Assembly (NCBI GenBank): GCA_951406725.2
Contig: OX597814.1
Span: 114,142,001-114,206,000, forward strand
Direction of reading: 5' to 3'
Source: Octopus vulgaris
Taxonomy: Eukaryota
DNA length: 64,000 nt
This document shows, piece by piece, positions 1 through 64,000 of this stretch (positions are counted from its first letter, which is position 1; each line of letters begins with the position of its first letter). A program made the position numbers and the translations under genes. Under the pieces are notes generated by a model, which saw nothing but the letters and a program-made list of their open reading frames with translations, was not told the DNA's origin and ran no database searches.

Positions 1-498
1 ATGAAATAGATTTGAAAATGTTCCGTCAAATAATATTAATAAAAATATAGACAGAACAGCTACAAGATGTGAGCTAAGAAAATTTATGCTCTGTTCAAAA
101 GAAAATAGGTTATAAGTATATAAATGGACACATATATATACAAATGCTAAAATGAATATATATATATACACAAATGAGTTATAAATAAATGTATTTCATA
201 TTTTTAGCTTACATACATTTCAAGAACTTTGATCTTTGCCAAAAGGCTATTTTGTGTTTAAATATGTACATAAATATACACAGTAGTTTGCTGTATGACT
301 TTGCTGCAAATTATTTCCATATCTTTTGAGAAATACTAGCATCTACTGGCATTAAATAATTCAAATATTTCAGAAAATGTACCATTAATAATCATATTTT
401 AGCAACAGAATGGTTCAGACCTCTAATATGATTATTTTTGGTTTATCAACTTTCAACTTATTTCTCTGGCAATATGTGTCAATGCTATCAATCGGAAT

Positions 499-715
499 TT
501 AACACTTTTGATACTATATTTCTCTTGAAACATTGTATTTCAATTAAATTTTTGAAAATATTGAAGAATTTAGTAAATAACTTTATTGTTGTTAAGCTAG
601 AGTTTGGAGCATAAATTAACACGAAATTTTCGGTGGAAAAGTTTCAATGTGGATCACTTTAAAACAAGAGACATTTATCACAGGTCTGAGAGAGGTTGGT
701 ATCAAAAGAGGTTAA
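499..715. mobile_element. piggyBac-type MITE in the STK36 3' UTR region
   Basis: TTAA at both ends, TIR CACTTTTGATAC / GTATCAAAAGAGG; related pieces at ~22680-23067, ~52007-52260 and ~55090-55260. Confidence 0.7.
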
Positions 716-770
716 GCTCAATAAAATAAACAACATGTAAAACAATTTGCCGCATTGTTAGATGTCAATG

Positions 771-956
771 CTAAGTTTTTAGAACTTCTAATAACTTGTT
801 GCAGTGATTAACCATTCCGTTTACTGTTCTGTCTCGAGGTGAAGGTTCCAAAGATATCTCTATCTTCTCGATATCCACAGGGTGAGATGCTGGCAAAGGT
901 GACATAGTCTCCATCAATCTTGACAATAAGCTGGAGCCATTGTATAACACCACAGC
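771..956 (-). CDS. STK36: STK36 terminal coding exon ([11 protein letters not shown]...[11 protein letters not shown])
   Basis: Pyrimidine tract plus AG at 958-957, phase 0, TAG at 773-771; resembles the human ending HCRKLIHLL. Confidence 0.9.
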   Translation of the reverse strand, partial: AVVLYNGSSLLSRLMETMSPLPASHPVDIEKIEISLEPSPRDRTVNGMVNHCNKLLEVLKT

Positions 957-3900
957 CTAAAAACAACAGATGGGAACTGAATTTATTTCACATTAGCAAA
1001 CAACAAATTCATTTATAACAATAGTAAATTGGATTATTATTGATCATAGAAGTTGTAATTGATAACAACAGATATATGAAAAAAAACAAAAACTATCATA
1101 CGATGGATAATATAGAACAAAGGTATTAACAACAGTTGTCAATGTGAAAGCTATTAAGTAAAAGACAACAATGTTATAGTAACACAGAAATATATTTTTA
1201 GCACAGAATTTTGTCAGTGAAGGCACATGGCTCAGTGGTTAGAGCGTTGAGCTTACGATCGTGAGGTTGTGAGCTCGAATCCTGGACCGGGCTGCGTGTT
1301 GTGTTCTTGAGCAAGGCACTTTATTTCACGGTGCTCCAGTTCACTCAGCTGTAGAAATGAGTTGCGACGTCACTGGTGCCAAGCTGTATCGACCTTTGTC
1401 TTTCCCTTGGATAACACTGGTGGCGTGGAGAGGGGAGGCCAGTATGCATGGGCGACTGCTGGTCTTCCATAAACAACCTTGCCTGGACTTGTGTCTAGGA
1501 GGGTAACTTTCTAGGTGCAATCCCATGGTCATTCATGACCGAAGGGGGTCTTTACCCTTGTCAGTGAACAGGTTGTGGTCTCAAAGCGATGAAAATATTT
1601 TGACAAATTAAATTTAAATGTTGAAGTGAATCTAACGGTTTTTGTGTGTTTCTTAAATGGCTTATAAACACCTTCCACACTGCAATTGTTTTCGTTCCAG
1701 CACACGATCTCAGATCAGGTCACTTGCTATGCAAGTACATCTCCCTATATTTTTATGCTTCTTTTTAAAGTCCATTTTACAATATTTCTATCAATGCATG
1801 TAATTTCTTTGTGCCAACCACTTTACAGTGTTCTGGATGCTTTTTATGTGGTATCAGTGCTTTTTATATGATGGTGCCATGTAAAAAAAAAACATCCAGT
1901 ACACTCTGTAAAGTGGTTGGTGATAGGAAGAGCATCCAGCCATAGAAACCGTGCCAAAACAAACCATGGAACCTGGTGTGACTCCTAGCCTTGTCAACTC
2001 CTGTCAACCCATCCAACCCATGCCAGCATGGAAAACAGACATGATGATGATGATGATCTAGGCTGGCCATTATAAAACATTTCTTTTTTAATTGTTCAGG
2101 TGATCCTAAGTACATTTTATAGTCCTCCATGTGACTAGCAGAAATGGTAGAACATCAGACACATTACACTGGAAATGTGTTATTTGACTACATTTCTTTC
2201 TTGGGAACATACAAATTTTATAAACTTTTGAGAGAACATGAACGAATTCTTTTTTTTTTTTTGTTTTGGGTTTTTTTTTTTTTGGTTTTTTTTAATATCT
2301 TGAAACACACACACAAAACTTATAAACAATGGCATGTAAATATTCTTTTCTATACTAGGCACACGGCCCGAAATTTTGGGGGAGGGACCAGTTGATTTGG
2401 TCGACCTCAGTACACAACTGGTACTTAATTTATTGACCCTGAAAGGATGAAAGGCAAAGTCGACCTTAGAAGAATTTGAACTCAGAACACAAAGGCAGAC
2501 GAAATACTGCTAAGCATTTCACCCAGCATGCTAATGTTTTTGCCAGCTCGCCACCTTTATAGATATTCTCTTCTACTCTAGGCACAAGGCCCGAAATTTT
2601 TGGGGTGAGGGCCAGTTGATTAGATCGACATCAGTACGCAACAGGTACTTAATTTATTAACCCTGAAAGGATGAAAGGCAAAGTCGACCTCGGTAGAATT
2701 TGAACTCAGAATGGATGGTGCTTTTTATATGCCATCAGCACAGGAGCCAGTCAAGTGGTACTGGCATCGGCCACGTTTGGATTACAAGACAAAAAACAAA
2801 AACTCTTTTGTGAGAGGAGAGAGCATTTGAGGAGGTCATCTTGTGTCAGATGATGAAAAGTTATAGTGAGGCAGTGAGATAGTAACAGGTGTCTTGCTGT
2901 AGAGGAGGTACAAGGTTACCTGGCCAGAGAGAGAGAGATCAGGGATGAAAACAAAAACGGGTGCACTGCTACAAAGGAGATACATGGTTACCCAACCTGA
3001 GGGAAGTGCAGGAGAAGGAATGAGAGAGTGGGAGACAGCAGGATAGAGATGGTGGCAAAGTGCTGGGGATCAGAATATAAATGAGGATTATTCGAGGTGT
3101 GGTTATTGCTCTTTACATGCCACCAGCACAGATACCAGTTATGTGACTCCAGCATCGGCCATGACTATGATTTCACTTGGGAGTGGAATTCATAGAACCA
3201 TTTCAACAACGTAACTTTAGATATGTCCATAAAATAGCTGCACTTCCCATGAATGACAAATGAGTTCTACTCAGAATGTATGAGGTTGCTGCCTGACAAT
3301 AATATTATAACTTAAAGTGTGTTTCTAATACTTTACTCCATTACACACAGTTAAATCCGATCTCATCAACTAGATATGAAGTTTCTTACAGAACAAAAAT
3401 AATTATCTGAAACATCTCAAGTTTTCTTTTTACCGATAAAATAGTTCAGTCAGCAACCGTTAATTACCCTAGTTTTTCATTTCACCAAACCAAGCAAACA
3501 GATGACTACATTAATGCTGATAGTTCGCTACTTCATGTTATTTCCCAATTTATTTGTATTTCCTTTCGCTACTGAAATCATTAAGTGTATGAACAGATTG
3601 CCAGTTTGCTTCTCTAGGACTGGTCAAAGTGATGCCTTTGATGAGAATCTAATAAGATTCTTCATAATTTGTTCAATCTATGGAGGAATAGCTAAATTAG
3701 CCCTGTTTATATATCTACCATATAGGTTACATATATATCTCAAAATTGTGGGCACAGTTAAAGTGTGACATGCAACAAAAACTGAGCTAAGAAGTGGGTT
3801 CCGTAATCCATTCCACTTTATTTGCATTAGAATTCCTTTCAAACTTCATAATCTCATTACTTATTCAATTGAAATATTCCTGACTTCTGAAAATAAATTT

Positions 3901-6900
3901 CAGAGGGAGGGCTATAGTTGATTAAAATGATCTTAGTATATATGGTTATATATTTTATCAAACCCAGGAAAAGGAAAGGTGGAACTGACCTTAGCAGGAT
4001 TTGAACTCAAAATGAAAAGTTCCATAACCAAATGCTACAATGCATTTGGCCTGACACCTTAATGATTCTACCACACCAATACCCTACTAACTTCCAATAT
4101 TACAATTTCTATTGAGTGCTATTACAATAAAATAAATTGACTTAGTTCCAATGACAATTATGTTGGTCCATCTTTGTATAAATATAATCTTAACCCTCTC
4201 ATATCATATTGCTTTGGTGTCATTACTTTAAGAAGGGCAAAATATCAGCTTCTTAACGAGATTTTGCAATTATGTTTGGACTGTAGAAATGTATGATATA
4301 GTTGGAGTGAATATGTATAGCATAGTGGTTAAGTGTTTGACTCATGATCACAAACGCTATTGGTTCAGTACCCGGACTGGGCAGGACTTTCTCTTGGGCA
4401 AGGTACATCATTTTATATAACTCCAGTCTATTCACCTGAAAATGGATATCAGCCTAGTGCAGATGTTTTATATCCTTTTATACGTTGGATATACAGATTT
4501 CAAAAAGCTGGGATAGGCACAACTGTCTTCACACGATGTACTTCAAATTACTCCACTAAACATGACACTCCAATAAAAACAAACTCTCAATGACTCCTAC
4601 AACTTCTCTCTTGTCTCAACCAATATGCTTCTTGTTATAAGAGTTCGACTGGTCCATTCTTCCAATTCCACAGGGGTGTCAGTGACTCTCACCACGAGAT
4701 GCAAACCCTCTCTCTCCTTCTTCCAGTTGTCACATTTTCAATGTTCTGCTGCATTAAAGGTATAAGGGCTGAGAGGTTGTTTATGTCTGCCCCCCATCTA
4801 CCTAGGCACTGAAAGCAATTAGCAAAAAAACATGTGAATATGACTTGGTGCACCCTATCAGGTCAAAACTATAATCATCACTGACAAGTGATGGTTATAC
4901 TTTTAATTACATAATTCAAAGCATATCTTATTGTAGGAAATGTATTAAACAGTTGGCAGTGTAATACACAGAGGGAAATGTGTTATACAGCAGAAAGTCT
5001 GTTCAATTGTTGAAAGTAGATTACTGTTTTTAATGGCATAAAAGACACATGAGCATATTAGATGCACCTGAATTTCAGTAGCACTTATTCAGGATAAGAC
5101 ATTTTTAATGCATTAACCCGTTGGCATTTGGACATTGCATTTTGCACCAAAAAGCCAATGTGAGAGTTTCTCTCATAATATCTACTGCAGCATGGTTTGT
5201 TCTAACAGAACATCCACATTTAAGTGGGATAAATATTATCTTTCAAGGTTATTACGTCAAATATCATCATCATCATTTAACATCCACTTTCCATGCTGGA
5301 ATGGGTTGGATGGTTTGACTTAAAACTGATTTGGCTAGGTTTCTATAGCTGAATGCTCTTCCTAACACCAACCATTTCAAGTGTGTAGTGGGTGTTTTTT
5401 ATGTGCCACCGGCATGGGTGTCACTGACCTGACACAAGCATTGGTCATGACTACAGTCTCACTTGGTTTGACAGGTCTACACAAGCATGGTATATTGCCA
5501 AAGGTCTCGGTCACCTGTCACTGCCTCCATGAGGCCCAAAGCTCAAACAGTGCTTTTTACATGCCACTAGGACAGGTGCCAGTCAGACAGCACTGGTATT
5601 GGCCATGATTACAATTTCACTCAGTTCAACAGGTCTTCACAAGCAAAGCATATTGCCCAACGACTGAAGGGTGCTTTTTATGGGCCAGTTATGTGACACT
5701 AGCATTGGCCACAACTACAATCTCACTTGGCTTGATGGGTCTTCTCAAGCATGGCTTATCTCCAAAGGTCTTGGTCGCTTGTTATTGCCTCTGTGAGGCC
5801 CAACATTCAAAGATCATGCTTCACCACCTTGTCCCATGTCTCCAAGGGTCTACCTCTTCTACAGGTTCCTTCCACTGTTAGAATGCAACACTTCTTCACA
5901 CAGCTGTCCTCATCCGAATGCATCACATGACCAAACTAGTGCAGTTGTGTCTCTTGCTTCTTATATCCAAATTTTCTCTCAGGACACACACTCTGTTGTG
6001 CATACACACTGACATTGCACATCCAGCAGAGCATACTAGCTTCATTTCTTACAAGCCTACACATGTCCTCAGCAGACACAGCCCATGTTCCACTGCCATG
6101 TAGCCTAGCTGTTTGCAGTTTATTCATTCACATTGATTTGAATTAATCATGAATTATCTCATAACTTTAAGATTTCAATGATGTCATCATCATCATCATT
6201 TAACGTCCACTGTCCATGCTGGCATGGGTTCGACAGTTCGACCAAGGTCAGTAAGCTGAGAGGCTGCACCAGACTCTGGTCTGATTGAACATGGTTTCTA
6301 CAGCTGGATGCCCTTCCTAATACCAGCCACTCTGAGAGTGTAGTAGGTGCTTTTATGTGCCACTGGCATGGGTGCCAGTTGTGTGACACCAGTATCTGCC
6401 ATGACTACGATTTCACTTGGCTTGATGGCTCTTCTTCTCAAGCACGGCATATTACCAAAGGTCTAGGCCGTTTGTCATTGCCTCCGTAATGTGATTGTTA
6501 TTTTTAGGTAGAATATTTGGGCCAGATATGGTTGTTTTAAATGCTAATGGGTTAACAGCTAATGAGAGACCCAGCATCACATATAGGATCCAACGTGATT
6601 TTTTCAGACTTTTTTTCAAAAAAAAATTTATATATTATTTGCCAAAATATATGGCATATAATTGATAGTTTTTTATATAGCTGGATCTATAGGACATAAT
6701 TAGAAATGTATCATATAAATTAGAAGCATATTTTACAGTAGAATGTGTTTCAGAGATAGTTATTCAATAACTGGAAACACAGAAATTAATTTCAAATGAC
6801 AAAAAAACAGAACTGAAGTACTTAGCGAGTACAAAGAAGACGACCGAAATATATCAAAGCTCTTTCATTGATAAGATTGGAAATCTGACTTTTTATTGAA

Positions 6901-7004
6901 TAGTGATGTTTTGCTTTCAACAAAATGATTTTGTGGATAGTTTCATATTTAATAGAACATGAATGGATGGAAATATTTTCAATGCAAATTTAAAGAACCA
7001 ATAA

Positions 7005-7041
<37 letters not shown>

Positions 7042-7201
7042 TACATACACACATATATGTATATATAAATCCTGTTGCTAGCAGACTGCCAGATACACCT
7101 CACACACAACTATACATACATTCCATATGTCCATATCTTTCTCACTCCTGGTTATTAGTGTGTGTATATACATACATACATACATACACATGCGTGCATA
7201 C

Positions 7202-7236
<35 letters not shown>

Positions 7237-7791
7237 TTTATATATACACATATACGCATATATCCATGTGGATGACTGAGAGGGAGGATAAATGAATATA
7301 AAGACAAACGTGAAATGTCTCGGCAAAGGCAGAAATACGAAATGAATACAAAATATTTTATTGCTTATCACAGAGAAATAGCTAATAGTCTGTTTCCTAA
7401 AAAGGAAATAATCAATATTTTAAAATACTTTTTCATAATAAAGTTTATTGTTTCTGACTCGGTGATCTGAAAATTGAAAGAAGCAGTACAGAAATACCGT
7501 AATAATACATAATGGATGAATATGGAGGGAATCATATTGACTCGGAACATAACGAACCAATATGAGAGAAACGTGTGTAAACACATAGTTAAGCTACACA
7601 CGCATAAATTTATAAATGAATATAGGCGTAGGAGTGGCTGTGTAGTAAGTAGCTTGCTTACTTACCAACCATCTGGTTCTGGGTTCAGTCCCTCTACGTG
7701 GCACCATGGGCAAGTGTCTTCTACTATAGCCTTGGGCCAACCAAAGCCTTGTGAGTGGATTTGGTAGGTGGAAACTGAAAGAAGCCTGTCG

Positions 7792-7824
<33 letters not shown>

Positions 7825-9529
7825 ATATGTCTGTTTGTCTGTATTTCTCCCCGCAACATTGCTTGACAACCGATGCTGGTGTGTTTAGGTCCCCGTAACT
7901 TAGTGGTTCAGCAAGAGAGATTGATAGAATAAGTACTGGGCTTACAAAAAATGAGTCCTGGGGTTGATTTGCTTGATCAACTAAAGGCGGTGCTGCAGCA
8001 TGGCCACGGTCAAATGACAGACAAGTAAAAGATTAAAAGAGAATATGTTACAAGGCATGGCTGTTTGGTAAGAAGCTTGCTTCCCACCCACGTGGTTCTG
8101 GGTTCAGTCCTACTCTGTGGCACCTTGAGCAAGTGTCATCTACTATAGCTTCAGGCCAGCCAAAGCCTTGTGAGTGGATTTGGTAAAGGGAAACTGAAAG
8201 AAGCCTGTTGTGTGTGTTTATATATATACATATATTTTTTTTTTTTGTGTGTCTTTGTGTCCATGTTTGTCCCCCGTCACACTTGACACACCAATTGATG
8301 TTGGTGTGTTTACGTCCCCATAACTTAGCGGTTCAGCAAAAGCAACCAATAGAGTAAGTTCTAGGATTTAAAAAAATAAGTCCTGGAGCAAATTTATTTA
8401 ACTAAACCCTTCAAGGTGCTGCCACAGCATGGTCGTAGTCAAATGACTTAAATATGTATAAGAATAAAAGCTATTTCATCATCATCATCATTATTTGTCT
8501 GTCCTTGTTTGTCTTCTCTGTGTTTAGCCCCTTGTGGGTAGTAAAGAAATAGGTATTTTGTCTGCTGCTATGTTCTGAGTTCAAATTTCACTGAGGTCGA
8601 CTTTGCCTTTCATTCTTTTGGGGTTGATTAAATAAGTACCAGTTACACACTGGGGTCGATGTAATCGACTTAATCCGTTTGTCTGTCCTTGTTTGTCCTC
8701 TCTGTGTTTAGCCCCTTGTGGGTTGTAAAGAAATAGGTATTTTGTCTGCTGCTATGTTCTGAGTTCAAATTCTGCCAAGGTTGACTTTGCCTTTCAGGGT
8801 CCATAAAATAAGTACCAGCTGAACACTGGGGTCGATGTAATCGACTCATCTCCTCCCCCAAAATTGCTGCCCTTATGGCAAAATTTGAAACCATCATCAT
8901 TCTTATTATGATTTATTATTATTATTATCATTCTCCAAGAAGTATCCATTTTCCTATATTCTTCCCTCTGCTAGTATCTGCTTTATCTACACTTCCTCCT
9001 CAAAAAGACTAGCTGATCATATGGACCTGTGTAGCTTGTAATTTAAAGTAAAGAGGACATTGAAAGAATCATTACAGTTCCCTCAAACGTTACAAAAACC
9101 AAAGCGAAATGACCTTAGCAACTCTGAGAAAGTTATCATTAACGTTTGGCTTGTTATTTCTATGGTTCCATTATTTTACAGAAGACAGCTCTTCATGTTA
9201 CTTCGTGTCTGACAGGTCTAGCATTCACTGACGTTGTCACGATAAACAAAAGCCATTAACTCAACAGCGACGGAACACAGAAAGGGAGGTTTGTTAATAA
9301 TAATATAGGTGAGTGATAACAAGAATACGACAAGTGTGTATTAGCTAAAACATACAGGATCTGCAGCGGGGGAAATTCGTGTGTGCTTTTCTGTCAGCAT
9401 TATAGTTGAATAGTGTCCAAAAAGAATATGTTATAATCACTGAGATAACCATGTTTTATAGACTAGAAAGGAATCTACAACGTACGTATATTCTGAGAAA
9501 AAATTCATTTCAGACAGTAGCAAAAACCA

Positions 9530-9564
<35 letters not shown>

Positions 9565-12500
9565 AATAATAAACATATATCTATACTGCACCTTTCTAAT
9601 TTCTTCATTTTTAATCAATGTCCTCAACGCAACCAATGCACAAAGTTGAACAGAAAAATGAGTATCTTGACAGGCCAGATCCAAGAGACTGGAAATAAAT
9701 AAAACAACAGTGGTAGATATTACAGTTCTATATTGAAGAGATGAGGAATTATTTACATTTGATGCATATTTGTCCTCATCTTGTTTGTTGCTAATATAAT
9801 GTTTCGGCTGATAAACCATCCAGCCTTCATCTCAACCACATGGACCCATTTGATTCCCACTTTACTCAGATGGACCCTCATTGCCATTCGATGTTTCAAA
9901 GAAACCTTATTGTATACTTATTAAAAATAATTAGGGGTAAAGGTAAAGAGCCCCTTCAGTCATGAATGACCATGGGATTGCACCTAGAAAGTTCCCCTCT
10001 GAGTCACAAATCCAGGCAAAGTTATTTATACAGTTCTATATTTAAGAGATGAAGAATTATGTACATTATTTACATTTGATGGATATTTGTCCTCATCTTG
10101 TTTTGGCTGATATACCCTCCAGCCTTCATCAGGTGTCTTAAGGAGATTTCAAACCTGGGTTCTCATTCCTAAGGTATTTTTCGATGTTATTATTATTGGT
10201 GTAGTGGTTAAGAGCGCGGGCTACTAACCCCAAGATTCCAACTTTAATTCCAGACAGTGACCTGAATAATAATGATAATAATAATAATCATCATCATCAT
10301 TGTTTAACGTCTGCTTTCCATGCTAGCAGCATGGGTTGGATGATTTGACTGAGGACTGGTGAACCAGATGGCTGCACCAGGCTCCAATCTAATAATAATA
10401 ATAGTAACATCAAAAAATACCTTAGGAATGAGAACCCAGGTTCGAAATTTTCCCAAGACACCCGATGAAAGCTGGAGTGTACATCAGCTGAAAAGTTGTG
10501 TTAACAACAAACAAGATGAGGACAAATATCCGTCAAATGTAAATAATGTAAATGGTAGATATATTGAATGCAGAAATATAAGGAATTGCTATTAAATTCA
10601 ATGCTATTTTCCTTTACCTTTTACTTGTGTTCAATCATTAGACTGCGGCCATGTTGGGTCACTGATTTGAAGATTTTTTTAGTTGAATGGATAGACCCCC
10701 AATACTTATTTTTTTAAAGCTTGGCACTTATTCTATCGGTCTCTTTTGCCAAACTGCTAAATTACAGGGACGTAAACACACCAGCACCAGTTGTCAAGCA
10801 GTGGTTAAGGATAAACACAGACATGAAGATCAAGCACATATAAGATCTGATCAAGAAGTATCAGGACTGTTGCCATAGTGATGAAGCTGGTTGTCATGTG
10901 GTGGGATGATATACACAAAGACACACACACACACTGCTGTGTTGGTTCCACACATAAAGCACTGGTGCTGATGCCACGTAAAAAGCACCCACTACACTTT
11001 GTAAAGTGGTTGGCATTAGGAAGGGCATCCAGTCATAGAAACCATTCCACAACAGACAATCTGGAGCCTGGAGCACCACTCCAGCCTTGCCAGCTCCTGC
11101 CAAACCATCCAGTCTATGCCAGCATGGAAGATGGACATTAAACATACATTACAGGATTCCACACAGTTTCTGTCTACCAAATTCACTCACCAGGTATTGT
11201 TTGGCCCAGGGTAAAAGTAGGAAACTCTGCCATCCAGTGAGACTGAACTTGAAACCACATGAGCTTCTTTATTTCATTACATTTGCCATAAAGGCAGTAT
11301 TTCTGTCGGAGCCGCGTGGAGCTTAGGTGTTTCGCTCATAAACACACACATTGCCCGGTCTGAGATTCGAACCCGCGATCCCTTGACCGCGAGTCTGCTG
11401 TTTTAACAACTAGGCCATGTGCCTCCACATGAGCTTCTTAATTACAAAGCATGCCTGTGCCTATCATGTTTCTTTTACGTACAACAAAATGGCAAACAAT
11501 TTCTAAATTATGTTTAAAAATTCTACTTACTTGAGTATTGCTTTCTGCTGAATCAATTCTGCACACAATAAATTTGAATGGATGCCTAAATTACCACAGA
11601 CACCTATATTAGAAGTGGAGAAATAAAAAGCAAACAAGAATAAGCTACAGTTTAAAGAACGTTCATATTTAAAGAAACAAGCTTAGAATTGTAATTCCAA
11701 CAAAGGTCAGAGAGAATGGATGAAGATAAGTAATATATCAATGAGGAGGGGAAATAAATTGACATAACGATCCACGGATATGGAATTAAAGTATATCTTA
11801 GCTGAGTTTTTAGTATTAATTTTAAAAATTATATTGACATGCAGAGATGATGTTTGCAAAAATTGTAGACACTTTCAACCCTGTCACATCTTTAACCATT
11901 CATTATATTAAACGTGGATGAATAAGGCGGTGAGCTGGTAGAAACGATAGCATGCCGGGCGAAATACTTAACAGTATTTAGTCTGTTATGTTCTGAGTTC
12001 AAATTCTGCCGAGGTCAACTTTGCATTTCATCCTTTCAGGGTTGATAAATAAAGTACCAGTTTCGCACTGGGGTTGATGTAATCGACTTAATCCCTTTGT
12101 CTGTCCTTGTTTGTCCCTTCTATGTTTAGCCCCTTGTAGGTAATAAAGAAAAATATACTAAGTATAGGGCGGTGAACTGGCAGAAATGTTAGAATGCCGG
12201 GTGAAATGCTTAGCAGTATTTGTCTGTCATTATGTTCTGAGTTTAAATTCCACCAAGGTCAACTTTGCCTTTCATCCTTTCGGGGTTGATAAATTAAGTA
12301 CCAGTTTCATACTGGGGATCGATCTAATAGAATGGCCCCCTCCCCAAAAATTTTGGGCCTTGTGCCTAAAGTAGAAAAGATTATATTATACTAAGTCTTA
12401 TTTGTTTCAGTCATTAGATTGGTCATACTGTAGCACCACCAACTAGCATGGGTTGGACAGATCATCAGAGTTCCTGCCTTCCTTGACAAGTTAGAGAACC

Positions 12501-15500
12501 TTGCTCTGTTATGTGTTCCAATTTTTAATGATTTTTATACCCAGATGCCCTTCCAATCACAGACCTCTTCACAAAGTACACAAGGTGTATTTCATGATAG
12601 TAACATCCCTGTCCTTGACAAGTCTGAAGGGATGCTCTTGACTGTGCATTTTTCTGAAAATACACCATCCACTTTACAGAATGTCCTGGATTCTTTCCCT
12701 CATGGCACCAGCACTAGTGATGTAGCCATTTATTCAACCAAAACTAAAGATTACTCACTCCACATTGTATCTATTCTTTCAAGACAGTTTCATCATCATC
12801 GTTTAATGTCCGCTTTCCATGCTGGCATGGGTTGGACAGTTTGACTGAGGGCCGGCAAGCCAGGAAGCTGCACCAGGCTCCAATCTGATCTGGCACGGTT
12901 TCTACAGCTGGATGCCCATCCTAACACCAACCACTCTGAGAGTGTAGTGCATGCTTTTTACGTGCCACAAGCATGGGAGCCAGTCAGGTAGAATTGGCAT
13001 CGACCACGTTTGGATGGTGCTTTTTACGTGTCACTGACATAGTAGCCACTTAGGTGGAACTGGCATTGACCACATTTGGATGGTGCTTTTTACATGCCAC
13101 TGGCACAGGAACCAGTCGGTGGGGGGGTGCACTAGCTTTGACCACATTTGGAAGGTGCTTTTTATGTTCCACTGGCACAGGAGCCGGACATGCAGCACTA
13201 GCATTGACCCATGCTTGAATGGTGCTTATTACATGCCACCAGCACGAGTGCCACTCAAGCAGCACTGGCATCGGCCATGACTACGATTTCACTTGACACA
13301 ACAGGTCTTCTCAAGCACAACGTGTCACCCAGTGATTCAAGGATACTTTTAAATGCACTGGTTATTCGACACTGGAATTGGCCACTGCTGCCATCTCACT
13401 TTACTTGCCTGGTCTTCTCAAGCACAGCATATCTCCAAAGGTCTCCGGCTCGTCATTGTCTCTGTGAGGCCCAACATTCAAAGGTCATGCTTCACCAGTG
13501 TATTTATATTTAATTCTTTATTGCTCACAAGGAGCTAAACATAGAGGGGACAAACAATGACAGACAAAGGGACTAAGTCAATTACATTGACCCCGACCCC
13601 AGTGCATAACTGGTACTTATTTAATCGACCCCAAAAGGATGAAAGGCAAAGTCAACCGTGGCAGAATTTGAACTCAGAACGTAGCGGGAGATGAAATACT
13701 GTTAAGCATTTTGCTTGGCGTGCTAATGATTAAAACCCTCACCTCTTGGATACATAAACATGTATGAGCCAATGAGGGGGCTTTGATGTAATTGCTCAAC
13801 CAGTTAGAAATAGCAACTAAATCACGCTCGAATTACTACTATGTGGTAAGGAGTTTGCTTCCGAATTACATGACTGTGTGCTGAGCCCCATTGGATGGTA
13901 CCTTGAGAAAGTGTCTTCTATTATAGCCCTGGGTCAACCTTGTGAGTGGAATTGGTAGACAGTAACTGAAAGAAGTGTGTGTGTGTGTGTGTGTGTGTGT
14001 TTATGTAACCTTGAAATTTTAATGATGTCATTGTTTATATTTAGAATGACGTTGTTGAGGTGTGAGAGGCAGAGATGGCCAGTTTGAACATAAAACAGGT
14101 CAGCTATTTTGGCCAAATATGGCTGCAAGTATATCATTTTTCGGATATTTACCTTTTGACCGACAGATTTAAAAAATAATTTTTTGTAACCAAACACTTT
14201 CAAACTTCGGACATTGGTAGAATGTGTCATATAAAACGTCTTTTACTCTTAGCATTTTTGAGAAAAACTTATATTTACGAAGTAATTTCATGTTAAAGTA
14301 GTCCCATTTTGGTAATTTCAACCAATCAATGACAAAAGAAAACTACATCAGAAGTTCTTGTTGACAAACAATGGCAGTAATTTTATTCAGCGGAATACAC
14401 ATCATTGATTGGTTGAAATTACCGAAATACTACAACTATAACGTGAAATTACTTCGTAAATATAAATTTTTCTCCAAAATGCTGAGAGCAAAAGATGTTT
14501 TATATGACACATTCCACCAGTGTCCAAAGTTTGAAAGTGTTTTGTTACAAAAAATTATTTTTTAAATCTGTCAGTCAAAAGGTAATGATCCCATTTTCTT
14601 TCTTTATCCCTTTGAATGATTCCAGTGAATCCTCTTAACAATTTTATTCTCATAAGTTAGCTACATATTTGGATCATTATACTAGTAATAAAAGTATGCA
14701 CTGATTCTATTTCAATTCTTTATTTTTTGTCAATTGGTAAATTTTTTAACCAGTTCACTAATTGATTGACTGATTAAGTGTTTGTTCAATCAATCATTTA
14801 CATTTTGTGAAAGTCCTTTTGTCACCATTTGCAACCTCATCAATGATAAGCCGTCTGTATTCCAGGCCTGCTTCAGGTTTAGACTTGAAGTAGAGGTGTG
14901 TCATTGATGAGATTGTGAATGGTGACAAAAAAAGACTTTGATTAATTGTTTGATCAGTCAATCGGCTTGGTTTTGTCAAAGAATTGATTAGTTAATTAGT
15001 TATGTATTTTTTTTTACAAGAAATTCCATTGAAGCTTTTATTCATAAGCCATAAGCGTCGTAAGTGTAAAATGAAATGTTTATTCTGACAAATACTTACT
15101 GGCAGCATGTGATCTTGTTTTATGAATGGGATCTTTCAGTAATTGAGTAATTACTGGAATATATGGTAAAAGAGCTTCATATAGGATATCATTATGGAAA
15201 ACTGCATTGCCAACTGCATAAGAAGCACTCTGCAATATATGTAAATTAGAAAAGTGTGAAAAAAATGGTACAGAGAGTATAAATCGATAATGAATAAAGA
15301 GGAAAATAAAGAAAAACTTCCTGGAAATATTAAAAGAGGTAATTCTATGTTCTATTTTTTAAACTTTGAATGTTGTGAAACCATTATTCCACTCATTTCA
15401 GAATGAAACTAATTTCTTAATTGTTTATTTATGTTGATTATGTAACAAATATATGACATATGTTGGCATCTCTTACTGATACACTAAACAACTTGTGTCT

Positions 15501-18291
15501 AATACATAATTGTTCATTCATTTTTATGTCTGCTTTTTTCATGCCAGCATGGGTTAGATGAATTTATTATTGAGACATTGCTTTACAATTGGTTGCTGAT
15601 CCCCTTGTTTTTCAAGAAAAAGATCTATTTCACTCATCTTCAAAAGCATAAATGTAAACAAACATGCTGACACATGTATGTGCATGTATATAGAAACACA
15701 TGATAGGCCTCTTTCAGTTTCTATCTACAAAATCCACTCATAAGGCTTTGGTTGGCCTAGGGCTATAGGAAAAGACACTTGTCAATGGGACTGAATACAA
15801 ATGATGAGGCATATGCTCATAATTCTTAACCACACAGCCATGTTTATGGATGCCAACAGCTCTGTAAAGAAGTGCTGATCTCTCAAAGAGTATGGAACTT
15901 GTGGAAGAGGGAGACCTAGGTAGACATGGGATGAAGTCCTGAAGGACAACCTCAGGATGCTGAACCTTTCAGATAAGATGACAAAGGACCGAGACACATG
16001 ACATCTTGCTGAATTCAAGAATACTTGTACTCTACGGCAGAAGTGTTAGGTCATTCCCCACCCCTGGTGAAGAGGATTGGTTTGCTGGTGCCACATTAAA
16101 AGCCCTTAGCACACACTGTGGTTGGCGTTAGGAAGAGCATCCAGCTGTAGAAACAAGCCAAACCAGAATGGAACCTGGTGCAGCGCTTCTGTTTGCCAGC
16201 TCTGGTGAAACCATCCAACCCATATTAGCATAGAAAATAAACATTAAAAGGTGATGATGATACAAATTATCTTCAAGGCCCCAGGACAGTTTATACTTCC
16301 TACCCTTTTCCTCGTTACTAACACATTTTGTAACTATAATTATCTTTTTCTTATTTCTTTATTTTCAAGTATTTACTCATTTCTAATACGCCAAAGGCAA
16401 TGCAATATACGAGATATATACTTTCCAAAATCAATTATAGGTTAGTGAAAAATGTACATTTTTTATCTTTTACATGCTTCAGTCATTAGGTTGTGGCCAT
16501 GCTGGAGCATGCTCAAAGGGTTTGATCATACAAATTGACTTCAATACTTATTTTTAAGCCTGGGACTTATTCTATCAATCTCTTTTATCAAACAGCCAAA
16601 TTACAGGGATGTAAACAAACCAACACTGGTTGTCAAGTGGCAACAGGGGACAAGCACAAAAGACACACATGTAAATATATATATATATATAGCACCATCC
16701 AGTCCGTGCCAGCATGGAAAGCAGACGTTAAACAACAATGATGCTATGCACAGCAGGCTTCTTTCAGTTTCTATCTACCAAATCCACCCACAAAGCTTTG
16801 GTTGGCCGAGGCTATAGTAGGAGACACTTGCCCAAGGTGCCAAGTAGTGGTACTGAACCTAGAACCATGTGCTTGTGAAGAAAACTACTTACCACACAGC
16901 TACACCTACACCTATAATTATCGACATTTTTTTAATATTTTCAAGTATTTTCCAATCTCTCATAAGTCAAAGAGGATGAGTTATATATTCTCCAAAACAG
17001 TAAGTTAGTGAAAAAAAAATGTATAATATACTAACAACCATTAAAATAATAAATTGCAATAAACTTAGATAGTAAAATGTTGCCAGAATCAAATTGTTTG
17101 TAATATTTTTGTGGTAATGTCTAACAAACAGACTTCTCAGTGGAGTACAATAATCATAAATTTGTTAATAATTTAAAACCATTTGGAGAGTCTCTTGTGA
17201 ATTTGTAATCCTACTAGAGAGCCACAATGAAATAGAATTCACTGAGATCTGTTTAGTAAAGAAATTATCTCTAAAGAAATCATACAGAATTTTAGTTCCT
17301 AAGTAACAGATTTATTTCATTTTTAACACAACAGAAAAAACATAGACATGAAATTGAAACTAGCAATGAAGTTTTGAAGAGAAGCAATGAGATTTATTTT
17401 CAATGGTCTTTTCTTTATTCTCAATAAACTAAACAAAAAGGCAATTTTAAAAGCATTTTCATTTCAACATAATCATTAACATCATCATTTAATGTCCGTT
17501 TTCCATGCTGACATAGGTTGGATGATTGGAGAGGAGCTGGTAAGGCCAGGAGCCACACCAGGTTTCATTGTCTGTGTTTGTATGGTTTCTACAGCTGGAT
17601 GCCCTTCCTAATGCCAACTACTTTATAGAGTATACTGAGTGCTTTTTACATGGCATCAGCGCCAGTGCTTTTTACGTGGCACCAACACCAGTGTTTTTTT
17701 TGTGTTAGTGTATGAGATGTGGATGGGGGCGAGAAGGTTGACAGGACAGAGCCGAATATGGACAAGTAATTACCAAGGTGGTTTTAGGATTTCAATTCTG
17801 TTGTGGTGGGCGGGTCTTTTTGAGTACAGCAATGTGCCATACGTCTTGGTCCTATTATATATATATATATGTTTATATCGCACCATGGTGTGATATGAAC
17901 ATTTTAGGTGGTTTTTAGAGTCAGGATTTTGACTGATATTTTGGCATGGTGGTGTCTCTCAGATACCCTTATTTATAGTTGTAAAAAAATTATTACCTTT
18001 GTATGGTATTTATTCCCATGCTGGCCACTAGATAATATCGATATTATCCTTATTTATATATATATATATATATATATATTCATTTACTTGTTTCAGTCAT
18101 TTGACTGCAGCCATGCTTGAGCACCGCCTTTAGTCGAGCAAATCGACCCCAAGACTTATTCTTTGTAAGCCTAGTACTTACTCAATCAGTCTCTTTTGCC
18201 AAACCATTATGGGGACGTAAACACACCAGAATTGGTTGTCAAGTGATGTTGGGGGACAAACAGAGATGCACAAACATATACACACACCTAC

Positions 18292-18322
<31 letters not shown>

Positions 18323-19366
18323 ACTTCTTTCACTTATGAAATACACTCACAAAGCTTTGGTCAGCCCAAGGCTATAGTAGAAGACACTTACCAAAGGTGC
18401 CATGCAGTTGGACAACCTGGAACCATGTGGTTTGTAAGCAAGCTACTTACCACACAGTCACTCCTGTGGAACACTGGGCCTCACCGAGGCAATGACAAGT
18501 GACGGAGACCTTTGGAGATATGCTGTGCTTGAGAAGACCCAGCAAGCCAAATGAGACCATAACCATGGCCTATGCCAGTGAAGCTTAACCAGCCCATTTA
18601 AGAGTACCCTTCAATCGATGGGCAATAAACTGCACTTGTGAAGACCTGCTGAGGCAAGTGAAATTGTTGCCATGGTCGATAGCATGTAAAAAGCATGTAA
18701 AAAGCACCTTTCAAGCGTGATCGCTGCCAGTGTTGCCTGGCACATAATGTGTTGGTGGCACATAAAAAACATCATTCGAGGTGGTCATTGCCAGTGCCAC
18801 TCAACTGGCCCTCGTGCCAGTGGCACGTAAAAAGCATCCATTACATTTTCGCAGTGGTTGGCGTTAGGAAGAGCATCCAGCTGTAGAAACTTCGCCAGAT
18901 CAGATTGGAGCCTGGTGCTGCTTTCTGGCTTGCCAGCCCTCAGTCAAACCATCTAACTCATGCCAGCATGGAAAGCGGACGTTAAACAACAATGACGACG
19001 ATGATGATGATGATATAAAAACTTTGAGTGCATATTTATATTTGTATGTGTTCTCCCCCCCCCCCAAATAATGACAAATTACAATTTTAGTACAATACTC
19101 ACTTTTCTCACATTTGCATCTTTATCCTTTAAGCAATTTAAAAATGTCTTGAACAGTGCATCTCTGAAAGTATAAATATCTAATAATGAGAATTCCAGTT
19201 AAGTGGTGATTAGAATTTTAACCCATAGGAAATAGACTACAGCTGGCTATCAAATTATATTGAATTAAGCACATACTTAATATACATTTTTCTAATTGAA
19301 ATTAAATGAAAAAGGGTATTTTCAATCATAAATTTAGTTAGATATTTTGTAAAATTTTCTTTACAA

Positions 19367-19431
<65 letters not shown>

Positions 19432-22400
19432 CTGTGGCATTAGAAACCAATTAACTAAAGACAATGACACAGTAAACATGAACTGGACATATCTGACTGG
19501 TTCAATTTATAACATTATAAATAGGTGTCATGTATACAGCTTGCAGTATGAGATATAAGGAATACCATATGTATTCTACACAGAGCTCACTGTAACATAC
19601 AAGGGATGATGGGATGTTCTTTTATCATACTTTAACTTCTCATCAGCTGACACAAAAGAGAGAGAGAGAGAGAGAGGGCATTGTGTACTACAATATTACA
19701 AAATATATAAAACAAACGTAACCCTACACCCTACCCTCATCTAAGGGGTCTTGTCTTGTGAATTACTTATTTCTTTTCTGCCCACAAGGGGCTAAACATA
19801 GAGGGGACAAACAAGGACAGACAAAGTGATAAAGTCGATTATATCGACCCCAGTGCGTAACTGGTACTTAATTTATTGACCCCGAAAGGATGAAAGGCAA
19901 AGTCGACCTTGGCGGAATTTGAACTCAGAACATAACGGCAGATGAAATACTGCTAAACATTTTGCCCGTCGCGTTAACATTTCTGCCAGCTCGCTGCCTT
20001 GTCTTGTAAGTTACTTGGTGACCTCACCAGTGCCATTGCCTTGTGAAAAGCATCCAGTATATCCTGTAAAGTAGTTGGTGTTAGTAAGGGCATCAAGCTT
20101 CTATCAAATCATCCAACCCATGCCAGCATGGAAAAAGGGACAATAAATGAAAACGTGCCATCAAGGAACAATCTATTCTTCAGCAGTCAAGTTTGCATCA
20201 TGGTTTCAGTGCCACCCAACAGTACTGCTCTCTTCAACCGGGCCAAGCAGTACTTAGATAGGTTTTGGCCACATTGGCCCAAGAGGACATAGCTAACTTA
20301 ATAGCACCACCTGGAAGAGACATTTAATAATGTATTTTTGTATAGTGATTTCTAGGCACCATTGCCCATTCGATTAAAGAGTTGTTGTTTGCAGCAGTAT
20401 ATTTCCAGGTGTAGGTGGTTTATCTGGAATTTGTTGGAGATATTCATCCAGGAACTTTTTGAAGATTATGAAATCTTTTCCTCCTTTATATGTTTTGGAA
20501 TGATGTTAAAAAGAGCAGGTCCAGTTGAAGAGAAGTAGTTCTGTCTTAGTGTTGTGATGTGCTGAGAGCACGATTTCTGTAGAGGACGAATGGCATGGGG
20601 ACCAAGCCTTGGGTGGATTTTAAAAGTGATACCAATATCATTTGGGCAATACTGTCGGAACAATTTCCACATCATACAAATGATAAAATGCTCTCACCAG
20701 CGCTGGAGAGAATGCAGTTTGAGATTCACGAGTCAATCCCAGTAATAAAGACCAGATATGCCATCAATTTTTTTTGTAATTGATCTCTGGGGTGCTTCAA
20801 GCTTTTTAATATTCTGGCTTGTGTAGGAAGACCATAGCAGACAAAAGTATTCAAGGTGAGGGCGGACAAAGGTAGAAAAAAAGAATATTTTGCCAGATCA
20901 GATTGGAGCCTGGTGCAGCCTTCTCGCTTGCCAGCCCTCAGTCAAACCAACCAACCCATGCCAGCATGGAAAGCGGACGTTAAACAACAATGATGATGAT
21001 GATGAAACCTCCATTGTTTATCCCCAACAAAGTCTGACCTGTCAGTTAGTGCTGCAGATCTGAATCCATTTGACTTTTTTAAATAGGTGTCATAAATACA
21101 TCACTGCAATGTCACCACACTGAAAACTGCCATTAGCAAAGCATTCAACTTTGTCTAATCAGATGAGGCAAACAAGGCATGACCCTGCATTCAAATCAAT
21201 TATAAGAGTTACTAGTTGACATATTGAATATCTTTTCTTATGATATAACAAACGTACAAAATTTCAAATCTCTCTTCTTATTTTTCCTTATTTACAAGGT
21301 AAATGAAACAACTCAACACAAACAGTCTTAATTTAGCTGTCCAATCTGTCTCTATGGTGCCATAATTAGAATGAATTATATAATATATTGAAGCAGAGAC
21401 GCAGAGACGTCTGCTTTGTTGCAAAGTTCAAACACTCTCACTCTCTCACTCTTCTACAATGGCATCGTGATTTCAAAGAAGGTAAAACTAAAACACCTAT
21501 TAATTCATTGCTGACAGTTTACTAGTAAACTCCTGTTTCAATAACTTGTGCAAATAGTAAAAATCATCATCATCATTTAACATCCGTTGTCCATGCTGGC
21601 ATGGTTTGACCGGGCTGGCAGGGATTGGACGGTTTGACTAAACTGGCATGGGTTGGACGGTTTGACCAGGCAGGCATGGATTGGACAGTTTGACTGGGCT
21701 GGCATGGATTGGATGGTTTGACCAGGCAGGCATGGATTGGACGGTTTGACCGGGCAGGCATGGATTGGACAGTTTGACTGAGCTGGCATGGATTGAATGG
21801 TTTGACCGGGTGGGCATGGGTTGGACAGTTTGACTGGACTAGCACACTGGAAGGCTGCACCAGACTCCAGTCTGATTTGGTATGGTTTCCTACAGCTGGA
21901 TGCTCTTCCTAATGCCAAATACTCCAAGAGTGTAATAGATGCTTTTATGTGCCACCAGCACAAGTGCCATTTGTGTCACACTGGGGTGCTTTTACATGCC
22001 ACTGGCATGGGTGCCATTGCATGACACCGAGGTGCTTTTACATGCCACTGGCACGGGTGCCAATTGGTGTGACACCGGTATCTTCCACGACTGCAATTTT
22101 GCTCAGCTTGATGGGTCTTCTCAAGCACAGTATATTGCCAAAGGTCTCGGTCACTGCCTCCGTGAAGCCCAACATTCAAAAGGAACTCAGCCACTTTTTC
22201 TCCGTGAAAATTGTAAAATTGTATTTGATGGCATGCATCCATATTGTCTTTCTCTCTCTTTCACAAATACACACAAAACAAAAATAAGTGATAAGTGGAG
22301 GTATGATTGTGGGGGTTAGATGTTTGCATCCCAAACACTTGGTTCCAGGTTCAGTCTCACTACATGGCACATTGGGCAAGTGTCTTCTACTGTAACCCCT

Positions 22401-25400
22401 GGTTGTCCAAAAGCATTGTGAGCAGATTTGGTAGATAGAAACTGAAATAAGACCATCATGTGTGTGTGTGTGTGTCTCCTTGATTTCATGTGGTAGCAGT
22501 GTCTTTCATTTTGAATATTCTGCTGGAAACCTATCTAGCCATAGGGAAGTATTACCTTCCTAGGAAACAGGTGATGGTTGGTGACAAGAAAGGCATCCGT
22601 CTGTACAAAATCTGCTTTGTATTCTATCTGACCCATGCAAACATGGAAAAGTAAAGGTAAATGGGTGGGAAATCATTAAGTCATTATCATTAAACTAGTG
22701 TTAGGAACATAAATTGGACTGTTTGGTGGAAGATTTTAATTCAAAACTTATGGAAGCAAGACATTTGTACTCAGAGCCAGGGCCAGTTTCAGCCAGGTTG
22801 GTAACGAAAGGGTTAAGAAATTTCTCTATTGTATATTTTAATCATTTTGTTATCATATTTCTATTCAGATGCTCTGTGTTTCTTTCAATTAATTTTAAAT
22901 ATAACAAAGAATTTAGTAAAAAAGTTTAGTTATCATTCACCTAGTGTTAGGAATATAAACTGTGACTAAGATTTGGTGGAAGATTTTAATTCAAAACTTA
23001 TGAAAACAAGACATTTGTACTATAGAGCCAGAGCTGGTTTCAGCTGGGTTGGTATCAAAAGGGTTAAGGAATGATGGAAGAAGTTGGAGTAGAGCAGGTT
23101 CTTGTTGTAGAGGAAGAGCTACGTGGCTGCCCATATTTAGGAAAGAGAGGAAGTGAGAATGAATTAGAGGTATCTCAAAGGAGATAGACAGTGGTGATGA
23201 GGTGTCCAGGTGACACCACAAGTAGCAGGTGTAGCAGTGAGAGGAGTGAGAGTTTGCAAAGGTGTGTGGGGGAAGAGATGCGGGAAGTTGGAGAGGGAGG
23301 TAGGCATCAGCTGTAAGGATTGGGGTAGGGGTGCATAAGTTGGGGAGGCTTCAGGAATACTAGCAGCGTGGGAGTAATGATACAGTTGATGAAGGAGGAG
23401 AGAGAGAGAGAGATGATGTGTTTGGGTTAGCTGCTGGAGCAGAGGAGAGAAATAAAAGAGGTGTAATGCATGAGAAGAGACAATTTGGTGGTTCTGGGAG
23501 GGTAAAGCCTGCTGTAACATGTGGGTGTGGAGAGCAATCTTAATGGGTAAAGAATGGCTAACAAGTGAAATGGTTCAGGGCAGCAAGAGGGAATAGAAGC
23601 ATAGGGATCCATTTGTCCTGTAGCTTTGAGATTTCAAAGATGTGATTGTTTATTTTTAGAATGACATTGAAGGGTAGGTGTGAGAGGCTGGGTCTGGCCA
23701 GTTTGAACATACAACAAATAAAACACTTGGGCCAAATTTGACCAGTTTAGATACAAAAGGGTTAAAGCTATATTTCTACACAGAGACTACTTCACTTCCT
23801 TAAACTAATTTCAACTCTAATTGCTGGTTGCTATGATTAACTTAGAGGACTGAGATAATAATTATTATTATTGTATATAAGTTTTTATTCTCCCCCACCC
23901 CAGCCACCCAACTTCATCACTTAAATAACTTCCCATATACTTATTTTTAGTAGTTTAAGGTATGGAATTAATTTTCCTTTTACTGTTCTCTAAACAATTT
24001 TGAAATTACCACTTGAAAAGAAACTCCATATATTCTCATAAAGCAATGCTTTCACAGCACAACTTAATCACAATCAAATATCAACTACCAAAGATATCAG
24101 TAAAAGAAAGGAAAAAAAAAACACATTTCCTTTCTACTTACAAAAGTAATTTGAAGAGTAATGTATATTAAACAAGAACTCTCAGAAAGCACAAACCTCC
24201 ACCAAGGCAATACCAATGTCCTCTCAATGATTAGCTGGAGATTGTTTTTAAAATGAGAATATCTGAAATAAACTCGACTGCTCTCATAAATGAGAATACT
24301 AAAAATTAACTCTCTCTAAAAAAAAACTGCTCTCAAGAATTAAGTAAAAAAACTAGGAAAAATAATCCAGAATCCTTGTCCGGTACCGGATTGATCCCAA
24401 AATCTAACCAGTTTGTGCCAGTCACAAGGCCAAACATCCATGAATGTTTCACCCGAATCCATCCAGCAGTCCTTGAGATATCTTGTCCACAGACAAACAC
24501 AACTGAAAACAATACCTCCACCTTCGCTAAGGCAGAGGTAATAAATAAATAAAAAAAAAAAAAGGTTCAAAGTAAATTAGGCTTTACTTACCTTTTATGG
24601 AAAATTTCACACAAAAATGATGTATGTTTTAAAATATTGCCAAGTAAACTGCAGACACGAGATTTCAGAACAGAAGGTTCATAGTTCAACAGGGCAGAGA
24701 GCACAGAGTAATCACCTATGTATTGAAGAGAAGGTTGTGTCCATTAAATTTAATAATAAGGGCACAGGTATGAGTATCGCTTGCAAACATGTGGCTTTGG
24801 GTTCAGTCCCACTATGTGGTACCTTGGGCAAGTGTTTTCTACTATAGCTGTAGCCTGGCCAATACTTTGTGAGGTAATTTGATAGGTTGAGACTAAAAGA
24901 AGCTTGTCATATGTACATGTGTGTTTAGATCAGTGGTTCTCAAACTTTTTTTTTTTACCTATGGACCCCTGTGATTGCTATTTTATTCTGGTGGACTCCC
25001 ATAGACATTTGATGTTTAAAAACTTGTTTTCAAGAAACTTCTTTCGGAATACCTAGTGTAGGTTGGACTATATATAACATTAAAGAAACTGAGCTGTTTC
25101 TTGTAATAAATAATCTAAACAAATTTTTTTCATGGACCTTTCAAATAATAATGGGGACCCAATAACTATTTTTCTTGCACAGACACCCAAAATCTTATAT
25201 GAATTCCCAGGGGTTATATGAACACCCAGTTGAGAACCACTGGTTTAAATGAAAAAGCACCATCCGAACGTAGTTGATGACCTGAATAATAACAATAATA
25301 ATAATATCGAAAAATACCTTAGGAATGAGAACCCAGGTTCGAAATTTCCCCAAGATACCTGATGAAGGCTGGAGAATATATCAGCCGAAACGTCGTGTTA

Positions 25401-28400
25401 ACAACAAACAAGATGAGGACAAATATCCGTCAAATGTAAATAATGTGAAGTTATTTATGGAAGACCAGTAGTCACCCACACATACCAGCCTCTCGTGCCA
25501 CTGATGTCATCCAAGGATGAGGCAAAGGCTGATACAGCTTGGCACCAGTGATGTTGCAACTTATTTCTGCAGCTGAGTGAACTAGAGCAATGCGAAATAA
25601 AGTGTCTTGTTCAACAACACAACACACAACCCAGTCCAGGAATCGAACTCACTACTGCATGATTTGTGAGCCTGACATTTTAACCACTGAGCCAAGTGCC
25701 TTCACATTCATTTATTAGGAAATGTACATTATTAGGAACTGCATAAAACAAAATTGTGAAAATATTTAGTGTATTGTAAAAGTATAACAAATTTATTGTG
25801 CATAAATATTAAGGGCAAAATATTTTATGAACCCCAGTTGAGAACCAAGGGGCTAAAGTATGATAAAGGAATAAATGCACGTGTATAAGGGTAGGTGGGA
25901 ATAGCTGGGAAGAAGCTGAGATGGGAGTGCCATTTATTTAGGTTAATCATAAAAAAAAACCCCAAAGAATTTGTCACTCATCATCATCATCATTTAACGT
26001 CTGTTTTCCATGCTAGCATGGGCTGGACGGTTCAACCGGGGTCTGGGAAACCAGAAGGCTGCACCAGGCTGCAGTCTGATCTGGCAGTGTTTCTACAGCT
26101 GGATGCCCTTCCTAATGCCAACCATTCTGAGAGTGTAGTGGGTGCTTTTATGTGCCACTGGCACAGCTGCCAGGGGAGACTGGCAACAGCCATGAACGGT
26201 TGGTGCTTTTTACATACCACCAGTACAGAAGCCAGTCAAGCCAATTACTGAATAATACTTTAAAATACACATAGTTGAGAACCAAAGGCATTTCTACTTA
26301 GACAAGAAACATTTGATCAAACAAAGCAATGGAAGAAGCACTTACCATTCTGTCCCATTAATATTGTATTTAGAATTGGAATGTAATCTGAGGAGGTTCT
26401 TGCTAAATGACAGCATAATGACACAAGGTCACTTAACATGGACTGTGAACTTTTAGGAGATAACAATATTTGTTGTATAAAAGGTACAGCCTGAAAATAA
26501 ACAACAATTATTAATGTATGCTCATAAAAACAGTTTATGAAAGAAATCTCAGTTGTAACCAGTTTCTCAAACAGAGAGGATGTAAGATTTTACAGAGTCT
26601 CTTAAATTTCTCTCTTGTCAACTTTTCCCTGAGGCAGGGCTGTCAGAAATGTTGAATTTTTCACACTTCAAAGTGATTTCACTGTACTCTATTTATTTGA
26701 TATATGTGTGTGTGTGTGTACATTTCTTTTACTTTCCTTTACTTGTTTCAGTCATTTGACTGTGGCCATGCTGGAGCACCACTGTTAGTAGAGAAAATCG
26801 ACCCCAGGACTTATTCTTTGTAAATCTTGTACTTATCCTATCAGCCTCTTTTGCTGATTTGCAAAGTTACAGGGACGTAAACACACTAGCATCAGTTGTC
26901 AAGCGATGTTGTGGGGACAAATGCAGACACACAAACATACACACACACACACACATATATATATATGCATATATACGACAGGCTTCTTTCAGTTTCCGTC
27001 TACCAAATCCACTCACAAGGCTTTGGTTGGCCCAAGGTTATAGTAGAAGACACCTGCCCATGGTGCCACGCAGTGGGACTGAACCTGGAACCATGTCATG
27101 GGTACAAAACGGTGTGATAGATATACAAACCCGCATACATGCATGCAAGACACATATGCCAAACACAGACACACACATAGATACAAACATGCACAGATAT
27201 GGATACATACCACAGAAAGACAAAATGGAATAGAGACAGGACAGAAGAGGTGGGGCATGAGGAATGGAAAATCATTGAACAGGCCACAGAATGTGTGACA
27301 AAAGAACTCTGACAAATAAACTAATAATAATGATAATAAAGCTAAAGTGAAGATCAACTGAACAGTGCATATGATTTGGGTTCAGTCCCACTGTGTGGCA
27401 CCTTGGGCAAATGTCTTCCACTATAACCTTGGGCTGACCAAAGACTTGTGAGTGGATTTGGTAGAAGGAAACTGAAAGAAGCCTGTTGTATATGTGTGTG
27501 TGTGTGTGTGTGTATATAAGCATATGGCTTAGTGATTAGGGCAGTCAGCTCATGATCGTAACGATGTAAGTCCAATTCCCAGTGATGCATTGAGTCCTTG
27601 AGCAAGACACTTTATTTCACGTTTTCCCCAGTCTACTCAGCCAGCAAAAATGAGTTGTACCTGTATTTCGAGGGACCAGCCTTGTCACACTCTGTGTCAC
27701 GCTGAATCTCTCTGCGGACTTTTTTCAGGGTACATGTGTCTGAGAAGTGCTCAGCCACTTGCATGTTAATTTCATGAGCAAACTGTTCCATTGATTGTAT
27801 CAGCTGGAACTCTCTTTGTAACCAACAGAGTGCTCATTTATATATATATATATATATATATAAATAAAACATTCGAGCGAGGTCATTGCCAATGCCGCTG
27901 GACTGACTCCTGTGCAGGTGGCACCCAAAAACACCATTTGAGCGTGGCCATTGGCAGTACCATCTGACTGGCCCTCATGCCGGTAGCACGTAAAAGAACT
28001 TACTACACTCTCGGAGTGGTTGGTGTTAGGAAGGGCATCCAGCTGTAGAAACACTGGAGTCTGGTGCAGCCTTCTGGTTCACTAGTCCTCAGTCAAATTG
28101 TCCAACCCATGCTAGTATGGAAAGCGGATGTTAAAACAATGATGATGATGATAAACAAACAATGTTAACATATACTGAATGTAAAAAACGAATGGGAGAC
28201 AAACAGAAGGTCCATAATTCTTCACCAGTTATTGACCAATTGGTAATATTCAGTTTGGCAGCTTTAACGATAAGACTGAGTGTTTCCCAATTGGTGGTGC
28301 CCGCAAAAAATGTTTTCCTGCGGAGAATTAGGGACAAGAGCAAACAAAACAAAACAAGCAAAATGACACAGAATATGATTTAGAATGGTGGATAAGGACG

Positions 28401-31297
28401 AACAGTCAAACAAAATATGGGCTTGGAGACAAGGAGGTGAGAATAGTGATACGTGTATGTATATATATATATATGTGTGTGTGTGTGTTTGTCCCCTCAT
28501 CACTGCTTGACAACTGGTGTTGGTGTATATACATGCTTGTAACTTAACAGTTCAACAAAGGAGACCAATAGAATAAAGACCAGGCTGAAAAAATAAGGTG
28601 GCAAGCTGGCAGAAAAGTTAGCATGCTGGGTGAAATACTTAGCGGTATTTTGTCTCTTTACGTTCTGAGTTCAAATTCCACTGGGTTCGACTTTGCCTTT
28701 CATCTTTTCGAGAGTCAATAAATTAAGTACCAGTTACATCCTGGGATTGATCTAATCGCTTGGCCCCTCCTCCCCCAAACTTTTGGGCCTTGTACCCAGA
28801 GTAGAAAGAATTATTATTATTATTATTATTACATTAAGGCGGTGAGCTGGCAGAATCGTTAGCAGTGGATGAAACTAGCAGATTTCACCTGTCACTACAT
28901 TCCGAGTTCAAATTCCACCGAGGTCAACTTTGCCTTTCATCCTTTCGGGAGTCAATAAATTAAGTACCAGTTACATACTGAGGTCAATCTAATCACCTGG
29001 CCTCCTCCCCAAAAATTTTCGGCCTTGTACCTAGAGTAGAAATGATTATTATTATTATATTAAGGTGATAAGCTGGCAGAATCGTTAGCACACTGGACGA
29101 AATGCTTAGTGGATTTCGCCCATCACTACGTTCCGAGTTCAAATTCCGCCGAGGTCAACTTTGCCTTTCATCCTTTCGGGAGTTTAATAAATTAAGTACC
29201 AGTTACATACTGGTGTCGATCTAATTGAATGGCCCCCTCCCCCAAAATTCCGGGCCTCATACCTAGAGTAGAAAGGATTAATAATCAAACTTTTTTCCAG
29301 TTGAGAAATATACTTATATCCTTTTCTCATTTTCCTATTATTAATATTTCTTTATTCTTTTTTAAAAGAATAACTTTGCTCTCTCTCTCCCTCTCTCTCT
29401 CCTTTTAAGTTTGCTTCTTTTCAATTTGGTCTATTTCTTTAATATTTCTTTCTTGTCTCTTTCATGTATTGTTTTCATTTAATTATTTATTCCTTGTAAT
29501 TCAATGTTGTTTTGATTTTGTTTTGTGTTTTTTTGTATGTCCATGTATTAATACACCAACCTAAAATTTATGATTGTTATTCCTTTGAAATGATTGCTTG
29601 TGTGTTTGTTTCTACACATGGGTGTGTAAGTGAGCAAATGTGTGTCTGTGATTGTGTGTGTGTGTCAGAGACTGTGTGAGTGTGTGACTGTGTGTGAGTG
29701 TGAGTGACTGTGTGTGTGTGTGTGCATGAGTGACTGTGTGTCTGCATGTATGTGTGTCTGCATGAATGAGTGTGTGTGTGTGTGTGTCTGCATGAGTGAG
29801 TGTGTGTGTGTGAATGAGTGTATGTATGCATGCATGTAAATGAGTGTGTGAATGACCGTGCATGTGCATAAGTGAATGCGTGTGCATGCATGTGAGAGTG
29901 AATGCATGTGCATGAGTGACTGTGTGTGTGTGCATGTATGAGTGTGCGTGAGTGATTGTGTGAATGTGAGTGACAGACAGCATGTCAGACCGTACATGTG
30001 AAACTGTGTGTATGAATCACTCTGTGACTGTTTTTGTATGAGAAAGAGACTATGTGCACATGTGACCATGAGAAAGAGGAAGAGAGAGAAGGAGGAGGGG
30101 AGAGAGAAAGAGACTGACTCTGTGAGGGAAAGACAGAATGAGAGAAATGCTAACAGCCATGATACATAACAAAATTAAAACAGAAATAATCCAAATCAAT
30201 AGATATATTTCTGAGAGTAGTTTCTAAAACTTTTTTTATGACATTTGCCTTCCATTTTTGTTTTATCAAAAGTTGTGAACCATAAATAAACAAACAAACA
30301 AATAAATAAAATATAGTAAAATAAAAATACAGTTGTCTGGAAACTGAAATAGAACAGACAAAAAAAATAGCAGACAAAGAATAGAAAAGAAAAGAAATAT
30401 CCTAATCAATAGGAGAGTATTTGGCAATCTCCTGGGAGATACAATTGATTGGGTTTCCTTTTAGCCACAACTGACACCTAGAGTAGACAAGGCTATGGGG
30501 TACAGCTTTGGAAGTTTTTTTTTTGTTTTTTCATTGTTGTATTGGCTTTGTGAAAGTTATTAACCCATGTAGTGGATATTACAAACCCTGTCTTGTAATT
30601 AACTGGTCATTGTAAATGATGTTGAAGAGTGTGGTTAAAAGGGGAGATAATTCGAACTGTGAGCCAAATAGTCTCTGATGTCCAAGATAAAGGTCAACTG
30701 TTTTATATATCAACATCAAAGTAGAAACTAAGAAAAGTAACTCATGCAAGGGTGAGGGTGAGGTGAAGGTAAAAGCAAGCAGAAAAGTGAAAGTGAAAGA
30801 GAAATATTTCTAAAACTGGAACAAATTATATGTAAAACTCTTTTATCTTTCATTTCAGTCATTGGACAATGGCCATACTAGAGCACTACCTTGAAGGATT
30901 TAATTGAACAAATCAACCCCTAATTATTTTTTTTAAACCTGCAGTGTAAATAACGGACAGTCAAGACTATTGAAAAGGTTACAAGAAGCAACGAAAATTT
31001 TAGGAAAATAAAAATAAGAAATAAGTGGAAATTTTACCAGTGAGTGTGTTACATTATAAAGCACAAAAAGAAAATTACTCTCCCCAGACACAACAGTATA
31101 TATATATAAATATATAAGTAAAATAAACAAGCTTTGGAAGCTGTTGGAGCCACTTAGCTGGTAACTGAGAGGTATTGTGTTCAATTCCTCATAGCTGCTT
31201 GCTAGCAACTTTTTCTTGTTTTCTAAGGGTAAATGCCTAATCTTTCTCTGCTGTTCCCACAGCTATAATGCATTTGAAACTTACTTTCTTGCCTGTA

Positions 31298-31335
<38 letters not shown>

Positions 31336-31644
31336 ATGGCACGTAAAACACCATTTGAGCGTGGCCGTTGTAAGTACTGCCTGACTGGCACTTGTGCCGG
31401 TGGCACATAAAAGCACCCACTACACTCTTGGAGTGGTTGGCGTTAGGAAGGGCATCCAGCTGTAGAAACTCTGCCAGATCAGATTGGAGCCTGGTACAGC
31501 CATCTGGTTTGCCAGTCCTTGGTCAAATTGTCCAAACCATGCTAGCATGGAAAGCGGACGTTAAATAATGATGATGATATATAAAAATTCAGGCTACATA
31601 TGTTTCAGAGTGAGTGGAACCTCAGAAGCAGGTTGCCAACTGTG

Positions 31645-31693
<49 letters not shown>

Positions 31694-32693
31694 GAGACAA
31701 TTTCTAGTTATCAAATATATATATATATATTTGATGATTGGAAATGTTGAAAAGCTTCAACTTTTCTAATGATCAAATGAAAATAGATATGAAATAATGA
31801 AGAAAGCATACTAACGAGAAAGAATACAATATATATATATAAAATACTTCTTTAATTATTTTGGGTTGGGTTTATGCAAATAGAAACAAGGGTATTCTTT
31901 AAAAGATCAGAACAAATATTCATCAGATATATTGTCATATAATTGAAAATCCTGACAATAAATATATTTTTCCAACCTGGATATTGAAATATCACCTGTT
32001 TAGCTTTAATTAAATGATTCAGCGAAAATAGTTGATTTGCTCGTTAAGATGATTTTCTACAGAGCTTAAAATTTAAGATGGATAACCAAGAGAGAATGTT
32101 ATCTACAGAATCAGCAGACCATATCTATAATATTTGACAGTAGACAAACATAGTTTTAATAACCTGGAAGAAAGCCAAAGCAAGACAAACACATCTATGT
32201 AAAACTTTAATAAATATTTCCATTTTTGTTCTTGTTTGACATCAGAATATTTAATCAGATCTGGTCTAGTTTGTTACTATGGCTGTAATATTGTTTCCAA
32301 ATTTTTTTTCTATTTCCCCCAAGAGCAAAATAATGCTAAATACAATTTTAAAAAAAAAAAAGGCTAAGAAAATTCTAGTGTTTCTTCTTGTTTAGTTTGT
32401 CTTATTTTTTTTTAAACATTTCTTTTAAAATTATAAAATGTTTTCAAACTGAAATATAAAATGCTGAAATTTTTGGCAACATCAATCACTTAAATACTTA
32501 CTCTCTACATAATCATTATGGAATCATTGCAATAAGAGGCTGAAATGAATGTAGTGTGAATGATCAAATAAAGAAAAAAGGATAAAAGAAATATGAAATT
32601 CTACACTAGTATTTTGTATTGAGTACTACTAAGGGAAGTAATCAACTTGAATCGAACCAAATTTCAATGAACAATAGACATAAAATCTCTCTC

Positions 32694-32724
<31 letters not shown>

Positions 32725-35700
32725 CACTATGTATGTGTGTATACACACACACACATACAAAAACACACACACAGATTGCTCAGGCATGGCAGTGTCATTA
32801 AGAAACTTGCTTTGCAATTCTGTAACTTCAGGTTCAGGCTTGCTGCATGGTGCCTTGGGTGAATGTTTTCTGCTATACCGCTGGGCCAACCAATGCCTTG
32901 TCAGTGAATTTGGTAGATAGAGGTTGTGTGTGTGTTGTTTTAGCAACCACTTTTCAATGCTTGCAGGAGACAGAATTTATTTCAGCAGGATTACTACAGC
33001 TGGATGCTCTTCCAGTCACTGACCCTAACATGTTTCAATCAAGTTAATATATTCTCCTGGCAAGGTAAGTTTTTCACAGGAGACTGGAACTGAACACTTG
33101 CGTGTGACAGTGGCACAATGGCACTTTGTTACAACCATCCCCTGATGGTTGCAGGGTACACATACATATGAACACACACACACACACACACACGTATCAT
33201 CATCACCATAATCGTTTAACATGCAGTCTCCATGTTGGCATGGGTTGGATTATTTGACATGAAGCTGGCTAGCAGGGAGCTACCCGAACTCAAACTCTCT
33301 TTTGTGGAACAATTTCTATGGTTGGATGCCCTTCCTAACACCAACCATATATAAAGGTAGGTAAGTAAGTAGGTAGGTACACAGGTGTGTATGATTATGT
33401 ATAGAAGAATATAGTAAGATCACACACTGATTGGTCAGAATACAGCTTGCAAAAATTAACATTCTGGAGTCTGTACAAATGTGTTTAAGGCACACATTTT
33501 AGCCATATCACTACAGTTGTAAATTGTTAAACATAATTGTCACCACTACTACATGAACCTGAAGATTGCATAGTTTAATGCTTGAAAGTACTAGTTCAAT
33601 CAGAATGGACATTTAATATTCTATCATTTCATTATATTATATTGTTATAAATGTGGAATTTCTTTGAGTAATATATTTATATATATATATACATACATAA
33701 ACATACATATACACCTGACATGTTCCTTTCAGTTTTGTACAAGATTTTGGTTGGCTATCTGTATTATTGTTGGCTATCTGTAGTTGTACAAGGCATCAGG
33801 TGGCTATCTGTATTGTAGAAGACACTTGCTCAAGGTAGCATGCAGTGGGACTGAACCCAAACCAACAGAGTTCAGAAGCAACCTTCTGAACCACATGCCT
33901 ACATCATTTGAAGAAAGCATTTTCAACAATGGGAATAATTATTTATAATGTTATGTTTGTTGATTTATAACACACATTTAAAACCACTCCTCCAGAGAAA
34001 AGACAAAGTAGGCTTTGGCAGATAATCGCTCCAGAAGAAATACTCTAAGACATTTCCACCAATGCTTTCATTGTTCTGCCAGTTCCTCACTTGAATGAAA
34101 TAATAATCCATCCTTTTTTGTTTTTTCTGTCCACTATTTCTGGGAGGGATCTGGCAGAGGTAGAGTCCTCAGGCACTTCTTCCATACTGGTCCTATCAGA
34201 AAAAAAACCATCATTGCACTTTTCTGCTAGAGCCACAAGACTGAGCAACTGAGACCATAGATATTGTCCAACTGTCTCGTTCCTAGTCTATCCCAACGTC
34301 TCTAGTCAGTTGGCTCAATTTGAAGAATCTGTCTTGTGATTCTGTCCTGGAACATTCTAATCACTTGTCAGTTGAACTGGAGCTGTGACTTCTCAATGCA
34401 GAGAAGCAGCGGTTCAAACTGGAGAGACTTCCCAATCTCCAAACCATACAATATAGAAATATACAATAATTTTTTTCAGTGTATCTCTACAGATTTTGTG
34501 TAGAATTTAAAGCTAGCAATTAATATATACAATACCAAGCTCTATAAAGAAGTGCTGACTTCTCAAAGTAGATGGAACACGTGGAAGTGAAAGATCCAGG
34601 AAGACGCGGGATGAAATATTGAAGAACTCTGGTGGTGTAAAGCACTCATGATGACGCCACCTAAAAGTGCCTGTACAGCACCATGTAAAAGCACCCATGC
34701 AGTGCCGCATCAAAGAGCATGTGTGATGCAATGTAAAAGCATCCATGTGGTGTCATGTAAAAGCACCCAGCAAACTCTGTAAAGTGTTTGGCATTAGGAA
34801 GGGCATCCAACTGTAGAAACCATACTAAATCAGACAAGGGTCTGGTGCAGCTCCCCAGTTGGCCAGCTCTGGTCAAACCATCCAACCCATGCCAGCATGG
34901 ACAACTGACATTAATGTACCAGTTTCGCATAACCAACCCTAGCCCAGTGAAAAGTACCTTGGATTGTAGGGCAACATGCTGTGCTTGAGGAGACCTATTG
35001 AGTCAAGTACATCAACATTGAAATGAAAATCAAATGGAAATTGTAGTTGTGATACTTGTGTCGGTGGCACATAAAAAGCACAATCCGAACGTGACCGATG
35101 CCAGCACCACCTTGACTGGCTATCGTCAAGCACCAACTAATCGTGGCCATTGCCAGTCTCATGTGGACCCTATGCTGGTGGCACGTAAAAAGCACACACT
35201 ACACTCTCAGAGTGGTTGGTGTTAGGAAGGGCATCCAGCTGTAGAAACACTGCCAGATCAGAATGGAGCCCAGTGCAGCCTCCTAGCTTCCCAGACCCCA
35301 GTTGAACCATCCAACCCATGCTAGCATGGAAAACAGACATTAAACGATGATGATGAAGAATAATTATACAATAGTTATACAATAATTGTGTCATATTCTT
35401 AATTATGTAATTGTAACAGCAAGATTACCTTTGGATCTGCATTTATAGCATTTGAAAACTGAATGACCATACCATCTGTGGAAAGAACCAGGCGACAGAT
35501 TAAGCTGATAGGAACATCTAAGGATTCTTTTCTTATGTAATGGACTGTTGCGTACAAGAGTTTTGGTAATAATTCTAGAGTATGAAAACAGCTGTGGAAA
35601 GAAAGAAAGAAAAAAAGAAACATTAAAAGAAAGAAAAATAGGTTTTGGCAAATAATTTTTTACAGTGGCATAACGTTGGGTAGAATAAAAGACTGAATGG

Positions 35701-38700
35701 GTTCTGTTACATACCTGCTACTTATTTAATTAAGGCTATAATGACAAGCAAAGTCAAGTTTCACAGGACTTGAATGCAAAATGTACAAGGAAGACATTAA
35801 ATAGAATAAGATGCATGTGTGTATTCATTCATTTTCATTGATGTTCCTATACTGGTACAGGTTAGGTGGATACATATTTGAGGGAGTATTTTATAGCTGG
35901 ATGCCCTTCCTGTTATCAACTCTTACCCGGTGTTAAAGTAAAGAATACAACCACACATACACTCTGCAATTAATGACCTGTGTATTGAACCTAGGGAGGG
36001 ATATATTCCATGGAACATTCAGAGAGAGATCTTCATGACCCAATGAGATTTTAGACCTGTGATTCTCAACTGGGGTCCACATAACCCTTAGCAGTGTATA
36101 TAAGATTTTGCTGTTAAAATTTATGTGTAATAAATTAGCTCTATTTCTATAATATACAAAATACCCTCCAAAACTACCCTTTAAAAAAAATTTTTTTGAC
36201 ACAAACCCCGCTTTTCGGCTATGGAGAATATGAATCGGCAAAAAAATTGGCAAAAATCAACATTTTAAAAAAAAATATGGAGATTATGATTCTGAAAAAA
36301 ATTTCCAAATATCTTTGTAAAACTTTTTTTCTAAATATGCAGAAAAATACAGACATGAGTCAGACAAAACTTCCAAAACATTTCTGTACTTACGGTTATG
36401 GGGTTAGGGTTCTAGGGTGAGTGTTGGGGAAAAAAGTCAAAATTTAAGAAGTTGGTGGTGGTGGTGGGGGATTTCACAATGCTGATTTTTGGCAATTTTC
36501 TGGAACCTCCATATTCAAAAACGGGGATTTTTGGCAAAGAAAAGTACAAAAATAAACAAATTTGGGAGAAAATGGGGACGGGGACAGGTAGAAGTCTTTC
36601 CAATATTTTAACAATGTTTTATGCAATCCCTAAAAATATTCAATTATAAAAAAAAAAAGGATTTTTTTTTAAAGAATTGCATGTTTATTAGGGTCAAGTA
36701 GAGTAGAATAAAAATCGAAAAGGTCCAGAGGTAAAAAAATGCTAGAGAAGCACCATTTTAGACTCACTACCAATGTGCTATGAAAGACTCTCTAATCAAG
36801 TATCTGTCTTTATCAACAAAGTTCCAAGAACTTGATTTATATCAGTTCCAGACAATCTAAAGATATTTCTTGACCAAAAGTAAATAATGTTTTCATTGAT
36901 TTTTTTGTTTTAAAAATTTTCCAATTAATGTTCTTATTCAATTAAGAAATATTTCTACCGATAATTTGTTTACCAATAAGTTTAATGAACAACTGTATCG
37001 ACTGATAATGTAGAAACGCTATAAAAATTAGAACCAAATTGACAATGAAAATACCTGTAAATGTGTAGCTAAAAGAACAGCTTTGGTTTTATTACTCAGT
37101 ATCATCATCATCTTCAGTTTTACGTCTATTTTTCCATGAGTTTGAGTGGTCCTCATCAACATAACATCTTATCATTTGTTATGGTCCTCTGCCATCTCTG
37201 TAGTAAGGTTCAGCTTCCTCAGATCAACCATCACAAGAAGAGGAAGATCTTCCTTGGTCTTCCTCTTCTATGAGACAGTATTTTATGAATTTTCATCATC
37301 ATCATCATTTAATGCCTGTTTTCTATGCTGGCATGGGTTGGACAGTTTCACTGAAAACTAGTAAGCTGGGCGGAGCTTTTAGTAACATTAAAATATGAAC
37401 CAGACAATTTCTCAATTTACACCTTCTTCGGCATCTCCTCCCAGGGGCCGCAATCCAAATGCATTTCTCCATGCTACATCAAGAATCTCCATCTCTCACT
37501 AGCTTCAGTTTCATTTGTGTAGACACTACCAATAACATCAATATAGTTGGGTGGCCTTTACCCTGAAGATGCATAGGTCAGTGGATAGAGCAGCGTTTCT
37601 CGACTAGAGTTCTCCAGAACCCTAGAGATTCCATGAGAAAGAGAGAGATAAGCTAATACTAATTTCATAATCGTAATATTACTATACATGCACAACATAT
37701 TATTGGTTATTGTAAGATAAACATCATCCTATCTAACCTATTATGTTATCAGAAAAGATATAACAACCACACACACACACAGACATCATCACCGTTTAAC
37801 GTCTGTTTTCCATGCTAGCATGGGTTGGACGGTTCGACCGGGGTCTGGGAAGCCAGGAGGCTGCACCAGGCAACATCTGATCTGGCAGTGTTTCTACAGC
37901 TGGATGCCCTTCCTAATGCCAACCACTCTGTAAGTGTAGTGGGTGCTTTTTACTTGCCACCAGCACAGGTGCCAGGCGAGGCTAGCAACAGCCAAGATCA
38001 GTTGTGCTTTTTATGTGCCACCAGCATGGAGTCCAGTCAAGGCGGCACTGGCAATGGCCACGTTCGGATAGATCTTTTTACATGCCACCGGCACTTGTAT
38101 CACAACTACAATTTCCATTGGTTTTTTGATCGATTTCGATTTCACTTGCCTCAACAGGTCTTCGCAAGCAGAGTTTGGTGTCCCAAGGCAGAAAGGTATG
38201 CATAAGTGGACTGTCTACATCCCAGGTAAAGGTCATGGGTTATGGTCTCACTTGTCCTGCCGGGTCTTCTCACGCACAGCATATTTCTAAAGGTCTCGGT
38301 CACTAGTCATTGCCTCAGTGAGACCTAATGTTTGAAGGTCATGCTTCACCACCTCATCCCAGGTCTTCCTGGGTCTACCTCTTCCACAGGTTCCCTCAAC
38401 CACTAGGGTGTGGCACTTTTTCACACACCTATCTTCATCCATTCTTGCCACATGACCATACTAGCGCAAACGTCTCTCGCACCCCACAACTGATGCTTCT
38501 TAGGTCCAACGTTTCTCTGAAGGTACTTACACTCTGTCGAGTATGAACACTGACATTACACATCCATCGGAGCATACTGGCTTCATTTTTTGCAAGCTTA
38601 TGCATATCCTCTGCAATCACGGCCCATGTTTCACTGCATGTAGCATAGCTGTTCGTACACATGCATCATACAGTCTGCCTTTTACTCTGAGCAAGAGGCC

Positions 38701-39461
38701 TTTTGTCACCAGCATAGGTAAGAGCTCTCTGAACTTTGCCCAGGCTATTTTTACTCTTGCAGTTACACTTTCAGCACACCCGCCCCCGCAACTGACTTAG
38801 TCACCTAGGTAACGGAAACTATCAACTACTTCTAGTTTTTCTCCCTGGAATGTGGCGGAAGTTGTTCTCTGCTCATTTTCAGTGTTTATTGCTCCTGAGC
38901 ATCTGCCACATACAAAAACTATCTTCCTAGTTAGCCTTCCTTTGACATTGCTGCACTTCTTATGTGTCCATAGCTTACACTGGGTACATCTTATATATAT
39001 GCTAAAAGGGTAAAATTAATTAATTAATTAATAATCAATAATTTTACCAAGTGGTTCAGTACATTAAAATAACCTTTTTTAGGTAAAATTATACAAATAT
39101 TCTATAATTATAAACATAATTATAATCAGGGTTCAGCTAATTGTTTCATCATGCACCGAATTTAGAAATAGGAGTTAAAATTCCTTTTCTGCTACCGTAA
39201 AAATCTCCCGACATAGGCAAAAAGAAAAAATAACAAATTCACAAGACTCAGATTAGCTACATACGCGTTTCAGGATTAAAGTAAAGTAATATTTACTTAC
39301 TTATTTCACCTCTTCAGTGCAGCATTTTGAGATATAAATTTGAGAATGTTTGAATTGAATATGTACATGATCAAGCGTTTTAACTCCTATTTCTAAATTC
39401 GGTGCATGGTAAAGCAATTAGCTGACCTCTGATTATAATTATGTTTATAATTATAGAATAG

Positions 39462-39497
<36 letters not shown>

Positions 39498-42400
39498 AGC
39501 AGTTTGTCTGTCTGTGTGTCTGTCAGGTTGTACCCTCACCCTGACTACGGCTTTCAACCGATTCTGATGAAACTTGACACACACATAGCCCAATGTCATA
39601 ATTCAAAACTAACGCAGCGAAAATTTTGAAAAGTTCCCCCAGTTCTGAAAAAAATTGATAAATTCGACATGGGGTCGAGAATCTAAGCTTTTTATTTGCA
39701 ACACATTTTCTGTTGTAGTTTTCGCAACTTGCAATCGATTTTGACCAAACTCATGGTGAAGCTTAATGTTACCCTAAGAAACTTAATTCTGACGTTAGTT
39801 TTCCATGCAATACCTTACCATCAGAAAAAAATCGATAAAATCATGCCATTTTGGGAAATCGCGTTCAAATTCAAGATGACATATTTTCGACAATATCTTT
39901 CACAAATTGGCAGGAATTTTTAAAATTCACAGCGAGCATCATGTCTGCTCCAGGGGCTCTTACATACCCGGGCAATGCCGGGCTATGCTGCTAGTATATA
40001 TATATATATATATATATATCTTTACCACATGAACTACAATGAAAATTATATGAGAAATAGTATATAATTTTTTTGTGCAGGGGTTCCTTGAGACATGTAA
40101 TTTATTTTAAGGGTTACACAAGGGTAAAAAGGTTGAGAAACACTGGGTTAGAGTGTCAGGCTCACATTCATGAGGTTGTGAGTTTGATTCCCGGACTGGG
40201 GTGTGTGTTGTGTTCTTCAGCAAGACATTTTATTTCATGCTGATCCAGTTCATTCAGCTGTAGAAATGAGTTGCAATGTAACTGGTGCCAAGCTGTTTCG
40301 GCTTGGCACCAGTTGGATAACATCAGTTGTGTTGAGAGAGGAGGCCGGCATGCATGGGCAACTGCTGGTCTTCTGTAAGCAGCTTTGCCTGGACTTGTGC
40401 CATAGAGGGGAACTTTCTAGGTGCAATCCCATGGTCATTCATACCGAGGGGGGTCTTAAGCCTTTACCTTCTAATCGGGTGTGCAAATGTCCAAAATATA
40501 ACATCTGCTATGGCCTGATGTCAGGAGCCAGCATAAACTATACTGCATTGTTAAATAATAACAGTGATGAGTGGAATGTGTCCATAAATGTCCTTTCCAG
40601 TCTTTTGCTCATGTTATGAGATGTTTTTGAACCCATATGAAAAGCCTAGTATATATACCATGGAGGAGATCTTGAAGCTTCTTACTCATAATCCAGCTTT
40701 TAGCTCCATATGAAGGATGGCGGCCCTGATAATGATCAGCCTTGTTCACTTTGAAACATTTGATTGCCAGATATGATGAAGCTTGTTAACCAACATTACA
40801 AGATTTTCCCCCAGGTGTCATCAAGTTTTTCTTGTTGTCAGCAACTTAAGACCCAAGGTATTTGAATCCACTGACCTCCTCAAGCTGTGTACCATCATTT
40901 GAACAAACAGCAAGTGGGTTTTTTCCTTATTAGTGGTCACATACTCATTCTTCTTTGCATTGACATAGCTGATGACAGTACTGCCTGATTGGCACACTCG
41001 TGCCAGTGGAACATTAAAAGCACCATCTGAGCATGATCGTTGCCAGGGCCGCTGATTGGTACCTGTGCCAGTGGTACGTAAAAAAAAGCGTCATTTGAGC
41101 ATGATCATTGCCAGTATCACCTTACTGGCACCCGTGCTGGTGGCACATGAAAAACAACATTCAAGCATGGTCGTTGCTAGTGCCGCCAGACTGGTCCTCG
41201 TGCCAGTGGCATATAAAAGCACCCACTACACTCTCAGAGTGGTTGGCGTTAGGAAGGGCATCCAGCTGTAGTGACTTTGCCAGATCAGATTGGAGCCTGG
41301 TGCAGCCTTCTAGCTCGCCAGCCCTCAGTCAAACCATCCAACTCATGCCAGCATGGAAAGCGGACATTAAATGATGACGATGATGATAATCTTGGTTGCA
41401 GCATCAAGCAGATGGTAGGCTGTGAGGTCAAGATCACCTTCATAGTCCAGGTCAGAGAGATACAGGCTCTTCTGACATCTTGATCACTTCTATTTGATGG
41501 CGGTGGCCTGTACTCTTGGATGGAGTTAATAGTCATAACTGTTTCCTCCTCGTATATATGATTTGCTTTCCTCTTTCAACATTTACACTACTTTCTAGTT
41601 TTTATGAATGCATTTGGCACAACTCAGAGATGTATACAAATTTAAAATATCTTTGATAATACTATTAATCACTTCCTTGACATTTCAGCTAATTTAGTTT
41701 ATTGCCAAAACCTTAGAGCTATCAGCATAACATCAGCCCCACCACCTTTTGCCAAAACCATAGAGCTAGCAGAATACATTAGCCCTCCACCTTGCATGTT
41801 CTCTGCTCCTAAACAACTTAACCTCACCTTTCTGCCAATAGTTGTCATGTTGCCACTTTCATAAATATTCTCTACCTTTTTTTTTTCATTTCTTTTTGCT
41901 TATTTATTTTCCTTATTTTCTCCCTTTCTTCCCTTCTATCTTGACAATCATCTGACCAAAACATCAAGACTACTTTTCTTTTCTTCATAACATAATATAT
42001 TGAGTTTGTATTCTTGTACAACATTTTCTCTCATTCTCTTTCTTCTTATTATTATTTTGCCAGTTTTAGCTCGTAATTTACCATGGATTCATATTTTTTG
42101 GTTATTTTATGTACTGATATGTTGAAAATGCCTTGTAATATTTACTCTGATGAAAGCTTTCCTGTGCAGTAAACAATGGGTAGTAGCTGTTTGACTGCAC
42201 TAAATATTTTATTCAACACATTCTTTTTATGGATATATATCTTCCATATTTTGGGCAATAAATCAGATTTATCTCAGAAACATCCCCTGAGAGTAACTTA
42301 TGTTTAACTGATATATATTACATTTTTTTGTTCAGTTTATTTTATTTCAGAGTGCTTCTTCTCAGAATAAGCTGCCTTAATCATGTCTAAGAAGCTACAC

Positions 42401-45400
42401 ACTCTCCCTTGTGGATAATAGAAATGCATAAAACAATATTGTAAGCATTAGTAAGATACAGAAGTTTAGGATTGAAAAAAAGATAGAAAAAGATGGAGAC
42501 AGTGATTCTAATATTATTCAAATCAGTTCACATATACGACTTATTCAAAGCAATTTGTTTCAAAGTGTTCTCTTCTGTTATTACATAGAAATCATGAACA
42601 GTTGATTTTTCCTTTTTTATGGCCTCTGATATGGAGGAATCTAAAACTTCTGATTGTTTTTCACAATCTTTGTTATATAAAGATCAAGTGCTGATAGTTC
42701 TCTATAATCTCTGCTATACAGAGACAAAGAATCGCTGATTCTCTTCCATAAATTCTTTTATTTATAAGGCTTCTGACTGTACTCTACAATTTTCGTCAAG
42801 AACTAAACATTGTCCTCTAAAATCTCTGCTATACAGAGATCAAGAACTATTGAATGTATTCTGTAATTTACTCTGTTAATCTGAAATCAAGAACCGTTGA
42901 TTGTCCTCTATAATTTCTGTAGAGTTCAGTGGAGAAGATCCTGCTACTAAGCCATCTCTGACTTTGAGGCAACCAGGATAAAGATCATCATCATCATCAT
43001 TTAACGTCCATTTTCCATGCTGGCATGGGTTGGACAGTTCAGTTGGGGTCTGGGAAGCCAGGAGGCTGCACCAGGCTCCAATCTGATCTGGCAGTGTTTC
43101 TACAGCTGGATGCCCTTCCTAATGCCAACCACTCCGAGAGTGTAGTGGGTACTTTTTACGTGCCACTGGCACAGGGACCAGAGGAGCTGGCATCAACCAC
43201 AATTGGATGGTGCTCTTTACATGCCACCAGCATGGAAGCTGATTTGATTTTGATATACTTGATTCAATAGGTCTCCTCAGGCACAGCATGTCACTCTTCA
43301 ATCCAAGGTACTTTTAAGTGGGCTGGTTATACAACACTGGTCTAGGCTACAGCTGTGAACTCACAACTGAAAACTCACAGCTGAAAGAAACAGGAATACA
43401 GCAGAGAGCCAGGTTCAATCTATCCCTAAGTTCTCAGATGAGATAACAAGTTAAGATAATGTACTAAACTATGTCCAGCCAAATCCCTCATCCATCTGAG
43501 TGACACAAGAGTCCAGTTTTATAATGTCCATTATATAGAGATCAAAAACAGTTGATTGTCTGCTATAATCTGTTAAGAGATCAAGAACTGACGATTATCC
43601 CCTCTAATCTTCCCTATTATATAGAAATTAAGAACTCCTTACTGTCTGCTACAGTCTTCTCTGTCATACAGGAATCAAGAACTGCTGATCCTAGTTTTTG
43701 TAATACCAGCATTTTTTTAATCTCCATTTTTCAGTTGAATAGAGACTAATTAGTGATGACACTTAGCAAATCTTGATTTCTTTATAGCAGTGGAAATTAC
43801 GGAAGAGAATACTTTCAGAGGCAAGTACCTTTCAATAAATTTACATGTAAATAGTTATATCATAATGTCCACTATTAGTCTCATGTACATAGGTAGACGT
43901 AGCCACTTTTCTTTCAAGTTTCAAGAATGAGAAAAGCCAAATAAACAAAAACACAAATCTAACAAATCTACTTCTGTTTTTGCAACACCTCCTTATTCTC
44001 TAGTTCCAAATAATCAACAAATGTCACAGAGGCAATGAAAGGAGACCAAAACTTTTGGAGACAGGCTGTGATTGAGAAGATCCAGCAACCTGACAACTAA
44101 AGTGAGATCACAGCGATTGCCGATGCCAGTGTTGCATGTCTGGCCCATTTAAAAGTACCCTTGATGCATCAGGCGATATGCTTGAGAAGACCTGTTAAGT
44201 CAGGTAAAACCTAAATCGTAGTTGTGGCCAGTGTCCACTGACTGGCTCCCATTCCGGTGACATGTAAAATGCATCATCTGAACGTGGTCAATGCCAGTGC
44301 CCCCTGACTGGCTCCCATGCTGGTGGCACATAAAAAGCACTATCCGAACATGGCTGATACCAGTGCCCTCTGACTGGCTCCCGTGTTGGTGGCATGTAAA
44401 AAGCACTATCCAAACGTGATTGATGCCAGGTCCGCCTGACTGGCTCCTGTGCCAGTGGCATGTAAAAAGCCTCAGAGTGGTTGGCATTAGGAAGGGCATC
44501 CAGCTGTAGAAACATTGCCAGACCAGATTGGAACCTGGTGCAGCCACTGGCTTTCCAGACCTCAGTCAAACTGTCCAACCCATGCCAGCATGGAAATCGG
44601 ACATTAAACGATGATGATGATGATCTATTATTTTAAAACATTTTCATTCCTTCAAAATCTTTTATCAACATGTATTGAATTGTTGGTATGCTAATTATCT
44701 CTTTAATTATGATTTCTAGCATTATCACAGTGCCACAGTTTTTAGATGAAGTCTCTACTCCATTATATCATCCCCAGTAAGGCGGCAAGCTGGTAGGGTC
44801 ATTAGCGTGCTGAACGGAACGCTTAGTGCTATGTTCTGGGTTCAAATTCCACCGAGGTCAACTTTACTTTTCATCCTTTCGGGGTCAATAAGTTAAGTAC
44901 CAGTTGAACACTGAGGTTGATGTAATCGACTCATCCCTTCTCCTCAAACTGCCGCCCTTATGGCAAAATTTGAAACCATTACATCATCCCCAGTATTTGA
45001 AATATTGCTTCCCCTCTAAAGGATGAAAGGTAAAACTTGGTTTGGGCAAAGATTGAACTCATATCAGAAAGTGGTTTAACTAAACACCACAAGGCATTTT
45101 GTCAACCATTCCACTAACTTTGCCTATCCATAAACTTCAAGTGTAGAGCAAATTCAAAATATTTTTTTTCTCTGCTCTTTCCATATCTTCATATTGACGA
45201 ATAGAGTTATAATCGATAAATAAATAATGTTCCATTTTATTCATTTATTACTTTACTGTTTCAGGAAACTAAAAGGACAAATTTTGAAGTTTTAGTAATA
45301 AAAATGCCCTTAGAACATATTTTTGTCTAAATGTCTGGAGTAAAGAACTTGAAACAATTCAAGTATGCAACTGATAAAAGAAATGGAAGCAATTCTCGAC

Positions 45401-48400
45401 CAACCTGACTGTTTGCTCTGTAACTTCTATGTCGACATCTAAGCCAAAAGGATAGCAGCACATCTGAACAACTCGTAACAAGATTTCGGTCGGCAATTCT
45501 GAACTTTTAACATCAACACTAAATACAAAACAAAAAAAAAAAATCAGAGTTAAAACAAAGAATAATTTAATTATTATTATTTTATATGAAATGTATTAAT
45601 AATAAAAAAACAAAAATCTATTTTGAAATCTCAGTATTGTTTATAGACCTGGCTGTGTGGTTAAGGTACTCACTTTGTAACCACATGGACACAGGAGTGG
45701 CTGTGTGGTTAGTAGCTTGCTTAACAACCACATGGTTCCTGGTTCAGTCCCACTGCATAGCACCTTGGGCAAGTGTCTTCCACTGTAGCCATAGGCTGAC
45801 CAAAGCCTTGTCAGTGGGTTTGGTAGATGGAAACTGAAAGAAAGCCGTCGTACGTACGTACGTACATACATACATATGTACATACACACATACATACAGA
45901 CAGACAGACAGACAGATAGATATATGTGTGTGTGGTGTATGTTTGTGTGTCTGTGTTTGTTCTCCCAACATCGCTTGACAACCTATGCTGGTGTGTTTAC
46001 ATCCCTGTAACTTAGCAGTTCAGCAAAAGACACCTATAGAATAAGTATTAGGCTTACAAAGAATAAGTCCTGAGATCAATTTGCTCGACTAAAGGTGGTA
46101 CTCCAGCATAGCCACAGTCAAATGACAGAAACAAGTAAAGAGTAAAGAGTTATTCTTTTATTCTGTTAAGAACATCAGCTGAGATCATGTTGGGGCACCA
46201 CCATCTTGGAAAACTTTTTAAAAAACAAAACAATTCATTGTTAAAAATGATAAACTGAAGAAAAAAAAAAGATCATACATCATTTTGTGAACAATTCAAG
46301 ACCACAGATACCTTTTAATGAGGATTGCAAGAAATTCCTTGGTTAACAAATGGTTAAGTGATAGCATAAATATTTTGTCTGGTACAGATAAATAAGTGAC
46401 AAATTCCTGAGGAACCTGTAAGAAAAAAAAATTATTCAACATGTACTAATAACAATATAGAATTATTTTTAAAAAAAATAATGATATAAGAATAATATGG
46501 AAACTCCATTTTTGTATTTGGTTTGCAAAATACTTAATGTGAATTTGTACGTCAAAACAAATATTGCTCTCTTGGGAGGGTCATTAAGCCAATAATAACA
46601 ACTGCACTGGTTTAATATCACTTCTTAACCCTTTCGCTACTGTAATTATAGTAACAATAGAAATCATGTATAATTAATCTAATACTTTATTAGTAATGGT
46701 CTTAAATTGTTTTTCACATGCCACCAGCACATGTGCCAGTAAGGCGACGCTGGCAACAATCACACTTGAATGGTGCTTTTAACATGCCACCGGCACGGGA
46801 ACCAATCTGTGGCCCTGGCAACGATCACGCTCAGATGTGCTTTTAACATATTGTAATAATCCACCACAAGGTTCAACCCCATTATGGTGTGATAGTTTGT
46901 GCACCTCAATGACACTGAGAGATATGCCAGCTGAGGACAAGCTCCTAGTAGGGTCTCTCATACTGGACAGATCAAAAGACAGACACTAGACTAATATCAA
47001 CCACTTCTTCACAGAAATAAAAATGGGCCAATATAACGGCACAGGGCCAACATTGAAGGGAAAATCAGCAGCATCAGCAGATATCTCCTTCAAATGCAAT
47101 CGCTGTATATGTGACTGCTATTCCCAATAGAGGCCTGTAAGCCACAGCAGATGCTGCACCACCATCAGCAGCTGACATGATTTATTTGGGCACAAATTCA
47201 TGACTTCTCGAGACCGATGGATGCCTACTACAAGACAATTTTGTTTGTTCCTTCTCGAGCCATGTCTGGCTCATAAGAGCCGGTTTCCTTAAAGTATAGG
47301 TTCCCCACCTGAACATGATGCCGGTCCATCACAGGTGAGCTGCAAGATGCAGGAGGAAAGAGTGAGAGAAAGTTGTGGCGAAAGAGTCTGCAGAAGTTTG
47401 CCATTACCTTCTGCCGGAGCTGCATGGAGCTTAGGTGTTTCGCTCATAAACACACACATCGCCCGGTCTGAGATTCGAACTCGCGATCCCTCGACTGCGA
47501 GCCCGCTGCTCTAACCACTAGGCCATGTGCCTCCACTACTGTAAGACAATACTATCAATTTGTCTGAAGAATCCAATCATTTAAGAATAACTGAATCAAA
47601 TAGATGTCTTGGAATTATTTCATTTACTTTGTTTATATTACAGATTCTTTCCTTACTTTAGTGAAGACATTGACAGCAATTTCCAAAGTTGCAACAAGTC
47701 CTTGAGGAGAGACCAAAGACCAGTCAGGTTTCTGGAAGTGGTTAGCATCCAAGCTGGTTTCTAGATCATGGATTGGTCGATTATTTTGTGGATTGTTCAC
47801 TTGAAGAGCCTGGGCTATTCGATGCCATAAAATGTCCCAAACACCAGTTTCAGTAAACAGCTGGATCATTGGAATGTCCCCCTAAAAGTAGACAATAAAA
47901 ATAATGTCACTAAAACAAAATCAAAAAAGAAAGGAAAAATAATGTGGAAAAGGGGACAGGAGAAATAAAAGAAACAAAAATATCATTTGGCTATTATTTG
48001 TAATATGAGGTCTGATCAATAAGTATCTGGACTGTTGCCATAGTAACAAAGCCAAAGCACACAGGATGAAGCTGCTTGGAAAAGATGGACCTTGAATTCT
48101 GCTGTGCATGTGCACTAAGTTTTAATGTTCTAGCTCACTTCTGTTGTTTATAGCAATGCTTGGAAGGAAGGTGTGTAGAGTATGATTGCCATATTGACCA
48201 AAACCAAGAAAGTTGTCATGGCGATACCTGCTCAAAGGCCTACGCAAAGTTGCAGAAAACGTATGGAGAGAGTGTATGAACCACACACAAGTGTACGAGA
48301 GATTCAGACATTTCCAAGATGGCCAAAAAAATGTTGATATTGATGAGCATTCTTGGAGACCCGTAACCAGCAGAACTGAGGAAAACATAGCAGATGTATG

Positions 48401-51400
48401 TGTAGCTGTGAGGGGAAATCATTGAATCACCATATGTGAGTTATCAGAAGATGTGCAGATTAGTAACGGTTCAGTTCAGTCCATTATCACTGAAGATTTG
48501 GGTATGAGACGTGTGTCTGCCAAGTTTGTGCCAATACTGCTTTCAGCTGACCAAAACAACACTCAGGTTTCAGTTGCACAAGATCTCCTTAATTGTGTCG
48601 AAAATTATTGCCAAGCTTTTGGCAAAATTTTATGCAAATTCTCTGCTCAACTTTGTCATGGTCAATGCAATGATCACATGCTACACATCATCTTTCTAAG
48701 CCCTGCTGTAAACAGCGGAAGTGGGCTAGAATGTTAAAACTTAGTGCACGCAGGAGTGGCTGTGTGGTAAGTAGCTTGCTAAACAGCCTCATGGTTCCGG
48801 GTTCAGTCCCACTGCGTGGCATCTTGGGCAAGTGTCTTCTGCTATAGCCCCGGGCCGACCAATGCCTTGTGAGTGGATTTGGTAGACGGAAACTGAAAGA
48901 AGCCTGTCGTATATATAAATATATATATGTATGTGTGTGTTTGTATGTCTGTCTCTGTTTGTCCCCGTCACTTAGCGGTTCGGCAAAAAGAGACCGATAG
49001 AATAAGTACTGGGCTTACAAAGAATAAGTCCCGGGGTCGATTTGCTCGACTAAAGGCGGTGCTCCAGCATGGCCACAGTCAAATGACTGAAACAAGTAAA
49101 AGAGTAAAGAGAGTAAAAGAGTAAGTAAAGCAGTGTTCAAGGTCAATCTATGCCAAGCAGCTTCACTCTGCAAGCTTTAGTTTCGTTACTATGGCAACAG
49201 TCTGGATACTTATTGATCAGACTACGTACATAATTTGATATACAGGACGTTCATAAATTATCTCTACAGCTTCCACATTTTATTGCAGTGGTTCTCAACC
49301 TTTCTAACATCCATGCCAAATCCAAAGCATGCATTCTTTTTTAAGGGACTGCACCAAAAAAAGTATAACACAAGTCAATTTATAGTGGGAAGACCATTAA
49401 GAACTGCCAGAAGGATGCTTGTGAGCCACAGCTGAGAACTGTTGATTTCTTGTGTCAGAAGCTATGCCAAATGACACTAGAGTCTGGTGCAGCTCCCCAG
49501 CTTGCCAGCTCTGGCCAAACCGTTCAACTCATGCCAGTATGGACAACGGGTGTTAAATGGTGATGATAAAGGGGTGCTGAAAAGATCCTGGCTTTAAGGG
49601 CATCGTGAAAAGTGTGGTTGGGGGCACAAACTTCCGAATTCTTTTACAGGGCTTAGAAAAACTGAAGGACCACTGCAATAAGTGTGTGAAACTGAGAGCG
49701 GAATATGTAGAATAAAATCATCAACTGATCCTCGTGTATTTTCTTTTACCCAAAGCCAGGAACTTGTCAGCACTCCCTTATATATGCTGTATGGTGAGAC
49801 AGTTGCTTCCCAACAATGTGGTTCCAGGTTCAGTTCTACCGTATGGCTCAGGCCAATCAAAGCCCTGTGAGTGAATTTAGTAGATGGAAACTAAAAGAAG
49901 CTTGTCTTATATATGTTTCTTATTCTTAAACAAGAATATTATTGATCATGATTATGAAGTTTCAGCCAGTCAAGCCATCATCAGATGATAGCTTCACAGA
50001 CTGAAACTTCAAAGTCACAGTCAACAATGTTTTTATTTGCACCATTCGAGCGTAAAAGGCACCATTCGAGCGTGATCATTACCAGTGTCGCCTTACTGGC
50101 ACCTGTGCTGGTGGCATGTGTAAAAAGACTCGAGCGAGGTTGTTGCCAGTACCACCTGACTGGCCCCATGCCAGTGGCATGTAAAAAGCACCCACTACAC
50201 TCTCGGAGTGGTTGGCATTAGGAAGGGCATCCAGCTGTAGAAACTGCCAGACTGGAGCCTGGTGCAGCCATCTGGTTCGCCAGTCCTCAGTCAAATCATC
50301 CAACCCATGCTGGCGACATTAAACGATGGAAAGCGGACGTTAAACGATGATGATGATGATAAAATATGTAGTCTGCAAAAGTATAGAGTAACCTGTTAGA
50401 TTAACGTACGATTGTTTTTATTATAACTGAACATAAAAACAAACATTAACATCATCATCATCATTTAATGTCCGCCTTCCATGCTAGCATAGGTGGACAT
50501 ATACATATATATCTTTCACTCAATATATTAATGAAGAATGGAAAGATAGGTGAAAAAAAAGAAAAAAAAAATGGTGCTTTTTCAAACAAAGTCCATTGAA
50601 TTACGTATACTCCCATGTCACTCTCACTGTTGTGAATGTAGAGAATGAATCAGTGTCCCATTGGAAGCCTATAACTAGTGATACTATAGTCAGATAAAAT
50701 ATACAGATAAACAAATAAAGAAATACTGTCATTGCGATTCATAAAGACAGATAAAGGACACTGCATTGTGATTCTGCAAAAGATGAAAGTTAGTGATGTG
50801 TTTATGGATATAGTGGAGGGAGAAAAAAAATATTTTCTAGAAGATAAAATTCTAATAAAAATGAATTGTGGAAGAGAGACTGTGAAGCTGAACAAATCAA
50901 ATAAAACAGAAAATCAGCTTTAAGTTATTATCATTAACGTAATGACCTTTGTATTAAGGTTCCACAATGGTACGTGTGCATCTATCAATCACAGAATAAC
51001 ACAGCCTGGCATAGCTGTGACAGACTGATTTATCCGAGTGATGGAATATCGTGTCCCTGGCATGGTTGATGGAGTTGCAAGAAAAGCAGGCAGAACAATA
51101 AACCGAGATATAAGTCGGAAGCATATTTAAGTGTATTGCTTAGCAACCTGATTTACCGTTATCTTGGATATAGCGTCTCGATTAATCCACTTACTTTACT
51201 TTTAGGCAAAAAAAAAAAAAAAACAAGAGGAAAGAAGATAGCAATGAATAAAAACATTTTTCAGGAGCATTTCTAAAGACATCTTTTTTGTTTTGTTGTG
51301 TTGTTTTTATTTTCTTCGGACTGTTTCATTGTACTTCTTGGAACCGTGTCGTTGTGAAGCTCTGATTTGAAGTTTATTTTTGAAGTACTTTCTCTCTCTC

Positions 51401-51407
51401 TCTCTCT

Positions 51408-51476
<69 letters not shown>

Positions 51477-51731
51477 TATATATATATATATATGCATACA
51501 TAATAATATAAATATAGTGGTCACTATATATCACTCTAGCACATAAATCCAAAGGTTTCAACACGAAAAATACATACATACATATATAAATATATGCACA
51601 TATTTACATACATATACATATACAAGTACACATACATACATAACTATATGCACATATTTACATACATATACAAGTACACACATATATATATATATATGCA
51701 TACATATATAAACACATGCACTATATATACA

Positions 51732-51765
<34 letters not shown>

Positions 51766-51775
51766 TATAACACAC

Positions 51776-51807
<32 letters not shown>

Positions 51808-52545
51808 TTGTGAGATACTGAATTTCCTCTGCTTATTTAGTTACAGTTTAGGAAATGTTTATCTTCATTATTGCTGTATCATGCGCCTCTATTTTCTTAT
51901 GATGATTGAAGTCTTTCTTCCTAAAGCAACACTGAAGACAATAGTTCAATATTCAAAGGATTATTTATGGTTCTGTATAGTAAAAAAAAAACAAAAAAAA
52001 CTGTATTAACCCTTTTGGTACAAACACACTTAACATCATCTACATTCTATGAATTAAGTTTCATGCTTGAAGGGATCTAAATTTTAAAATTCTTTGAAAA
52101 TTTCAAGTAAATTTATTTTCCAACAGCTTAATAATGACAAAGTCATGGTACTAAATTCTTCATTATTTTCACAGAATTATGGTAATAAAAGAGTTTTAGA
52201 TTAAAATCTTCCGTCAAAATTTTATGTTAATTTATGTTCCAAGCATCAGATTAATAATGGTTTTAAATTTTGCCACAAGGGCAGCAATTTTGGGGAAGGG
52301 GATAAGTTGATTACATCGACCCCAGTGTTCAACTGGTACTTATTTAATCAACCCTGAAAGGCAAAGTCAACCTTGGCAGAAGTTGAACTCAGAACATAGC
52401 GACAAGTGAAATATCGCCAAGCATTTCATTCAGCGTGCTAATGATTCTGCTAGCTCACTGCCTTATAAAACATCAGATTAATAATGATAAAATTAAGAGC
52501 ACGGGCTACTAACCCCAAGATTCCGAGTTCGATTCCATGCAGTAA

Positions 52546-52597
<52 letters not shown>

Positions 52598-55500
52598 GGT
52601 GGCGAGTTGGCAAAATCATTAGCATGCCGGTCGAAATGCTTAGCGGTATTTCATCTGCCGTTATGTTCGGAGTTCAAATTCCACTAAGGTCGACTTTGCC
52701 TTTCATCCTTTCAGGGTCGATAAATTAAGTACTAGTTACGCACTGGGGTCGATGTAATCGACTTAATCTATGTCTGTCCTTGTTTGTCCCCTCTGTCTTT
52801 AGCCCCTTGTGGGTAATAAAGAAATAGGTATTTCGTCTGCCGTTATGTTCGGAGTTCAAATTCCACTAAGGTCGACTTTGCCTTTCATCCTTTCGGGGTC
52901 GATAAATTAAGTACTAGTTACATACTGGGGTCAATATAATCAACTTAATGTCCTTGTTTGTCCCCTCTATGTTTAGCCCCTTGTAGGCAAAGCCCCTGTA
53001 CCTGGCTTTCATTGACATGGACAAAGCCTTCGACAGGGTCTCCCGATCCCTTATCTGGTGGTCAATGAGGAAACTAGGGATAGATGAATGGTAATAAATA
53101 GGTGTGTGAAAAAGTGCCAATCCCTAGCAGTTGAGGGAACCCGTGGAAGAGGTAGACCCAGGAAAACCTGGGACAAGGTGGTGAAGCACGACTTTCGAAC
53201 TTTAGGCCCTACCGAGACAATGACCAGCGACCGAGACCTTTGGAAATATGCTGTGCGTGAGAAGACCAGGCAGGACAAGTGAGTCCAGCCCACTTAAGCA
53301 TGTATTTCCTCCCTTGGACAAACAAAGACCTGTTGAGGCAAGCAAAGTCGAAATTGAACCTCATCCGATGACAGGCACCCATGCCAACCTCACTTTATTA
53401 GACACTAAACTCTGCTTGCGAAGACCTGTTGGGGCAAGTGAAATCGAAATCGGAATCGAAATTGAACCAATCCTATGACTGGCACCCGGCAGTTGCCAGG
53501 GCCGCTGGACTGACTCCTGTGCAGGTGGCAAGTAAAGAAACACCATTTCGACCCTATGCTTGAGGAGATCCATTGAGTCAAGTACACCGAGATCAAAATC
53601 AATGGAAACTGCAGTTGTGATCCCTGAGCCGGTTGCATGTAAAAAGCACCATCTGAACGTGGCCGATGCCAGCGCCGCCTAGACTGGTTTTCGTGCCGGT
53701 GGCATGTAAAAAGAGCTATCCGAATCGTGGCTGATGCCAGCGCTGCCTTGACTTGCTTCCGTGCTGGTGGCACGTAAAAAACATCATCCGAATCGTGGCC
53801 AATTGCCAGTGCCACCTTGACTGGCTTCCGTGCCGGTGGCACGTAAAATGCACCAATCTGATCGTGACTGTTGCCAGCCTCGCCTGGCACCTGTGCAGGT
53901 GTCATGTAAAAAGCACCCACTACACTCACGGAGTGGTTGGCGTTAGGAAGGGCATCCAGCTGTAGAAACACTCCCAGATCAGACCGGAGCCTGGTGCAGC
54001 CTTCTGGCTTCCCAGATCCCCGGTCGAACCATCCAACCCATGCTAGCATGGAGAACGGACGATGATGATGATGATGATGATGATGAATATCAAAAAATAC
54101 CTTAGGAATAAGAACCTAGGTACAAAATTTCCCCAAGAATCTGATGAAAGCTGGAGGATATATCAGCCGAAACGTGTTAACAGCAAACAAGAGGAGGACA
54201 AGTATTCGTCAAATGTAAATAATGACAAAATTATTTTACTACTAAATCCTTCATTATTTCCAAAATCAATTCAAACAAAGGCAGTATGTTTCAGCAGCAA
54301 TATTGGTTTCAAATTTTGGCACAAGGCCAGCAATTTTGGGTGAGGAGGTGAGTCAATTACCTTGACCACAGTACTCAGGTACTCTCTTTAACTCTCTTTT
54401 ACTTGTTTCAGTCATTTGACTGCGGCCATGCTGGAGCACCGCCTTTAGTTGAGCAAATCAACCCCAGGACTTATTCTTTGGAAGCCTAGTACTTATTCTA
54501 TCGGTCACTTAGGCCGAACTGCTAAGTTACAGGGACGTAAACACACTACCATCAGTTGTCAAGCAATGGTGGGGGGGACAAACACAGACACACAAACATA
54601 TACGCATGCATACATACATATATATATACACATATATATATACATATACACATATATACGACAGTTTCCGTCTACAAAATCCACTCACAAGGCTTTGGTT
54701 GACCTGAAGCTATAGTAGAAGACACTTGCCCAAGGTGCCACGGAGTTGGAATGAACCTGGAACCATGTGGTTGGTAAGCAAGCTACTTACCACACAGCCA
54801 CTCCTGTGCCTATAAATGTGTGACACTTACAGCACCTAGGTTTCCCAAGCGGTCACCCATCTAAGTACTAACTAGTCTCGACGTTGCTTAACATCGGTGA
54901 TCGAACGAGAACCAGTGCTTTCAACGTGAGTACATTTTTTTTTTTTATATCAATCTCAAAAAGATGAATGGCAAAGTCTACCTTGGCAGAATTTGAGCTC
55001 TGAAAGTAAAGACTAACAAAATGCTGTTACACGATTCGCCTGGCATGATACTGATTGTGCCAGCTTGCAGTCTTTCAGAAAAAAGTATTAGAAACAAAAT
55101 GGTTAAAGTGTTGTAAATTAAAACCTTTCACCAAATTCTATGTTTTGTTTCAAATGCCAGCATAATAACGGCAAAGTTATTTTCCTAAATTCTTCATTAT
55201 TTTCAGATTTAATTAAAAAGAAAAATAGATAAATTAACAATTTATTTCAACGGAATTCTGGTAATGAACTGATCAAATATTTTGTAATTAGTTAATAAAT
55301 TACATAAAAGATTTAGTTAGAGTCAGGTAATTTTGATTTCACAGAGAGTCAAATACAGTGAATATCAGATATGACATTAGTGAAAGACAGCTAATGACTA
55401 ATCCGTGGCATTATACTAGGTTTTATACATTTCACTTCACTTTCATTGCAGAAAGGCATGAATGTCATGTAATCACTCATCCTTCTCTCATACAAATTAC

Positions 55501-57235
55501 GTTATTAGAAACATTGATATTCATCATCATTTAACGTCCGCTTTCCATGCTAGCATGGGTTGGACGATTTGACTGAGGTCTGGCAAACCAGACTCCAATC
55601 TGATCTGGCAGAGTTTCTACAGCTGGATGCCCTTCCTAACGCCAACCACTCTGTGAGTGTAGTGGGTGCTTTTATGTGCCACCGGCACGAGGGCCAGTCA
55701 GGCGGTAGTGGAAACAGCCACGCTCAAAGGGTGCTTTTTATGTGCCACCTGCACAGGAGCCAGTCCAGCAGCACTGGCGACGACCTCACTCGAATGTTTC
55801 ACGTGCCACAAGTGCTGATATTGATACACAAAAACTATTCAACAAGCCTCAGACATTACTGGGTGTTCAAATTAAATTTGATGGTTTTTTTTTCTTAGGT
55901 TTCCTTTTTTTTAAGACCAGTGTGATGTGTTGGTGAACAGTCAACAGCATTGGAGAGCATAAAGATTAAAGCTGTAGTTGAGAAAAAGTTATCTGACATG
56001 GAGGACTGGAAGCCATCTGAATATAAGGAAAAGGGTTAGTTATCTGTTTTATAATGATTCACACTGAATATCAAAATGCCAACATCATAATGGCTGCTCA
56101 AGGCTTTGAGAACACTGTCAAGGTTGTAAGACAGTCCGATTATGACAACCAAGCTCCCTGAAACTGTGAATGCCTTTAGAAGTGTCTCCAGTGAAGGCGA
56201 TCTTATGCTGTCTCACATCTTTGAACAGGGCCTTAGGCTCAATTCAGAAAGCTATGTGAAGCTGTTGGACACAGTAGTGAAATCCTGGCTGGAGAGGCTT
56301 GCTGTTGGAAGGCCATATGTGTGGCAACTAGCTTCCTATACCTCTAGAAAGAGAAGTAGTTGCTAGAGAATTTCTTTGACTCCACCAGCCCCTATTTCTT
56401 ATTTCTTTATTGCCCACAAGGGGCTAAACACAGAGGGGACAGACAAACAGATTAAGTTGATTACATTGACTCCAGTGTGTAACTGGTACTTAATTTATCG
56501 ACCTCAAAAGGATGAAAGGCAAAGTCGACCTCGGCGGAATTTGAACTCAGAACGTAACAGCAGATGAAATACTTGTTTCTTTATTACCCACAAGGGGCTA
56601 AACATAGAGGGGACAAACAAAGACAGACAAACAGATTAAGTCGATTACATTGACCCCAGTGTGTCACTGGTACTTAATTTATCAACCCCGAAAGGATGAA
56701 AGGCAAAGTTGACCTTGGCGGAATTTGAACTCAGAACATAACAGCAGACGAATTACTGCTAAGCATTTCGCCCGGTGCGCTAACATTTCTGCCAGCTCGC
56801 TGCCTTAATTTCTGACCCCATAATCCCTCTGACTGTATTCCATTGCAGGGCAGAGTTGTGAAAGACACCAACTGCTCTGCCTGCAACACCAGGGCTAAGT
56901 TGGTGGCTAACATCCAGGAGGTAATCAAAGATCTTCCTAGAGACACAGTAAAAATGCAAGTGCCATGTTCCGCAGCCATCTTGGTGCATACTTGGTCTCA
57001 TGAGTAACTGCCAAGGTGACAATCTGGATGAACTGAGGTTTTCACAAAAAGAAATCAACTAGCAAACACCCACATTATAAATATTGTCTGTCAGCCAAAC
57101 AGTTAAAATATGCAAGACTCTTCTTAAGTTCAAAATGCAATATTTTTGTTGTCTACATTCCAATGATGGATATTTGTATTTATGTTAGAAACTAGCTCCT
57201 TCTTTACAGGAGAAATTTAAATAATTAAAAATAGA

Positions 57236-57266
<31 letters not shown>

Positions 57267-60200
57267 CATTCATTCATTAATTCATTCATACATTCACACA
57301 TACATACATACATAAGAACCCACAGTATGGTAGAATCCATAGCCACTCATAATAAGGAGTACTGGTGAAGACCTCAATAACATGTAAGCAAAACAGATCT
57401 GATACAATGATTTGGAATAGAGAAGAGAAACTGTGCACAGTTGTGGAAATTAGTTGCCCAGCAGATGCTAACATAAAGCTGAAGATCAGTGAAAAAGAGA
57501 ATGCCAATGCTGAACTATTGAGAAATCTGCAGTTACTCTATCCAGATTACAAGTTCAGGTTTATACCTGTAATTATTGGGGCCCTGGGTTATGTAACATA
57601 CTGCCTAAATACCAGACTTGAGAAATTAAGCTTCTCAAAACCAGAAAGGACAAAGCTGATTTGAAGACTACAGATCCAGTCCATCATTGGAACTGTAAAA
57701 ATTTGTGAAACTTTCCAGAAGTTTATCATTTAAATATATATGAGCATGTGTAGATATGCAACTATATGCATGAGAATACATACATAAAGCAAAACATACA
57801 AATCTGCAAATATGCATGTATGCATGCATACAAAAATACCTTGTTGCTGATGTTGAAATTCCAATGATGGAGCCTTGGATCTAGGTTAGAAACCAGATCT
57901 TTTTCTGTTGACAAGAAATCTTGAAATAAAACTGAACAATGACATACATACATACAAACGCACACATACATACACAATTGGCAGGCCGCAGTTCCTGTCA
58001 ACTAAATTTTATTTACAAGGCATCAGTGAACTTCAGGCTATTTTGAAAGACATTTGCCAAAGATGCTAAGAAGTGGGATTGAAACTAGAAATGCAATGAT
58101 GCAAAGCACAAACTTCTAAGTCACACAGCTCTGCTTGCATCCATTAGAGAAAATGCTTTATTGACATCAGTTCAGAATGTCTAATATATGCTGATACAGA
58201 TGGTGATGATGATGATGATAACTATGACGACTATTCATTAAACATCATACATTAAAGTATAATTACAGAAAGGCTACTTTTGAAGATATGAGAAGATGCC
58301 TCTGTTAATTAAAATTTTAAATTTTCTATCACATAGCACGAAAGAAGAAAAAAAATAATATAATTAAATGGCGATCCAAGTCTAGCATTTGTAACTGCTG
58401 TGAATACGGAGCTTATACAAATCTTAAAAGTGATTAAAGTAAAAATTATGAAGCATTTTGAATGCGTATATTTATCTCAATATAATAAATTAATAAATTA
58501 AACCAAAACCAAACAATATTTAAAATTGATTCTTAAATTGCAAACGAAATTATAAATGGCAATTTTTACTGTAATAATTTGTAAGGATAAGATAAGCTAA
58601 GAGGTGAATTATTGTAATTTCAAACAGTTTTGAACTAACCTGAGCTAACACTTCACATAGGAGCAGCAGCACGCCGTCAAGCACACCATAGTCGAAAGGA
58701 TATCGGACACAAATCTGAAATGATAAAGTATTGATTAACCCGTTAAAATTTAAACCAGTCATGTTCAACCCAAAGATTCTGCCTGTTCTATGTCCACACT
58801 GGCCAGATTCAGCCTCTAACACCTACCCCACACAATGTCATTCCCAAAAGCAAACAATCACATCATCAAGATCTTGGAGCTACAAGACAGTTCATGATTA
58901 ATTCAAAACTTTGTGAATCAATAATTTGACAGAATAATCTGATAGCTAAAGGGTCAAAATATTTCATGTCAAAGAAGTTGGATTTTATCTCCATTTTCAT
59001 TCTATGAAGTAGCCTCCTCTGGGCAAGAAAATCCTTTAACGATCTAGTTAAATTAATAGCAAACAGCATCTGCTCGTTTATGAACTTTGAACAGCTTAAT
59101 TCCATGCCAGCCACATCTCTTGGAAACAATGGTCTGATGCCAGTCAATCAATTAATGTACAGGAATACATTATTTTGGGGATTAGTTTTAGCAACAAATG
59201 TTAATTGTCATGAAGGGAAATTTGATGCTGCAAAGAAAAGGAATTATATGAGATGAAAGCCATTGAAAATAGGGGAGGCGGGGTTATCATCATCATCATC
59301 ATCATCGTTTAACATCCGTTTTCCATGCTAGCACGGGTTGGACGGTTCGAGTGGGGTCTGGGAACTCAGGAGGCTGCACCAGGTTCCAGTGTGATCTGGC
59401 AGTGTTTCTACAGCTGGATGCCCTTCCTAACGCCAATCACTCCGTGAGTGTAGTGGGTTCTTTTTACGTGCCACTGGCACAGGTGCCAGGGGAGGCTGGC
59501 AGCGGCCACGATCGGTTGGTGCTTTTTACATGCCACCGGCACAGAAATCAGTCAGGGTGGTGCTGGCATCAGTCAGGGCGGTGCTGGCATCAACCATGTT
59601 CAGATGGTGCTTTTTACATGCCACCAGCACAGGCATCACAACTAAATTCATAGTAATCAGCATCCGTTCGTTTACGAACTTTGAACAGCTTAATTCCATG
59701 CCAGCCACATCTCTTGGAAACAATGGTCTGATGCCAGTCAATCAATTAATGTACAGGAATACATTATTTTGGAGGATTAGTTTTAGCAGCAAATGTTAAT
59801 TGTCATGAAGGGAAATTTGATGCTGCAAAGAAAGGGAATTATATGAGATTTAATAGATGAAAGACATTGAAAATAGGGGAAGCAGGGTTATAGGGGATGA
59901 AATTTATGATAAATTTGATAAATTGAGGGTCCAGCAGAAGATATTTGCACATGTTACCATGCAAGAGAACTATAATAAAGTTAGTATTAATAAGTGAAGG
60001 AAATTTAAATTGCTTTTGTTCCTAATGGAATGGCTTTCTGTACGACTACAGACTATATAATGATCCGAAATATAATGCTGATTGATGGTTAAAGGATGGG
60101 CTGTGAATAGAGAAGAACTGTAGCACCAGTATTGAACAGGATTTGTCAGTTATGTTATGCAAATATATGAAGCAATTTCAATCACATATTCTTATGTTTG

Positions 60201-63200
60201 AAAAGCATTGAATCGACCAAAAGTATTAGATTATGTCTTATCATAAAGTCATATTCGAACGAAGGTGTAATGAAACTGGGTGAAAAAAAAAGCACCTGAT
60301 GATAATAAGACTTGGAATGAAGGAGATCAATTAGATCATGGATAGATAAGTCTAGATTGAACTTGCATTTAAAACTATGATGCACAGAAACATTATTTTA
60401 TAAACCTATCTCAGAAGCATTGTAAAATAAGCGTTAAAATAACAATGAGGGTGATGATAGTGATGGAGGAGAACTTAGTGACAATGATAATGGTGGTGAG
60501 GATGCTAAAACTGATAAAGCAACAGAGGTGATGATGACAAAATATCGAAGACAACAATAATAATGAAAAAAAGAAATGATTTTTATTCGTAATGTAGAAG
60601 TGATAGTCCTGTAATATTATTTTTTATTAGTACTTTTTTTTATGAATATGATATGGAAGCATATAATTTATAGATTCAATATTATTGGATATTGGTTACT
60701 GAGATAAAGTAATATTGAAAATAAAAAAAGCCAATTTGAAATCAACTGCACACAACATTGCACATGCGAAAGAAACAAAAGAAACAGAACTACATTTTTG
60801 TGAAAGAATAATTATTATAATTTTCTACAAATTTCTTGAGAGAATATCATGAATAAAACTTATTTCTAGAGTAATTATATATGTTTCTAGCTTTTCTTCT
60901 TCTCAAATAGATTCACAGTTATAACCCCAAGAGACAATATACAAGACTAACAAATGAGGGAATCTTGACTCCCTCACTTGTTGAAATCAGGGTTTCAAAC
61001 TTTTTTTAATCTCATTCAACTACTGCTTTATCGTAAGAACAAAATTCGTCCTCTCGGTCAAACTGTGTATGTGGGTGGGTGGGGGTGACTTTTTTTTTTT
61101 TGTTTTTCTTTCAACTCTACCTGCTTGTCTTGCAAGTTACCTCTGATGGCCTTGCTAATGCCACTGACCTGAAAGAAACACTCTGTACACTGTAAAGTCA
61201 TTGGCGTTATGAAGAGCATCCAGCTGTAGAAACCATGCCAGCATAGAAAACAGATGAAAATGATTATTATATATATATATATATATACTCTTTACTTGCT
61301 TCAGTCATTTGACAGTGGCCATGCTAGAGCACCACCTTTAGTCAAGCAAATCGACCCCAGGACTTATTCTTCGTAAGCCTAGTACTTATTCTATCGGTCT
61401 CTTTTGCCAAACTGCTAAGTTACGGGTACATAACATTCCAGCATCGGTTGTCAAAAGATGTTGGGGGGCAAACACAGACACACAAACATATACACACACA
61501 CACACACACATACATATATACAATGGGTTTCTTTCAATTTCCATCTACCAAAACCATTCACAAGGTTTTGGTTGGCCCAAGGCTATAGTAGAAGACACTT
61601 ACCCAAGGTGCCACGCAGTGGGAATGAACCCAGAATCATGTGGTTGGTAAGCAAGCTACTTCCCACACAGCCACACCTTCACCTATATATATATATATAT
61701 ATATATATATGGTGTTAGGAAGGGCATCCAGCCGTAGAAACATTGCCAGATCAGACTGGGCCTGGTGCAGCCTTCTGGCTTCCCAGACCCCACTTGAACC
61801 GTCCAATCCATGCTAGCATGGAAAGCGGACGCTAAATGATGATGATGATATGGATCAAAACCATTTGATTCAAATTCGTTGGTACTGTGACAACTTCAAG
61901 TGTGATGCTTAATCTTCAGCCATTTTGAATGGGAATTCAAATTCAAAGTGGCTGAAGATTAGCATCATGCTTGAAACTCGGAGTACCAATGAATTTGAAA
62001 CAAACTCATTTGATCCATACATGTAACTCACAATTAATGTGCTGAGTGTCCTTCTTTCATTTTTAAAATGCACCATCCAAATGTGATCGATGCCAGCTCC
62101 TTCGCCCCAACTGGCTCCTGTGCCAGTGGCATGTAAAAAGCACCATCTGAATGTGGCTTTTGCCAATGCCGCCTTGACTGGCTCCCATGCCAGTGGCACA
62201 TAAAAACACCATCCAAACATGGTCAATGCCAGACATCTCCGGCCCCTGTGCCGGTTGCATGTAAAAGAACCCCACCCACAACACTCTTGGAGTTGTTGGT
62301 GTTAGGAAGAGCATCCAGCTGTAGAAACACTGCCAGATCAGACTGGAGCCTGGTGCAGCCGCCTGGCTTCCCAGACCCCCAGTCAAATCGTCCAACCCAT
62401 GTCAGTATAGAAAATGGACATTAAACGATGATGATATATATATATATATATATATATATGTTAGAAGACCTTGAAATATATATTTATATCTATGTACAAA
62501 TAAGTTTTATTCCTAATATCCTCTGAAGAAATTTGTAGAATATACATATATCTTTTTACTCAGGGACTAGTAGACCCAACACCGTTTGGTAATTGCTGCA
62601 CATTCAAAACCAGTGAACAGTAATTTATGAAACCGGTGTGACTTTGAATCTCTTTAATAATTCATAATAATTACTTTTATTCCACTTAATTCTACCTCAG
62701 AACATCTAATTGTATATATTTATTGTTACTTTTCATAAAAAAGCCTTTATTTTTTGATATCCAATGTGCATTTTTACTTTTTTCTTCTTACTTTCCCCAT
62801 ACCTTTTCCACATGTATTTTCTATTTTCTTTTTGAAACATATTTCTATTATATATATATATATGTGTGTGTGTCACCTTACTGGCACTTGTGATGGTGGC
62901 ATGTGAAAAAACACTCGAACGAGGTCATTGCCTGTGCCGCTGGACTCGCTCCTGTGCAGGCGGCACATAAAAAGCACGATTGAGTGTGGCCGCTGCCAGT
63001 ACCGCCAGACTGGCCCACGTGCCAGTGGCACGTAAAAGCACCCACTGCACTCTCAGTGGTTGGCGTTAGGAAGGGCATCCATCCGTAGAAACTCTGCCAG
63101 ATCAGACTGGAGCCTGGTGCAGCCTTCTGGTTCGCCAGTCCTCAGTCAAATTGTCCACCCCATGCTAGCATGGAAAGTGGATGTCAAACGATGATGATGA

Positions 63201-63526
63201 TTATGATAAAATGCAATATTCAGTGTTCTAACATGACATACACATTGTTGGGTATAAAGATTGCTTTCTGATATTAATACTGCTTCTGTTGCTATACATA
63301 AGCTGTCATATACACACACACACATTAATTAGTGTATAAAACCAGAATCGTTCTTTCTGTAAACAAATAATTATTTAAAAAATCTATTTCTAAAACCAAG
63401 CAAGGAAAATCTCACCTCTGAAAGATCAGTAAAGACACACAGACAAGCATTCATCAGGTCAGGAGGTGAAATGGAGACACACGTACCGCAGTATAGAACC
63501 TGGCTGAACAGAAGTGCTATGGCTGC
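771..63526 (-). CDS. STK36: STK36/Fused serine-threonine kinase, spliced 3' part (13 exons, ~535 aa ARM/HEAT-repeat C-terminal region); 5' exons lie outside the window
   Basis: All 13 exons have GT-AG boundaries and matching phases (1608 nt including stop). The translation contains motifs recalled from human STK36: [54 protein letters not shown]. Identification is from memory, not a database search. Confidence 0.92.
1222..1557 (+). mobile_element. tRNA-derived SINE (family C, CORE-like centre)
   Basis: A box TGGCTCAGTGG, B-box-like TCGAATCC, CTTGAGCAAGGCACTT core, 11-bp TSD TTGTCAGTGAA (1211-1221 / 1558-1568). Other copies: 40143-40470, split copy 9936-10029 + 25448-25705, partial 4320-4450 and 27523-27660. 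Confidence 0.85.
2343..2710 (-). mobile_element. Meta-domain-like SINE (family B), tandem copies
   Basis: Contains GCCTTTCATCCTTTCGGGGTCGATAAATTAAGTACC-like core. Further copies at ~8495-8892, 11925-12380, 13515-13730, 19770-20000, 44780-44980, 52260-52465, 52596-52990, 56392-56806. Confidence 0.8.
5113..6555. mobile_element. piggyBac-type MITE (second family) containing nested RTE 3' fragments
   Basis: TTAACCCGTTGGCATTT ... AAATGCTAATGGGTTAA ends; RTE pieces at ~5266-6105 ([12 protein letters not shown] motif) and ~6185-6490. Confidence 0.7.
7625..8041 (+). mobile_element. tRNA-derived SINE (family A) with internal (TA)/(TG) tract and GTAAAAGA tail
   Basis: TGGCTGTGTAGTAAG A box, GGTTCAGTCCC B box, CTTGGGCAAGTG CORE-like motif. 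Copies at ~8053-8470, 16466-16915(-), 18085-18467(-), 26725-27095(-), 45690-46150, 48748-49122, 54373-54811(-), 61287-61680(-), 63895-64000(-). Confidence 0.85.
9592..9688 (-). CDS. STK36: STK36 exon (N)[32 protein letters not shown]
   Basis: 97 nt, phase 2 to 0, ttccag acceptor, GTGCAG donor; resembles human LLEMACGD...AALIALRSL. Confidence 0.9.
9721..10552. mobile_element. Composite insertion of the tRNA-headed hammerhead element: minus tail, captured MITE+SINE piece, minus copy, plus copy
   Basis: 10-bp direct repeat TGGTAGATAT at 9711-9720 and 10553-10562; element segments at 9722-9831(-), 10030-10197(-), 10198-10550(+). Confidence 0.75.
11531..11603 (-). CDS. STK36: STK36 exon (S)[23 protein letters not shown]
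   Basis: 73 nt, phase 1 to 2, GTAAGT donor. Confidence 0.9.
14148..14586. mobile_element. Foldback MITE with ~185-bp inverted arms
   Basis: 14148-14333 is the near-perfect reverse complement of 14402-14586 (TTACCTTTTGACCGACAGATTT ... AAATCTGTCAGTCAAAAGGTAA). Confidence 0.85.
15100..15229 (-). CDS. STK36: STK36 exon [43 protein letters not shown]
   Basis: 130 nt, phase 0 to 1, GTAAGT donor; resembles human SASFAVGNAAY...TQLLGDP. Confidence 0.93.
19103..19163 (-). CDS. STK36: STK36 exon (R)[20 protein letters not shown]
   Basis: 61 nt, phase 2 to 0, tttcag acceptor, GTGAGT donor; HEAT-type DxDxxVR. Confidence 0.92.
20460..20885 (-). mobile_element. CR1/L2-type LINE ORF2 C-terminal remnant
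   Basis: Minus-strand translation [14 protein letters not shown]...[14 protein letters not shown]...LHSLQR...GPALFNIIP, with stops. Confidence 0.75.
21590..21840. repeat. ~29-bp tandem minisatellite expanded inside an RTE 3' tail
   Basis: About 9 units of GGCATGG(A/G)TTGGAC(G/A)GTTTGAC(C/T)GGGC(A/T). Confidence 0.85.
24170..24543. mobile_element. Non-autonomous Helentron/Helitron-like element
   Basis: Terminal hairpin CCTCCACCTT-CGCT-AAGGCAGAGG-TAATAA, related subterminal motif AACCTCCACCAAGG near the other end, ACAGACAAAC motif. Confidence 0.55.
24592..24715 (-). CDS. STK36: STK36 exon (G)[40 protein letters not shown]
   Basis: 124 nt, phase 1 to 2, GTAAGT donor. Confidence 0.9.
24931..25242. 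mobile_element. hAT (Charlie-like) MITE
   Basis: TIR CAGTGGTTCTCAA / TTGAGAACCACTG, 8-bp TSD GTTTAGAT / GTTTAAAT. Related copies at ~36057-36755, 37591-40145 (nested) and 49286-49441. Confidence 0.85.
25354..25399 (+). ncRNA. Minimal type I hammerhead ribozyme within the tRNA-headed element (element 25278-25447)
   Basis: Stem I GATAC/GTGTT, CTGATGA at 25359-65, stem II GGCTG/CAGCC, then GAAA-CG-TC; predicted GUC cleavage after 25394. Has an extra A before stem II and no stem III loop. Confidence 0.7.
26346..26490 (-). CDS. STK36: STK36 exon [10 protein letters not shown]...[29 protein letters not shown]
   Basis: 145 nt, phase 0 to 1, ttttcag acceptor, GTAAGT donor; resembles human SDLLSLLAHTAR. 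Confidence 0.92.
28596..29280 (+). mobile_element. Three head-to-tail Meta-like SINE copies separated by (ATT)n
   Basis: Three ~225-bp units, each AAGG(C/T)G..AGCTGGCAGAA ... GAGTAGAAA. Confidence 0.85.
29600..30140. repeat. Complex (TG)/(TGAG)/(TGCA) microsatellite followed by a GA-rich tract
   Basis: Direct reading; source of the His/Thr-rich spurious ORFs. Confidence 0.9.
33554..33598 (+). ncRNA. Minimal type I hammerhead ribozyme, second family, partly decayed
   Basis: Stem I TGAAC/GTTCA, CTGAAGA, stem II GCAT/ATGC with mismatched base, GAAA-GTAC-TA (palindromic loop III). Confidence 0.65.
35429..35591 (-). CDS. STK36: STK36 exon (S)[12 protein letters not shown]...[30 protein letters not shown]
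   Basis: 163 nt, phase 2 to 0, long pyrimidine tract, GTAATC donor. Confidence 0.92.
37785..38995 (-). mobile_element. 5'-truncated RTE-clade LINE, longest copy in the window; its 3' UTR ending in (GAT)n is the most abundant repeat here
   Basis: Degenerate ORF2 SETWAV...[12 protein letters not shown]...[12 protein letters not shown], 3' UTR with GGTTGGCATTAGGAAGGGCATCCAGC and (GAT)n tail. Many 3' fragments in both orientations, e.g. 12790-13497, 18470-19013, 34540-35355, 44025-44625, 62065-62435. Confidence 0.85.
39256..39323 (-). ncRNA. Minimal type I hammerhead ribozyme, third family, between ~85-bp inverted repeats
   Basis: Minus strand reads GCTGCA-CTGAAGA-GG...AAGTAAGTAA/TTACTTTACTT...CCT-GAAA-CGCG-TA-TGTAGC; 6-bp stem I with one G-U pair. 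Confidence 0.72.
39490..39994 (+). mobile_element. Non-autonomous Helitron-like element
   Basis: 5' (GTCT)n tract, 3' hairpin CCCGGGCAATGCCGGG followed by CTAG-T; sits in (TA)n. Confidence 0.7.
40480..40970 (-). mobile_element. Old LINE RT remnant
   Basis: Minus-strand [12 protein letters not shown] motif followed by degenerate ORF2. Confidence 0.55.
42660..43690. repeat. Degenerate ~43-bp tandem minisatellite interrupted by an RTE fragment (~42985-43380)
   Basis: Recurring CTCTATAATCTCTGCTATACAGAGATCAAGAAC..TGATTGTC units. Confidence 0.7.
45405..45518 (-). CDS. STK36: STK36 exon (S)[37 protein letters not shown]
   Basis: 114 nt, phase 2 to 2, GTTGGT donor; resembles human QLLCFPFALDMD. 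Confidence 0.9.
46312..46415 (-). CDS. STK36: STK36 exon [34 protein letters not shown]
   Basis: 104 nt, phase 0 to 2, ttcttacag acceptor, GTATCT donor. Confidence 0.88.
47240..47535 (-). mobile_element. tRNA-derived SINE (family F, V-domain-like)
   Basis: TGGCCTAGTGG and GTTCGAATC boxes, GATGGACCGGCATCATGTTCAGG V-like motif, 15-bp TSD CTACT(AC/GT)AAGACAAT. Partial copy ~11270-11424 with TSD CCACATGAGCTTCTT. Confidence 0.75.
47657..47881 (-). CDS. STK36: STK36 exon [21 protein letters not shown]...[24 protein letters not shown]
   Basis: 225 nt, phase 0 to 0, GTAAGG donor; resembles human WTVLWHR and PDWTLISPQG. Confidence 0.93.
48006..49226 (+). mobile_element. Internally deleted mariner transposon interrupted by a family A SINE
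   Basis: TIR GTCTGATCAATAAGTATCTGGACTGTTGCCATAGTAAC with matching inverted copy, TA flanks; transposase fragments [12 protein letters not shown]...RPVTS and [28 protein letters not shown] (WVPxxL-type motif). Confidence 0.88.
49568..49780 (+). mobile_element. Short mariner derivative
   Basis: TIR GGGGTGCTGAAAAGATCCTGGCTTT / AAAGCCAGGAACTTGTCAGCACTCC; encodes the mariner C-terminus [21 protein letters not shown]. Confidence 0.75.
52991..54085 (+). mobile_element. RTE LINE with large internal deletion
   Basis: RT motif [33 protein letters not shown] joined almost directly to C-terminal [14 protein letters not shown]...DRDLW; full 3' UTR and (GAT)n tail. Confidence 0.85.
54824..54928 (-). pseudogene. 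5S rRNA-derived sequence, 5'-truncated
   Basis: Minus strand CACGTTGAAAGCACTGGTTCTCGTTCGATCACCGATGTTAAGCAACGTCGAG...TTAGTACTTAGATGGGTGACCGCTTGGGAA...GGTGCTGTAAG matches invertebrate 5S rRNA as recalled, lacking roughly the first 14 nt; no oligo-T terminator. Confidence 0.88.
56100..57105 (+). mobile_element. Tc1/mariner (maT/DD37D-like) transposase remnant split by Meta-like SINEs
   Basis: [35 protein letters not shown]...GRPYVWQ, resuming after 56806 with a degenerate WPPNSPDxNPL-type motif. Confidence 0.7.
57310..57945 (+). mobile_element. 3' end of a restriction-like-endonuclease non-LTR retrotransposon (R4/Dong/NeSL-type)
   Basis: [28 protein letters not shown]...KE...L...IPVIIGALG fits the PD-(D/E)xK RLE domain; flanked by (TACA)n tracts. 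Confidence 0.75.
58640..58714 (-). CDS. STK36: STK36 exon [25 protein letters not shown]
   Basis: 75 nt, phase 0 to 0, GTTAGT donor; resembles human GFYDGLLILLLQLL. Confidence 0.9.
59049..59891. repeat. ~240-bp direct duplication flanking an RTE 3' fragment
   Basis: 59049-59287 is closely similar to 59643-59891; the RTE fragment occupies ~59288-59642. Confidence 0.9.
61851..62017. repeat. ~165-bp imperfect palindrome (hairpin MITE)
   Basis: TGGATCAAA...TTCAAATTCGTTGGTACT...TAATCTTCAGCCATTTTGAAT pairs with ATTCAAAGTGGCTGAAGATTA...AGTACCAATGAATTTGAA...TTTGATCCA. Confidence 0.8.
63416..63526 (-). CDS. STK36: STK36 exon [37 protein letters not shown]
   Basis: 111 nt, phase 0 to 0, ttcttccag acceptor, GTGAGA donor; in frame with the next exon. 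Confidence 0.85.
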
Positions 63527-64000
63527 CTGGAAGAAATCAAAACAGTATTTCAAAATATTTCTGACAAGAAATATTGTATATTAGCACCAATGTTTTATTG
63601 GTTATATTATTTACAAATGTGAAAGCAACAGAAAATGTGTAAGTATGTTCAAGAAATAGTAAATTGAATTACAAATAAATCAATTAAATGTTTTCTAGTA
63701 AGAAAACCAAATGAAGAATAAAGTTCTTGATAAAAAGTTACCAAATCTTTAAAATTTGTGTTTTTATGTATTCCAATGTATGTGTTTTGTCTCGTTCTTT
63801 TTCTGCATGAGATCAATGGCAAAAATATCAAGATGAAAAAAGAAAAATAGAAATCATTAACTCTTTACATTTATATAATGTTTACATCATATATTTTAAT
63901 TGTTTCAGTCATTAGACTGTGGCCATGCTGGGGCACCACCTTTAGTCAAGCAAATTGACCCCAGGACTTATTCTTTGTAAGCCTAGTACTTATTCTATTG

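What the first reader, a model, noticed from the sequence alone, without database searches (positions are those of the whole stretch)
9711..10562. Composite hammerhead-element insertion that appears to carry DNA from a site 15 kb away in the same gene
Seen: one 10-bp TSD (TGGTAGATAT) brackets 832 bp made of an element tail(-), the left half of a hAT MITE (9831-9935), the 3' half of a family C SINE (9936-10029), a minus copy and a plus copy. The complementary halves (SINE 5' half, then MITE right half) lie at 25448-25850, directly after another copy of the element. Both SINE breakpoints carry the same 11-mer AAGTTATTTAT (10019-10029 and 25448-25458), whereas the intact SINE at ~1470 reads AGGTTGTTTAT. 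Four collinear STK36 exons lie between the two halves. Inference: an ancestral TSD was split between loci, either by read-through transduction with template jumping and later deletion at the donor, or by ectopic recombination between copies.
Basis: partly seen in the sequence, partly recalled or inferred. Interest (0 to 1): 0.75.

Follow-up and report, generated by a model that had tools for sequence, protein, structure and literature searches.

The report
Penelope insertion holding a neighbour's arm
Two ordinary insertions of the same jumping gene lie 15 kb apart in one host gene, and about 370 bases from the edge of the second now sit inside the first, likely copied in while the first was open and likely deleted later from their old place; it is a rare, readable fossil of how such elements can move host DNA, but it is a single event and long reads have not confirmed it.

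Summary
The 'element' is the terminal repeat (pLTR) of a Penelope-type retrotransposon. Its usual footprint here is TSD, minus arm with tail, plus arm, TSD (48 of 113 other copies). The 10-mer A (9711, 10553) and the 10/11-mer B (10019, 25448) are therefore TSDs of two ordinary insertions, interleaved A..B..A..B around four collinear STK36 exons.

The halves came from one locus. The SINE and MITE halves abut, both carry a double variant seen in 5 of 4,416 intact SINE copies, and each SINE junction is unique in the genome. Target preference is rejected.

The mechanism is not settled: template-switch copy then donor deletion (0.45), one concerted cut-and-paste between synchronous insertions (0.3), unequal crossover plus deletions (0.12), misassembly (0.08). 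The event is rare: 0 of 113 other copies look like it, and no distant TSD partner was found for 13 extended loci or in 8 genome-wide searches. Public contigs touch three junctions but not the diagnostic ones.

The scan had already noted what is probably this repeat family elsewhere in the genome (e1-8669850), but not the split TSD. This is a new variant of known Penelope host-DNA capture.

The parts
9592..9688 (-). STK36 exon just downstream (in transcript sense) of insertion A; its splice acceptor ends 22 nt from TSD A
   Evidence: tblastn of P0001 aa 1221-1255; acceptor read
9711..9720 (+). TSD A, left copy
   Evidence: TSD score 10 against a null of 0.25%
9721..9831 (-). Minus arm of insertion A: pLTR tail plus body, truncated inside the hammerhead core; 2-bp microhomology to the MITE
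9832..9935 (+). Left half of a hAT-like MITE, broken within its left terminal repeat; single-copy in the genome
9936..10018 (-). 3' part of SINE family C
10019..10028 (+). TSD B, left copy (inside the SINE; double variant)
10029..10197 (-). Minus arm of insertion B: full tail plus body, with an 18-bp deletion that removes half of the hammerhead core
10198..10552 (+). Plus arm: tRNA-like head 10198-10268, (AAT)n, nested piece of another SINE 10281-10393, body ending at the short (tail-less) start point
   Evidence: ARAGORN finds no tRNA gene, so tRNA-likeness is by eye
10553..10562 (+). TSD A, right copy
11533..11604 (-). STK36 exon (aa 1199-1222 of P0001)
15101..15238 (-). STK36 exon (aa 1153-1198)
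19103..19186 (-). STK36 exon (aa 1128-1155)
24591..24716 (-). STK36 exon (aa 1094-1135), 562 bp from the donor junction
25252..25279 (+). 28-bp remnant of another SINE family, cut off at the donor junction (2-bp microhomology to the plus arm)
25278..25447 (+). Plus arm of insertion B, 5'-truncated after the head; the only one of the four arms with an intact hammerhead core
25448..25457 (+). TSD B, right copy
   Evidence: TSD score 11
25458..25710 (-). 5' part of SINE family C, continuing exactly from the part at 9936-10028
25711..25850 (+). Right half of the same MITE, with a short local duplication at the SINE boundary

Best explanation
Two head-to-head insertions of a Penelope-type terminal repeat have interleaved target-site duplications, and about 370 bp from the left side of insertion B (MITE half, SINE half, TSD B, minus arm) now sit in the centre of insertion A; this block was likely copied there by a template switch while A's centre was open, and B's original left side was likely deleted afterwards. 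Shown: the anatomy, the normal two-armed footprint of the family, the common origin of the halves and the absence of a second copy. Inferred: the Penelope enzyme nicks both strands and extends both ends on RNA, leaving two free cDNA ends to be joined in the middle. One end then switched template. It either invaded the direct-repeat plus arm of B 15 kb away and copied leftwards, or jumped onto STK36 intron RNA, in which B's minus arm reads in sense followed by its flank. It closed by 2-bp microhomology. The palindrome at B later lost its left arm and flank, sparing the exon 562 bp away. The same copy could also have been made later, at a break in A's palindrome.
For: (1) Footprint: of 113 other tail-bearing copies, 66 are head-to-head pairs and 48 of these have a TSD scoring 8 or more (null 2.25%). 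The window's A-A and B-B pairs score 10 and 11, the crossed pairs 3 and 4. (2) Longer copies carry a reading frame whose relatives have a reverse transcriptase domain. (3) A Poseidon enzyme cleaves and extends both strands and starts at two sites that define the tail (PMC11167929, main text through the start of Methods). (4) Common origin; the moved MITE half is single-copy. (5) Two direct pLTRs around host DNA, plus one inverted pLTR, inside one TSD is the published architecture of Penelope host capture (PMC3846280, passages). (6) Jumps from a pLTR body onto sequence beyond a tail occur in this family with the element's own ORF as spacer (L072). (7) Lone arms are common: 47 of 113 lack a full-ended plus arm within 1.5 kb, and only 4 of these have a TSD. 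(8) The donor junction is not a seamless rejoin, so sequence was lost there.
Against: It needs two events, and the deletion had to remove the whole copied block while sparing B's plus arm. Whether lone arms arise by later deletion or at insertion is undecided (inconclusive). If B was the pre-existing template it should be the older insertion, yet A's arms are the more diverged (16/229 against 11/276, Fisher p = 0.16). The two plus arms share no derived variant, so there is no trace of a conversion tract. 0 of 113 other copies have a host spacer between direct arms. No listed public contig spans the junctions at 9831/9832 or 10197/10198.
Confidence: 0.45

Rival explanations
1. Concerted cut-and-paste: both insertions were in progress together, a third break fell just left of B, and six ends were mis-joined (A minus arm to the block, B minus arm to A plus arm, the remaining end to B plus arm). 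This equals circularising the 15-kb segment through a B-A 'heteroduplication' bridge and reopening it in the same intron.
For: It explains in one event why the block is single-copy and why all three new junctions show 1-2 bp microhomology. The central junction looks like any normal head-to-head centre. Synchronous L1 insertions give bridges flanked by two different TSDs, including by double twin priming (bioRxiv 10.1101/2024.08.27.596794 and PMC11702581, passages). Exon order is preserved, as selection would require.
Against: It needs two germline insertions 15 kb apart at the same moment plus a third break. My test for a loss-free rejoin failed. No second case was found: 0 of 13 extended loci, 0 of 3 and 0 of 5 genome-wide partner searches.
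Confidence: 0.3
2. Unequal crossover between the two direct plus arms (91% identical, 15 kb apart) duplicated the four-exon segment; one deletion then removed the first copy from A's minus arm to the MITE, and another removed B's left side.
For: The plus arms are direct repeats (163 bp, 90.8%). Each step is a standard process (established knowledge), and selection on STK36 would favour loss of duplicated exons (inference).
Against: It needs three events, with two deletion end points near the same MITE. No remnant of duplicated exons appears in the tblastn map.
Confidence: 0.12
3. Assembly error: two canonical insertions exist, and the assembler moved B's left side into A.
For: Inverted Penelope repeats are said to trouble assemblies (PMC8557442, passage). 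The diagnostic junctions are not spanned by any listed contig (32 of 237,704 pieces shown).
Against: The window has no N and lies in a 226-Mb contig. The donor side also lacks sequence and has its own microhomology junction, which a simple misplacement would not make. Contigs of three organism labels match the A-left, B-left and A-right junctions with one difference each, but with only 23-26 letters on the element side, under the tool's 31-letter bar, and these junctions would exist in the unrearranged state too.
Confidence: 0.08
4. Independent insertions at a preferred SINE position, so the two halves are unrelated copies.
For: The element does insert into SINE C elsewhere (L084, at another position).
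Against: Each junction pattern matches once in 2.8 Gb, at this locus, against 4,416 intact SINE copies. The double variant is in 5 of these. Both halves also adjoin complementary halves of one MITE family.
Confidence: 0.02

Closest known systems
Penelope/Poseidon PLE insertions with inverted pLTRs and a 30-40 bp tail (PMC11167929 main text to the start of Methods; PMC8557442 passages)
   Same: Inverted arms, a tail of about 34 bp on one arm only, two fixed start points, TSD outside, minimal hammerhead motif, RT-bearing reading frame in longer copies.
   Different: Here two insertions have interleaved TSDs, and the repeat starts with a tRNA-like head (by eye).
pLTR-mediated capture of host DNA in Adineta vaga (Pen1 spacers, Pen3a NRPS gene; PMC3846280, passages)
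   Same: Two direct pLTRs around host DNA plus one inverted pLTR, all inside one TSD.
   Different: The donor is identifiable 15 kb away through a split TSD, the captured piece includes an arm and TSD of another insertion, and the donor has lost it. The passages I read describe no such case.
L1 'heteroduplication' bridges from synchronous insertions (bioRxiv 10.1101/2024.08.27.596794; PMC11702581; passages)
   Same: A retroelement bridge flanked by two different TSDs whose partners lie elsewhere; twin priming on both ends; templated genomic inserts near the site.
   Different: Those are somatic or experimental L1 events giving translocations and inversions. This is an inherited Penelope event with a local 370-bp shift and unchanged exon order, and synchrony is not shown.
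Minimal type I hammerheads of PLEs (PMC4209133, passages)
   Same: Core, extra base before helix II, G-C closing pair and palindromic helix III in the arm at 25278-25447.
   Different: Three of the four arms have lost the core; cleavage was not tested.

Membership tests
Penelope-like element (EN+ Penelope/Poseidon type) | pLTRs in inverted or tandem arrangement with TSD | tested here: met
   48 of 113 other copies are TSD-flanked head-to-head pairs; partial tandem in L072
Penelope-like element (EN+ Penelope/Poseidon type) | 30-40 bp tail on one end only | tested here: met
   34-bp tail on minus arms; plus arms end about 34 bp earlier
Penelope-like element (EN+ Penelope/Poseidon type) | Linked reading frame with reverse transcriptase | tested here: met
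   A 180-aa frame next to the head in L071 hits 14 proteins at E <= 1e-5, 9 of them with PF00078; not present in the window copies
Penelope-like element (EN+ Penelope/Poseidon type) | C-terminal GIY-YIG endonuclease | tested here: inconclusive
   No Pfam or NCBIfam hit for the fragment; the resemblance is by eye and from recall
Penelope-like element (EN+ Penelope/Poseidon type) | RT phylogeny placing it in the Penelope/Poseidon clade | not tested
   No tree built
PLE minimal hammerhead | Conserved core with helix II and palindromic helix III | tested here: met
   Intact in the arm at 25278-25447 and in 32 of 62 other arms of 110 bp or more; no Rfam hit; monomer fold not significant, z = -1.16
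PLE minimal hammerhead | Self-cleavage | not testable with these tools
   Needs an in vitro assay
pLTR-mediated host DNA capture | Host DNA between direct pLTRs inside one TSD | tested here: met
   9721-10552
pLTR-mediated host DNA capture | Empty site and intact donor seen in an allele or relative | tested here: inconclusive
   One read-laying succeeded; no empty-site joint among the 15 of 528 joints listed
Heteroduplication from synchronous insertions | Bridge flanked by two different TSDs whose partners lie elsewhere | tested here: met
   B-[minus arm, plus arm]-A at 10019-10562, partners at 9711 and 25448
Heteroduplication from synchronous insertions | Direct reciprocal bridge and proof of synchrony | tested here: not met
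   The other two arms join genomic DNA, not each other; a loss-free rejoin was rejected; timing cannot be resolved
hAT-type MITE | Terminal inverted repeats and 8-bp TSD | tested here: met
   Family copies L009 and L016; the TSD of this copy could not be recovered because its left end is lost

The most novel reading that the evidence does not exclude
This is an inherited record of two synchronous, twin-primed Penelope insertions exchanging ends: a Penelope counterpart of L1 heteroduplication, resolved as a circular permutation of a 15-kb, four-exon segment that left the gene intact. It would show that the two arms of a Penelope insertion are free DNA ends in vivo, able to rearrange a genome known for scrambled gene order, and that such events can be found by matching orphan TSDs.
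Probability: 0.3. Interest if true: 0.65.

Novelty: new variant of a known kind. Interest (0 to 1): 0.42.

Why it matters
How Penelope elements capture host DNA and form their inverted structures is still open (PMC8557442, PMC11167929). In the captures I read about, the donor could not be tied to the capture by a split TSD. Here nested old repeats act as a ruler that fixes the donor, the break points and the original order, so orthologous loci can decide between copy-and-loss and concerted end exchange. The limit is that it is one rare event with no visible effect on STK36, and my samples show it is not the usual fate of these insertions.

Tried and rejected
Seamless rejoin: I first thought six bases at 25270-25275 completed the MITE's left terminal repeat, which would have proved loss-free cut-and-paste. 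They belong to another SINE family; rejected.

Target preference: rejected. A second copy of the moved block elsewhere: none (next best hits 79-90%).

Recurrence: 13 non-canonical loci were extended by 10-20 kb and showed no interleaved partner. Three had other explanations (L031 single arm with TSD, L072 partial tandem, L091 nested SINE). Three genome-wide searches for partners of differently flanked pairs gave 0 hits. Five searches for partners of lone arms gave 7 hits against 3 control hits, none credible. The pattern would find 23 of 48 true pairs, so P(0 of 5) = 0.04 if all lone arms had partners.

Long centres of other insertions are mostly the element's own ORF or later SINE insertions; L030 may hold host DNA, source not found. 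Arm relatedness and age did not discriminate the models. Whether target repeats resume after lone arms was inconclusive (8 of 47 informative). No TSD for the split MITE was found.

Led nowhere: a metagenome scan for the STK36 exon (0), one poorly aimed pattern, the Atlas look-up (not available), kinase-motif scanning (the exons here are C-terminal). Read-laying over both loci at once was not possible, so the donor side has no read evidence. Word shares of 0.29-0.75 in 20 runs are inflated by repeats and are not used as evidence.

Literature: 8 searches showed no paper on interleaved Penelope TSDs. The library lacks most subscription journals, and I read no supplements.

Full report
1. Observation. 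The window is G000:C1:114142001-114206000 of a 2.8-Gb genome and has no N. TGGTAGATAT (A) occurs on the + strand at 9711 and 10553 only, 832 bp apart between copies. AAGTTATTTAT (B) occurs at 10019 and 25448 only. Between the A copies lie a minus arm with tail (9721-9831), half a MITE, part of SINE C ending in B, a second minus arm with tail (10029-10197) and a plus arm (10198-10552) that holds a nested piece of another SINE. At 25278-25447 lies a plus arm, followed by B, the rest of SINE C and the other MITE half. Four STK36 exons on the minus strand lie between, in the order of protein P0001 (the exon at 15.1 kb did not appear in the filtered output and was placed).

2. The element. It carries a hammerhead core with the features listed for PLE minimal ribozymes (PMC4209133, passages). 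Rfam has no hit for it, and the monomer does not fold better than shuffles. I examined 113 other copies: all 23 other exact matches of a 51-mer, and 90 of the first 100 listed of 2,442 matches of a 32-mer, all on contig C1. The sample is biased to well-preserved tails. Of these, 66 are head-to-head pairs within 1.5 kb, 48 with a TSD score of 8 or more (null 2.25%) and 18 with none or a weak one; 47 lack a full-ended plus arm. Longer copies continue into a reading frame whose relatives carry a reverse transcriptase domain; Pfam and NCBIfam did not name the fragment. The element is therefore the pLTR of a Penelope-type retrotransposon. The tail on one arm and the shorter end on the other match the two RT start sites and two-strand extension shown in vitro for an Anolis Poseidon element (PMC11167929).

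3. What is unusual. A and B each sit exactly as a normal TSD does, before a tail and after a plus arm. A-A scores 10, B-B 11, and the crossed pairs 3 and 4. The order is A..B..A..B. The left side of insertion B (about 190 bp of flank, B and the minus arm) lies in the centre of insertion A and is absent from its old place.

4. Common origin of the halves. The SINE halves join at B without gap. The MITE halves abut in an alignment with 19 family copies. Both SINE ends carry two substitutions found together in 5 of 4,416 intact copies. Each SINE-element junction pattern matches once in the genome, here. The moved MITE half has no near-identical second copy.

5. Junctions. The arm-to-MITE and remnant-to-plus-arm junctions have 2-bp microhomology; the central junction looks like any head-to-head centre. 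My idea that the donor end and the block's start rejoin without loss failed: the bases belong to a 28-bp remnant of another SINE. An unknown amount, at least the MITE's first bases, was lost.

6. Mechanism. Best (0.45): template-switch copy into the open centre of A, by DNA invasion of B's direct-repeat plus arm or by an RT jump onto STK36 intron RNA, with later deletion at the donor palindrome. It reproduces the published capture architecture (PMC3846280, passages), and lone arms are common. Against it: two events are needed, A's arms are if anything older (p = 0.16), and the plus arms share no derived variant. Close rival (0.3): concerted end exchange between synchronous insertions plus a third break, analogous to L1 heteroduplication (passages). 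Unequal crossover with two deletions (0.12) and misassembly (0.08) remain. The sequence alone cannot separate the first two.

7. How common. 0 of 113 other copies have host DNA between direct arms (upper 95% bound 2.6%). No crossed partner was found in 13 extended loci, in 3 searches for differently flanked pairs or in 5 searches for lone arms (sensitivity 23 of 48). The event is rare, and most lone arms do not have an intact distant partner.

8. Independent data. Contigs of 4 public runs were laid on 9300-11100. X17 has pieces at 9576-9743 and 9984-10051, X16 at 10527-10648 and X2 at 10527-10721, each with one difference. They suggest the A and B junctions are shared by three organism labels, but they extend only 23-26 letters into the element, under the tool's bar, and do not test the rearranged order. 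Only 32 of 237,704 pieces were listed. The donor side has no read evidence.

9. Novelty. The parts are known: Penelope inverted insertions, host capture between pLTRs, and heteroduplication for L1. I found no description of interleaved Penelope TSDs with an identified donor in 8 paper searches or in the scan's notes. I also saw passages of PMC8557442, PMC13282606 and bioRxiv 10.64898/2026.07.22.740005; no supplements were read. Verdict: a real feature, a new variant of a known kind, interest 0.42; 0.65 if concerted exchange (probability 0.3) is shown.

Noticed in passing
113 loci L022-L044, L067-L096, L117-L176: The two arms of one insertion share more derived variants than arms of different insertions (1.32 against 0.59 per pair, 22 pairs, 0 of 5,000 permutations as high), suggesting one template or arm-to-arm conversion.
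   Followed up: partly
47 of the 113 loci: Lone minus arms without a full-ended plus arm within 1.5 kb, only 4 with a TSD; origin unexplained.
   Followed up: partly
window 9689-9721: Insertion A lies 32 nt from an STK36 splice acceptor; the TSD preserves the last 32 intron bases.
   Followed up: no
window 9721-9831, 10029-10197: Both arms that read in sense in the STK36 pre-mRNA lack a complete hammerhead core. About half of other arms lack it too (30 of 62), so this may be chance.
   Followed up: partly
L083 and L085 (G000:C1 about 21.17 and 22.31 Mb): About 1.7 kb of flank plus arm is duplicated in inverted orientation at 95.6% identity; one copy keeps the plus arm and TSD, the other does not.
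   Followed up: no
L030:1681-2160 (as oriented): About 450 bp between the inverted arms, with an internal tandem duplication and a SINE piece, inside a TSD; possibly another capture.
   Followed up: partly
L084: Undisturbed head-to-head insertion splitting a SINE C copy, both halves adjacent; a control for what site B looked like.
   Followed up: yes
window 54086-54235: Lone plus arm of the same repeat, preceded by a SINE in its microsatellite, without a minus arm.
   Followed up: no
window 54824-54935: 5S rRNA-like copy on the minus strand (Rfam, 71.5 bits) inside an STK36 intron.
   Followed up: no
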